DNA of 21,142 bases from NCBI GenBank assembly GCA_035295825.1, contig DATGIG010000080.1, forward strand, positions 1 through 21,142. The letters run 5' to 3'. The position numbers and the translations under genes were made by a program. Position 1 is the stretch's first letter. Each line of letters starts with the position of its first letter. This document shows, one piece after another, positions 1-21,142 of this stretch. Below the pieces are notes generated by a model. The model had not been told where the DNA came from, ran no database searches, and saw only the letters and a list, made by a program, of their open reading frames with translations. This DNA is from Chthonomonadaceae bacterium (lineage in GTDB: Bacteria; Armatimonadota; Chthonomonadetes; Chthonomonadales; Chthonomonadaceae).

Positions 1-1235
1 AGGCCCGGCAGCGCCAGCCACTCCCTATCGGAGTTCTGAAGCACAAACATCACCTGGAAAATCGGGGAGTGGCTCAGGCTCCTCTCCGGCTGCAGCTCCT
101 CCACCAGCCTCTCAAAGGGCAGCGTCTGGTGCTCATACGCCCCCAGCGCCGTCTCTCGCACACGCCCCAGGAAGTCCAGGAAACTCGGCTCCCCCGATAG
201 GTTCACCCGCAGCGCCAGCGTATTGGTGAAGAACCCGATCAACCCCTCCAGTTCCGGGCGCGTTCGATTGGCAATCGGTGTGCCGATCACCATGTCCGTC
301 TGGTTGCTGTACCGGTAGAGGAGCGCCTGAAACGCGGCGAGCAGTACCATAAACGGGGTTGCATTCTGCCGTCTGCCGAGCGCGTTCAGGGCGGCGTCCA
401 GTTCCGGAGGAAGCATGCAATATCGGCGCGCGCCCAGATAACTCTGCGCTACGGGGCGCGGCCGATCTGTCGGCAACTCCAGCAGGGGGGGCGCACCGGC
501 AAGCCGCTCATGCCAGTAGGCGAGCTGGCGTTGCAGCGCGTCCTCTTCTTCCGAGCGATTGCGCTGCCATGCGGCGAAGTCGGCGTACTGAATGGGCAGC
601 GGCGACAAGGGGTTCGGTTCCCCCCTGTGGAAAGCCTCATAAAGTGCGCCTAACTCATGGATGATCCGTCCTCGGGACCATCCATCCGTCACGATATGGT
701 GCAGGATCAGCAGCAGGATGTGGTCTTCGGGGTTGAGGGAGAGGAGCGAGGCCCGGATCACAGGGCCTTCCGCCAGATCGAAGGGCAGCCTGGCCTCCTC
801 GAAAATCCGTCGTTCCGTCTCGCGCTCCTGCGCGTCAGGGGCAAGGTTCGAGAGATCTACCACCGGCAGCGAGAGGCCCCGTTCCGAATGAACCACCTGC
901 ACCGGCCTGCCATCCTTAGAGGGGAAGGAGGAGCACAGGATATGGTGTCTTGCAATAAGCGCATTCAGGCTCTTATGCAACGCCGGCAGATCCAGCATGC
1001 CGCGCAGTCGGAAGAGCATCGGAACATTGTAGACGGAGGTTCCGGGGTTCCAGCGGTCCAGAAACCAGATCCGCTCCTGGGCGAACGAGAGAGGGGCGGG
1101 GTCAGCGCTCTCCCGTGGTGGAATGGGAGTGAATTGACCGGATGTGGCGCGGCGGCCATTGAGAAGCGCTCGGGCAAGGGCCTGTCGCTTCTCCATGATA
1201 TTGCCTTGCGGAGTGCCGACATTGGTAGCTACCAT
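1..1235 (-). CDS. Non-ribosomal peptide synthetase, N-terminal part (condensation domain); the 3' end of the gene lies beyond the left edge of the window
   Basis: Reverse-strand translation from ATG (1235..1233) gives MVATNVGTPQGN...LSFAQERIWFLD (C1 motif SxAQxRxWxL), HHIVTDGWS (C3 HHxxxDG), LPTDRPRP, YEHQTLPFERLVEELQPERSLSHSPIFQVMFVLQN (C5 region). The frame is open to position 3. A GGGAGGAGAG Shine-Dalgarno lies 6-15 nt upstream (rc of 1241-1250). The + strand ORF 657..1262 is an antisense shadow. Confidence 0.85.
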   Translation of the reverse strand, partial: MVATNVGTPQGNIMEKRQALARALLNGRRATSGQFTPIPPRESADPAPLSFAQERIWFLDRWNPGTSVYNVPMLFRLRGMLDLPALHKSLNALIARHHILCSSFPSKDGRPVQVVHSERGLSLPVVDLSNLAPDAQERETERRIFEEARLPFDLAEGPVIRASLLSLNPEDHILLLILHHIVTDGWSRGRIIHELGALYEAFHRGEPNPLSPLPIQYADFAAWQRNRSEEEDALQRQLAYWHERLAGAPPLLELPTDRPRPVAQSYLGARRYCMLPPELDAALNALGRRQNATPFMVLLAAFQALLYRYSNQTDMVIGTPIANRTRPELEGLIGFFTNTLALRVNLSGEPSFLDFLGRVRETALGAYEHQTLPFERLVEELQPERSLSHSPIFQVMFVLQNSDREWLALPG

Positions 1236-1346
1236 AGCTCTCTTCTCTCCTCCCAAACGTAGACCGGGGGTCCCCAGGCACGCCATTGGTCCGAGTGGCT
1301 GGGACACTTCCAGGCCGTGAAATCAACCACGCTATTTGTCAATGAG

Positions 1347-1391
1347 CCGGATACCTATCCGGATACCTATATGGTAAACAGCGGGTATACC
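1347..1391. repeat. Perfect tandem 12-bp direct repeat CCGGATACCTAT x2 (1347-1358, 1359-1370) followed by palindrome GGTATACC (1384-1391), in the divergent NRPS / cytochrome-c intergenic region; candidate operator
   Basis: Read directly from the sequence. The ATACC/GGTAT half-site occurs three times within 45 bp. Confidence 0.35.
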
Positions 1392-1564
1392 TCAGAAATA
1401 CTTAGAGTTGCCTTAGAATTCCTGGCATGAGAACCCTTTAGCAGGCCAAACTCCTGAGGCAAGCTGTAGAGCGGGAGGGGGTCACCCAAAACCGTGCAAC
1501 AAAGGGAGAATCGTGCTATCATACTTAGAAGAGGCAAGACGGTAGGGTGAGGAGTGAGGGACGG

Positions 1565-4024
1565 ATGCAAAAGGTGCGACGAGAGAGCGTGGGGATCGTG
1601 CTGGGCGGCGCGCTGCTATGTGCGCTGGCCGGGTTTGCCGGAGGGCAGAACAAGCCCGCGCAACCGGAGACGGTGAGCTCGCAGGCTGCGGAGTTTTTTG
1701 AGAGCAAGGTGCGCCCGCTGCTGTTCGACAAGTGTTTTAGCTGTCATGGCGAAAAGATCCAGCAGGGCGGACTACGGTTGGATTCGCGGGATGCCATGCT
1801 CAAGGGCGGCGGGAGCGGCCCGGCGATGGTCGCCGGGGAGCCGGAGAAGAGCCGCCTGATTACCGCAGTACACTACGATACGGCCCTGAAGATGCCTCCG
1901 GGCGGGAAGCTGAAGGCGGACGAGATCGCCACGCTGACTGGTTGGGTCAAGATGGGCGCGCCCTGGCCCGGCGCCAAGCCGGCGGCGAAGGCCCCCACGG
2001 AGGAGAGCGCCATCGCTGAGGCGCAGCGCACGTTCTGGTCGTTCAAGCCGGTGAAGAAGGCCGCGCCGCCCACCGTCAAGAATAAGGCGTGGGGGAAGTC
2101 CCCCATCGATGCGTTCATTCTGGCGAAGCTGGAGGCGAAGGGCCTGCAGCCCGCACCCCCCGCCGACCGGCGCACCCTCATTCGCCGCGCCTACTTCGAC
2201 CTCATAGGCATGCCGCCGACGCCGGAAGAGGTGGACGCCTTTATCGCCGACAAGTCGCCGATCGCCTTCGCGACCGTGGTGGACAAACTGCTGGCGGACC
2301 CGCGCTACGGGGAGCGGTGGGGCCGGCACTGGCTCGACGTGGCCCGCTATGCAGACACCAAGGGCTATGTGTTCACCGAGGACGCGGTCTATCACAACGG
2401 CTATACCTATCGGGATTATGTTATCCGCGCCTTCAATGAGGACCTGCCCTACGATCAGTTTATCATCCAGCAGCTCGCCGCCGACCGCCTGTCGCTGGGC
2501 GACGACAAGCGCCCCCTGGCCGCACTGGGCTTCCTGAACATCGGGCGCCGCTTCCTCAACGATCCCGTTCTGATCAACGATGACCGCATCGACGTGACCA
2601 TGCGCGGAATGCAGGGCCTGACGGTTGCCTGCGCCCGCTGCCATAACCATAAGTTCGATCCGATCCCTTCGAAAGATTACTACTCGCTCTACGGTGTCTT
2701 CGCCAGCGCGGTCGAATCGAACCCGCCCGTGCCCATCTCGGCCAAGAATATCTCCGAGCCCTACGAGGCGCACAATTCCAAGGTGCTGGCGTTGGAAAAA
2801 GAGGGTACGGAACTCATCCAGGGGCAGATCACCCATATGCGCGGCATGGTCGAGAAAGACCCGAACGTGCTCTCCACGGAGGTGCGCGCGGTCCTGCAGA
2901 GCCTCCGCATCGGCCAGCAGCCCGACGAAGGGCAAATGAAGAAGTTGATGCCCGCCTTTGAGCCGGCGGCGCAGACCAGGCTCAAAGCGCTGCAGGGGAA
3001 CCTGACCGAACTAAAGCAGCATGTGCCGCCGACGCCGGAGTTCGCGCTGGCCTCCCAGGACACGCCCACGCCCTTCGATCCCTATGTCTTTCTGCGGGGC
3101 AACCCCGGCAACCATGGCGAGAGTGTGCCGCGCCGCTTCCTGGCCGTGCTGACCACCGGGGAGCGGAAACCCTTTCCCAATGGCGGCGGACGGCTGGACC
3201 TGGCGCAGGCCATCGCCAACAAGGACAACCCGCTCACAGCGCGGGTCTTCGTCAACCGGGTCTGGCTCTACCACTTCGGCAACGGTATCGTGCGCACTCC
3301 CTCCGACTTCGGCTTTCGGGGCGAACCGCCCACCCATCCCGAATTGCTGGACTGGCTGGCCGCGACGTTTATGGAGGAGAACTGGTCCATCAAGAAGCTG
3401 CAGAGGACTATCCTGCTATCCAGCACCTACCAGATGAGCAGCGACGTCAACCCCCACGCCTTCGCGCTCGATCCGGAGAACCGGCTGCTGGCGCACCAGA
3501 ACCGGCAGCGCCTGGATCTGGAGTCCCTGCGCGACTCCGTGCTCTATGTCGCCGGGCGGCTGGATACGAAGCTCGGCGGCCCCTCGGTCGAGTTGACCAC
3601 CGCGCCCTTCTCCACCCGCCGCACCGTCTACGGCTTTATCGATCGCCAGAACCTGCAGGGCATGTACCGCACCTTCGACCTCGCCAGCCCGGACACCAGC
3701 AGCGCCCAGCGCTTCCGCACCACCGTGCCGCAGCAGAGCCTCTTTATGATGAACAGCCCGTTTGTCGTGGAGCAGGCCCGTGCGCTGGCGAAACGCCCTG
3801 AGATCGCCTCGCAGACGGACGAAACGGCCCGGATACGAGCGCTCTACCGCCTGCTGTTCGACCGCACGCCCGAACCGGATGAGATCACCTTCGCCCGCCA
3901 TTTCCTGCGCGGCGTCGAAGAGGTGCACCCGGCCAACGCCCAGGCGACGTCCAAACTGCTCACCCCCTGGGAGGAGTACGTGCAGACGCTGCTGATGACC
4001 AACGAATTCGCCTTTGCGGATTAA
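1565..4024 (+). CDS. Secreted cytochrome-c domain protein with PSCyt1 (Planctomycete cytochrome C), PSCyt2 (DUF1549) and PSD1 (DUF1553) domains
   Basis: CFSCHG heme-binding CxxCH motif in the EFFESKVRPLLFDKCFSCHG...GGLRLDS...MPPGGKL region. DUF1549-like WGKSPIDAFILAKLEAKGLQPAPPADRRTLIRRAYFDLIGMPPTPEEVDAFIAD...YGERWGRHWLDVARYADTKGY. DUF1553-like C-terminus TRRTVYGFIDRQNL...FD..SPD....R..TTVPQQSLFMMNS. N-terminal signal peptide. The ATG at 1565 is preceded by GGAGTGAGGG; an in-frame GTG at 1547 is an alternative start. Confidence 0.85.
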   Translation: MQKVRRESVGIVLGGALLCALAGFAGGQNKPAQPETVSSQAAEFFESKVRPLLFDKCFSCHGEKIQQGGLRLDSRDAMLKGGGSGPAMVAGEPEKSRLITAVHYDTALKMPPGGKLKADEIATLTGWVKMGAPWPGAKPAAKAPTEESAIAEAQRTFWSFKPVKKAAPPTVKNKAWGKSPIDAFILAKLEAKGLQPAPPADRRTLIRRAYFDLIGMPPTPEEVDAFIADKSPIAFATVVDKLLADPRYGERWGRHWLDVARYADTKGYVFTEDAVYHNGYTYRDYVIRAFNEDLPYDQFIIQQLAADRLSLGDDKRPLAALGFLNIGRRFLNDPVLINDDRIDVTMRGMQGLTVACARCHNHKFDPIPSKDYYSLYGVFASAVESNPPVPISAKNISEPYEAHNSKVLALEKEGTELIQGQITHMRGMVEKDPNVLSTEVRAVLQSLRIGQQPDEGQMKKLMPAFEPAAQTRLKALQGNLTELKQHVPPTPEFALASQDTPTPFDPYVFLRGNPGNHGESVPRRFLAVLTTGERKPFPNGGGRLDLAQAIANKDNPLTARVFVNRVWLYHFGNGIVRTPSDFGFRGEPPTHPELLDWLAATFMEENWSIKKLQRTILLSSTYQMSSDVNPHAFALDPENRLLAHQNRQRLDLESLRDSVLYVAGRLDTKLGGPSVELTTAPFSTRRTVYGFIDRQNLQGMYRTFDLASPDTSSAQRFRTTVPQQSLFMMNSPFVVEQARALAKRPEIASQTDETARIRALYRLLFDRTPEPDEITFARHFLRGVEEVHPANAQATSKLLTPWEEYVQTLLMTNEFAFAD

Positions 4025-4230
4025 AGGGTGTGATGCGTTCGCCTTTGTGAAGGGATGGCTTGCGGTTTGGGCGAATCTATGCTAAACTTCTCTACGGTCG
4101 CATAGAGGCCCATTGCCTGCTTGCGCAGGCATGGCGTCGTCTATTTCCGGCAGGAGTTCGATGTGATGGAACTACGGCAAGGGCGCCGAAGTAGAAACCA
4201 CAAAGACTACAATTGAAGAGACGCCCGAAC

Positions 4231-5016
4231 GTGTTCAGCCGACTTCGTGAAGATATAGATACCGTGCTCGCCAAGGACCCGGCAGCGCGCAGCCGTTGGG
4301 AGGCCCTCACCTATCCCGGCATCCACGCGCTCTGGTTGCACTATGTCGCCCACTGGTTCTGGCTGCATCGGTGCAAATTGCTGGCGCGGATCATCTCGCA
4401 GTTCAGCCGGTTCCTGACGGGCATCGAGATCCACCCCGGCGCCACCATCGGACGCCGCTTCTTTATCGATCACGGCAACGGGGTCGTGATCGGCGAGACC
4501 ACCATTATCGGCGACGATGTGCTGCTGTACCACCAGGTGACCCTCGGAGGGACCAGCCTGGATAAGGTGAAGCGCCACCCGACGCTGGGCAACGGCGTCC
4601 TGGTGGGTATGGGCGCGAAGATACTAGGCCCCATCACCATCGGGGACTACTGTAAGATCGGTGCGAACGCCGTCGTCAATAAGGACATCCCTGCCGACTG
4701 TACCGTCGTCGGCATTCCGGGCCGCATCGTGCGCCGCAACGGCGAACGCTTCGAGGATGGCGGCGCTCAGGTCATGGACAACGTCATCAACCGTGTGGAT
4801 CCCCAGGATATTACCATCCGTGAAATGCGCCAGCGCCTGGAACTGCTGGAGCAGCACAATGAAAAATTGGAGCAACTGATCCAGCGCCTGGAGGAGCATG
4901 AAGGGCTGCACCATCGGAGCGAGAATGCGGAGTGGGACGCTCCCCTGCCGCAACATACGCCGCATGCCCTCGACGACGATTTCGTGGAGAACGATTACGA
5001 TAACCCGCCCGTATAG
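4231..5016 (+). CDS. cysE: Serine O-acetyltransferase (short, Bacillus-type CysE) with a C-terminal extension of about 60 aa
   Basis: [21 protein letters not shown]...[44 protein letters not shown]...[44 protein letters not shown], a left-handed beta-helix hexapeptide acyltransferase and near-colinear with B. subtilis CysE (MFFRMLKEDIDTV...). The start is taken as GTG 4231 (gives [20 protein letters not shown]); the ORF is also open from TTG 4213. Confidence 0.85.
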
Positions 5017-5090
5017 GTTCCGGGCCGACGGCCGCGCTCCTTCCCGTAGCGTCCCTTGCTGCCGACGACCGAAATGAGGTAGCCATCCCC

Positions 5091-6689
5091 GTGTCCGCAA
5101 CACGCTCCATTCCCCGTACCGCCCGGCGTCTTTCGCCGGGCCGAATGCTTATGATAATTCCGTGTGTGCTGGTCGCCATCGGCGCTGCCGTTCTCGGCAT
5201 GGTTGCCCATGTGCCGGACAACCAGATCGCGCCCGGCGTCCATGTCGGTGGGCTCAACCTGGGCGGCAAAAATCAGGAGGACGCCCGCACCGCCCTGCAG
5301 CAGTGGGCCGACACCCAGCAGGCACGCTATCTGCTCCTCCACTTTGCCCCGGAGACCGGGATCACACGCGAATGGAAGGCGCAGGCCCAGAAGATCGGAC
5401 TGAGCATCGATGTGACGGCCACGCTGGAGAAGGCTCTCAAAGAGGGACGGGATAATATCCTCGGTCAGGTGGCAAATGTGGTGGGAGGGAACCGGGCCAT
5501 GCATCCGGTCGCGCCTATCCTGGCGGTGGACGACGCCAAGCTCCGCGCCTATCTCAAAGAGGTCGCCCAGGGCGTCAACCGCAAGGCCAAAAACGCCTGG
5601 CTGGAGCCGATGGATGGGGGCGGCTTCGGCACCCACCATGAGGCGCCCGGCGTCGAACTCGATATGGACGCTTCGGTAAAAGCGGTCGCCCAGACCTGGC
5701 AGGACCTGTACAAAGAAGGGGAGAAAGGGAGTAAGGGGGACGGGGAGAAGGCCGCCCCGCCCGCAACGAACCCGGATAAGACGCCTGCCGATGCGCAGGC
5801 ATCGCCGACGGAGGAGAGCCTGCCTGAAGCGATGCTGTCCGTCAAGGCGGCGGTTCCCGAAATCACGTCTGCCGACCTGGATCAGATCCATGATATGCTG
5901 GCCGAGTTCCAGACCTACTTCGGCAGCAGCTCCGCAAACCGGCGCTCCAATATCGCCCTCGCCGCTCGCAAGATCAACGGCACCCTGCTAAAGCCGGGCG
6001 ATATCTTCTCCTACAACAGAGTGGTCGGCCCGCGCGATGAGGACGCCGGGTTCAAAGAGGCGCCGACCTATGTTCAGGGCAAACACGTTCCCGGTACGGG
6101 CGGCGGCGTCTGCCAGGTCTCCAGCACCCTCTTCAATACTGCCTGGACCGCAGGTCTCAAGATCGTCCGGCGGCAGAACCACTCCATGCCCGTCGGCTAT
6201 CTCAGCCATGGGCGCGACGCCACCGCCGTCTACGGCGCCATTGATATGCAGTTCCAGAACGACACGGAGACGCCGATCTATATCGGCGCGACTGCCAAGG
6301 GTGGGGTGCTCCACTTCTCCATCTGGGGCAAGAAGACGCCGGGCCGAGAGGTGATCCTGCAGAAGGGCAGCGAATCGGTGGTCTCCCCGCCGGTGGAGAC
6401 GCACAGCGATCCCAGGCTGCCCGCCGGCAGACGGCGCGTGGAGGAGAAGGGCAGTCCCGGCATCAGCGTGACCTGGTACCGTATCATCAAGGAGGATGGC
6501 AAGGTCGTCAAGAAGGAGACCTACCATTCGCACTATACGGCATTCCCTGCCATCGTGACCGTCGGCACCGGCGCTCCCAGATTGGCCCCCGCGAAGGCAG
6601 GAACGTCCGCCCCGCCTGCAACTCCCACCGGCGCAACGCCCGGCCCCACAGGAGCGACGCCTGGCGGAGTTGCCCCTCCCGGACACTGA
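5091..6689 (+). CDS. VanW-family protein (membrane-anchored, VanW domain, Pro/Thr/Ala-rich C-terminal tail)
   Basis: LKPGDIFSYNRVVGPRDEDAGFKEAPTYVQGKHVPGTGGGVCQVSSTLFNTAWTAGLKIV is the VanW (PF04294) signature. N-terminal TM helix MLMIIPCVLVAIGAAVLGMV. GTG start at 5091 with GAGGTAG RBS; ATG 5148 is an alternative. Low-complexity tail GATPGPTGATPGGVAPPGH. Confidence 0.8.
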   Translation: MSATRSIPRTARRLSPGRMLMIIPCVLVAIGAAVLGMVAHVPDNQIAPGVHVGGLNLGGKNQEDARTALQQWADTQQARYLLLHFAPETGITREWKAQAQKIGLSIDVTATLEKALKEGRDNILGQVANVVGGNRAMHPVAPILAVDDAKLRAYLKEVAQGVNRKAKNAWLEPMDGGGFGTHHEAPGVELDMDASVKAVAQTWQDLYKEGEKGSKGDGEKAAPPATNPDKTPADAQASPTEESLPEAMLSVKAAVPEITSADLDQIHDMLAEFQTYFGSSSANRRSNIALAARKINGTLLKPGDIFSYNRVVGPRDEDAGFKEAPTYVQGKHVPGTGGGVCQVSSTLFNTAWTAGLKIVRRQNHSMPVGYLSHGRDATAVYGAIDMQFQNDTETPIYIGATAKGGVLHFSIWGKKTPGREVILQKGSESVVSPPVETHSDPRLPAGRRRVEEKGSPGISVTWYRIIKEDGKVVKKETYHSHYTAFPAIVTVGTGAPRLAPAKAGTSAPPATPTGATPGPTGATPGGVAPPGH

Positions 6690-6695
6690 ATTGGT

Positions 6696-6718
6696 CCCTC
6701 TCCCGCAAGGGGAGAGGG
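6696..6718 (+). terminator. GC-rich hairpin (CCCTCTCCC-gcaag-GGGAGAGGG) immediately after the vanW-like stop codon; possible terminator or attenuator without a U-tract
   Basis: 9-bp perfect stem read from the sequence. No T-run follows, so termination efficiency is uncertain. Confidence 0.3.
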
Positions 6719-6738
6719 GTTGGGGGTGAGGGTGCGCC

Positions 6739-7728
6739 ATGCAGAACCTCTGGCGGAATGCGGGAGCCTACATCGCTCTTGGCATCGTCTTTCTCATCTT
6801 TGCTCTGCTGGAACCCCGGTTCTGGCAGCCCTCCAATCTGCTCAATGTCCTGGATCAGTCGGTCGAGATCGCCGTGGTGGCGGTAGGCATGACCGCCGTC
6901 ATCCTGATGGGGGGCATCGATCTTTCCGTCGGCAGCGTCGCCGCCCTGGCGCCCTTTCTGGCCGCGCTCGTGATGACGACCTCGCCCCATGCGCTCGGCG
7001 GTTTTGCCGGAATGACCGGTTGCGGCCTGCTCGTTGCGCTGGGCGTGGGCGTGCTGGTCGGAGCCATCAACGGCCTGACGATCACCAAGACCTTCCTGCC
7101 CCCCTTTATCGCTACGCTGGGCATGATGAGCATCGTGCGCGGCCTGGCCTATGTCTTCTCGAACGGGACCAGTATCAGCGAGGGCATCCCGGAGGGATTT
7201 CAGTTCACGGGGAAGAATCTGGTATCGGTCCCGGTCGGGCATAACCTCTCCGCCAACCTCACCTGGGCCGTGGTGGTGATGGCGGTGGTCTTTGTGGCGG
7301 GGCATCTCCTTCTCTCCCGCAGCAGCGTCGGCAGAGCCATCTACGCCATCGGCGGGAATGAGACGGCGGCCCGCCTCTCCGGAATCTCGGTAGATCGGGT
7401 CAAAATCGGCGTCTATATCGTTGCCGGGGTGCTGGCGGCGTTCGGAGGCATCATCGAGACGGCCACGGTCGGCACGGCGGCCCCGCAGGCGGCGGTGGAC
7501 CTGGAACTGAACGCGATTGCCGCCGTCGTCATCGGCGGGACCAGCCTCACCGGTGGGCGCGGCAGCCTGATCGGCACGTTCGCCGGGGCACTGCTGATGC
7601 GCATGGTCAGCAATGGCCTGACCCTGCACCAGGTGAACTCGAACTGGCAGCGCGTGGCGATCGGCACGATCATCATGGTCGCGGTCGCTTTCGACGAAAT
7701 TCAAAAAAGGAGGACACGCAAGATATGA
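6739..7728 (+). CDS. ABC transporter permease, monosaccharide (ribose/xylose RbsC-like) family
   Basis: Polytopic membrane protein with GIDLSVGSVAAL and IGGTSLTGGRGSLIGTFAGALLM motifs typical of RbsC/AraH-type permeases. ATG at 6739 preceded by GGGGGTGAGGGTG. Confidence 0.85.
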   Translation: MQNLWRNAGAYIALGIVFLIFALLEPRFWQPSNLLNVLDQSVEIAVVAVGMTAVILMGGIDLSVGSVAALAPFLAALVMTTSPHALGGFAGMTGCGLLVALGVGVLVGAINGLTITKTFLPPFIATLGMMSIVRGLAYVFSNGTSISEGIPEGFQFTGKNLVSVPVGHNLSANLTWAVVVMAVVFVAGHLLLSRSSVGRAIYAIGGNETAARLSGISVDRVKIGVYIVAGVLAAFGGIIETATVGTAAPQAAVDLELNAIAAVVIGGTSLTGGRGSLIGTFAGALLMRMVSNGLTLHQVNSNWQRVAIGTIIMVAVAFDEIQKRRTRKI

Positions 7729-8822
7729 CACTCTTCTCTCGACGTTCCAGCGCAGGAGCGTCGTTCGGCCTCGCCCTGCTGGCCGGGCTGCTCGGCCTGT
7801 TGGTCCTGACAGGCTGCGATAGCAAGACGGAGGATAAGGGCGCGGAGGCGCCTCCTAAGACAGCAGAAGGCGATGCTAAGAGCAATCCCAAATCGTCCGC
7901 GCCGGAGTTGAATACCACCAGCACCGGCAAGAAGACGGTCGCCATTATCTCCCCTGCCAAGACCAGCGAGTTCCACAATGAGCTGCCCAAGGGGGCGGCG
8001 GAGGAGGCGAAGGCTGTGGGCTGGAACCCCATTATCGACCAGGCGCCCTCGAAAGAGGATGATTACGCCGGTCAGGTCGCGCTGGCGCAGAACATTGTCC
8101 AGCAGCACCCCGACGCCATCAGCGTGTGCGGCATCAACCCCCAGGCGCTCAACACCATCATCAAGAAGGCGAACGAGGCCAAGATCCCCATCTTCGTCCA
8201 CAACCAGATCACCAAGACCGAGGGCGACGTGGTCGCCTACATCGGTTACGATGAGCGCGAGGGCGGTAAGCTGTGCGGGCAGCAGATCGCGGAGCTTCTG
8301 AAGCAGAAGAACAGCGACTACAAGGGCAAAGTCGCCATTCTGGACGGCGAACCCGGCGACCACACCAACGAGCGGGCGGGCGGCTTTAAGGATGCCCTGA
8401 AGAAGTATCCCAATATCCAGATCGTCGCCGAACAGAACGGGAAGTGGGACCGCGCCGAGGGCAACAAGATCACCAAAGACTGGCTGCAAAAATATCCCGA
8501 CCTCGATGTGGTGTTCGGCTGCAGCGATGCGATGGCCCAGGGCGCGAGCAAGGCGGGCGCAGACGCACAGCATAAGCTCATCACCATCGGCATCGACGGC
8601 AACAGCACCGCCCTGCTGGATGTGGACGCAGGCAAATTGACCGCGACCCTGGCGGTACAGCCCAGGGCCATCGGGAAGAAGATCATCGACACCATGCAGG
8701 ACTACTTCGCCGACCCCAGCAAGGTTCCGGCGGGGACGGTCATCAAGACGGATATGAAAATTGTAACGAAGGAGAACGTACGCGATTTTGCGAACGAGAG
8801 CAAGAAAGGGAACGACCAATGA
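7725..8822 (+). CDS. Sugar ABC transporter substrate-binding lipoprotein (periplasmic binding protein type 1, RbsB-like)
   Basis: Lipoprotein signal with lipobox LLVLTGC. Body matches ribose/galactose-binding proteins (KKTVAIISPAKTSEFHNEL...IPIFVHNQ...GYDEREGGKLCGQQIAE...KVAILDGEPGDHTNERAGGFKDAL...). The ATG overlaps the permease stop (ATGA) and GGAGG sits at 7709-7713. Confidence 0.85.
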   Translation: MTLFSRRSSAGASFGLALLAGLLGLLVLTGCDSKTEDKGAEAPPKTAEGDAKSNPKSSAPELNTTSTGKKTVAIISPAKTSEFHNELPKGAAEEAKAVGWNPIIDQAPSKEDDYAGQVALAQNIVQQHPDAISVCGINPQALNTIIKKANEAKIPIFVHNQITKTEGDVVAYIGYDEREGGKLCGQQIAELLKQKNSDYKGKVAILDGEPGDHTNERAGGFKDALKKYPNIQIVAEQNGKWDRAEGNKITKDWLQKYPDLDVVFGCSDAMAQGASKAGADAQHKLITIGIDGNSTALLDVDAGKLTATLAVQPRAIGKKIIDTMQDYFADPSKVPAGTVIKTDMKIVTKENVRDFANESKKGNDQ

Positions 8823-10075
8823 CACAGATGACGGCGCGGCCGGGCGCATTCCGGTTGATTATCCGTGAGGGGGGACAAATTCGTGAGATGGGCGGCGACC
8901 TGACCGAAGCCGTCACCGCTGTAGACTTTATTATGCGCCAGGCGCTGGATCTGGGCGCTTCCGACATCCACCTGCAGCCGGAGCGCAACCGCCTGCTGGT
9001 GCGCTATCGCATCGATGGCGTGCTCCACGATGTGGGCCAGTATAGTCTGGAGATCGTTCCCAACATCACAGCCCGTTTGAAGCTGGCCGCTACGATGCAT
9101 ATCGACGAACGCCGCGAACCGCAGGACGGACGCCTGGATATGGAGTATGGCCCCCGCAAACTCAGCGCGCGTATGTCCTGCCTACCGATGCTGAACGGCG
9201 AGAAGATCGTTATGCGTCTGCTGGACCCGATGGGCGCCAAGGTGGAACTGGACAAGCTGGGGATGCCTAAAGACGTGCTGGATAAATGGCATAATGCCGT
9301 GCAGTCCTCCTACGGCATGGCGCTGGTCACCGGCCCGACCGGAAGCGGCAAGACCTCCACGCTCTACGCCTCCATCAATAAGCTGGATCGCACCAAGCGC
9401 AACATCGTGACGGTCGAGGACCCGGTCGAATACGAGTTCTCCGACCACATCACCCAGGTGCAGGTCACAGAGCGTCTCACCTTCGCCCGTACCATGCGCG
9501 CGTTCCTCCGCCAGGACCCGGACGTGATGCTCGTGGGAGAGATGCGCGACCCGGAGACGCTGGGCATCGGTATTCAGGCCAGCCTGACGGGTCACCTTGT
9601 CCTCAGCACCCTCCACACCAACAACGCCATCGAGACCCTGGGGCGTATGATCGACATGGGCGGCGAACCCTACCTGATCGCCTCCACCATACAGGCGATC
9701 ATGGCGCAGCGCCTGGTCCGCACCATCTGCAGCAAGTGCAAGACGCCCTACAAGCCCAATCCCGACGAACTGCTGGAGGTCGGCCTGCCGGTGGACCTGA
9801 TCGAAAAGCACACCTTCTACAAGGGCGCAGGCTGTACCGAATGCCGCAACACCGGCTACAAGGGACGCCTGGGCCTGTTCGAATGCCTCATCAGCACGCC
9901 GGAACTGCGCGAACTCATTGCACGCCGCGCGCCGATCTCCGACATCACCAACTACGTGCGCAACAAGCAGGGCATGCGGACCATGCTCGAAGACGGCTAT
10001 ACCAAGATCGCCGAGGGGCGCACGACCTGCCACGAGGTCTTTACCGCTGTCTACTCCACCATGTCCGTCGGCTAG
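8819..10075 (+). CDS. GspE/PilB-family secretion ATPase (type II secretion / type IV pilus assembly ATPase), minimal N2+CTD form
   Basis: Walker A GPTGSGKTST, Walker B/Asp box DPDVMLVGEMRD, His box LTGHLVLSTLHTNNA, tetracysteine Zn motif CSKCK...CTECRNTGYKGR, and N2-domain start ASDIHLQPE. The ATG overlaps the SBP stop (ATGA). Confidence 0.85.
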   Translation: MTQMTARPGAFRLIIREGGQIREMGGDLTEAVTAVDFIMRQALDLGASDIHLQPERNRLLVRYRIDGVLHDVGQYSLEIVPNITARLKLAATMHIDERREPQDGRLDMEYGPRKLSARMSCLPMLNGEKIVMRLLDPMGAKVELDKLGMPKDVLDKWHNAVQSSYGMALVTGPTGSGKTSTLYASINKLDRTKRNIVTVEDPVEYEFSDHITQVQVTERLTFARTMRAFLRQDPDVMLVGEMRDPETLGIGIQASLTGHLVLSTLHTNNAIETLGRMIDMGGEPYLIASTIQAIMAQRLVRTICSKCKTPYKPNPDELLEVGLPVDLIEKHTFYKGAGCTECRNTGYKGRLGLFECLISTPELRELIARRAPISDITNYVRNKQGMRTMLEDGYTKIAEGRTTCHEVFTAVYSTMSVG

Positions 10076-10087
10076 CTTTCCTCCTCT

Positions 10088-10122
10088 ATGTCTCCGCTCC
10101 CGGATGCTGGGAGCGGAGACAT
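10088..10122. terminator. 14-bp perfect hairpin (ATGTCTCCGCTCCC-ggatgct-GGGAGCGGAGACAT) between convergent genes; probable bidirectional intrinsic terminator
   Basis: Read from the sequence. Lies 12 nt after the gspE-like stop and about 100 nt after the stop of the minus-strand 1305-aa gene; followed by a T-rich stretch (ctattctaagtt). Confidence 0.5.
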
Positions 10123-10219
10123 CTATTCTAAGTTGTCTAAGGCGCTATAGTCAGGTTCAGAATGCTGTCCCTTCTCCAACCTCTCTTCAAGTCGCTTTTC
10201 ATTAAGTCTCTTCGTTTCT

Positions 10220-13200
10220 TCAAATCTCGTTTAAGTCTTCTGTTGGTTGTATCTCTACTATCGCTAGAGGTTGGTAAGCGGCCACGTTTGGAGATGCTGA
10301 TTCCTCAGAATCACTATCGAAGCGAAAGATTTTTTTTGCATCTCGCCCGGTAGCTTTGTCTCTAATAGATACCATAAGTAGATTGTTGGCATCTATATCG
10401 AATATCACTTCAAGCTGTGGGATACCACGAGGTGCAGGAGGGATTCCTTCCAAATACACTTCACCCAGGAACTTATTTGCTATGGCAATTTCCCGCTCGC
10501 CTTCGTAAATATTTACTGTAACAGAGATTTGGTTGTCTTCGGCAGTTGAGAAGACATCGCTCTTTCTAGTGGGAATACTTGTGTTACGCTCAATGAGCCT
10601 GGTGAATACGCCTCCCTGAGTTTCTATACCGAGGGAGAGAGAAGTTGCATCCAATAACAGATTCTTGAACTCCCCGCTGCCTGTACCTGTCAGAATGCCG
10701 GCCTCAAGGGCTGCACCCAGAGCAACGGCTTCATCGGGGTCAATTCCTCGTTTCGGTTCTTTCCCAAAAAAACGCCCTGCTGCTTCACGTACTAGCGGAA
10801 TCTTTGTGGATAGTCCAACCAGTACCAATTCATCTATATTTTGTATCTTTATTTTGGCATCCTCTATAGCGCGTTGGCAGCACTCCATAGTACGTTCGAC
10901 AAGGTCAGCGGTTAACTGCTCGAAGGTTGCACGGCTTAGGTCTACGTTCAGATGCTTGGCACCTTCTGCGTCTGCGGTGATATAGGGAACAGATATGGTG
11001 ACGATTTCCTGTCCGGAAAGCGCAATCTTGGCCCGTTCTGCGGCTTCCATCAAGCGGACCCGAGCCTCCTTGTCTTGAGATAGGTCAATGCCATTCTGTC
11101 GTTTGAATATTTCAATTATGTGATGCATAATTCGTGTATCGAAGTCCATTCCACCTAATCTGGTATCGCCATTGACTGACAGTATCTCACCGACAAAACC
11201 GCCATCTTCGGTATTCCCGGTATCTAACAACGAAATATCAAATGTACCGCCGCCCAGATCGTATACAGCTACCGTCCGGTCATACATATATCCTGCACTA
11301 TAGGCGAAGGATGCTGCCGTAGGTTCTGCGATTATTCGCAACACCTTCCAACCTGCCTGCTCGGCGGCGCGTTTTGTAGTTGCACTCTGAACACGATTAA
11401 AATAAGCTGGGACAGTGACAACAGCTTCGGAGATGGGACGCTCCAAATAACTTTCCGCATCCTGCTTCAAAAATGCGAAAATGTGAGCGGCTATTTCTTC
11501 GGGAGTGTATAGCCTGTCATAAATTTTGATTTTATCCGAACTCCCTAATAGTCTCTTGATGGCAAATACGGTTCCCTCAGCATTGATCTGGGCTTGCAGC
11601 AAAGCGGAAGCACCTACCGTCACTTCGCCGTCCCTGGTAAAGGCCACAACGGAAGGCGTTAGTTTGATTCCTTCCCGGTTAGGAATGATGATCGGCTTAC
11701 CGTTCCGCACCACGGCAATCAGAGACGACGTTGTGCCGAAGTCGATGCCTACTGCGGAACTGGTATTCCACAGCGAGCGTTCCTCCCAATCAGGATCGGT
11801 GATCTGTTCGACAATGTCTTGGTCAGGTCTTCCTTCTTCCTTTTGGCTTAACATCTTTCGGATTATTTGCTGATGATAGGCAGGAAGGCGTTTCAGAGCG
11901 CGGTCTAATTCTGCGATTGCTCCTAGTTTGTGCAGTGCAATTGCAGCATATCTGGAAATCTTCGTACGGTCGTCTGCAACATAATCTGCATATGATGGAA
12001 TAAGCTGATCGCCTAGACTGCTCGCTATTGCCTCCCATTCGGATAAGAAATCCACAAAAACGAGACTGCGGAAGAGCAGTTTCCGAGCAGAGTTCGAGAT
12101 AGTCAAGTCTCTCCAATAAGAACAGATATCCTTTAACTTCTCCTTTGTAATCAACTGTTGGTAGCGAGGCCAGTATTGAACCTCCATATCCAGCAGGTCC
12201 TGTGCTTCTTTTATTTTAATCTCACGCTCGGAGAGCCATTTCCATATTTCAGTGACGATATACTCATGCACGACCTCATAACGGTAGCCAGCCTCTGTCT
12301 CGATACGCCGTAATAGGTGATGATCTATCAGTTCCGTGAGGATATTTTCGATATATGGTAAACCTTGCCTCAGTGCCGTGGCAATCTCCACCTTGGATAA
12401 CAGGTTCTTTGTTTGACGAATGGTTACCAGAGATTGCAGGATTCTCTTTGCTGTTGCCCGTCGTGTATGGCTGAACTTCTCCAGTACCTGCATCAGATAG
12501 TTGCCAAGGATTTCTCTGGCTCCGCCCATGGCGCGGTAGTGGTCTATAGTGATGATGGTATCCTTCGCATGTTCCTGGTACAACCTGTAACAGACAATCT
12601 GAAGCTGTGCGGGCGCGATGCTTCCGGCGTAGCGTAGCTCTTCCAAGATTTGATCCACCAACCCCTCTTGATATTGGATGCCGAAGGGTTCCAATGGACG
12701 CGTAATTGCCTCTCTTGCTCCCTCCTTCGATAGATTATTTAAACGCTCGACATAGAAATAGGGCTGCCGAAAATGCTTTTTCATGCCTTCCAGTTCAACC
12801 AAAAAATCGTCCCGAAGAGACAAAACGAGATGTAGGTCAATACGTTGTGATTGTAAACACTGTACCAACGCTCTGGTTAGTTCTTGTTGTAGGTTCTCTT
12901 CTAATCGAAATACTTCTTCGAACTGGTCTATGAAGAGAATGACGGTCTTCCCCGTCCGCTGCTGTACACGCAGAAGCAACTTCAGCAGTCGCTCGTCTCC
13001 TCTTTCCTCCACATCGAGCGCACCGCTATATTCCGCTTCCACCGCATCGGCAATATCTTTTTCAATCGCGTTGAGCGGAGCATCCAGGCAACGACTATAG
13101 ATAGGAAAACAGTTCAATTTTGTCAGTGCAGGAATCAAGCCGGCCTTAATGCAGGACGTTTTACCCACTCCGGAACTGCCGACCAGTATCTGCAGGCGAC

Positions 13201-14137
13201 GTGTCAGAATCACCTTGCTCAAGACACTGATTTCCTGTTGCCGACCGAAGAACTGATCGCTCTGATTCGTTTCAAAATAGTCCAGAAAACGATAAGGAGA
13301 ATGGGGACGGTTGGCTATCCTATTTGTACTGATCTTCGGGGTAGTAGCCTCATAGCGTGCGAGTTGTTGCTCCAGAATCTGGAAAAATCGGAAAGGATCT
13401 TCGGAGTGAATTTTGATGTTTTCCAGCTTCCAATCATCCTTATCTTCCGGACGAGCATGAGGCTGCACAGCATATACCCTACGAGGAAACCGAGTTGTTC
13501 CCGATCCGATTTGGCGATAAAGGAATTTCCAATACACATCGTTCAGATCGTAGCCGCAAAAAAGAAGCGTTCGTGTTGCACATAAGTAGCGAATCCATTC
13601 GCACAGATAAGAGCGCTTCTGTGGGAAATCCAGGCAGTCATTCTCTGTCAGAACCAGAGAATCCCGTTGATCCGTGCTACCATACGCCTGGATGAGCGTT
13701 GTTCGCTGGCTATCGACAAAGGTAACCATGTCATCGCGAACCACATAAATCAGCGGTTTCTGTGCGCGGTCATAGGCTTCTTTTAGCCGCATATCAATAC
13801 GCGTGGTGATGATAACTGGAAAGGGAAGACGGGGAATGATAAGATCAAGAGGGTTAGGAACCTTGCTTTGAGCTTCTGTCCAACTGCAGACACGCTCAAT
13901 CAGGCGATGCGTCCCCATTTTTTGCTCATAACGCTTTGCTACAAGGGGAAATTTGCGCTCGATCTCCACTCCCGACATTTCCGAGAGCAGTTCAGCCATC
14001 AATTGCTCTTCAAATGCTCCTTCTCCTGATGGTGCGACACCTGCCCCAACAAAAAGAATACAGTTTCCGCGCGCAAGCTGCTCGATCAGTTCGTGAAGGT
14101 CGAAATCGGAAGATAAGTCATTCGTTTGGCGATTCAT
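10220..14137 (-). CDS. Large tripartite fusion protein (1305 aa): N-terminal SIR2-like domain (SIR2_2 family, catalytic Asn/His replaced), central nSTAND-type P-loop NTPase with winged-helix/helical region, C-terminal Hsp70 (DnaK-like NBD + SBD-beta, no alpha-helical lid)
   Basis: aa 15-260: [14 protein letters not shown]...[13 protein letters not shown]...LIQAYGS, paralogous to the upstream SIR2 gene. aa 275-640: [27 protein letters not shown]...[22 protein letters not shown] (Walker A), [13 protein letters not shown] (Walker B), [30 protein letters not shown] (conserved post-WH motif of nSTAND NTPases). aa 794-1270: [120 protein letters not shown]...[34 protein letters not shown], i.e. a canonical Hsp70 NBD and beta-sandwich. 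The gene ends about 35 aa after the SBD-beta. AT-rich codon usage differs from the flanks. Confidence 0.85.
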
Positions 14138-14275
14138 CGTTGTATTTTCCTGAAGATGCAGAATTTGAAATCCATTCTCCCTGTTCGCTTTCGAATGTAA
14201 TCTCTTGTCTGCAACAGTGTATGATTAACCAGGGAGCTATAATGGAACTATAGCATCCGACGCCTATCCTCTAGC

Positions 14276-15031
14276 TTATAACTGGACTTTTATCGCTTCC
14301 AGAAATGTGTAAGCGTCGGCGTCAAGAACCTGCACGTTCTTCTGTTGCCAGTACTTGATGGCGAAGCGAGAGGGGTTAAGTTGCACCGCATAGGCGCGTC
14401 GGATATGACGTCCAAGATGACGCACAACTTCATGATAAAGGCGTCGAAAATCTTCATCCATTAGCCCGAAGCCAAGAAACAGAACCGTTTGTGTGGCAAA
14501 GTAAGCGCGCACCAAATTGGTTGTTTCAGGCAAGCGGGCAAAAACATCATAATAGTCATCACCCAGGACGACAATTGTATCTTGCTGCTCAATGGAACCA
14601 TGCAATTTGATGAGTAGCCTCTTATTTTGATTGATAAAAGCGACTTCGGTATCACGCACAACGCGGTCGACGGGAATCTGGGCTTGGCGCAAAGCTTCTT
14701 CCAATAGGTTGTCCCAGTTCGTTGTAATGATGCGCTGAAAAGGTAGCTCCGCAATCATGTGATGTGCCGGCAGAGGCTGGATTTGTGGTGTGTTGATCCG
14801 GCTGGTGATGTATTGAAGGAGACTGTGAAGTCCCATTTCGAGGACATAGCCTTGGGCAACCTCTGGCAGAGGCATACAAGTAATATTTCCTAATTGTGCA
14901 CGCTGGGCGAGTTCTGAGGCTAATTGTCCTCCGCTCGGCAATCCTCCTGGTGACAAAGAGATACCTGCTCCGCAAAACAGGACACTATTGTTATTGCGGA
15001 TCTGTTCCAGTAACTCACTCGGTATATTCAT
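14276..15031 (-). CDS. Standalone SIR2-like protein (SIR2_2 / DHS-like NAD-binding family, catalytic Asn and His present); first gene of the SIR2 / SIR2-STAND-Hsp70 operon
   Basis: VLFCGAGISLSPGGLPSGGQLASELA (Rossmann GAG loop), RIITTNWDNLLEEA (conserved TTNxD with catalytic Asn), LIKLHGS (catalytic His), VLFLGFGLMDEDF. Aligns residue-for-residue with aa 15-260 of the downstream fusion protein. A 138-bp gap separates it from the next gene on the same strand. Confidence 0.8.
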   Translation of the reverse strand: MNIPSELLEQIRNNNSVLFCGAGISLSPGGLPSGGQLASELAQRAQLGNITCMPLPEVAQGYVLEMGLHSLLQYITSRINTPQIQPLPAHHMIAELPFQRIITTNWDNLLEEALRQAQIPVDRVVRDTEVAFINQNKRLLIKLHGSIEQQDTIVVLGDDYYDVFARLPETTNLVRAYFATQTVLFLGFGLMDEDFRRLYHEVVRHLGRHIRRAYAVQLNPSRFAIKYWQQKNVQVLDADAYTFLEAIKVQL

Positions 15032-15352
15032 ACGCGATGGTTCATCCTCTATCCATTTGTTATTGCTTTATCATCGAGGTTGGGTTATCCTACTTCAAAC
15101 CGATAGGATTTTGTGCCTCTCTTCAAATTGGACGTGACTATTTCCAGGTCATGTAGCTCCTCGAATACAAGTTCCAACAAGTAATTAGCGATTGTTCGCT
15201 TGTGTTCCTCCTAAAATTGGTAAATTCTCTGTGCCATTTGGTTTTCCGTGAAAGATGCCACTTTGGCATTCTGGTCGCAGTCCGATTGGCCGAAGATCTA
15301 AAAGACGGGGCGTTCACTGCAGGGCTAATTTTGCTCATAGAGCACTAGATTG

Positions 15353-15412
15353 TAATCGTTTTGGAATGAGGTACTATAAAAATAATCGTTTTGGAATAGG
15401 AGTAATCGTTTT
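15353..15412. repeat. Three direct repeats of TAATCGTTTTGGAAT (15353-15367, 15383-15397; third partial copy TAATCGTTTT 15403-15412) immediately upstream of, and abutting, the fic start codon, within the divergent SIR2-operon/fic promoter region
   Basis: Read from the sequence, with 30-bp and 20-bp spacing. TACTATAAAAAT (-10-like) lies between copies 1 and 2. Confidence 0.45.
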
Positions 15413-15415
15413 AGC

Positions 15416-16924
15416 ATGGCTTCCGTCTTTCTTAATGAAGCACGCACTCCGGTCGGGCAAATCGCACTCCACGGGACACTCAATCTCATGATACCGTCCC
15501 CAGTCGTGCAGAGTTTTGTTGTTGCCGGCGCTAGACGCACACGGGAGACGGAGACATACATTGAGGAGTATTATCCCTCGCACTACAATACCGATGGGAC
15601 CTTGATTGAAAATCTCCGGTTCGCTCTGAAACACGAGCCGCTTGACCTACGTGTGGTCTCCGCAGCATTGGAAGCGATAGGGGAGGATGCTCTCACTGCC
15701 TGGGTTCGCACGGAACCTACAGGCGCTTTCAGCCGTCGCGCCTGGTTCTTCTATGAAACCCTGATCGGGCGAACCCTCGATCTCGAAGCCGTAAAAGCGG
15801 GCAACTATGTGGATGCACTGGACGAACGACGTCACTTTGTCGCCGCTCCGATCAATTCCAGCCGGCATCGGGTCCGCGATAATCTGCTTGGCACACGTGA
15901 TCTGTGTCCTGTCGTGCGACGCACTCCAAAGTTGGAGGCAATGATCGCTGCGCACCTGGATGCGGAAGCACGGGCAATGGCAGCGCACTACTCCCCGGAG
16001 ACCCTGGCTCGCGCGGTGAACTTTCTCTACACTAAGGAGACGCGCTCCTCTTTTGCCATAGAAGGGGAAGCGCCCAGTCGGAATAGGGAGGAAAGGTTTC
16101 TTCAGGCGCTACAAGCTGTATCCACTTTCGATCCTGCCGACAAAAACGCCCTGATTCGTTTGCAGGGTAGTATTGTAGACCCTCGCTATGCAGCTCACGG
16201 TTGGCGCGACTTTCAGAACTTCGTCGGTGAGACCACACGGCGCTTTGGAGAGTATGTGCATTTTATCTGCCCGCGCCCGGAAGATATATCGTCTCTGATG
16301 GAGGGTTGGATGGCACTAACGGAACGCCTCCTGATAAGCCCCCTCGATCCGGTAATCGCGGCAGCGGTCAGCGCCTTTGCATTCGTCTTCCTACATCCGT
16401 TCGAGGATGGCAATGGGCGCATTCATCGCTTCCTGATCCACTATATACTCTCCAAACGAGGCTTTAGTCCGCCCGGAGTGATCTTTCCTGTGAGTGCGGC
16501 CATCCTGCGTCAACGCCATCTGTACGATAAGACCCTGGAAGCGTTCTCAAAGCCTATTATGGCCGCTATCGAATGGGACTTCGTGGAAGAGAATGCCCTT
16601 CAAGTACAGAACGACACATGTAACCTTTATCGCTTCTTCGATGCCACCCCGCAGGCGGAATATCTTTATGAGAGGGTTGCAGAGACCATTCGCGTGGATT
16701 TCAAAGAGGAGTTGGACTTCCTGGAAGTCTACGATGCGGCGTTTACAGCGGTGCGTGAGATCGTAGATATGCCGGACCGGCGTGCTTCGCTTCTCGTGCG
16801 CCTCTGCCTGCAAAATGGCGGGCGGCTTTCGCAAAACAAACGTAAGCAATTTGTAGAACTGACGGACGAAGAGATAAACCAGATAGAGGCAGCGATCCTA
16901 CGGGTACTGCGACAAGAGTTGTAA
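15416..16924 (+). CDS. Fic-family protein (AMPylase-type, Fic motif HPFEDGNGRIHR) with an N-terminal auto-inhibitory helix motif SFAIEG
   Basis: FVFLHPFEDGNGRIHRFLIHYIL matches HPFx(D/E)GNGR. TRSSFAIEGEAPS upstream matches the (S/T)xxxE(G/N) inhibitory motif of class II Fic proteins. ATG 15416 with AGGAG 13 nt upstream. Confidence 0.85.
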   Translation: MASVFLNEARTPVGQIALHGTLNLMIPSPVVQSFVVAGARRTRETETYIEEYYPSHYNTDGTLIENLRFALKHEPLDLRVVSAALEAIGEDALTAWVRTEPTGAFSRRAWFFYETLIGRTLDLEAVKAGNYVDALDERRHFVAAPINSSRHRVRDNLLGTRDLCPVVRRTPKLEAMIAAHLDAEARAMAAHYSPETLARAVNFLYTKETRSSFAIEGEAPSRNREERFLQALQAVSTFDPADKNALIRLQGSIVDPRYAAHGWRDFQNFVGETTRRFGEYVHFICPRPEDISSLMEGWMALTERLLISPLDPVIAAAVSAFAFVFLHPFEDGNGRIHRFLIHYILSKRGFSPPGVIFPVSAAILRQRHLYDKTLEAFSKPIMAAIEWDFVEENALQVQNDTCNLYRFFDATPQAEYLYERVAETIRVDFKEELDFLEVYDAAFTAVREIVDMPDRRASLLVRLCLQNGGRLSQNKRKQFVELTDEEINQIEAAILRVLRQEL

Positions 16925-17023
16925 CAAGTCAACCGTTGTCCCTGCTATAGATACTTTCGCCGAGCGTGCAATGCATTCTGTTGCAAATAGCGGAATGTTT
17001 GCAAGAAATAACGTTTTTCCCCC

Positions 17024-17052
17024 TTGCCGCCCTTGAGAGAGAGGTGTAGAAT
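17024..17052 (+). promoter_or_regulatory. Sigma70-like promoter for the NfeD/flotillin operon: -35 TTGCCG (17024-17029), 17-nt spacer, -10 TAGAAT (17047-17052)
   Basis: Hexamers and spacing read from the sequence, about 58 nt upstream of the nfeD ATG. Flanked by four GTTTGCAA/TTGCAA palindromic hexamers (16981, 16999, 17067, 17083). Confidence 0.35.
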
Positions 17053-17109
17053 AGAAGGGTGTCTGTTTGCAACCAGCGAAGTTTGCAAGCGAAGGAGGTC
17101 GTACCTACG

Positions 17110-17940
17110 ATGCATGTCGAGACACTTCTGCAATGGCACTACCTGATCTTTCTGTTACCTCTGGCGGTCGGAGCGCTGCTCCTGCTGCTCTCCTCCCTCC
17201 GTATGGGCCACCATGGCGGGCATCACGGCGTTCATGGAGGTCACGGCCCTGCCCATGCTCCCGCTGCGCCCCATGTACCCCATGGTCACGCAGTCGTACA
17301 TGCCCCCGCGCACGCTCCGGCGACGCCGCATGGCCATGCCCCGGCGCACTCCGCGCCGACGCCCGCCCATCATGCGCCCGCGCATACGCCGGTCAAGCAT
17401 GCGCCTGCCACGGATGCCAAAGCGCAGGCCGCAAAGACGACGGATTCCCGCCCGAATGTCTCTGTGACCACGCATTTTGTGCTGAACCTGACCGGCGCGA
17501 ACCGTGCGCCCCTGGTGATGATCCTGGAGGCGTTCCTGGTGCTGTGGGGGATCGTCGGGCTATGGGCCGACCGCCTGATGCTCCACTCGGATCAGCCCAC
17601 CACGCGAGAGACGCTGGCAGTTCTGGGCGTCGCCCTCGTCGGAGGGGCCATCGGAGCGCGGATCGCGGCGGCGATCCTGGCCCGCGTGCTGCCCCAGGAG
17701 GAGACGCTGGTGGTCTCCCGCAACGCCTTGTTCGGCCTGACCGGCAAGATCACCTACCCGGTCAGCCAGACCAGCGGGCGCATCCACGTCTACGATCAGC
17801 ACGGCACGCTGCATGACGAGATGTGCCGCATCTCTCCGGAGCATCTGCCTATCGAGAAGGGACGCCGGGCCATGGTGCTGGATATGGACGCAAAGGGTCT
17901 TCTCATCGTCGAGGAGATCCCCGATTCTACCACGCGCTGA
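17110..17940 (+). CDS. NfeD-family membrane protein (YuaF-like; C-terminal OB-fold) with an inserted His/Ala/Pro-rich low-complexity region of about 100 aa
   Basis: TM helices (YLIFLLPLAVGALLLLL; PLVMILEAFLVLWGIVGLWA; LAVLGVALVGGAIGARIAAAIL), then C-terminal GKITYPVSQTSGRIHVYDQHGTLHDEMCRISPEHLPIEKGRRAMVLDMDAKGLLIVEE, typical of the NfeD OB-fold. Precedes a flotillin gene as in yuaF-yuaG. RBS GAAGGAGG 17091-17098. An in-frame upstream start at 17059 is less likely. Confidence 0.75.
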   Translation: MHVETLLQWHYLIFLLPLAVGALLLLLSSLRMGHHGGHHGVHGGHGPAHAPAAPHVPHGHAVVHAPAHAPATPHGHAPAHSAPTPAHHAPAHTPVKHAPATDAKAQAAKTTDSRPNVSVTTHFVLNLTGANRAPLVMILEAFLVLWGIVGLWADRLMLHSDQPTTRETLAVLGVALVGGAIGARIAAAILARVLPQEETLVVSRNALFGLTGKITYPVSQTSGRIHVYDQHGTLHDEMCRISPEHLPIEKGRRAMVLDMDAKGLLIVEEIPDSTTR

Positions 17941-17990
17941 GCCGCAACGACGCGGCTCGGCCTCTGTTACCGCTGAAGGAGGCGGAAAAA

Positions 17991-20102
17991 ATGGGATTCA
18001 TAGCGATACTGTTGGGACTGGCGCTGATCTTCCTGGGGACGCTGGGCAAAATGTTCGGGATTCCTCTGACTACCGGAACCAGCATCCTTATGACGGTCTT
18101 CGGTCTGCTCATAACCGGCGTGGGCCTGGTGATGACCTACTTCGGGTTCTATCGCCGCACCAGCGCCGACCAGGCGTTTGTACGTACCGGGATGGGCGGC
18201 AGCAAGGTGGTGCTGGATGGCGGCACAATGGTGTGGCCGTTCTTCCATAACGTGCTGGAGATCAACCTCAAGACGATGAAGCTGGGGGTGAACCCGCGCG
18301 GCCAGAACGCTTTGATCACCCGCGACAATCTGCGCGCGAACGTCCTGGCGCAGTTCTATATCCGGGTTCAGGCCGATGAGGAGCATATCTTGAACGCCGC
18401 CCGCTCGCTGGGGCAGAGCAGCGTGAATGCGGAGGCGGTCGAAGCCCTGGTCAGTGAGAAGCTGGTGTCCGCCCTCCGCGCCATCGCCTCCCAGATGGAC
18501 CTGTTCGAGATCCACACCAAGCGCGATGAGTTCGCCGAGCGGGTCAAGGAGCATGTGAAGACCGACCTGGAATCCAATGGTCTGCTGCTGGAATCCGTGA
18601 CGATTTCGGAGCTGGACCAGACCGATCCGGGCGAACTCTCCGACAACAACGTCTTCGATGCCCAGGGCAAGCGCAAGATCACCGAGATCACCGCGGCGGC
18701 GGCGGTGGAGCGCAACCAATTGGAGCGTGGGGCCGAATACGCCCGCAAACTCAAGGATGTCGAGACGCGCCAGCAGATACTCGAACTGGATCGTAAGCAG
18801 GCGGAGGCCGAGGCGCAGCAGGCGACCGAGATCGCCAAGGTGAAGGCGGACAAGGAGCGCGAGTCGCAGGAGGCGCAGATCACCCAGCAGCGGCAGATCG
18901 AACTGGCGAAGATCGAGAAAGAGAAGCAGATCCAGGCGCAGGAGATCGCCCGCCAGCAGTCCGTCGAGGTCGCCCGTGCCCAGCAGGAGCAGGCGGTACA
19001 GACCGCGCAGGTGGCGAAGGAGCAGGCCATCCAGACGGCCCAGATCGCCAAGGACCAGCAGGTCCAGATGGCGACGGTGGAGCGCGAAAAGAGCGTCTCC
19101 CTGGCGGAGCGGCAGAAGGAGATCGCCGTTGCCGACCAGGAGGCGGCACGCGCCAAGGCGGAAGAGGCCGCGCTGCGCGCCTCCGCCGAGCGCGAGAAGG
19201 CCGGTCAGCAGGTGACCACGGTGACGCAGCTTGCCGAGGCCGAGCGCGAGGCGAACAAGAAGCTGATCGCCGCCCGCCAGCAGATCGAGCAGGACAAACT
19301 GCGCCAGCAGACTACCGCCGATGTGGATGCCTATACGCGCGTCAAGCAGGCGGAATCGGAGCAGGAGGCGGCGACCAAGCAGGCCGAAGCCCGACGTCAG
19401 TTGGCCGAAGCGGAAGCAGGGGCGAGGGAGATGGTGGCGCGGGGCGAGAAGGCGCAGCAGATGGTCACGGTGGACGTCGCCCGCGAGCAGGTGAATGTGG
19501 AGCAGGCGAAGGTCGCGGTCGAGCGGCAGCAGTTGGAGAACCGCCAGGAGTTCGCCGAGGCCGGTATCCAGTTGGAAGTGCAGCGCCTGAGCATCCAGGC
19601 CAGTCGCGACGTGCAGATCGAGTTCGCCCGCGCCCTGGCGAACTTCCTCGCCAGCGGTCACATGACCCTCTACGGCACGCCCGAAACGGCGACGACAATG
19701 CTGGACAACATGGCGAAGGGCTTCGGCTTCCGCTCCATGATCGAGGGCTTCGTCAATGGCCCGCAGGGGAACGTGGGGATGAGCGGAAACGGGCCTAGCG
19801 GCAATGGCAGCCTGCCCGCTGTGGTAAAGGGCAACGGGAGCGACACGGTAAGCGGCCTGCTCTCCCAGATCGGCGGACTGCTGCAGCCCGCCATCGCGAA
19901 GGTAACGGGCGGCAGTCCCGCCAGCGTGACGCCGGAGTTGGCGGAGCAGGTGGCGCGGCAACTGGCGGAGAACCCCGCCTTCCTGACCGCCCTTCAAGAC
20001 GCCCTGACCCAGCCCGCGCCTGTACCGAAGGAGGCCGTGGTCGTAGACTCCACGCCGAAAGCCGAGAAACCGAAGGTCAGCGCCAACAACTCCAAAGCCT
20101 GA
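17991..20102 (+). CDS. Flotillin-like SPFH/band-7 protein (FloT/YuaG-like) with a long Ala/Glu/Gln-rich coiled-coil region
   Basis: N-terminal membrane hairpin, SPFH domain (QAFVRTGMGGSKVVLDGGTMVWPFFHNVLEINLKTMKLGV...ITRDNLRANVLAQFYIRV), then extended EA/AQ-rich flotillin coiled coil and C-terminal tail. RBS GAAGGAGG 17974-17981. Confidence 0.85.
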   Translation: MGFIAILLGLALIFLGTLGKMFGIPLTTGTSILMTVFGLLITGVGLVMTYFGFYRRTSADQAFVRTGMGGSKVVLDGGTMVWPFFHNVLEINLKTMKLGVNPRGQNALITRDNLRANVLAQFYIRVQADEEHILNAARSLGQSSVNAEAVEALVSEKLVSALRAIASQMDLFEIHTKRDEFAERVKEHVKTDLESNGLLLESVTISELDQTDPGELSDNNVFDAQGKRKITEITAAAAVERNQLERGAEYARKLKDVETRQQILELDRKQAEAEAQQATEIAKVKADKERESQEAQITQQRQIELAKIEKEKQIQAQEIARQQSVEVARAQQEQAVQTAQVAKEQAIQTAQIAKDQQVQMATVEREKSVSLAERQKEIAVADQEAARAKAEEAALRASAEREKAGQQVTTVTQLAEAEREANKKLIAARQQIEQDKLRQQTTADVDAYTRVKQAESEQEAATKQAEARRQLAEAEAGAREMVARGEKAQQMVTVDVAREQVNVEQAKVAVERQQLENRQEFAEAGIQLEVQRLSIQASRDVQIEFARALANFLASGHMTLYGTPETATTMLDNMAKGFGFRSMIEGFVNGPQGNVGMSGNGPSGNGSLPAVVKGNGSDTVSGLLSQIGGLLQPAIAKVTGGSPASVTPELAEQVARQLAENPAFLTALQDALTQPAPVPKEAVVVDSTPKAEKPKVSANNSKA

Positions 20103-20129
20103 CGCTCAATCGGATCAATGACGATAATG

Positions 20130-20159
20130 AAATGGGGGGCAGTTTCGTGCCCCCCATTC
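20130..20159 (+). terminator. Intrinsic terminator of the flotillin operon: 11-bp stem GAATGGGGGGC-agtttcgt-GCCCCCCATTC followed by TTTCAC
   Basis: Perfect stem read from the sequence, 28 nt downstream of the flotillin stop, with a short T-run after the stem. Confidence 0.55.
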
Positions 20160-20217
20160 TTTCACACCTCGTGAAATGCGCTCGTCCCCATAAACTTTGG
20201 TGAGCCAGAGCATATTG

Positions 20218-20246
20218 TTGACGATCAGAGCAGAAGGCGGTATACT
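20218..20246 (+). promoter_or_regulatory. Near-consensus sigma70 promoter for the toxin-antitoxin pair: -35 TTGACG (20218-20223), 17-nt spacer, -10 TATACT (20241-20246)
   Basis: Hexamers and 17-bp spacing read directly, about 55 nt upstream of the antitoxin ATG. Confidence 0.45.
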
Positions 20247-20300
20247 CTGCTTAGAAGCGGATTGGTCATTTATGCAAGCGGAGCAAGATTAGGGGGATCC

Positions 20301-20543
20301 ATGACACAAGTAACGCTCGAAGAAGCGGAAGAAACACTTCCACAATTGATTCAGATCGTGCAGCAAGGGGAAGAGATTATTATCACAGCGGATAGCAAGC
20401 CTATCGCCCGATTGACTTCCATTGCCAAAATCGAGCCCAAGGAGAAACCTCGCCCCCAATTTGGAAGCGGAAAAGGGTTGCTTCTTTATATGGCTCCCGA
20501 TTTTGATGCGCCCCTCGACGACTTCAAAGAGTACATGGAATGA
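20301..20543 (+). CDS. Type II antitoxin (VapB-like partner of the downstream PIN toxin)
   Basis: 80-aa acidic protein MTQVTLEEAEETLPQLIQIVQQGEEIIITADSKPIARL... with AGGGGGA SD 6 nt upstream. Its stop overlaps the toxin start (ATGA). The upstream in-frame TTG 20262 is less likely (no RBS). Confidence 0.6.
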   Translation: MTQVTLEEAEETLPQLIQIVQQGEEIIITADSKPIARLTSIAKIEPKEKPRPQFGSGKGLLLYMAPDFDAPLDDFKEYME

Positions 20544-20926
20544 GATTGCTCATAGATACCCATACTTTCCTCTGGTTCGTCGAGGGGGACCTCCAACTGA
20601 GCCAAGAGGCCAAACGACTCCTTGAGGACGAAAATAATGAGAGATGGTTAAGCCTGGCAAGCGTCTGGGAGATGGCGATCAAAATCAGCATCGGAAAGCT
20701 ACGCCTAGGTCAACCACTTGCAGAGTATGTTCGTGAACAAACGGAGCGCAATACAATCTCTTTGCTACCCATAACTTTGCCCCATGTTCTTCCCCTGACA
20801 AATTTACCTTTACACCACCGTGATCCATTCGACCGTCTTCTTGTCATGCAAAGCGTTGTGGAAGGTATGCCGATTGTCAGTGCAGACGCAGTTCTGGACG
20901 CTTATAACCTGCATCGTCTGTGGTAA
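20540..20926 (+). CDS. vapC: PIN-domain ribonuclease toxin (VapC family)
   Basis: MRLLIDTHTFLWFVEGD (N-terminal acidic D of PIN), ...LASVWEMAIKISIGKL..., DPFDRLLVMQSVVEGMPIVSADAVLDAY, the characteristic VapC layout. 128 aa. Confidence 0.8.
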   Translation: MRLLIDTHTFLWFVEGDLQLSQEAKRLLEDENNERWLSLASVWEMAIKISIGKLRLGQPLAEYVREQTERNTISLLPITLPHVLPLTNLPLHHRDPFDRLLVMQSVVEGMPIVSADAVLDAYNLHRLW

Positions 20927-21089
20927 CCCGTATCCCTGGGTTCATTCATTTTTGATCGATTACGTCAATTTGAAAGCGCCTTCTATCCGAACAGGCGCTT
21001 TCCAGGGCCGGCGCATCTTAATTCTTGTTGAGACAGGAACTCGGCGGCAACAAGCCGAACGGATAGGCATCCCTTCCTGGAGATTGCCT

Positions 21090-21142
21090 ATGCCTGCGGC
21101 CTATCCCACCCTGATCGAATGCTTTTCCGACTTGCCCGATCC
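21090..21142 (+). CDS. Start of an ORF truncated by the right edge of the window: MPAAYPTLIECFSDLPD... Possibly the N-terminus of an IS4/ISAs1-type transposase (DDE_Tnp_1-associated L..F..I.DPR motif)
   Basis: ATG with GGAG 7 nt upstream. Only 17 codons are visible; the LIECFSDLPD(P) pattern resembles the conserved transposase N-terminal motif. Weak evidence. Confidence 0.2.
   Translation, partial: MPAAYPTLIECFSDLPD

What the first reader, a model, noticed from the sequence alone, without database searches (positions are those of the whole stretch)
10220..15031. Candidate undescribed immune/conflict system: standalone SIR2 plus a SIR2(dead)-nSTAND NTPase-Hsp70 fusion in one operon
Two co-directional minus-strand genes with distinct low-GC composition encode (i) a 251-aa SIR2_2-family protein with an intact Rossmann GAG loop, TTNxD Asn and LHGS His, and (ii) a 1305-aa protein combining a paralogous SIR2 domain, a STAND-class P-loop NTPase of the nSTAND type (FFGRxxE N-terminal motif, [15 protein letters not shown] Walker [10 protein letters not shown]...W...W post-WH motif) and, where STAND proteins normally carry TPR/WD40/FGS sensor repeats, a DnaK-like Hsp70 NBD plus substrate-binding beta-sandwich. 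SIR2-STAND (Avs5-like), Thoeris ThsA, DSR and SIR2-HerA systems are NAD+-depleting abortive-infection effectors, and STAND C-terminal modules are the phage-protein sensors. An Hsp70 in the sensor position suggests recognition of an unfolded or nascent phage polypeptide by a chaperone-type peptide-binding cleft, coupled to STAND oligomerisation and SIR2 NADase activation. I do not know of a described defence system with this architecture.
Basis: partly seen in the sequence, partly recalled or inferred. Interest (0 to 1): 0.92.

Follow-up and report, generated by a model that had tools for sequence, protein, structure and literature searches.

The report
Immune switch protein with built-in chaperone
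A bacterium from the phylum Armatimonadota carries a rare two-gene module in which a large switch protein of the kind used in innate immunity ends in a lidless copy of the DnaK chaperone, begins with an inactivated NAD-cleaving (SIR2) domain, and sits next to a small intact SIR2 enzyme; it probably kills or arrests the infected cell by destroying NAD+, though nothing has been tested.

Summary
Window 10220-14137 (-) encodes a 1305-aa protein with SIR2_2 (E 1.8e-16), nSTAND1 (4.7e-53) and HSP70 (1.8e-161). Window 14276-15031 (-) encodes a 251-aa SIR2 with GAG/N105/H144. Both lie in a 47% GC island within a 60-65% GC genome, next to a Fic gene that matches defence candidate PDC-S24.

The large protein's SIR2 lacks the catalytic Asn and His (Arg, Tyr). 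The Asn-to-Arg change holds in 10 of 11 aligned homologues. The Hsp70 part is a DnaK derivative, about 50% identical to E. coli DnaK, with an intact ATPase site and peptide pocket and no lid.

The architecture is rare: about 15 proteins, two clusters among the top 150 representatives of 1.84 billion, three of 185,579 species genomes.

New here: eight of nine locus types have an adjacent SIR2-domain gene. Outside the window it usually lacks the His and is often fused to TIR, PNP, CHAT or an unidentified domain. This suggests the SIR2 fold acts as a docking tag.

Hsp70 as sensor is plausible but untested. Lidless DnaK-like fusions to defence modules and chaperone-dependent STAND sensing are already published. 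I call it a new variant of a known kind.

The parts
14276..15031 (-). Gene for the 251-aa standalone SIR2 protein, the predicted NAD+ hydrolase effector. GAG 21-23, N105 and H144 are intact.
   Evidence: ORF. Pfam SIR2_2 E 3.1e-30. Closest solved relatives are the NADases KomC, DSR2 and ThsA. It belongs to a family of 35 clusters of standalone SIR2 proteins, mostly 250-290 aa, at 57-71% identity; all 36 sequences including the window's carry GAG/N/H.
14138..14275 (-). 138-nt spacer between the two co-directional genes. No terminator-like site falls in it, so a single transcript is likely.
   Evidence: Sequence. The terminator scan lists no site between 14138 and 14275. In homologues the paired genes overlap by 4-20 nt.
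15032..15415 (.). Divergent intergenic region that should hold the promoter of the two-gene module, and that of the oppositely oriented Fic gene.
   Evidence: Sequence. The consensus scan places no promoter-like site in it. A GAGGA lies about 13 nt before the small SIR2 ATG.
10220..14137 (-). Gene for the 1305-aa protein with inactivated SIR2, nSTAND1 NTPase, HEAT-like helices and lidless Hsp70.
   Evidence: It is identical to public protein P0001, 'MAG TPA: Hsp70 family protein [Chthonomonadaceae bacterium]'.
13328..14137 (-). aa 1-270: SIR2-fold domain with the catalytic Asn replaced by Arg113 and the His by Tyr152. It is the predicted docking platform for the SIR2 partner.
   Evidence: Pfam SIR2_2. 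Alignments. Asn-to-Arg in 10 of 11 aligned family members and in the two further loci L074 and L076. AF2 confidence is low around 140-159, the loop that would carry the His.
12227..13297 (-). aa 281-637: nSTAND1 STAND NTPase module, comprising the FFGR motif, P-loop domain, helical domain and winged helix.
   Evidence: Pfam PF20703 at 181.6 bits against a cut-off of 27.1. Invariant F296, G298, R299, G323, G325, K326, D404, E407 and H624 across 32 nSTAND1 proteins. The AF2 secondary structure fits a P-loop, helical and winged-helix order.
13154..13180 (-). Walker A motif, GSSGVGKTS (aa 320-328).
12914..12937 (-). Walker B region, LFIDQFEE (aa 401-408).
11768..12220 (-). aa 640-790: all-helical connector with HEAT-like repeats. 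It looks like the stub of the HEAT sensor arm that non-Hsp70 relatives carry.
   Evidence: AF2 predicts nine helices at pLDDT 85-95. A family profile hits alphaRep/HEAT designs over positions 705-783. Relatives P0012, P0114 and P0117 have HEAT_2 in this position.
10667..11761 (-). aa 793-1157: Hsp70 nucleotide-binding domain with an intact ATPase site. DnaK D8, K70, E171, D194 and T199 correspond to D799, K861, E938, D960 and T965.
   Evidence: Pfam and NCBIfam. About 50% identity to E. coli DnaK. Residue table. The AF2 model superposes on ATP-state DnaK structures at rmsd 3-4 A.
10322..10666 (-). aa 1158-1272: hydrophobic interdomain linker (NLLLD) and the beta-sandwich substrate-binding domain. 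The peptide pocket is conserved and the helical lid is absent.
   Evidence: The Pfam match stops at profile position 495 of 599. Pocket residues F426, A429, V436 and I438 of DnaK are kept. AF2 predicts beta strands only, then disorder.
10220..10321 (-). aa 1273-1305 plus the stop codon: acidic, poorly conserved and predicted disordered C-terminal tail in place of the lid.
   Evidence: pLDDT below 50 for model residues 635-666. Mean pairwise identity 16%.
10088..10122 (.). Perfect 14-bp inverted repeat with a 7-nt loop, lying between the convergent large gene and the T2SSE ATPase gene. It is a likely bidirectional terminator.
   Evidence: Inverted repeat I3, 100% complementary. Sequence. No T-run follows, so the consensus scan did not list it.
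9900..16950 (.). Low-GC island (approximate limits) holding the two-gene module and the Fic/PDC-S24 gene. It is probably horizontally acquired.
   Evidence: GC is 0.46-0.56 inside and 0.60-0.66 outside. No tRNA gene and no flanking direct repeats were found, so the borders are not defined.

Best explanation
This is a horizontally acquired two-gene STAND-type conflict module, most likely for abortive infection.

The 1305-aa protein combines input, switch and scaffold.
- Input: the C-terminal module is a DnaK derivative with a working ATPase site and a conserved peptide-binding cleft, and it has no lid. It most likely reports the binding of a client polypeptide that appears on infection. That client could be an abundant unfolded or nascent viral protein, possibly handed over by the host J-protein.
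- Switch: the resulting change in the Hsp70 module passes through the short HEAT-like connector to the nSTAND1 NTPase, which then oligomerises in an ATP-dependent way.
- Scaffold: oligomerisation clusters the N-terminal SIR2-fold domains. These cannot hydrolyse NAD+ because the Asn is Arg and the His is Tyr. They serve as a homotypic docking or nucleation surface for the separately encoded 251-aa SIR2.

The small SIR2 has the full GAG/Asn/His set. Once assembled it hydrolyses NAD+ and stops the cell.

Shown here: the domain order, the state of the catalytic residues, the rarity and single origin of the Hsp70 fusion, the conserved pairing with a SIR2-domain gene, the swapping of the partner's second domain, and the defence-island setting.

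Inferred: that Hsp70 is the sensor, what the trigger is, that the two SIR2 folds touch, that the small SIR2 is an NADase, and that the outcome is phage defence.
For: 1. Architecture and motifs. The nSTAND1 score is far above its cut-off and the NTPase motifs are invariant across 32 nSTAND1 proteins.

2. The closest solved whole-architecture analogue of residues 1-795 is EfAvs5, a SIR2-STAND protein (9jap), at Foldseek E 4e-14. In that protein, SIR2-SIR2 contacts within filaments switch on the NADase (PMC11897194).

3. The large protein's SIR2 is inactivated across the family: Asn to Arg in 10 of 11 aligned members and a degenerate GxG loop. N/H mutants of DSR2 and KomC are deposited as inactive forms.

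4. A SIR2-domain gene is adjacent in eight of nine distinct locus types.
- window: SIR2 alone
- L014 and L012: SIR2 alone
- L001 and L003: PNP_UDP-SIR2
- L008: TIR-SIR2
- L075: SIR2-TIR
- L007: SIR2-CHAT
- L074: SIR2 plus an unknown domain
Most of these overlap the large gene or lie within a few nucleotides of it. The partner SIR2 domains fall into at least three clades. The second domain can sit on either side of the SIR2. The partner's His is lost everywhere except in the window. This is the pattern expected of an adaptor tag.

5. The same logic appears outside the Hsp70 clade. In L080, a standalone SIR2 63% identical to the window's lies about 1 kb from a SIR2(inactive)-nSTAND1-HEAT gene, with a SIR2(inactive)-caspase gene a few kb beyond.

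6. The Hsp70 module occupies the position held by HEAT repeats in the nearest relatives. It is monophyletic across the family. It is the best-conserved part of the protein: about 65% for the nucleotide-binding domain against 49% for SIR2. It keeps its catalytic, linker and pocket residues.

7. Chaperone-linked STAND sensing has a precedent in bNACHT25, which needs DnaJ (PMC12169576). STAND sensing through a host factor has a precedent in Avs7 with EF-Tu (PMC13581612).

8. Defence context.
Against: - No experiment or interaction prediction supports SIR2-SIR2 docking. The tools give single-chain models only.
- The window's small SIR2 is of different origin from the other partners, so in this one locus the adjacency could be coincidental.
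- The pair is separated by 138 nt, whereas in many homologous loci the genes overlap or lie within a few nucleotides.
- The P0006/P0010 subclade works without any SIR2 partner.
- L012 and L014 have partners that are SIR2 alone with His replaced by Cys. The 'tag only' reading leaves them without an obvious effector.
- The wider SIR2-nSTAND1 family includes fusions to protein kinase, cyclase and histidine kinase domains, so not every member need be immune.
- The high conservation of the Hsp70 module is unlike typical Avs sensor arms and fits a generic chaperone cycle as well as it fits a sensor.
- Residues on the J-domain and allosteric surface differ from all 41 DnaKs compared (N170A invariant; D148 and K155 variable). 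J-protein coupling is therefore uncertain.
Confidence: 0.5

Rival explanations
1. Integrated decoy or guard. The DnaK-like module does not sense unfolded protein in general. It imitates the host's own DnaK and acts as bait for phage proteins that recruit, hijack or inhibit the DnaK/DnaJ/GrpE machine, such as phage J-domain proteins, replication loaders or DnaK inhibitors. Binding of such a protein releases the STAND switch. The effector side is the same as in the best explanation.
For: The module is a close DnaK derivative rather than a divergent Hsp70. It scores 607 bits on the DnaK equivalog model. Its nearest canonical DnaK is that of the same family, Chthonomonadaceae, at 58-59% identity, against 51-55% for that DnaK compared with the other family members' Hsp70 modules. 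R167 and the interdomain linker are kept. Host-factor-based sensing by STANDs has precedents in Avs7/EF-Tu and bNACHT25/DnaJ. Kaur et al. describe conflict systems that acquire modules from cellular subsystems (PMC7159879).
Against: All family modules form one clade regardless of host phylum (Armatimonadota, Chloroflexota, Cyanobacteriota). They therefore do not track each host's own DnaK. The J-binding and allosteric surface is the part that has changed most (N170A, D148, K155), which is odd for a mimic. The lid, which many DnaK partners contact, is missing.
Confidence: 0.2
2. Chaperone titration or thermostat model. The Hsp70 module is an internal brake rather than a receptor for foreign protein. 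At rest, its cleft holds a segment of the same protein or of the partner and keeps the STAND off. Any flood of unfolded protein, from infection, heat or other proteotoxic stress, competes for the cleft and releases the switch. This resembles the way DnaK titration controls sigma-32. The module would then be a stress-triggered suicide or dormancy device that is not specific to phage.
For: A lidless Hsp70 binds and releases clients quickly, which suits competition. The authors who noted lidless DnaK-like fusions to EACC1-protease modules suggested the same link to general stress (PMC12642450). The module is under strong purifying selection, like a working chaperone. Thresholding by NTPase chaperones is a recurring theme in prokaryotic conflict systems (PMC7159879).
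Against: No conserved hydrophobic 'pseudo-substrate' segment was seen. The C-terminal tail is acidic, disordered and only 16% conserved. AF2 did not place any segment in the cleft, as far as secondary-structure and pLDDT output can show. The defence-island context points to phage.
Confidence: 0.15
3. The two genes are independent neighbours in a defence island. The small SIR2 is a self-contained or otherwise regulated NADase. The large protein acts alone, for example as a chaperone-coupled signalling STAND or a scaffold whose output is something other than NAD+ loss.
For: The window's small SIR2 belongs to a separate, widespread family of standalone SIR2 proteins and is not orthologous to the other partners. 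The genes are 138 nt apart. Islands pack unrelated systems side by side, as with the Fic/PDC-S24 gene next door. One subclade lacks a SIR2 partner.
Against: Eight of nine locus types have a SIR2-domain neighbour, and in nearly all of them it overlaps or lies within a few nucleotides of the large gene. None of the SIR2-nSTAND1 loci without Hsp70 fetched in the genome scan has such a neighbour; the only separate SIR2 genes there, in L061 and L062, sit beside nSTAND1 proteins that lack a SIR2 domain of their own. A 251-aa SIR2 has no sensor of its own. Its one homologue examined in context also sits by a SIR2(inactive)-nSTAND1 gene. A large protein with an inactivated SIR2 and no other effector domain would have no output.
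Confidence: 0.08
4. This is not an immune system. It is a regulatory or proteostasis STAND protein in which an NTPase switch controls, or is controlled by, a dedicated Hsp70, with the SIR2 folds binding NAD-related metabolites as signals.
For: The wider SIR2-nSTAND1 family carries signalling domains such as Ser/Thr kinase, nucleotide cyclase and histidine kinase. Only 11 of 147 representatives keep the catalytic Asn/His pair. The large protein's SIR2 keeps its His in most members despite losing the Asn, which hints at ligand binding. Non-immune bacterial NLR-like regulators exist (title and abstract of 10.64898/2026.09.02.748808).
Against: The partners carry classic death or defence effector domains: TIR, PNP_UDP, CHAT and caspase, and an intact SIR2. 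The distribution is patchy across three phyla, the window copy sits in a low-GC island, and the neighbourhoods are rich in defence and toxin-antitoxin genes.
Confidence: 0.07

Closest known systems
Avs5 / AVAST type 5 (SIR2-STAND-sensor, e.g. EfAvs5, PDB 9jap)
   Same: It has the same order of parts: SIR2 fold, STAND NTPase, then a C-terminal input arm. EfAvs5 is the best structural match for residues 1-795 (Foldseek E 4e-14). In Avs5, SIR2-SIR2 contacts within an NTPase-driven assembly switch on NAD+ hydrolysis (PMC11897194). The present model extends that mechanism to a partner acting in trans.
   Different: Only 11% identity, and no sequence-level match: no Avs model in PADLOC and no STAND chain in the PDB profile search. 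The NTPase belongs to the nSTAND1 clade. The SIR2 on the STAND protein is catalytically inactive and the enzyme is a separate gene. The input arm is an Hsp70, where Avs5 has a helical repeat sensor.
EACC1-protease modules fused to lidless DnaK-like domains (PMC12642450, bioRxiv 2025)
   Same: A DnaK-like module about 50% identical to canonical DnaK and lacking the lid helices is fused to a defence effector module. Its authors likewise propose that it senses misfolded proteins or infection-linked stress.
   Different: There the partners are a cysteine protease and the pore-former EACC1. No SIR2 is mentioned, and the text read here does not say whether a STAND NTPase lies between them. It is a bioinformatic note without experiments. 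I could not test whether the two DnaK-like modules share an origin.
bNACHT25 with host DnaJ (PMC12169576), and Avs7 with EF-Tu (PMC13581612)
   Same: These are STAND immune receptors that detect phage proteins indirectly, through a host proteostasis or translation factor.
   Different: In those systems the host factor is a separate housekeeping protein. Here a chaperone module is built into the receptor polypeptide.
CoCoNuT type III CnuD and McrB-Hsp70 fusions (PMC11090510)
   Same: An Hsp70 NBD/SBD unit is embedded in a predicted defence system, next to HEAT-like repeats.
   Different: Those systems belong to the McrBC GTPase family. Their Hsp70 catalytic motifs are often degenerate and RNA binding is proposed. 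Here the ATPase site and peptide pocket are intact, and there is no McrB, McrC or HEPN.
Effector-associated domains (EADs) and Death-like adaptors of prokaryotic conflict systems (PMC7159879, PMC8195603)
   Same: The logic is the same: one small domain appears both on the NTPase sensor and on separately encoded, interchangeable effectors, and it couples them by homotypic contact.
   Different: The tag here would be a roughly 260-aa SIR2 Rossmann fold, usually a pseudo-enzyme, whereas the known tags are small helical domains. I found no paper that gives SIR2 this role.
Standalone SIR2 NADase effectors working with a separate sensor (KomC of Kongming; ThsA; DSR2)
   Same: The small SIR2's best solved relatives are KomC (264 aa, E 1.2e-15), DSR2 and ThsA, and it shares the GAG/Asn/His catalytic set.
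   Different: There are no KomA/KomB, no SLOG domain (ThsA) and no DSR2 C-terminal sensor. The matches cover the SIR2 core only, and scores are far below the NCBIfam Dsr cut-offs (40 against 1400).

Membership tests
STAND NTPase, nSTAND1 clade (Pfam PF20703) | Match to the nSTAND1 profile above the gathering score | tested here: met
   181.6 bits against a cut-off of 27.1, covering profile positions 1-349 of 379.
STAND NTPase, nSTAND1 clade (Pfam PF20703) | Intact Walker A and Walker B motifs and the conserved motifs before the P-loop and after the winged helix | tested here: met
   GSSGVGKTS 320-328, IDQFEE 403-408, FFGR 296-299 and YEVVHEYIV 620-628. They are invariant in the family and largely so across 32 nSTAND1 proteins.
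STAND NTPase, nSTAND1 clade (Pfam PF20703) | Three-part layout: N-terminal effector or adaptor, NTPase, C-terminal input region | tested here: met
   Domain order. The C-terminal region is an Hsp70, where relatives usually carry repeats.
STAND NTPase, nSTAND1 clade (Pfam PF20703) | Nucleotide-dependent oligomerisation | not testable with these tools
   This needs biochemistry or cryo-EM.
Avs5 (AVAST type 5) | Sequence match to Avs5 models or solved EfAvs5 | tested here: not met
   No Avs model hit at E<=0.1 in PADLOC. The family profile finds no STAND chain in the PDB. There is only a fold-level match, at 11% identity.
Avs5 (AVAST type 5) | Catalytically competent SIR2 on the STAND polypeptide | tested here: not met
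   Arg113 and Tyr152 occupy the Asn and His positions.
Hsp70 superfamily | HSP70 profile match, actin-like ATPase catalytic residues and a beta-sandwich substrate-binding domain | tested here: met
   PF00012 E 1.8e-161. The equivalents of DnaK D8, K70, E171, D194, T199 and D201, and of pocket residues F426, A429, V436 and I438, are kept. The AF2 model matches DnaK structures.
Canonical DnaK (NCBIfam equivalog NF001413 / TIGR02350) | Score above the equivalog cut-off, and the full length including the helical lid | tested here: not met
   607 bits against a cut-off of 648, and 593 against 822. The profile match ends at 490 of 625. No helices follow the beta domain and the tail is disordered. 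N13, D148 and N170 are invariant in 41 DnaKs and changed here.
SIR2 NADase defence effectors (SIR2_2, PF13289): small protein | SIR2_2 profile match with the Rossmann GxG loop and the catalytic Asn and His | tested here: met
   E 3.1e-30. GAG, N105 and H144 are present. The same triad is found in all 36 sequences of its family.
SIR2 NADase defence effectors (SIR2_2, PF13289): small protein | NAD+ hydrolase activity | not testable with these tools
   This needs an enzyme assay.
Thoeris (ThsA + ThsB) | ThsA with a SLOG/STALD signal-binding domain, and a TIR ThsB partner | tested here: not met
   The PADLOC ThsA hits cover only model positions 12-228 of 478, the SIR2 part. The window has no TIR gene.
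DSR1 / DSR2 | NCBIfam equivalog score and the long C-terminal sensor | tested here: not met
   40 and 26 bits against cut-offs of 1400. The protein is 251 aa.
CoCoNuT / McrBC-Hsp70 systems | McrB-type GTPase and a McrC/DUF2357 partner with CnuD Hsp70 | tested here: not met
   No such domains occur in the large protein or in its neighbours.
EACC1-protease-DnaK-like fusions | A cysteine protease and an EACC1 gene linked to the DnaK-like module | tested here: not met
   There is no protease or EACC1 in the window. A CHAT protease appears only on the partner in locus L007. Whether the DnaK-like modules share an origin was not tested.

The most novel reading that the evidence does not exclude
Two things may be new together.

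1. A full-size SIR2 Rossmann fold, stripped of catalysis, may have become a homotypic 'death-fold-like' adaptor. The inactivated SIR2 on an oligomerising STAND protein would nucleate the assembly of SIR2-tagged effectors encoded in trans: an intact SIR2 NADase here, and TIR, PNP nucleosidase, CHAT or caspase proteases elsewhere. This would resemble the way PYD and CARD domains nucleate inflammasome filaments. The at-most-one-His pattern across the pairs even leaves room for a composite or templated active site.

2. A lidless DnaK built into the receptor may give bacteria a pattern-recognition receptor for a state, namely exposed hydrophobic polypeptide or overload of the chaperone system during virion production. 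Known receptors of this class instead recognise the fold of one phage protein.
Probability: 0.3. Interest if true: 0.85.

Novelty: new variant of a known kind. Interest (0 to 1): 0.72.

Why it matters
STAND/NLR-type receptors are the shared core of innate immunity in bacteria, plants and animals, and how they sense infection is the central question about them. Nearly all characterised bacterial members bind the fold of one conserved phage protein through a repeat-rich arm.

A receptor whose arm is a working, lidless Hsp70 would be a direct test of 'danger sensing' in bacteria. It would detect a disturbed proteostasis state, or clients delivered by the chaperone network, rather than one specific phage protein. 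It would also give a biochemical handle on the still unexplained DnaJ dependence of bNACHT25.

The second point is more general. The data suggest that SIR2 folds, so far treated only as NAD+-destroying effectors, are often pseudo-enzymes in this large STAND family: only 11 of 147 representatives keep the catalytic pair. They may serve as docking tags that let one sensor drive interchangeable effectors. If so, many 'SIR2' annotations in defence islands mis-state the effector, and defence-system finders would need paired-gene rules for these loci.

Tried and rejected
1. I first took the 24-residue gap relative to E. coli DnaK (residues 76-99) for a family-specific deletion in lobe IB. It is the ordinary Gram-positive-type DnaK indel and is also absent from Armatimonadota housekeeping DnaKs. 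Dropped.

2. Fic next to an Hsp70-bearing gene recalls FICD AMPylating BiP; AMPylated BiP structures even appear among the fold hits. No other locus has a Fic neighbour, and the Fic gene is a full-length match to the stand-alone candidate PDC-S24. I treat this as coincidence.

3. I tested whether the 1800-aa helicase that follows the large gene in L002 and L004 hides a SIR2 tag. A search with all filters off found none. It is a DpdJ/DruE-like helicase with a PD-(D/E)xK end.

4. I tested whether the small SIR2 is a truncated remnant of a SIR2-nSTAND1 gene. Rejected: it belongs to a family of 35 clusters of standalone proteins, mostly 250-290 aa, that align full-length with intact catalytic residues.

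5. I looked for co-chaperone genes (J-domain, GrpE) in the neighbourhoods. The Pfam listings show none.

6. Viral contigs (IMG/VR) contain no relative of the family-specific junction.

7. The first junction alignment (A3) was too variable for a collection scan. A narrower one (A4) gave four metagenome loci.

8. There is no tRNA gene and there are no island-flanking direct repeats, so the island borders and insertion mechanism remain open.

9. The promoter and terminator consensus scans were no better than shuffled sequence and were not used as evidence.

10. A prediction of the SIR2-SIR2 complex was not attempted. The tool folds single chains only and returns no interface scores.

Full report
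**What is in the window.** The window is a 21,142-bp contig from a metagenome-assembled genome labelled Chthonomonadaceae bacterium, phylum Armatimonadota. Two co-directional minus-strand ORFs occupy 14276-15031 (251 aa) and 10220-14137 (1305 aa), 138 nt apart. They lie in a stretch of 46-49% GC, while the flanks are 60-66% GC. The low-GC stretch runs on over the divergently transcribed gene at 15416-16924. Upstream lie housekeeping-type genes: a PSCyt/PSD1 protein, VanW, ABC transporter parts and a T2SSE ATPase. Downstream lie a Fic protein, an SPFH protein and a Phd/VapB-PIN pair.

Pfam places SIR2_2 (aa 108-237, E 1.8e-16), nSTAND1 (aa 281-637, E 4.7e-53, 181.6 bits against a cut-off of 27.1) and HSP70 (aa 795-1270, E 1.8e-161) on the large protein, and SIR2_2 (E 3.1e-30) on the small one. 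The HSP70 match covers profile positions 1-495 of 599. That is the nucleotide-binding domain, the linker and the beta substrate-binding domain, without the helical lid. PADLOC returns only partial hits to the SIR2 portion of ThsA and to Dsr/LmuA models, and no system model.

**State of the catalytic residues.**
- The small SIR2 has GAG (21-23), N105 and H144.
- Its best solved relatives are the NADases KomC (264 aa), DSR2 and ThsA. Their Asn/His mutants are deposited as inactive forms.
- In the large protein the equivalent positions are Arg113 and Tyr152.

**The Hsp70 module.**
- It is about 50% identical to E. coli DnaK and 58-59% identical to the housekeeping DnaK of Chthonomonadaceae.
- It scores just under the DnaK equivalog cut-off, 607 bits against 648.
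- All ATPase residues are kept: the equivalents of DnaK D8, K70, E171, D194, T199 and D201.
- Also kept are R167, the hydrophobic interdomain linker, and the peptide-pocket residues F426, A429, V436 and I438.
- N13, D148 and N170 are invariant in 41 DnaKs compared and changed in the family; N170A is invariant within the family.

**Structure models.** An AF2 model of residues 640-1305 (pLDDT 85, pTM 0.80) has four parts. The first is nine helices (640-790). The second and third are an Hsp70 nucleotide-binding domain and a beta-sandwich that superpose on ATP-state DnaK structures at 3-4 A. The last is a disordered acidic tail (1274-1305) where the lid would be. A family profile matches HEAT-like alphaRep designs over positions 705-783. 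An AF2 model of residues 1-795 (pLDDT 83) shows a SIR2 Rossmann fold, then a P-loop domain, a helical domain and a winged helix. Its best PDB match is EfAvs5, a SIR2-STAND protein, at E 4e-14 but only 11% identity.

**How common it is.**
- A word-indexed search of 5.8 billion proteins found ten further proteins with the same three domains, at 35-46% identity over the N-terminal 790 residues. It also found relatives that carry HEAT repeats, or nothing, in place of Hsp70.
- A full HMMER search of 1.84 billion cluster representatives found a very large SIR2-nSTAND1 family, with 4468 representatives at E<1e-30. Only three of the best 150 carry Hsp70 (P0002, P0011 and the fragment P0239). Scores drop from 1227 to 620 bits after the Hsp70 clade.
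- Among 185,579 species genomes, only three carry the fusion: a Chloroflexia MAG, an Obscuribacterales MAG and Candidatus Viridilinea mediisalina.
- A metagenome scan added four loci. No viral contig carries it.
- In a neighbour-joining tree, the Hsp70 modules of the family form one clade apart from housekeeping DnaKs. The fusion therefore arose once and has since moved between phyla.
- The nucleotide-binding domain is the best-conserved part of the protein. Using approximate domain limits, mean pairwise identity is 65% for that domain, 59% for nSTAND1, 57% for the beta domain, 49% for SIR2, 49% for the helical connector and 16% for the tail.

**The neighbouring gene is the main new result.** I read the flanks of every locus with usable sequence.

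| Locus | Neighbouring gene |
|---|---|
| window | SIR2 alone, 251 aa |
| L014 | SIR2 alone, 263 aa |
| L012 | SIR2 alone, 285 aa |
| L001, L003 | PNP_UDP-SIR2, 684 and 689 aa |
| L008 | TIR-SIR2, 557 aa |
| L075 | SIR2-TIR, 437 aa |
| L007 | SIR2-CHAT, 632 aa |
| L074 | SIR2 plus an unidentified C-terminal domain, 567 aa |
| L002, L004 | no SIR2 gene; a conserved 1800-aa DpdJ/DruE-like helicase with a PD-(D/E)xK end |

- Eight of nine locus types thus have an adjacent gene with a SIR2_2 domain, usually overlapping the large gene by a few bases. L014 is convergent with a small gap, and L074 has a gap of about 640 nt.
- The L002/L004 helicase starts 10-14 nt downstream of the large gene.
- Among the non-Hsp70 loci fetched from genomes, no protein carrying both SIR2 and nSTAND1 has a separate SIR2 neighbour. 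The only separate SIR2 genes, in L061 and L062, sit next to nSTAND1 proteins that lack a SIR2 domain of their own.

**Catalytic residues across the pairs.** The large protein has Arg in place of Asn in 10 of 11 aligned members, and Ser in the eleventh. It keeps the His in 9 of those 11 but not in the window. L074 and L076 also have Arg and His. Its GxG loop is degenerate in several members. The partner keeps the Asn in most loci. It has Cys, Gly or Tyr at the His position everywhere except in the window. The partner SIR2 domains fall into at least three clades. The window's small SIR2 does not group with any of them. It groups with the SIR2 domains of other SIR2-nSTAND1 proteins and with P0015, a SIR2 protein with a membrane anchor.

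**Is the window's small SIR2 a real partner?** It is not a fragment. It belongs to a family of 35 clusters of standalone SIR2 proteins, mostly 250-290 aa, at 57-71% identity. All 36 sequences including the window's carry GAG/Asn/His. The public gene call of 199 aa for the window copy starts too late. I could examine only one family member on a long contig. That member, P0393, is 63% identical to the window's SIR2. It lies about 1 kb upstream of a SIR2(inactive, Cys/Leu)-nSTAND1-HEAT gene, which the assembly splits into three pieces. A SIR2(inactive, Ala/Tyr)-caspase gene lies a few kb further on. The same pairing logic therefore appears outside the Hsp70 clade. In the wider SIR2-nSTAND1 family, only 11 of 147 representatives keep both Asn and His. 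The core is also fused to protein kinase, nucleotide cyclase, histidine kinase and HEAT domains.

**Most likely mechanism.** The large protein is a STAND receptor. Its HEAT arm has been shortened to a connector and capped with a lidless DnaK. Binding of a client polypeptide in the cleft, coupled to the Hsp70 ATPase cycle, would release the nSTAND1 switch. Oligomerisation would then cluster the inactivated SIR2 folds. These would dock and activate the separately encoded SIR2, which destroys NAD+. Two points support the effector half of this model. First, SIR2-SIR2 contacts in NTPase-driven filaments activate Avs5 (PMC11897194). Second, the partners show the adaptor-like pattern described above. 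The input half rests on the position of the module, its conservation, and published cases of chaperone- or host-factor-mediated STAND sensing: bNACHT25 with DnaJ (PMC12169576) and Avs7 with EF-Tu (PMC13581612). None of the functional steps is shown.

**Rivals.** The rival readings are:
- the Hsp70 as a decoy for phage proteins that target the DnaK system;
- the Hsp70 as an internal brake that is titrated away by unfolded protein;
- coincidental adjacency of two independent genes;
- a non-immune regulatory role.

The evidence for and against each, and the results that would refute each, are given in the Rival explanations section.

**Comparison with what is known.** Five full-text searches found no paper describing a SIR2-nSTAND1-Hsp70 protein. 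nSTAND1 itself appears in only five papers. The nearest published ideas are:
- lidless DnaK-like modules about 50% identical to DnaK, fused to EACC1-protease modules and discussed as possible sensors of misfolded protein (PMC12642450);
- Hsp70 NBD/SBD units in CoCoNuT and McrB systems, with degenerate catalytic motifs and proposed RNA binding (PMC11090510);
- HSP70 in GTPase-centred conflict systems (PMC7159879).

By sequence the protein is a member of the nSTAND1 clade and of the Hsp70 superfamily. It is not a member of Avs5, canonical DnaK, Thoeris, DSR, CoCoNuT or the EACC1 systems; the membership table gives the tests.

**Verdict.** The feature is real, rare and well defined. I class it as a new variant of a known kind: a STAND-type conflict system with an unusual built-in chaperone input and a split effector recruited through a SIR2-fold tag. 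Interest is 0.72. The score is high because both the chaperone input and the SIR2-as-adaptor idea are directly testable and bear on how NLR-like receptors sense infection. It is not higher because the paradigm is established, the chaperone-sensor idea has been voiced for related fusions, and there are no functional data.

Noticed in passing
window 15416-16924 (+): The 502-aa Fic-domain gene transcribed divergently from the small SIR2 is a full-length match to the PADLOC defence candidate PDC-S24 (E 4e-185, positions 4-490 of 497) and a partial match to SoFic. It lies in the same low-GC island.
   Followed up: partly
window 15352-15418: Three direct copies of a 17-nt motif (GTAATCGTTTTGGAATG; spacing 30 and 20 nt; 88-100% identical) lie immediately upstream of the Fic start codon and overlap it. 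They look like an operator array for an unidentified regulator.
   Followed up: no
window 10088-10122: A perfect 14-bp inverted repeat with a 7-nt loop sits between the convergent large gene and the T2SSE ATPase gene. It is probably a bidirectional terminator without a T-run.
   Followed up: no
window 20262-20926 (+): A Phd/VapB-like antitoxin (93 aa) overlaps a PIN-domain toxin (128 aa) by 4 nt. This is a type II toxin-antitoxin pair in a second low-GC patch (GC 0.50).
   Followed up: partly
window 14276-15031 (-): The public gene call for the small SIR2 is only 199 aa (P0380; 100% identity over 79% of the ORF) and so omits the GAG NAD-binding loop. Homologues show that the 251-aa ORF is correct.
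   Followed up: yes
SIR2 pairs in the window, L001, L003, L007, L008, L012, L014, L074 and L075: Each pair has at most one catalytic His. The large protein keeps His but has Arg for Asn. The partner keeps Asn but has Cys, Gly or Tyr for His. Only in the window is this reversed: the large protein has Tyr and the partner has both residues. This is unexplained. It could reflect ligand binding, a templated or composite site, or chance.
   Followed up: partly
L002 12013-17415 and L004 3988-9375: In one subclade (P0006, P0010) the large gene is followed within 10-14 nt by a conserved (67% identical) 1800-aa DpdJ/DruE-like (YprA-family) helicase with an MZB zinc domain and a PD-(D/E)xK end, and there is no SIR2 partner. 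This may be a different effector coupling.
   Followed up: partly
L080 10001-20507: One locus holds three related genes: a standalone intact SIR2 63% identical to the window's, a SIR2(inactive)-nSTAND1-HEAT gene split into three ORFs (probably assembly frameshifts), and a SIR2(inactive)-caspase gene. This suggests SIR2-tagged effectors also serve STAND proteins that have no Hsp70.
   Followed up: partly
proteins P0113-P0260 (representatives of the SIR2-nSTAND1 family): Only 11 of 147 representatives keep both the catalytic Asn and His, so the SIR2 fold in this large STAND family is mostly a pseudo-enzyme. The core is also fused to Ser/Thr kinase, nucleotide cyclase, histidine kinase and HEAT domains.
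   Followed up: partly
L007 8001-11882: In Candidatus Viridilinea mediisalina the large gene is split into a 906-aa ORF and a 372-aa ORF within the Hsp70 nucleotide-binding domain. This is either a frameshift or pseudogene, or a genuine split.
   Followed up: no
L001 3238-4348 and 19636-19966; L075 4736-5548; L076 2066-2775: Homologous loci sit beside an IS element (HTH_Tnp_1 and rve), a BrxL gene of BREX, a DUF4058/Uma2-like nuclease and a UPF0175 antitoxin. This fits mobile defence islands.
   Followed up: no
window 1547-4024 (+): An 825-aa protein carries the Planctomycete-type PSCyt1/PSCyt2/PSD1 domains in an Armatimonadota genome. It is unrelated to the finding.
   Followed up: no

What the first reader, a model, noticed from the sequence alone, without database searches (positions are those of the whole stretch)
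10328..11758. Lidless but otherwise canonical Hsp70 (NBD + SBD-beta) embedded as the C-terminal module of a STAND NTPase
The segment is close to DnaK throughout:
- The catalytic and nucleotide-binding residues are conserved: GIDFGTTSS (D), FAIKRLLG (K70 equivalent), IIAEPTAA (E171 equivalent) and DLGGGTFD (D194/T199 equivalents).
- The NBD-SBD linker LLLD is present.
- The substrate-binding beta-sandwich is almost DnaK-identical ([37 protein letters not shown]...[21 protein letters not shown]).
- The protein ends about 35 residues later, so the alpha-helical lid is absent.
This looks like a recently captured, probably ATPase-competent chaperone module rather than a degenerate fold. Lidless Hsp70s exchange substrates rapidly, which would suit a surveillance role. 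Its codon composition (about 45% GC) matches the rest of the island, so it is not a fragment of the host dnaK.
Basis: partly seen in the sequence, partly recalled or inferred. Interest (0 to 1): 0.75.

Follow-up and report, generated by a model that had tools for sequence, protein, structure and literature searches.

The report
NLR-like immune protein with Hsp70 sensor
A bacterial relative of animal and plant NLR immune receptors carries a lid-less copy of the Hsp70/DnaK chaperone where such receptors normally carry their pathogen sensor, which suggests that this rare two-gene defence system detects infection through the cell's protein-folding machinery.

Summary
Window 10220-14137 (-) encodes one 1305-aa protein: SIR2-like domain, nSTAND1 NTPase, helical repeats, then an Hsp70 NBD + linker + SBD-beta that stops about 35 residues after strand 8, with no lid.

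- **Not an artefact.** About 13 homologues (48-51% identical) from independent assemblies in three phyla share the architecture.
- **Not a recent capture.** The NBD belongs to a distinct clade of Hsp70 modules fused to TIR, caspase, kinase, HD-CE or PNP domains. This clade keeps all catalytic residues but has lost both DnaK nucleotide-cleft salt bridges (K55, R56) and carries G342L, R345K and N170A.
- **Host-like SBD.** The SBD-beta groups with the DnaK of the same MAG (75% identity, 90% bootstrap), and both share a rare TEDGG insertion. There is no DNA-level similarity.
- **Effector on a partner gene.** The protein's own SIR2 domain lacks the catalytic Asn and His. The upstream gene (14276-15031) encodes an intact SIR2. 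In homologues the partner is PNP-SIR2, TIR-SIR2 or SIR2-CHAT.

Best reading: a two-gene abortive-infection system in which the Hsp70 module is the trigger.

Lid-less DnaK-like domains on other immune effectors were noted once, untested, in a 2025 preprint. I found no description of this architecture.

The parts
10220..14137 (-). Gene for the 1305-aa SIR2-like / nSTAND1 / helical / lid-less Hsp70 protein (NCBI HLK55480.1, annotated 'Hsp70 family protein', Chthonomonadaceae MAG)
   Evidence: ORF and translation; Pfam; identical database protein P0001
13358..14104 (-). N-terminal SIR2-like domain (residues ~12-260), predicted catalytically dead. It has TTRID where SIR2 NADases have TTN(Y/W)D (Asn to Arg, nt 13793-13807) and QAYGS where they have KLHGS (His to Tyr, nt 13676-13690). 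Proposed adaptor for the partner SIR2.
   Evidence: Pfam SIR2_2; alignment with partners and relatives; catalytic positions mapped to DSR2 N133/H171 and KomC H146; 33% identity to the partner, E 2e-39
12227..13297 (-). nSTAND1 NTPase (residues 281-637). P-loop GSSGVGKTS at nt 13154-13180; Walker [10 protein letters not shown] at nt 12914-12940.
   Evidence: Pfam PF20703, E 4.7e-53; motif residues invariant in the family alignment A3; coordinates
11777..12220 (-). All-helical repeat region (residues 640-787) between the NTPase and the Hsp70 module. No Pfam match. Relatives without Hsp70 carry HEAT repeats at the C-terminus.
   Evidence: AF2 secondary structure, pLDDT ~85-90; Pfam negative; P0012 and P0016 architectures
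10679..11764 (-). Hsp70 nucleotide-binding domain (residues 792-1153). Catalytic residues intact. Clade-specific changes at the positions of K55L, R56L, N170A, G342L (L1109) and R345K (K1112). It lacks the ~24-aa insert of proteobacterial DnaK.
   Evidence: clade membership at 100% bootstrap; BLASTP top 10 are all family members
11198..11212 (-). Five-residue insertion TEDGG (residues 976-980) in the subdomain IIa beta-hairpin after DLGGGTFD. It is shared only with the DnaK of the same MAG.
   Evidence: 2 of 131 Hsp70s examined have it; alignment; no DNA-level similarity
10658..10678 (-). Interdomain linker (residues 1154-1160; the linker motif NLLLD itself is residues 1159-1163, nt 10649-10663)
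   Evidence: low pLDDT in the model
10322..10657 (-). Hsp70 substrate-binding beta-sandwich (residues 1161-1272), complete with eight strands and a conserved hydrophobic cleft (F1196, A1199, V1206). Its closest relative is the DnaK of the same MAG.
   Evidence: 75.5% identity to P0122 against 69.8% for the next DnaK; pairs with P0122 in 90% of NJ bootstrap replicates
10223..10321 (-). Acidic, disordered C-terminal tail (residues 1273-1305) in place of the alpha-helical lid
   Evidence: Pfam match ends at profile 495/599; pLDDT below 50 and no helices
14276..15031 (-). Partner gene: stand-alone 251-aa SIR2 with intact GAG motif, Asn105 and His144. Predicted NADase effector.
   Evidence: Pfam SIR2_2, E 3e-30; PADLOC ThsA-type SIR2, E 3e-29; PDB matches KomC, DSR2 and ThsA with catalytic residues aligned; partner genes with a SIR2_2 domain lie next to homologues

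Best explanation
The finding is the C-terminal module of a two-gene, NLR-like (STAND) abortive-infection system.

Shown by sequence:
- The domain order is pseudo-SIR2, nSTAND1 NTPase, helical repeats, lid-less Hsp70.
- A SIR2-domain partner gene is adjacent.
- The Hsp70 catalytic, allosteric and cleft residues are intact.
- The lid is lost, and the nucleotide-cleft salt bridges are lost.

Inferred mechanism:
1. The Hsp70 module occupies the position that repeat sensors hold in other STAND proteins, and acts as the trigger.
2. At rest it sits in the ATP-bound, domain-docked state and helps keep the NTPase closed.
3. During infection, abundant or chaperone-dependent phage proteins bind the open, lid-less cleft. 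They are probably handed over by the host's own J-domain protein.
4. ATP hydrolysis undocks SBD-beta from the NBD. This large movement releases the nSTAND1 domain to oligomerise.
5. The clustered, catalytically dead SIR2-like N-termini recruit and activate the intact SIR2 partner by SIR2-SIR2 contacts.
6. NAD+ is destroyed and the infected cell stops supporting the phage.

Loss of the lid and of the K55/R56 salt bridges would give fast substrate sampling and GrpE-independent nucleotide exchange, as suits a sensor rather than a folding machine.
For: Architecture and reality of the fusion. About 13 homologues from independent assemblies share the architecture, in three phyla.

Sensor position: the closest relatives without Hsp70 carry HEAT repeats at the C-terminus (P0012, P0016). 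Other nSTAND1 proteins carry WD40 or TPR.

Defence context:
- Low-GC island with a Fic gene matching PADLOC candidate PDC-S24.
- Homologues sit next to SIR2-NACHT, NERD-UvrD, DruE/DrmA-like helicase and BrxL genes.

Effector logic:
- The STAND's own SIR2 has Arg in place of the catalytic Asn in P0001-P0010 (P0011 has Ser). In the window protein it also has Tyr in place of His.
- Partners are intact SIR2 (window), PNP-SIR2, TIR-SIR2 and SIR2-CHAT.
- Partner and STAND SIR2 domains are paralogues.

Hsp70 competence:
- D8, K70, E171, D194, T199, D201, R167, D393, L390-392, P419 and the cleft residues are conserved across the family.
- The AF2 model superposes on ATP-state DnaK (4B9Q and 5NRO, rmsd ~3.1 A) and not on the ADP state (2KHO, 15.9 A).

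Specialisation:
- K55 and R56 are lost and G342L, R345K and N170A are fixed in all or nearly all 13 immune-clade modules. All 20 DnaKs compared keep the canonical residues.
- Absence of these salt bridges in HscA goes with 700-fold faster ADP release (PMC8215388).

Recurrence: in a search of 1.84 billion representatives, TIR-, caspase-, kinase-, HD-CE- and PNP-Hsp70 fusions appear among the top hits. Of 17 scanned, 15 are cut at the same boundary as here.

Link to host co-chaperones:
- The two host-like patches (the TEDGG hairpin loop and SBD-beta) are the two surfaces that a J-domain contacts, and such interfaces co-evolve.
- bNACHT25 needs host DnaJ to sense phage (PMC12169576).
Against: - Nothing here is experimental. 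No member of this family has been tested against phage.
- PADLOC has no model for the STAND protein.
- No J-domain or GrpE gene is linked to any family member.
- G342L in the adenosine motif could impair nucleotide binding rather than tune it.
- In the window protein alone, R151, an allosteric relay residue in DnaK, is Ser.
- P0008 and P0009 have no recognisable SIR2 partner, so the effector logic is not universal.
- The invariant Arg at the SIR2 'Asn' position may mean an altered activity rather than inactivity.
- Host-matching of the SBD is seen in one genome only. It could not be tested in another.
Confidence: 0.45

Rival explanations
1. Integrated decoy. The Hsp70 module is bait that imitates the host's DnaK, like the integrated domains of plant NLRs. 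Phage proteins that must hijack or inhibit DnaK, such as replication proteins of the lambda P type, phage J-domain proteins or DnaK inhibitors, bind the bait. That binding, rather than general client load, fires the NTPase.
For: - The module stays 52-59% identical to housekeeping DnaKs.
- The SBD-beta of all family members has no family signature and is 70-82% identical to ordinary DnaKs.
- In the window, the SBD pairs with the DnaK of the same MAG (90% bootstrap, 75.5% identity). Both share a rare TEDGG insertion.
- That DnaK is the best-scoring DnaK in a 5.8-billion-protein search (576 bits against 537 or less).
- Phages are known to depend on DnaK/DnaJ (PMC8215388; PMC12169576).
Against: - A decoy need not keep every catalytic residue, yet all are invariant.
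- The NBD carries clade-specific changes that make it unlike the host DnaK.
- There is no DNA-level trace of exchange with the host gene.
- Host-matching rests on a single case.
- This reading overlaps with the best explanation and is not exclusive of it.
Confidence: 0.2
2. Built-in chaperone or threshold-setter. The Hsp70 module does not sense the phage. It holds the NTPase or the effector in check, or assembles or disassembles the oligomer (as Hsp70 does for clathrin or sigma-32). Sensing is done by the helical region or by the NTPase's winged-helix part.
For: - Chaperone/co-chaperone pairs were proposed as threshold-setting components of bacterial conflict systems, including some with HSP70 (PMC7159879; PMC8195603).
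- A well-folded helical domain (residues 640-787) precedes the Hsp70 module.
- The intact ATPase and allosteric residues fit an active remodelling role.
Against: - The helical region is short (about 150 residues) compared with usual repeat sensors.
- Many other fusions are just effector plus lid-less Hsp70, with no other candidate sensor and no NTPase to regulate (TIR-Hsp70, caspase-Hsp70).
- Removing the lid weakens stable holding of a client (PMC8215388).
Confidence: 0.17
3. Not antiviral. The system couples severe protein-folding stress (heat, oxidants, antibiotics) to NAD+ depletion and dormancy or death.
For: - The cleft is generic and DnaK-like.
- The only published remark on lid-less DnaK-like immune fusions raises this possibility (PMC12642450).
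Against: - SIR2_2, STAND, TIR, CHAT and PNP domains combined with defence-island neighbours are the usual signature of phage defence.
- The distribution is patchy and horizontally transferred: a low-GC island, about 13 clusters among 5.8 billion proteins.
Confidence: 0.08
4. RNA sensor. The Hsp70-like module binds phage or aberrant RNA, as proposed for the Hsp70-like NBD/SBD units of CoCoNuT type IV restriction systems.
For: A precedent has been proposed for CnuD (PMC11090510).
Against: That proposal rested on degenerate catalytic motifs. Here all catalytic and peptide-cleft residues are intact, and the module is 50-59% identical to DnaK.
Confidence: 0.03

Closest known systems
Avs5 / SIR2-STAND antiviral NLR-like proteins (e.g. 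EfAvs5, PMC11897194)
   Same: N-terminal SIR2 domain, central STAND NTPase and C-terminal sensor. Oligomerisation-driven NAD+ depletion is the expected output.
   Different: - The NTPase is of the nSTAND1 clade, and no PADLOC Avs model matches.
- The SIR2 on the STAND protein lacks the catalytic Asn and His.
- The active enzyme is on a separate partner gene.
- The sensor is an Hsp70 rather than a repeat or bespoke fold.
bNACHT25, a bacterial NLR-related protein that needs host DnaJ to sense phage (PMC12169576)
   Same: An NLR-like protein whose phage sensing runs through the DnaK/DnaJ chaperone system. A guard-type logic has been proposed.
   Different: - bNACHT25 uses the host chaperones in trans and has no Hsp70 domain.
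- Here the Hsp70 is part of the receptor polypeptide.
- bNACHT25 has been tested experimentally. This system has not.
Lid-less DnaK-like domains fused to EACC1-associated caspase-like proteases (bioRxiv 2025, PMC12642450)
   Same: A DnaK-like module about 50% identical to DnaK, lacking the lid helices, fused to an immune effector. It is proposed, untested, to sense misfolded proteins or infection stress.
   Different: - There is no STAND NTPase, SIR2 domain or partner-adaptor logic in those fusions.
- The window family shares a specialised NBD clade with HD-CE-, TIR- and PNP-kinase-Hsp70 fusions.
- Whether the protease fusions belong to that clade was not tested.
Housekeeping DnaK (E. coli P0A6Y8; PDB 2KHO, 4B9Q, 5NRO)
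   Same: NBD, hydrophobic linker and SBD-beta with the same catalytic, allosteric and cleft residues. The predicted fold matches ATP-state DnaK.
   Different: - No SBD-alpha lid and no conserved C-terminal tail.
- K55 and R56 salt-bridge residues are lost.
- G342L, R345K, N170A and P293A.
- It is embedded in a 1305-aa immune-type protein.
Hsp70-like NBD/SBD units of CoCoNuT type IV restriction systems (CnuD/CnuCD; PMC11090510) and HSP70 in GTPase-centric conflict systems (PMC7159879)
   Same: Hsp70-family modules recruited into prokaryotic conflict systems, sometimes together with HEAT-like helical repeats.
   Different: - Those modules are divergent, with degenerate catalytic motifs (CoCoNuT), or are separate genes with GrpE and DnaJ partners.
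- None is attached to a STAND NTPase or to SIR2.
Plant NLRs with integrated decoy domains (NLR-ID, e.g. RRS1-WRKY, RGA5-HMA; cited from general knowledge)
   Same: An NLR carrying a copy of a host protein that pathogens need or target. Here the SBD-beta is closest to the host's own DnaK.
   Different: - Whether any phage factor targets the module is unknown.
- The module keeps full enzymatic equipment, which decoys often lose.

Membership tests
Hsp70 (DnaK-type) | Actin-like NBD with catalytic residues D8, K70, E171, D194, T199, D201 | tested here: met
   All are identical in the window protein and in nine full-length relatives. Pfam HSP70 E 1.8e-161. PDB DnaK E 1e-142.
Hsp70 (DnaK-type) | Conserved hydrophobic interdomain linker (VLLLD) and allosteric residues R167, D393, P419 | tested here: met
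   The linker is NLLLD. R167, D393, L390-392 and P419 are invariant in the family. R151 is Ser in the window protein only.
Hsp70 (DnaK-type) | Eight-stranded SBD-beta with a hydrophobic peptide cleft (I401, F426, V436, I438, I472; arch 404/429) | tested here: met
   I401, F426, A429 and V436 are identical; I438V, I472L and M404Q differ. Eight strands in the AF2 model.
Hsp70 (DnaK-type) | Alpha-helical lid (SBD-alpha) and C-terminal tail | tested here: not met
   The Pfam match ends at profile position 495 of 599. The last 33 residues are disordered with no helices.
Hsp70 (DnaK-type) | DnaK-type nucleotide cleft: salt bridges K55-E267 and R56-E264, adenosine motif GG(S/Q)TR, N170 | tested here: not met
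   K55L, R56L, G342L, R345K and N170A in the window protein, with the same or similar changes in all or nearly all 13 immune-clade modules. All 20 DnaKs compared keep the canonical residues.
Hsp70 (DnaK-type) | ATP hydrolysis coupled to peptide binding and release | not testable with these tools
   Needs ATPase and peptide-binding assays of residues 792-1305.
STAND NTPase, nSTAND1 clade | Match to PF20703 above the curated cut-off, with Walker A and Walker B motifs | tested here: met
   181.6 bits against 27.1. GSSGVGKTS and DQFEE are invariant in alignment A3.
STAND NTPase, nSTAND1 clade | Tripartite layout: N-terminal effector or adaptor, central NTPase, C-terminal sensor | tested here: met
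   SIR2-like, nSTAND1, helical + Hsp70. Relatives have HEAT, WD40 or TPR at the C-terminus.
Avs (antiviral STAND) families, e.g. Avs5 | Match to a described Avs family model | tested here: not met
   PADLOC gives only SIR2-level matches to ThsA models and two weak PDC hits. There is no Avs model hit.
Avs (antiviral STAND) families, e.g. Avs5 | Catalytically competent N-terminal SIR2 effector on the same polypeptide | tested here: not met
   Arg replaces the Asn equivalent to DSR2 N133, and Tyr replaces the His equivalent to H171.
Avs (antiviral STAND) families, e.g. Avs5 | Demonstrated protection against phage | not testable with these tools
   No experimental report was found for this family.
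Defence SIR2 NADases (ThsA / DSR2 / KomC type), applied to the partner gene 14276-15031 | SIR2_2 fold with GAG motif, catalytic Asn and His | tested here: met
   Pfam E 3e-30. KomC E 1e-15, DSR2 E 1e-14, ThsA E 9e-14, with N105 and H144 aligned to the catalytic residues.
EACC1-protease-DnaK-like modules (PMC12642450) | Lid-less DnaK-like domain about 50% identical to DnaK | tested here: met
   48% identity to E. coli DnaK and 51-55% to other DnaKs in the multiple alignment; up to 59% by BLASTP. The lid is absent.
EACC1-protease-DnaK-like modules (PMC12642450) | Fusion to a caspase-like protease with an adjacent EACC1 gene | tested here: not met
   No protease domain in the protein and no EACC1-like neighbour.
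CoCoNuT Hsp70-like units (CnuD) | Association with McrB/McrC homologues; degenerate ATPase motifs | tested here: not met
   No McrBC genes in the window. The catalytic motifs are intact.
NLR with integrated decoy (concept) | The integrated domain is a close copy of a host protein | tested here: met
   SBD-beta is 75.5% identical to the DnaK of the same MAG and pairs with it in 90% of bootstrap replicates. Both share the TEDGG insertion.
NLR with integrated decoy (concept) | A pathogen factor targets both the host protein and the integrated copy | not testable with these tools
   Needs pull-downs or escape-mutant mapping.

The most novel reading that the evidence does not exclude
This would be a prokaryotic NLR with an integrated decoy of the host's own DnaK. 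The immune Hsp70 keeps a specialised, GrpE-independent ATPase engine. Its client- and J-domain-facing surfaces (SBD-beta and the IIa hairpin) are replaced or tuned to match the resident host's DnaK. Phage proteins that must use the host DnaK/DnaJ system, or the host DnaJ carrying them, then cannot avoid engaging the receptor. More broadly, lid-less Hsp70 would be a general, so far uncharacterised sensor module of bacterial immunity, attached to TIR, caspase, kinase, HD-CE, PNP and STAND outputs.
Probability: 0.2. Interest if true: 0.85.

Novelty: new variant of a known kind. Interest (0 to 1): 0.68.

Why it matters
Bacterial NLR-like proteins are known to recognise phage proteins through bespoke repeat or fold-matching sensors. 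One (bNACHT25) was recently found to depend on the host chaperone DnaJ by an unknown route.

A receptor that has an Hsp70 built in as its sensor gives a direct, testable model of how protein-folding surveillance can be wired to immune cell death. The components are defined, and point mutants can be borrowed from 30 years of DnaK biochemistry.

The search also shows that the same truncated Hsp70 is attached to at least five other effector types. Chaperone-based sensing may therefore be a general and almost unstudied principle of prokaryotic immunity.

The paired pseudo-SIR2 and SIR2-effector arrangement suggests that SIR2 domains can serve as homotypic adaptors, much as Death-fold or TIR domains do.

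Tried and rejected
- **Recent gene conversion with the host dnaK: rejected.** Codon-aligned nucleotide identity is 0.46-0.74 and third-position identity about 0.3 throughout, including the TEDGG patch. GC3 is 0.45 against 0.86.
- **Assembly chimera: rejected.** Composition is uniform across the STAND/Hsp70 junction, and independent homologues share the junction.
- **Host-matching in a second genome (Ca. Viridilinea): uninformative.** The search with its SBD returned only short unnamed fragments.
- **Naming the DnaKs closest to other members' SBDs: failed.** The sources give no organism names.
- **Island boundaries: not found.** No tRNA and no flanking direct repeats of note. Promoter-like sites were at chance level (7 found, 6.6 expected). 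Terminator-like sites were above expectation (11 found, 4.9 +/- 2.5 expected) but lay mostly inside coding sequence and marked no gene or island boundary.
- **Helical region 640-787: no assignment.** No Pfam family even at E 10.
- **PADLOC and NCBIfam: no system-level assignment** for the STAND protein.
- **Looking up the window protein's own contig:** not on record.
- **A Biopython neighbour-joining run timed out**. It was replaced by a numpy implementation.
- **The JBC review PMC6369304 is not held**. The J-domain interface was taken from PMC7289447 and PMC8215388 instead.
- **Functional link between the neighbouring Fic gene and the Hsp70 module** (by analogy with FICD-BiP): not adopted. 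Fic is not found next to any homologue.


Full report
**1. What is in the sequence**

The finding lies inside one long ORF on the minus strand, window 10220-14137, 1305 aa. Pfam gives three domains:
- SIR2_2, residues 108-237. The alignment extends from about residue 12.
- nSTAND1, residues 281-637 (181.6 bits against a cut-off of 27.1).
- HSP70, residues 795-1270, E 1.8e-161, covering profile positions 1-495 of 599.

The finding's coordinates 10328-11758 are residues 794-1270.

Against solved structures the module matches E. coli DnaK (2KHO, E 1e-142) and M. tuberculosis DnaK. It lacks the ~24-residue NBD insert of proteobacterial DnaK.

- D799 = D8, K861 = K70, E938 = E171, D960/T965/D967 = D194/T199/D201.
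- The linker is NLLLD.
- Cleft residues I401, T403, F426, A429, Q433 and V436 are identical. I438V, I472L and M404Q differ.

An AlphaFold2 model of residues 640-1305 (pLDDT 84, pTM 0.78) shows four parts:
- a helical repeat region (640-787);
- the NBD;
- a complete eight-stranded SBD-beta;
- a disordered 33-residue tail with no lid helices.

The model superposes on ATP-state, domain-docked DnaK (4B9Q and 5NRO, rmsd about 3.1 A over about 503 columns). It does not superpose on the ADP state (2KHO, 15.9 A).

**2. Not an artefact and not the host gene**

A search of 5.8 billion proteins found the identical protein, NCBI HLK55480.1, annotated 'Hsp70 family protein' from a Chthonomonadaceae MAG. 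It also found nine full-length or nearly full-length homologues at 48-51% identity with the same three Pfam domains, plus a split copy in Ca. Viridilinea mediisalina. A second search found two N-terminally truncated members.

Named genomes place the family in three phyla:
- Armatimonadota (the window);
- Chloroflexota (an uncultured Chloroflexia MAG, and Viridilinea);
- Cyanobacteriota (Ca. Obscuribacterales).

The family is rare, at about 13 clusters.

Composition is uniform across the STAND/Hsp70 junction: GC 0.476 and 0.477, GC3 0.495 and 0.445. It differs from the flanking housekeeping genes, which have GC3 0.78-0.85.

The DnaK of what is almost certainly the same MAG is P0122. The evidence is its accession HLK55662.1, the same taxon label and a matching GC. 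P0122 is 625 aa, has a lid and is followed by an HSP20 gene. Its GC3 is 0.86.

**3. 'Recently captured' and 'otherwise canonical' do not hold**

With a profile of the family's Hsp70 modules I searched 1.84 billion representative proteins. Among the best 150 hits are many proteins with an N-terminal extension and a C-terminal Hsp70. Pfam scans of 20 of them gave:
- caspase-Hsp70 (five proteins);
- TIR-Hsp70 (three);
- Ser/Thr-kinase-Hsp70 (four);
- PNP-kinase-Hsp70;
- HD-CE-Hsp70.

Of the 17 fusions, 15 end at HSP70 profile positions 494-530. This is the same place as the window protein.

In neighbour-joining trees with 200 bootstrap replicates, the NBDs form a clade in 100% of replicates. The clade comprises the STAND family together with the HD-CE-, TIR- and PNP-kinase-Hsp70 proteins that share the motif VGLST(K/R). 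The window protein is inside it, apart from 20 DnaKs.

This clade keeps all catalytic residues and R167, L391 and P419. In all or nearly all 13 members it has these changes:
- K55 to L/V/A;
- R56 to L/A (K in one member);
- G342 to L;
- R345 to K;
- N170 to A;
- P293 changed.

All 20 DnaKs keep the canonical residues.

K55-E267 and R56-E264 are the two salt bridges that close DnaK's nucleotide cleft. Their absence in HscA goes with a 700-fold faster ADP release and independence from GrpE (Mayer 2021, PMC8215388). I infer altered, probably fast and GrpE-independent, nucleotide exchange. The effect of G342L in the adenosine motif is unknown.

One fragmentary family member (P0121) still has the start of lid helix A. 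P0006 has a long helical C-terminal extension. The lid was therefore lost by truncation of a full DnaK-type protein.

**4. A chimeric history for the window's module**

The 30 sites that the window shares with its family, but not with DnaKs, all lie in the NBD.

The SBD-beta behaves differently:
The next DnaK is at 69.8%.
- No family member is among its 14 best BLASTP hits.
- It pairs with that DnaK in 90% of bootstrap replicates.

The two proteins also share a five-residue insertion, TEDGG, after DLGGGTFD. None of the other 129 Hsp70s examined has it.

There is no nucleotide trace of exchange. Third-codon identity is about 0.3 everywhere. So this is not a recent conversion in this genome.

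Caveats:
- The SBD-betas of the other family members are also as close or closer to ordinary DnaKs (up to 82%) than to each other.
- The SBD carries little family signal in general.
- I could not test host-matching in a second genome.

The J-domain of DnaJ contacts the subdomain IIa beta-sheet with helix II and SBD-beta with helix III, and these interface residues co-evolve between partners (PMC7289447; PMC8215388). By offset from the Ssq1 numbering in that paper, the TEDGG loop falls in that sheet. The two host-like patches are therefore the surfaces a host J-domain protein would touch. This is an inference.

**5. The rest of the system**

The protein's own SIR2 domain is not a normal enzyme. 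The Asn equivalent to DSR2 N133 is Arg in P0001-P0010 and Ser in P0011. In the window protein the His equivalent to H171 is Tyr.

Immediately upstream on the same strand, 14276-15031 encodes a 251-aa SIR2 with the GAG motif, Asn105 and His144 intact. Its closest solved relatives are KomC, DSR2 and ThsA. It is 33% identical to the STAND's N-terminal domain (E 2e-39).

Next to the homologues, the neighbouring gene also carries a SIR2_2 domain, fused to a further effector:
- PNP_UDP_1-SIR2 (two loci);
- TIR-SIR2;
- SIR2-CHAT;
- a stand-alone SIR2 in the Obscuribacterales locus.

In the partners that carry another effector, the SIR2 His is Gly, Cys or Tyr.

The simplest reading is that the paired SIR2 domains act as homotypic adaptors and the partner supplies the enzyme.

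Two members (P0008, P0009) have no such partner in view. They sit beside a 1800-aa DEAD + MZB helicase of the DruE/DrmA type.

Neighbourhoods are defence-island-like. They include SIR2-NACHT-HEAT, NERD-UvrD and BrxL genes. In the window there is a Fic protein matching PADLOC candidate PDC-S24 at E 4e-185.

**6. Mechanism**

Shown:
- the domain order;
- intact P-loop and Walker B;
- intact Hsp70 catalytic, allosteric and cleft residues;
- no lid;
- a dead SIR2 on the receptor and a live SIR2 on the partner.

Inferred:
1. The Hsp70 module stands where relatives carry HEAT, WD40 or TPR sensors, and is the trigger.
2. Client binding, probably assisted by the host's J-domain protein, drives ATP hydrolysis and undocking of SBD-beta.
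3. This releases the NTPase to oligomerise.
4. The clustered pseudo-SIR2 domains activate the partner NADase, and infection is aborted.

The best precedent is bNACHT25, which needs DnaJ, and the DnaJ-DnaK interaction, to sense phages (PMC12169576).

Rivals:
- An integrated decoy of host DnaK. This overlaps with the main reading and is favoured by the host-like SBD.
- A built-in threshold-setting chaperone, as proposed for other conflict systems (PMC7159879).
- A general stress-to-death switch, raised in PMC12642450.
- RNA sensing as proposed for CoCoNuT Hsp70-like units (PMC11090510). This is unlikely because the catalytic motifs here are intact.

**7. What is known, and novelty**

I found no description of a SIR2-nSTAND1-Hsp70 protein:
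- The main text of the 2026 survey of prokaryotic STANDs does not mention Hsp70 or DnaK.
- The papers that define nSTAND1 do not mention this architecture.
- PADLOC has no model for it.

Hsp70-family modules in conflict systems have been noted three times:
- HSP70 with GTPases and tubulin (PMC7159879).
- Divergent Hsp70-like units in CoCoNuTs (PMC11090510).
- Lid-less DnaK-like domains on EACC1-associated proteases, mentioned without experiments in a 2025 preprint (PMC12642450). This is the closest.

The finding is therefore a new variant of a known kind: an NLR-like STAND system with an unprecedented sensor.

Features not previously reported, as far as I could search:
- the specialised NBD clade and its signature;
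- the breadth of effector-Hsp70 fusions;
- the host-like SBD;
- the SIR2-SIR2 adaptor arrangement.

**8. Verdict**

- Interest is 0.68. The function is untested, but the system makes chaperone-based immune sensing directly testable.

Noticed in passing
window 15416-16924 (+): A 502-aa Fic-domain protein (motif HPFEDGNGR) matches PADLOC candidate defence family PDC-S24 almost end to end (E 4e-185). It lies divergently next to the SIR2 partner gene in the same low-GC island. Metazoan FICD AMPylates the Hsp70 BiP, and AMPylated BiP appears among the fold-search hits. However, no Fic gene lies next to any homologue, so I treat it as a separate defence gene.
   Followed up: partly
window 15352-15418: Three copies of a 17-nt direct repeat (GTAATCGTTTTGGAATG and variants, spacing 30 and 20 nt) lie just upstream of, and overlapping, the start of the Fic gene. 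They may be an operator-like array.
   Followed up: no
window ~10100-17000: A low-GC island (GC 0.46-0.50, GC3 0.45-0.58) sits in a GC 0.60-0.66 background (GC3 0.78-0.85). It is flanked by housekeeping genes: a T2SSE/PilB-like ATPase at 8819-10075 and an SPFH/Band 7 gene at 17823-20102. No tRNA, integrase or flanking repeats were found.
   Followed up: partly
window 11198-11212 and L012 6001-7878: The insertion TEDGG is shared only by the immune Hsp70 module and the housekeeping DnaK of the same MAG (2 of 131 Hsp70s). Synonymous sites are saturated, so its origin (old domain exchange, mimicry or chance) is unexplained.
   Followed up: yes
L003 10001-13882 (Ca. Viridilinea mediisalina): The family member here is split into a 906-aa and a 372-aa ORF within the Hsp70 NBD, probably a frameshift or pseudogene. 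Both its own SIR2 and that of the SIR2-CHAT partner lack Asn and His. The locus is surrounded by PIN, ParE and other toxin-antitoxin genes.
   Followed up: partly
L010 627-4793 (P0006, Ca. Obscuribacterales MAG): This member has an extra ~110-residue charged, helical-looking C-terminal extension after SBD-beta. MAFFT places it against the DnaK lid. It may be a remnant or a re-invented lid. Its SIR2 partner lies downstream rather than upstream.
   Followed up: no
L002 14013-19415 and L005 3988-9375: Two family members (P0008, P0009) are followed within about 10 nt by a ~1800-aa DEAD + Helicase_C + MZB (DUF1998) protein resembling DruE/DrmA-type defence helicases. No SIR2 partner gene is in view. 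Where their effector resides is unexplained.
   Followed up: partly
L018 1197-4938 and 7890-11114 (Anaerolineales MAG): A SIR2-nSTAND1 relative without Hsp70 lies about 3 kb downstream of what looks like the housekeeping grpE-dnaK-dnaJ operon, judged by ORF sizes and a 48% Hsp70 match. This is probably coincidence.
   Followed up: no
window 17059-17940 (+): A 293-aa ORF has a long His/Ala/Pro-rich low-complexity N-terminal half (HGGHHGVHGGHGPAHAPAAPH...) and no Pfam match. It lies directly upstream of, and overlaps, the SPFH/Band 7 gene, the position usually held by NfeD-like partners.
   Followed up: no
window 20262-20926 (+): A small ORF (93 aa) is followed, with a 4-nt overlap, by a 128-aa PIN-domain protein. 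This is a likely toxin-antitoxin pair at the edge of the window, in a second low-GC stretch.
   Followed up: no
P0254, P0255, P0268, P0272, P0275, P0280, P0302, P0317, P0320, P0335, P0365, P0366 (database proteins): There is a broad set of proteins with an N-terminal TIR, caspase, Ser/Thr kinase, HD-CE or PNP domain and a C-terminal lid-less Hsp70. Only some share the VGLST(K/R) NBD signature, which implies several independent recruitments of Hsp70 to effector proteins.
   Followed up: partly

What the first reader, a model, noticed from the sequence alone, without database searches (positions are those of the whole stretch)
13358..14095. The fused SIR2 domain has lost both catalytic residues (TTN->TTR, LHGS->AYGS), whereas the adjacent standalone SIR2 keeps them
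Direct alignment of the two paralogs:
- standalone ELPFQRIITTNWDNLLEEALRQAQIPVDRVVRDTEVAFINQNKRLLIKLHGSIEQ
- fused    [55 protein letters not shown]
The conserved catalytic Asn (ThsA N112 equivalent) is Arg113 in the fusion, and the catalytic His (ThsA H152 equivalent) is Tyr152. The neighbouring Asp is retained, as is the fold-defining GAG loop. This pattern (an enzymatically dead scaffold domain in the sensor/switch protein and an intact enzyme encoded separately) suggests the fused pseudo-SIR2 recruits or templates the free SIR2 by heterodimerisation, so NADase activity is licensed only when the STAND oligomerises. This split-effector logic has not been reported for SIR2 systems. Catalytic codons are at fusion 13799-13801 (R113) and 13682-13684 (Y152), and standalone 14717-14719 (N105) and 14600-14602 (H144).
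Basis: partly seen in the sequence, partly recalled or inferred. Interest (0 to 1): 0.85.

Follow-up and report, generated by a model that had tools for sequence, protein, structure and literature searches.

The report
Dead SIR2 adaptor on Hsp70-STAND protein
A bacterial immune-type switch protein carries an inactivated copy of an NAD-destroying enzyme at its tip while an intact copy is encoded next door, and comparison with relatives suggests the dead copy serves as a docking module for the live enzyme and for other killer enzymes.

Summary
The 1305-aa ORF (10220-14137, minus strand) is SIR2-like + nSTAND1 NTPase + lidless Hsp70. Its SIR2 domain has Arg113 and Tyr152 where ThsA has N112 and H152. 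The upstream 251-aa SIR2 (14276-15031) keeps GAG, Asn105 and His144.

The loss is not a local accident:
- All 12 distinct SIR2-nSTAND1-Hsp70 proteins found lack the Asn (11 Arg, 1 Ser). Ten keep the His.
- The dead domain is under purifying selection (dN/dS 0.11-0.14).
- Of 141 SIR2 domains fused to nSTAND1 in 50%-identity cluster representatives, 113 lack both residues.

Thirteen of 20 loci with a dead-SIR2 STAND carry a second SIR2-fold gene in the fetched flanks. None of 6 loci with an intact-SIR2 STAND does. The partner SIR2 stands alone or is fused to PNP, TIR, CHAT or caspase domains.

I read the dead SIR2 as an effector-docking or nucleating module, like Aravind's effector-associated domains but built from an enzyme fold. 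It would couple STAND oligomerisation to the free NADase. Physical contact is not tested. The closest precedents are FAM118A/B and the EAD principle. I rate it a new variant of a known kind.

The parts
14276..15031 (-). Standalone SIR2 gene, 251 aa, the predicted NADase effector
   Evidence: Pfam SIR2_2 3e-30. Best PDB matches are KomC, DSR2 and ThsA. GAG, TTNWD, LHGS and GFGLMD are all intact. 39 of 39 close homologues keep Asn and His.
14717..14719 (-). Asn105 codon (AAC) of the standalone SIR2, equivalent to ThsA N112
14600..14602 (-). His144 codon (CAT) of the standalone SIR2, equivalent to ThsA H152 and KomC H146
14138..14275 (-). 138-bp spacer between the two same-strand genes
   Evidence: No terminator-like site on the minus strand here, so co-transcription is plausible but not shown.
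10220..14137 (-). 1305-aa ORF: pseudo-SIR2 + nSTAND1 NTPase + lidless Hsp70
   Evidence: Pfam SIR2_2 1.8e-16, nSTAND1 4.7e-53, HSP70 1.8e-161
13352..14095 (-). Pseudo-SIR2 domain (aa 15-262)
14033..14047 (-). Retained GAGVA glycine loop of the pseudo-SIR2 (aa 31-35)
   Evidence: This loop is degenerate in most orthologues.
13799..13801 (-). Arg113 codon (CGT) at the catalytic Asn position
   Evidence: Arg in 11 of 12 family members.
13682..13684 (-). Tyr152 codon (TAT) at the catalytic His position
   Evidence: His is kept in 10 of 12 family members.
12227..13297 (-). nSTAND1 NTPase module (aa 281-637), with Walker A GSSGVGKT at 13157-13180 and Walker B LFIDQFEE at 12914-12937
10328..11755 (-). 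Hsp70 nucleotide-binding domain plus beta substrate-binding domain (aa 795-1270), without the alpha-helical lid; sits in the sensor position of the STAND
   Evidence: Pfam HSP70 profile positions 1-495 of 599. DnaK model positions 3-490 of 625. ATPase motifs and the LLLD linker are conserved, and the lid is absent family-wide.

Best explanation
This is a two-gene NLR-like (STAND) conflict or defence module on a low-GC island.

Shown:
- The large protein has a lidless but ATPase-competent Hsp70 in the position where related nSTAND1 proteins carry FGE/CLec, beta-propeller or HEAT sensor domains.
- It has a central nSTAND1 NTPase with intact Walker motifs.
- Its N-terminal SIR2-fold domain has lost the catalytic Asn (and here also the His), yet is conserved under purifying selection.
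- The gene upstream encodes a complete SIR2 of the ThsA/KomC/DSR2 type.

Inferred:
- A trigger bound by the Hsp70 module lets the nSTAND1 domains oligomerise.
- The clustered pseudo-SIR2 domains then form a platform. That platform docks, or seeds the assembly of, the free SIR2 through SIR2-fold to SIR2-fold contacts.
- This switches on NAD+ hydrolysis and aborts the infection.

The pseudo-SIR2 thus acts like an effector-associated or death-fold adaptor. In relatives the same module appears to bring in SIR2-tagged PNP, TIR, CHAT or caspase effectors.
For: (1) Residue equivalence and fold are established.

(2) Asn is lost in 12 of 12 SIR2-nSTAND1-Hsp70 proteins, and the GAG loop is degenerate in most.

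(3) The dead domain is constrained: dN/dS is 0.11-0.14, against 0.11-0.14 for nSTAND1 and 0.13-0.30 for Hsp70.

(4) A second SIR2-fold gene lies next to the dead-SIR2 STAND in the window and in L001, L005, L006, L012, L011, L014, L071, L009, L075, L072, L095 and L138. The genes often overlap start to stop. No such gene lies next to the intact-SIR2 STANDs L016, L017, L022, L042, L052 and L074. That is 13/20 against 0/6, hypergeometric P about 0.007, not corrected for phylogeny.

(5) The partner carries swappable extra domains: none, PNP_UDP_1, TIR, CHAT, or an unknown C-terminal extension. Locus L151 holds a live SIR2, a dead-SIR2-caspase and a dead-SIR2-nSTAND1-HEAT together.

(6) The two SIR2-only partners in the window's clade that were examined have the full catalytic set, and 39 of 39 clade members keep it. 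Partners that carry CHAT or caspase can be dead themselves (L009, L151).

(7) The nearest solved relatives (ThsA, KomC, FAM118B) are all activated through SIR2-SIR2 filament or oligomer contacts. FAM118A and FAM118B need each other for activity.

(8) nSTAND1 proteins are already known to use an N-terminal EAD that pairs with an EAD-effector gene nearby.
Against: - No direct evidence of contact between the two proteins, and no phenotype data for any member.
- Two orthologues (L002, L003) have no SIR2 partner in the fetched flanks and instead sit between large helicases. Five more dead-SIR2 STAND loci also show none, although several have short flanks.
- The fused and partner domains are only 24-35% identical and belong to separate old clades. 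The partners themselves fall in two clades, so one interface would have to accept both.
- L059 pairs a CHAT-pseudoSIR2 protein with an nSTAND1 protein in which no SIR2 domain was detected.
- This copy keeps a canonical GAG loop, so nucleotide binding is not excluded.
Confidence: 0.58

Rival explanations
1. Sequestration model, the reverse sign of the same contact. The pseudo-SIR2 holds the free SIR2 in an inactive heteromer, like an antitoxin. STAND activation releases the SIR2, which then self-assembles into an active homo-oligomer or filament.
For: It rests on the same genomic linkage as the main model. A constitutively expressed intact NADase needs a brake. KomBC is pre-assembled and inactive before its signal arrives.
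Against: Partners fused to CHAT, TIR or PNP domains would need the same brake to work on unrelated catalytic domains. Known STAND/NLR logic is induced proximity, not release. No data discriminate between the two signs.
Confidence: 0.18
2. The fused domain is a ligand-binding regulatory domain (NAD+, ADPR or another nucleotide) that gates the STAND. It does not dock the partner. The neighbouring SIR2 acts upstream or downstream only through small molecules.
For: This copy keeps GAG, the motif Asp115 and the G-x-x-L-x-D Asp. Pseudoenzymes often survive as ligand sensors.
Against: The GAG loop is degenerate in most orthologues (GTG, GRG, GIE, GAQ, GTR, AES) and in most of the 141 nSTAND1-fused SIR2 domains. 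An Arg commonly sits at the former Asn or His position, which could occupy the pocket. This model does not explain why partners with dead SIR2 domains fused to CHAT or caspase co-occur with dead-SIR2 STANDs.
Confidence: 0.1
3. The fused SIR2 is still an enzyme with non-canonical residues, for example an ADP-ribosyltransferase or a His-independent NADase. The small SIR2 would then be a second, redundant effector.
For: Avs5 SIR2 domains work with NG instead of HG, so the motifs tolerate some change. The Arg at the Asn position is strictly conserved in the Hsp70 family.
Against: The equivalent Asn is required in every tested enzyme found in the papers read: Avs5 N110A and FAM118 N163A/N148A. From my own knowledge it is also required in ThsA (N112A) and DSR2 (N133A). 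Here the His is lost too. The GAG loop has decayed in orthologues.
Confidence: 0.05
4. The two genes are independent defence genes that merely sit together in a defence island. The dead SIR2 is an evolutionary relic.
For: The island also holds an unrelated Fic/PDC-S24 gene. A 138-bp spacer separates the two genes. The closest relatives of the small SIR2 are mostly annotated as solitary 250-aa proteins.
Against: The linkage recurs in more than 10 diverged loci from at least four phyla, often with overlapping stop and start codons. Both partner homologues whose context was checked lie in operons with dead-SIR2 STANDs. dN/dS of 0.11-0.14 argues against a relic.
Confidence: 0.05

Closest known systems
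Avs5 / AVAST type 5 (SIR2-STAND single-protein defence)
   Same: N-terminal SIR2-fold domain, central STAND NTPase and C-terminal sensor. NAD+ depletion is the expected output.
   Different: In Avs5 the fused SIR2 is itself the enzyme (N110 is essential; HG or NG motif) and the system is a single gene. Here the fused SIR2 lacks the Asn and the enzyme is a separate gene. The NTPase is nSTAND1 and the sensor is an Hsp70. PADLOC gave no Avs hit.
EAD-coupled STAND/ternary conflict systems (Kaur, Burroughs, Iyer, Aravind 2020, 2021), e.g. EAD8-nSTAND1-FGE with an EAD8-trypsin gene nearby
   Same: The same domain sits on the core NTPase protein and on the effector protein of a neighbouring gene. It is terminal in both. 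The effectors fused to the second copy vary. The NTPase family is the same, nSTAND1.
   Different: [quoted passage not shown] Here the shared module is a 250-aa enzyme fold. The two copies are 24-35% identical and lie in separate clades. The partner copy can itself be the active effector.
FAM118A / FAM118B vertebrate SIR2_2 paralogues
   Same: Two SIR2_2-type paralogues are weakly active alone and strongly NAD-consuming together, through SIR2-SIR2 head-to-tail contacts. FAM118B is a detectable sequence relative of the small SIR2.
   Different: Both FAM118 proteins need their own Asn and His. Neither is fused to a STAND. Here one partner is catalytically dead.
Thoeris ThsA and Kongming KomC filament-activated SIR2 NADases
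   Same: They are the closest solved structures to both SIR2 domains here. Their activity is switched by SIR2-SIR2 oligomer or filament geometry.
   Different: They are activated by small-molecule signals (gcADPR, dITP) through SLOG or KomB. There is no STAND and no dead paralogue. No SLOG domain, ThsB, KomA or KomB is present here.
NLR-templated amyloid signalling (fungal NWD2/HET-S; bacterial BASS motifs)
   Same: A two-gene layout in which the N-terminus of an NLR carries the same element as the adjacent effector and is thought to template its assembly (paper listed).
   Different: That element is a short amyloid motif, not a globular enzyme-derived domain.

Membership tests
Defence-type SIR2 NADase (SIR2_2: ThsA/DSR2/KomC-like), applied to the fused domain | SIR2 Rossmann-type fold | tested here: met
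   Pfam SIR2_2 1.8e-16. AF2 model pLDDT 86; Foldseek TM 0.75-0.83 to ThsA, KomC and DSR2.
Defence-type SIR2 NADase, applied to the fused domain | Catalytic Asn of the TTN.D motif (ThsA N112) | tested here: not met
   Arg113. Arg or Ser in 12 of 12 orthologues.
Defence-type SIR2 NADase, applied to the fused domain | Catalytic His of the HG motif (ThsA H152, KomC H146) | tested here: not met
   Tyr152. His is kept in 10 of 12 orthologues. Avs5 shows that His can be replaced by Asn.
Defence-type SIR2 NADase, applied to the fused domain | GAG dinucleotide-binding loop | tested here: met
   G31-A32-G33 are present in this copy, but the loop is degenerate in most orthologues.
Defence-type SIR2 NADase, applied to the fused domain | NAD+ hydrolysis activity | not testable with these tools
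   Needs an enzyme assay.
Defence-type SIR2 NADase, applied to the standalone 251-aa protein | GAG loop, TTN.D Asn/Asp, HG His, and the G.xLxD Asp (KomC D194 equivalent) | tested here: met
   G21-A-G23, N105/D107, H144 and D192. All are kept in 39 of 39 close homologues.
nSTAND1 STAND NTPase | Pfam PF20703 above the gathering score, with Walker A and Walker B | tested here: met
   181.6 bits against a cut-off of 27.1. GSSGVGKT and LFIDQFEE.
Avs5 (AVAST type 5) | Single protein whose fused SIR2 is the active NADase | tested here: not met
   The Asn is lost. The separate SIR2 gene is conserved. No Avs model hit in PADLOC.
Thoeris | ThsA = SIR2 + SLOG (or Macro) domain, together with a TIR ThsB gene | tested here: not met
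   The PADLOC ThsA models match only over the SIR2 part. No SLOG domain and no TIR gene are present in the window.
EAD-coupled conflict system (Kaur et al.) | Same terminal domain on the core NTPase protein and on a neighbouring effector protein, with variable effectors | tested here: met
   Partners are SIR2 alone, PNP-SIR2, TIR-SIR2, SIR2-CHAT and SIR2-caspase.
EAD-coupled conflict system (Kaur et al.) | The adaptor is a small domain with no enzymatic features | tested here: not met
   It is a domain of about 250 aa with an enzyme fold, and the partner copy is often catalytically complete.
EAD-coupled conflict system (Kaur et al.) | Copies in adjacent genes are each other's closest relatives | tested here: not met
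   24-35% identity; the fused and partner domains form separate clades.
Hsp70/DnaK chaperone | Nucleotide-binding domain motifs, interdomain linker and beta substrate-binding domain | tested here: met
Hsp70/DnaK chaperone | Alpha-helical lid and C-terminal tail | tested here: not met
   The profile match ends at 495 of 599. Only 14-69 residues follow the beta domain in 9 of 10 family members, against 139 in a canonical DnaK. The L014 figure of 132 comes from a stop-to-stop fragment.
FAM118A/B-type SIR2 paralogue partnership | Both paralogues are catalytically competent and both are required | tested here: not met
   One paralogue lacks Asn and His. The requirement for both proteins is not testable here.

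The most novel reading that the evidence does not exclude
The SIR2 fold has been co-opted, on a large scale, as a death-domain-like assembly module of bacterial NLR-type proteins. Catalytically dead SIR2 domains on nSTAND1 NTPases would form an oligomeric seed. That seed recruits or nucleates SIR2-tagged effectors: live SIR2 NADases, and PNP, TIR, CHAT or caspase enzymes carrying their own live or dead SIR2 tag. This would be a new class of effector-associated domain derived from an enzyme. In this particular family the trigger would be read by an integrated, lidless Hsp70, possibly a decoy for phage factors that engage DnaK.
Probability: 0.4. Interest if true: 0.85.

Novelty: new variant of a known kind. 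Interest (0 to 1): 0.68.

Why it matters
If the dead SIR2 really docks or seeds SIR2-tagged effectors, three things follow.
1. It would explain why most SIR2 domains fused to nSTAND1 NTPases have no catalytic residues: 113 of 141 cluster representatives lack both.
2. It would add an enzyme-derived fold to the short list of homotypic immune adaptors (death fold, TIR, amyloid motifs).
3. It would warn annotation pipelines that 'SIR2-STAND' does not imply an NADase.

It also offers a simple two-protein system for asking how filament-activated SIR2 enzymes are nucleated. The family further shows an Hsp70 used as the sensor of an NLR-like protein. No paper pairing a dead with a live SIR2, or placing an Hsp70 on a SIR2-bearing STAND, turned up in my searches.

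Tried and rejected
No multimer prediction was possible.
- I looked for a cryptic SIR2 in the helicase neighbours of the two partner-less orthologues. Pfam at E<0.01, my own SIR2 HMM and hhalign all found nothing.
- PADLOC found no system-level match for the large protein, only ThsA-type SIR2 similarity. NCBIfam names only the DnaK-like part.
- Literature searches for a pseudo-SIR2 or inactive SIR2 adaptor, and for SIR2+Hsp70+STAND, found no paper describing this arrangement. Kaur 2020 does not mention SIR2 at all, and Kaur 2021 lists SIR2 only as an effector.
- I rejected 'recent tandem duplicate with one copy decaying'. The two domains are 32-33% identical, they sit in separate old clades, and the dead copy is under purifying selection.
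- I rejected membership in Thoeris, Avs5 and Kongming (see the membership tests).
- The promoter/terminator scan was uninformative apart from showing no terminator between the genes. No tRNA genes mark the island.
- Residue-level structural superposition could not be obtained, because fold search returns scores only. Residue equivalence therefore rests on HMMER alignments across two highly conserved motifs.
Full report
**What is in the window**

Bases ~10,050-17,050 form a low-GC island (GC 0.43-0.55, against 0.60-0.69 in the flanks). The host genes around it include Planctomycete-type cytochrome, ABC transporter and T2SSE genes. The public record names the contig as a Chthonomonadaceae MAG.

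The island holds three genes.
- A 1305-aa ORF on the minus strand (10220-14137).
- A 251-aa ORF 138 bp upstream on the same strand (14276-15031).
- A divergent 502-aa Fic-domain gene (15416-16924), which matches the PADLOC candidate PDC-S24 at 4e-185.

The large protein has three Pfam domains: SIR2_2 (profile match aa 108-237; the whole domain spans about 15-262), nSTAND1 (aa 281-637, 4.7e-53) and HSP70 (aa 795-1270, 1.8e-161). The small protein is SIR2_2 only (3e-30).

- The two quoted peptide strings are exact.
- The two SIR2 domains align without gaps across both catalytic motifs: 33% identity, E 2e-39.
- All four codon coordinates are correct.
- HMMER alignments to solved chains place the fused R113 under ThsA N112 and the KomC TTN Asn.
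- The same alignments place Y152 under ThsA H152 and KomC H146. The deposited H146A and H146N mutants differ at exactly that column.
- The GAG loop and Asp115 are retained.
- An AF2 model of residues 1-265 is confident (pLDDT 86, pTM 0.85).
- Its best PDB neighbours are the ThsA helical filament, the KomC/KomBC helical assemblies and DSR2 (TM 0.75-0.83).
- I could not obtain a residue-level structural superposition, so equivalence rests on sequence alignment through two very conserved motifs.

**The loss is a family trait, with one correction**

A search with residues 1-790 found eight further proteins with the same SIR2-nSTAND1-Hsp70 architecture at 43-46% identity, plus a Viridilinea copy. 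Genome and metagenome scans added two more, L014 and L071.

- In all 12 distinct sequences the Asn is gone: Arg in 11, Ser in Viridilinea.
- The His is kept in 10. Only the window copy (Tyr) and Viridilinea (Cys) lack it.
- The GAG loop is canonical only in the window copy.

So 'Asn to Arg' is the conserved change. 'Both residues lost' is local to this copy.

The domain is not decaying. Among four close orthologues its dN/dS is 0.11-0.14, the same as nSTAND1 (0.11-0.14) and lower than or equal to Hsp70 (0.13-0.30).

The pattern is wider still. An exhaustive HMMER search of 1.84 billion cluster representatives returned about 150 SIR2-nSTAND1 proteins. Of their 141 alignable SIR2 domains:
- 113 lack both Asn and His;
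- 8 keep only one of the two, in each direction;
- 12 keep both.

An Arg sits at the former Asn position in 28 and at the former His position in 30. A dead SIR2 is therefore the norm on nSTAND1 proteins, and only two of these representatives carry Hsp70.

**The partner**

The neighbourhoods of the orthologues are very different, except that a second SIR2-fold gene is nearly always present.

| Locus | Partner | Position |
|---|---|---|
| window, L011, L014 | SIR2 only | upstream, convergent downstream, overlapping downstream |
| L001, L005 | PNP_UDP_1-SIR2 | overlapping start/stop |
| L006-8 | TIR-SIR2 | overlapping |
| L012 | C-terminal fragment of the same partner type | upstream |
| L071 | SIR2 plus an unknown ~250-aa extension | downstream |
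| L009 (Viridilinea) | SIR2-CHAT | downstream |

The same pairing occurs outside the Hsp70 family.
- L075 has a dead-SIR2-nSTAND1-FGE protein plus an intact SIR2-CHAT.
- L095 and L138 have nSTAND1 proteins with a C-terminal dead SIR2, plus an intact SIR2 gene upstream.

Counting only loci that were reached through the STAND gene, 13 of 20 dead-SIR2 STAND loci show a second SIR2-fold gene in the fetched flanks. None of 6 intact-SIR2 STAND loci does. The hypergeometric P is about 0.007, but the loci are not phylogenetically independent and several 'no' loci have short flanks.

I also approached from the partner side. The small SIR2 has 39 close homologues (57-100% identity), and all of them keep GAG, Asn and His. 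The two whose context I could fetch both lie in operons with dead-SIR2-nSTAND1-HEAT proteins. One of these loci (L151) also encodes a dead-SIR2-caspase.

Motif states in partners:
- SIR2-only partners of the window's clade are fully intact.
- Partners of the second clade keep GAG, Asn and both Asp residues, but have Gly, Cys or Tyr at the His position.
- The Viridilinea and L151 CHAT/caspase partners have lost both residues.

Because Avs5 SIR2 domains are active with NG instead of HG, I treat loss of Asn, not loss of His, as the reliable sign of inactivity.

**Mechanism**

Shown:
- the domain order;
- intact Walker A and B motifs;
- an Hsp70 part with every ATPase motif, the LLLD linker and the beta substrate-binding domain, but no alpha-helical lid;
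- a dead but constrained SIR2 on the STAND, and a complete SIR2 next door.

Established knowledge:
- STAND/NLR-like proteins oligomerise on ligand binding and activate N-terminal domains by induced proximity.
- ThsA, KomC and FAM118B are switched by SIR2-SIR2 oligomer or filament geometry.
- nSTAND1 proteins use N-terminal effector-associated domains that pair with EAD-tagged effectors encoded nearby.

Inference: the trigger engages the Hsp70 module, nSTAND1 oligomerises, and the clustered pseudo-SIR2 domains dock or seed the free SIR2. The free SIR2 then hydrolyses NAD+.

A sequestration variant, in which the pseudo-SIR2 holds the enzyme inactive until release, fits the genomics equally well and can only be separated by experiment. 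What the Hsp70 senses is unknown. Related nSTAND1 proteins carry FGE/CLec, beta-propeller or HEAT domains in that position, so I treat it as the sensor. One possibility is an integrated decoy for phage factors that engage DnaK, but that is speculation.

**What argues against it**

- There is no interaction or phenotype evidence.
- Two orthologues (L002, L003) lie between an RNase HII-helicase and a 1800-aa DEAD/MZB helicase, with no detectable SIR2 partner.
- The fused and partner domains are only 24-35% identical and form separate clades. The partners fall into two clades, so partner replacement has occurred. This departs from the EAD rule that adjacent copies are closest relatives.
- L059 has a CHAT-pseudoSIR2 protein next to an nSTAND1 protein in which no SIR2 domain was detected.

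**Comparison with what is known, and novelty**

This is not Avs5, because the fused SIR2 is dead, the system has two genes, and the NTPase and sensor are different. It is not Thoeris or Kongming, because no SLOG domain, ThsB, KomA or KomB is present.

It works like an EAD-coupled STAND system, but it fails two defining EAD features: being small and non-enzymatic, and having adjacent copies that are closest relatives. The nearest SIR2 precedent is the FAM118A/B partnership, in which both paralogues must be catalytically competent.

My searches of 8 million full texts found no description of a dead/live SIR2 pair, of SIR2 as an adaptor, or of an Hsp70-bearing SIR2-STAND. Subscription-only papers were not searched.

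I rate it a new variant of a known kind, of real interest to people who work on bacterial NLR-like immunity and SIR2 effectors, and readily testable.

Noticed in passing
window 10328-11755 (-): An Hsp70 occupies the C-terminal sensor position of a STAND NTPase. Its nucleotide-binding domain, linker and beta substrate-binding domain are present and all ATPase motifs are intact, but the alpha-helical lid is missing. Relatives carry FGE/CLec, beta-propeller or HEAT domains in that position. I found no paper describing an Hsp70-STAND fusion in bacteria.
   Followed up: partly
window 15416-16924 (+): A divergently oriented 502-aa Fic-domain gene in the same low-GC island matches the PADLOC candidate defence family PDC-S24 almost end to end (4e-185). 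It is probably a separate defence gene.
   Followed up: no
window ~10050-17050: A low-GC island (0.43-0.55, against 0.60-0.69 in the flanks) holds the three genes. No tRNA or integrase was seen at its edges.
   Followed up: partly
window 14276-15031 (-): The public collection holds this gene product as a 199-aa protein (P0259) starting at an internal Met, which removes the GAG loop. Homologues of 250-260 aa cover the full 251-aa ORF, so the longer start is the right one.
   Followed up: yes
loci L001, L005, L006, L011, L014, L071 vs window and L075: The His pattern is complementary within pairs. Where the partner SIR2 lacks His (Gly, Cys or Tyr), the fused dead SIR2 keeps it. Where the partner keeps His (window, L075), the fused one lacks it. 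Only Viridilinea, whose effector is CHAT, lacks Asn and His in both. This could reflect few independent events, or some sharing of function between the two domains.
   Followed up: no
proteins P0111-P0258: Of 141 SIR2 domains fused to nSTAND1 in 50%-identity cluster representatives, 113 lack both catalytic residues and only 12 keep both. An Arg sits at the former Asn position in 28 and at the former His position in 30, perhaps filling the empty pocket against the conserved motif Asp.
   Followed up: partly
L002 4215-17415; L003 3988-10013: Two orthologues have no SIR2 partner. They sit between an RNase HII + DEAD_2 helicase (1237 aa) and a 1800-aa DEAD + MrfA-Zn-binding helicase, followed by an NB-ARC-like NTPase gene. 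This may be a different effector coupling.
   Followed up: partly
L151 8001-16783: One locus carries three SIR2-fold genes: an intact standalone SIR2, a dead-SIR2-nSTAND1-HEAT gene (fragmented into three ORFs, perhaps by assembly frameshifts) and a dead-SIR2-caspase (Peptidase_C14).
   Followed up: partly
L009 8001-11882: In Candidatus Viridilinea mediisalina the SIR2-nSTAND1-Hsp70 gene is split into 906-aa and 372-aa ORFs inside the Hsp70 domain. This is a frameshift, a pseudogene or a sequencing error.
   Followed up: no
window 20262-20926 (+): A VapB/Phd-like antitoxin gene (93 aa) and a PIN-domain gene (128 aa) overlap by 4 bp, forming a type II toxin-antitoxin pair in another lower-GC stretch.
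   Followed up: no
L079 528-9331; L135; L141: In these loci the SIR2 is a separate gene immediately upstream of an nSTAND1 gene. L079 has two such pairs in tandem. They look like split versions of the SIR2-nSTAND1 fusion.
   Followed up: no
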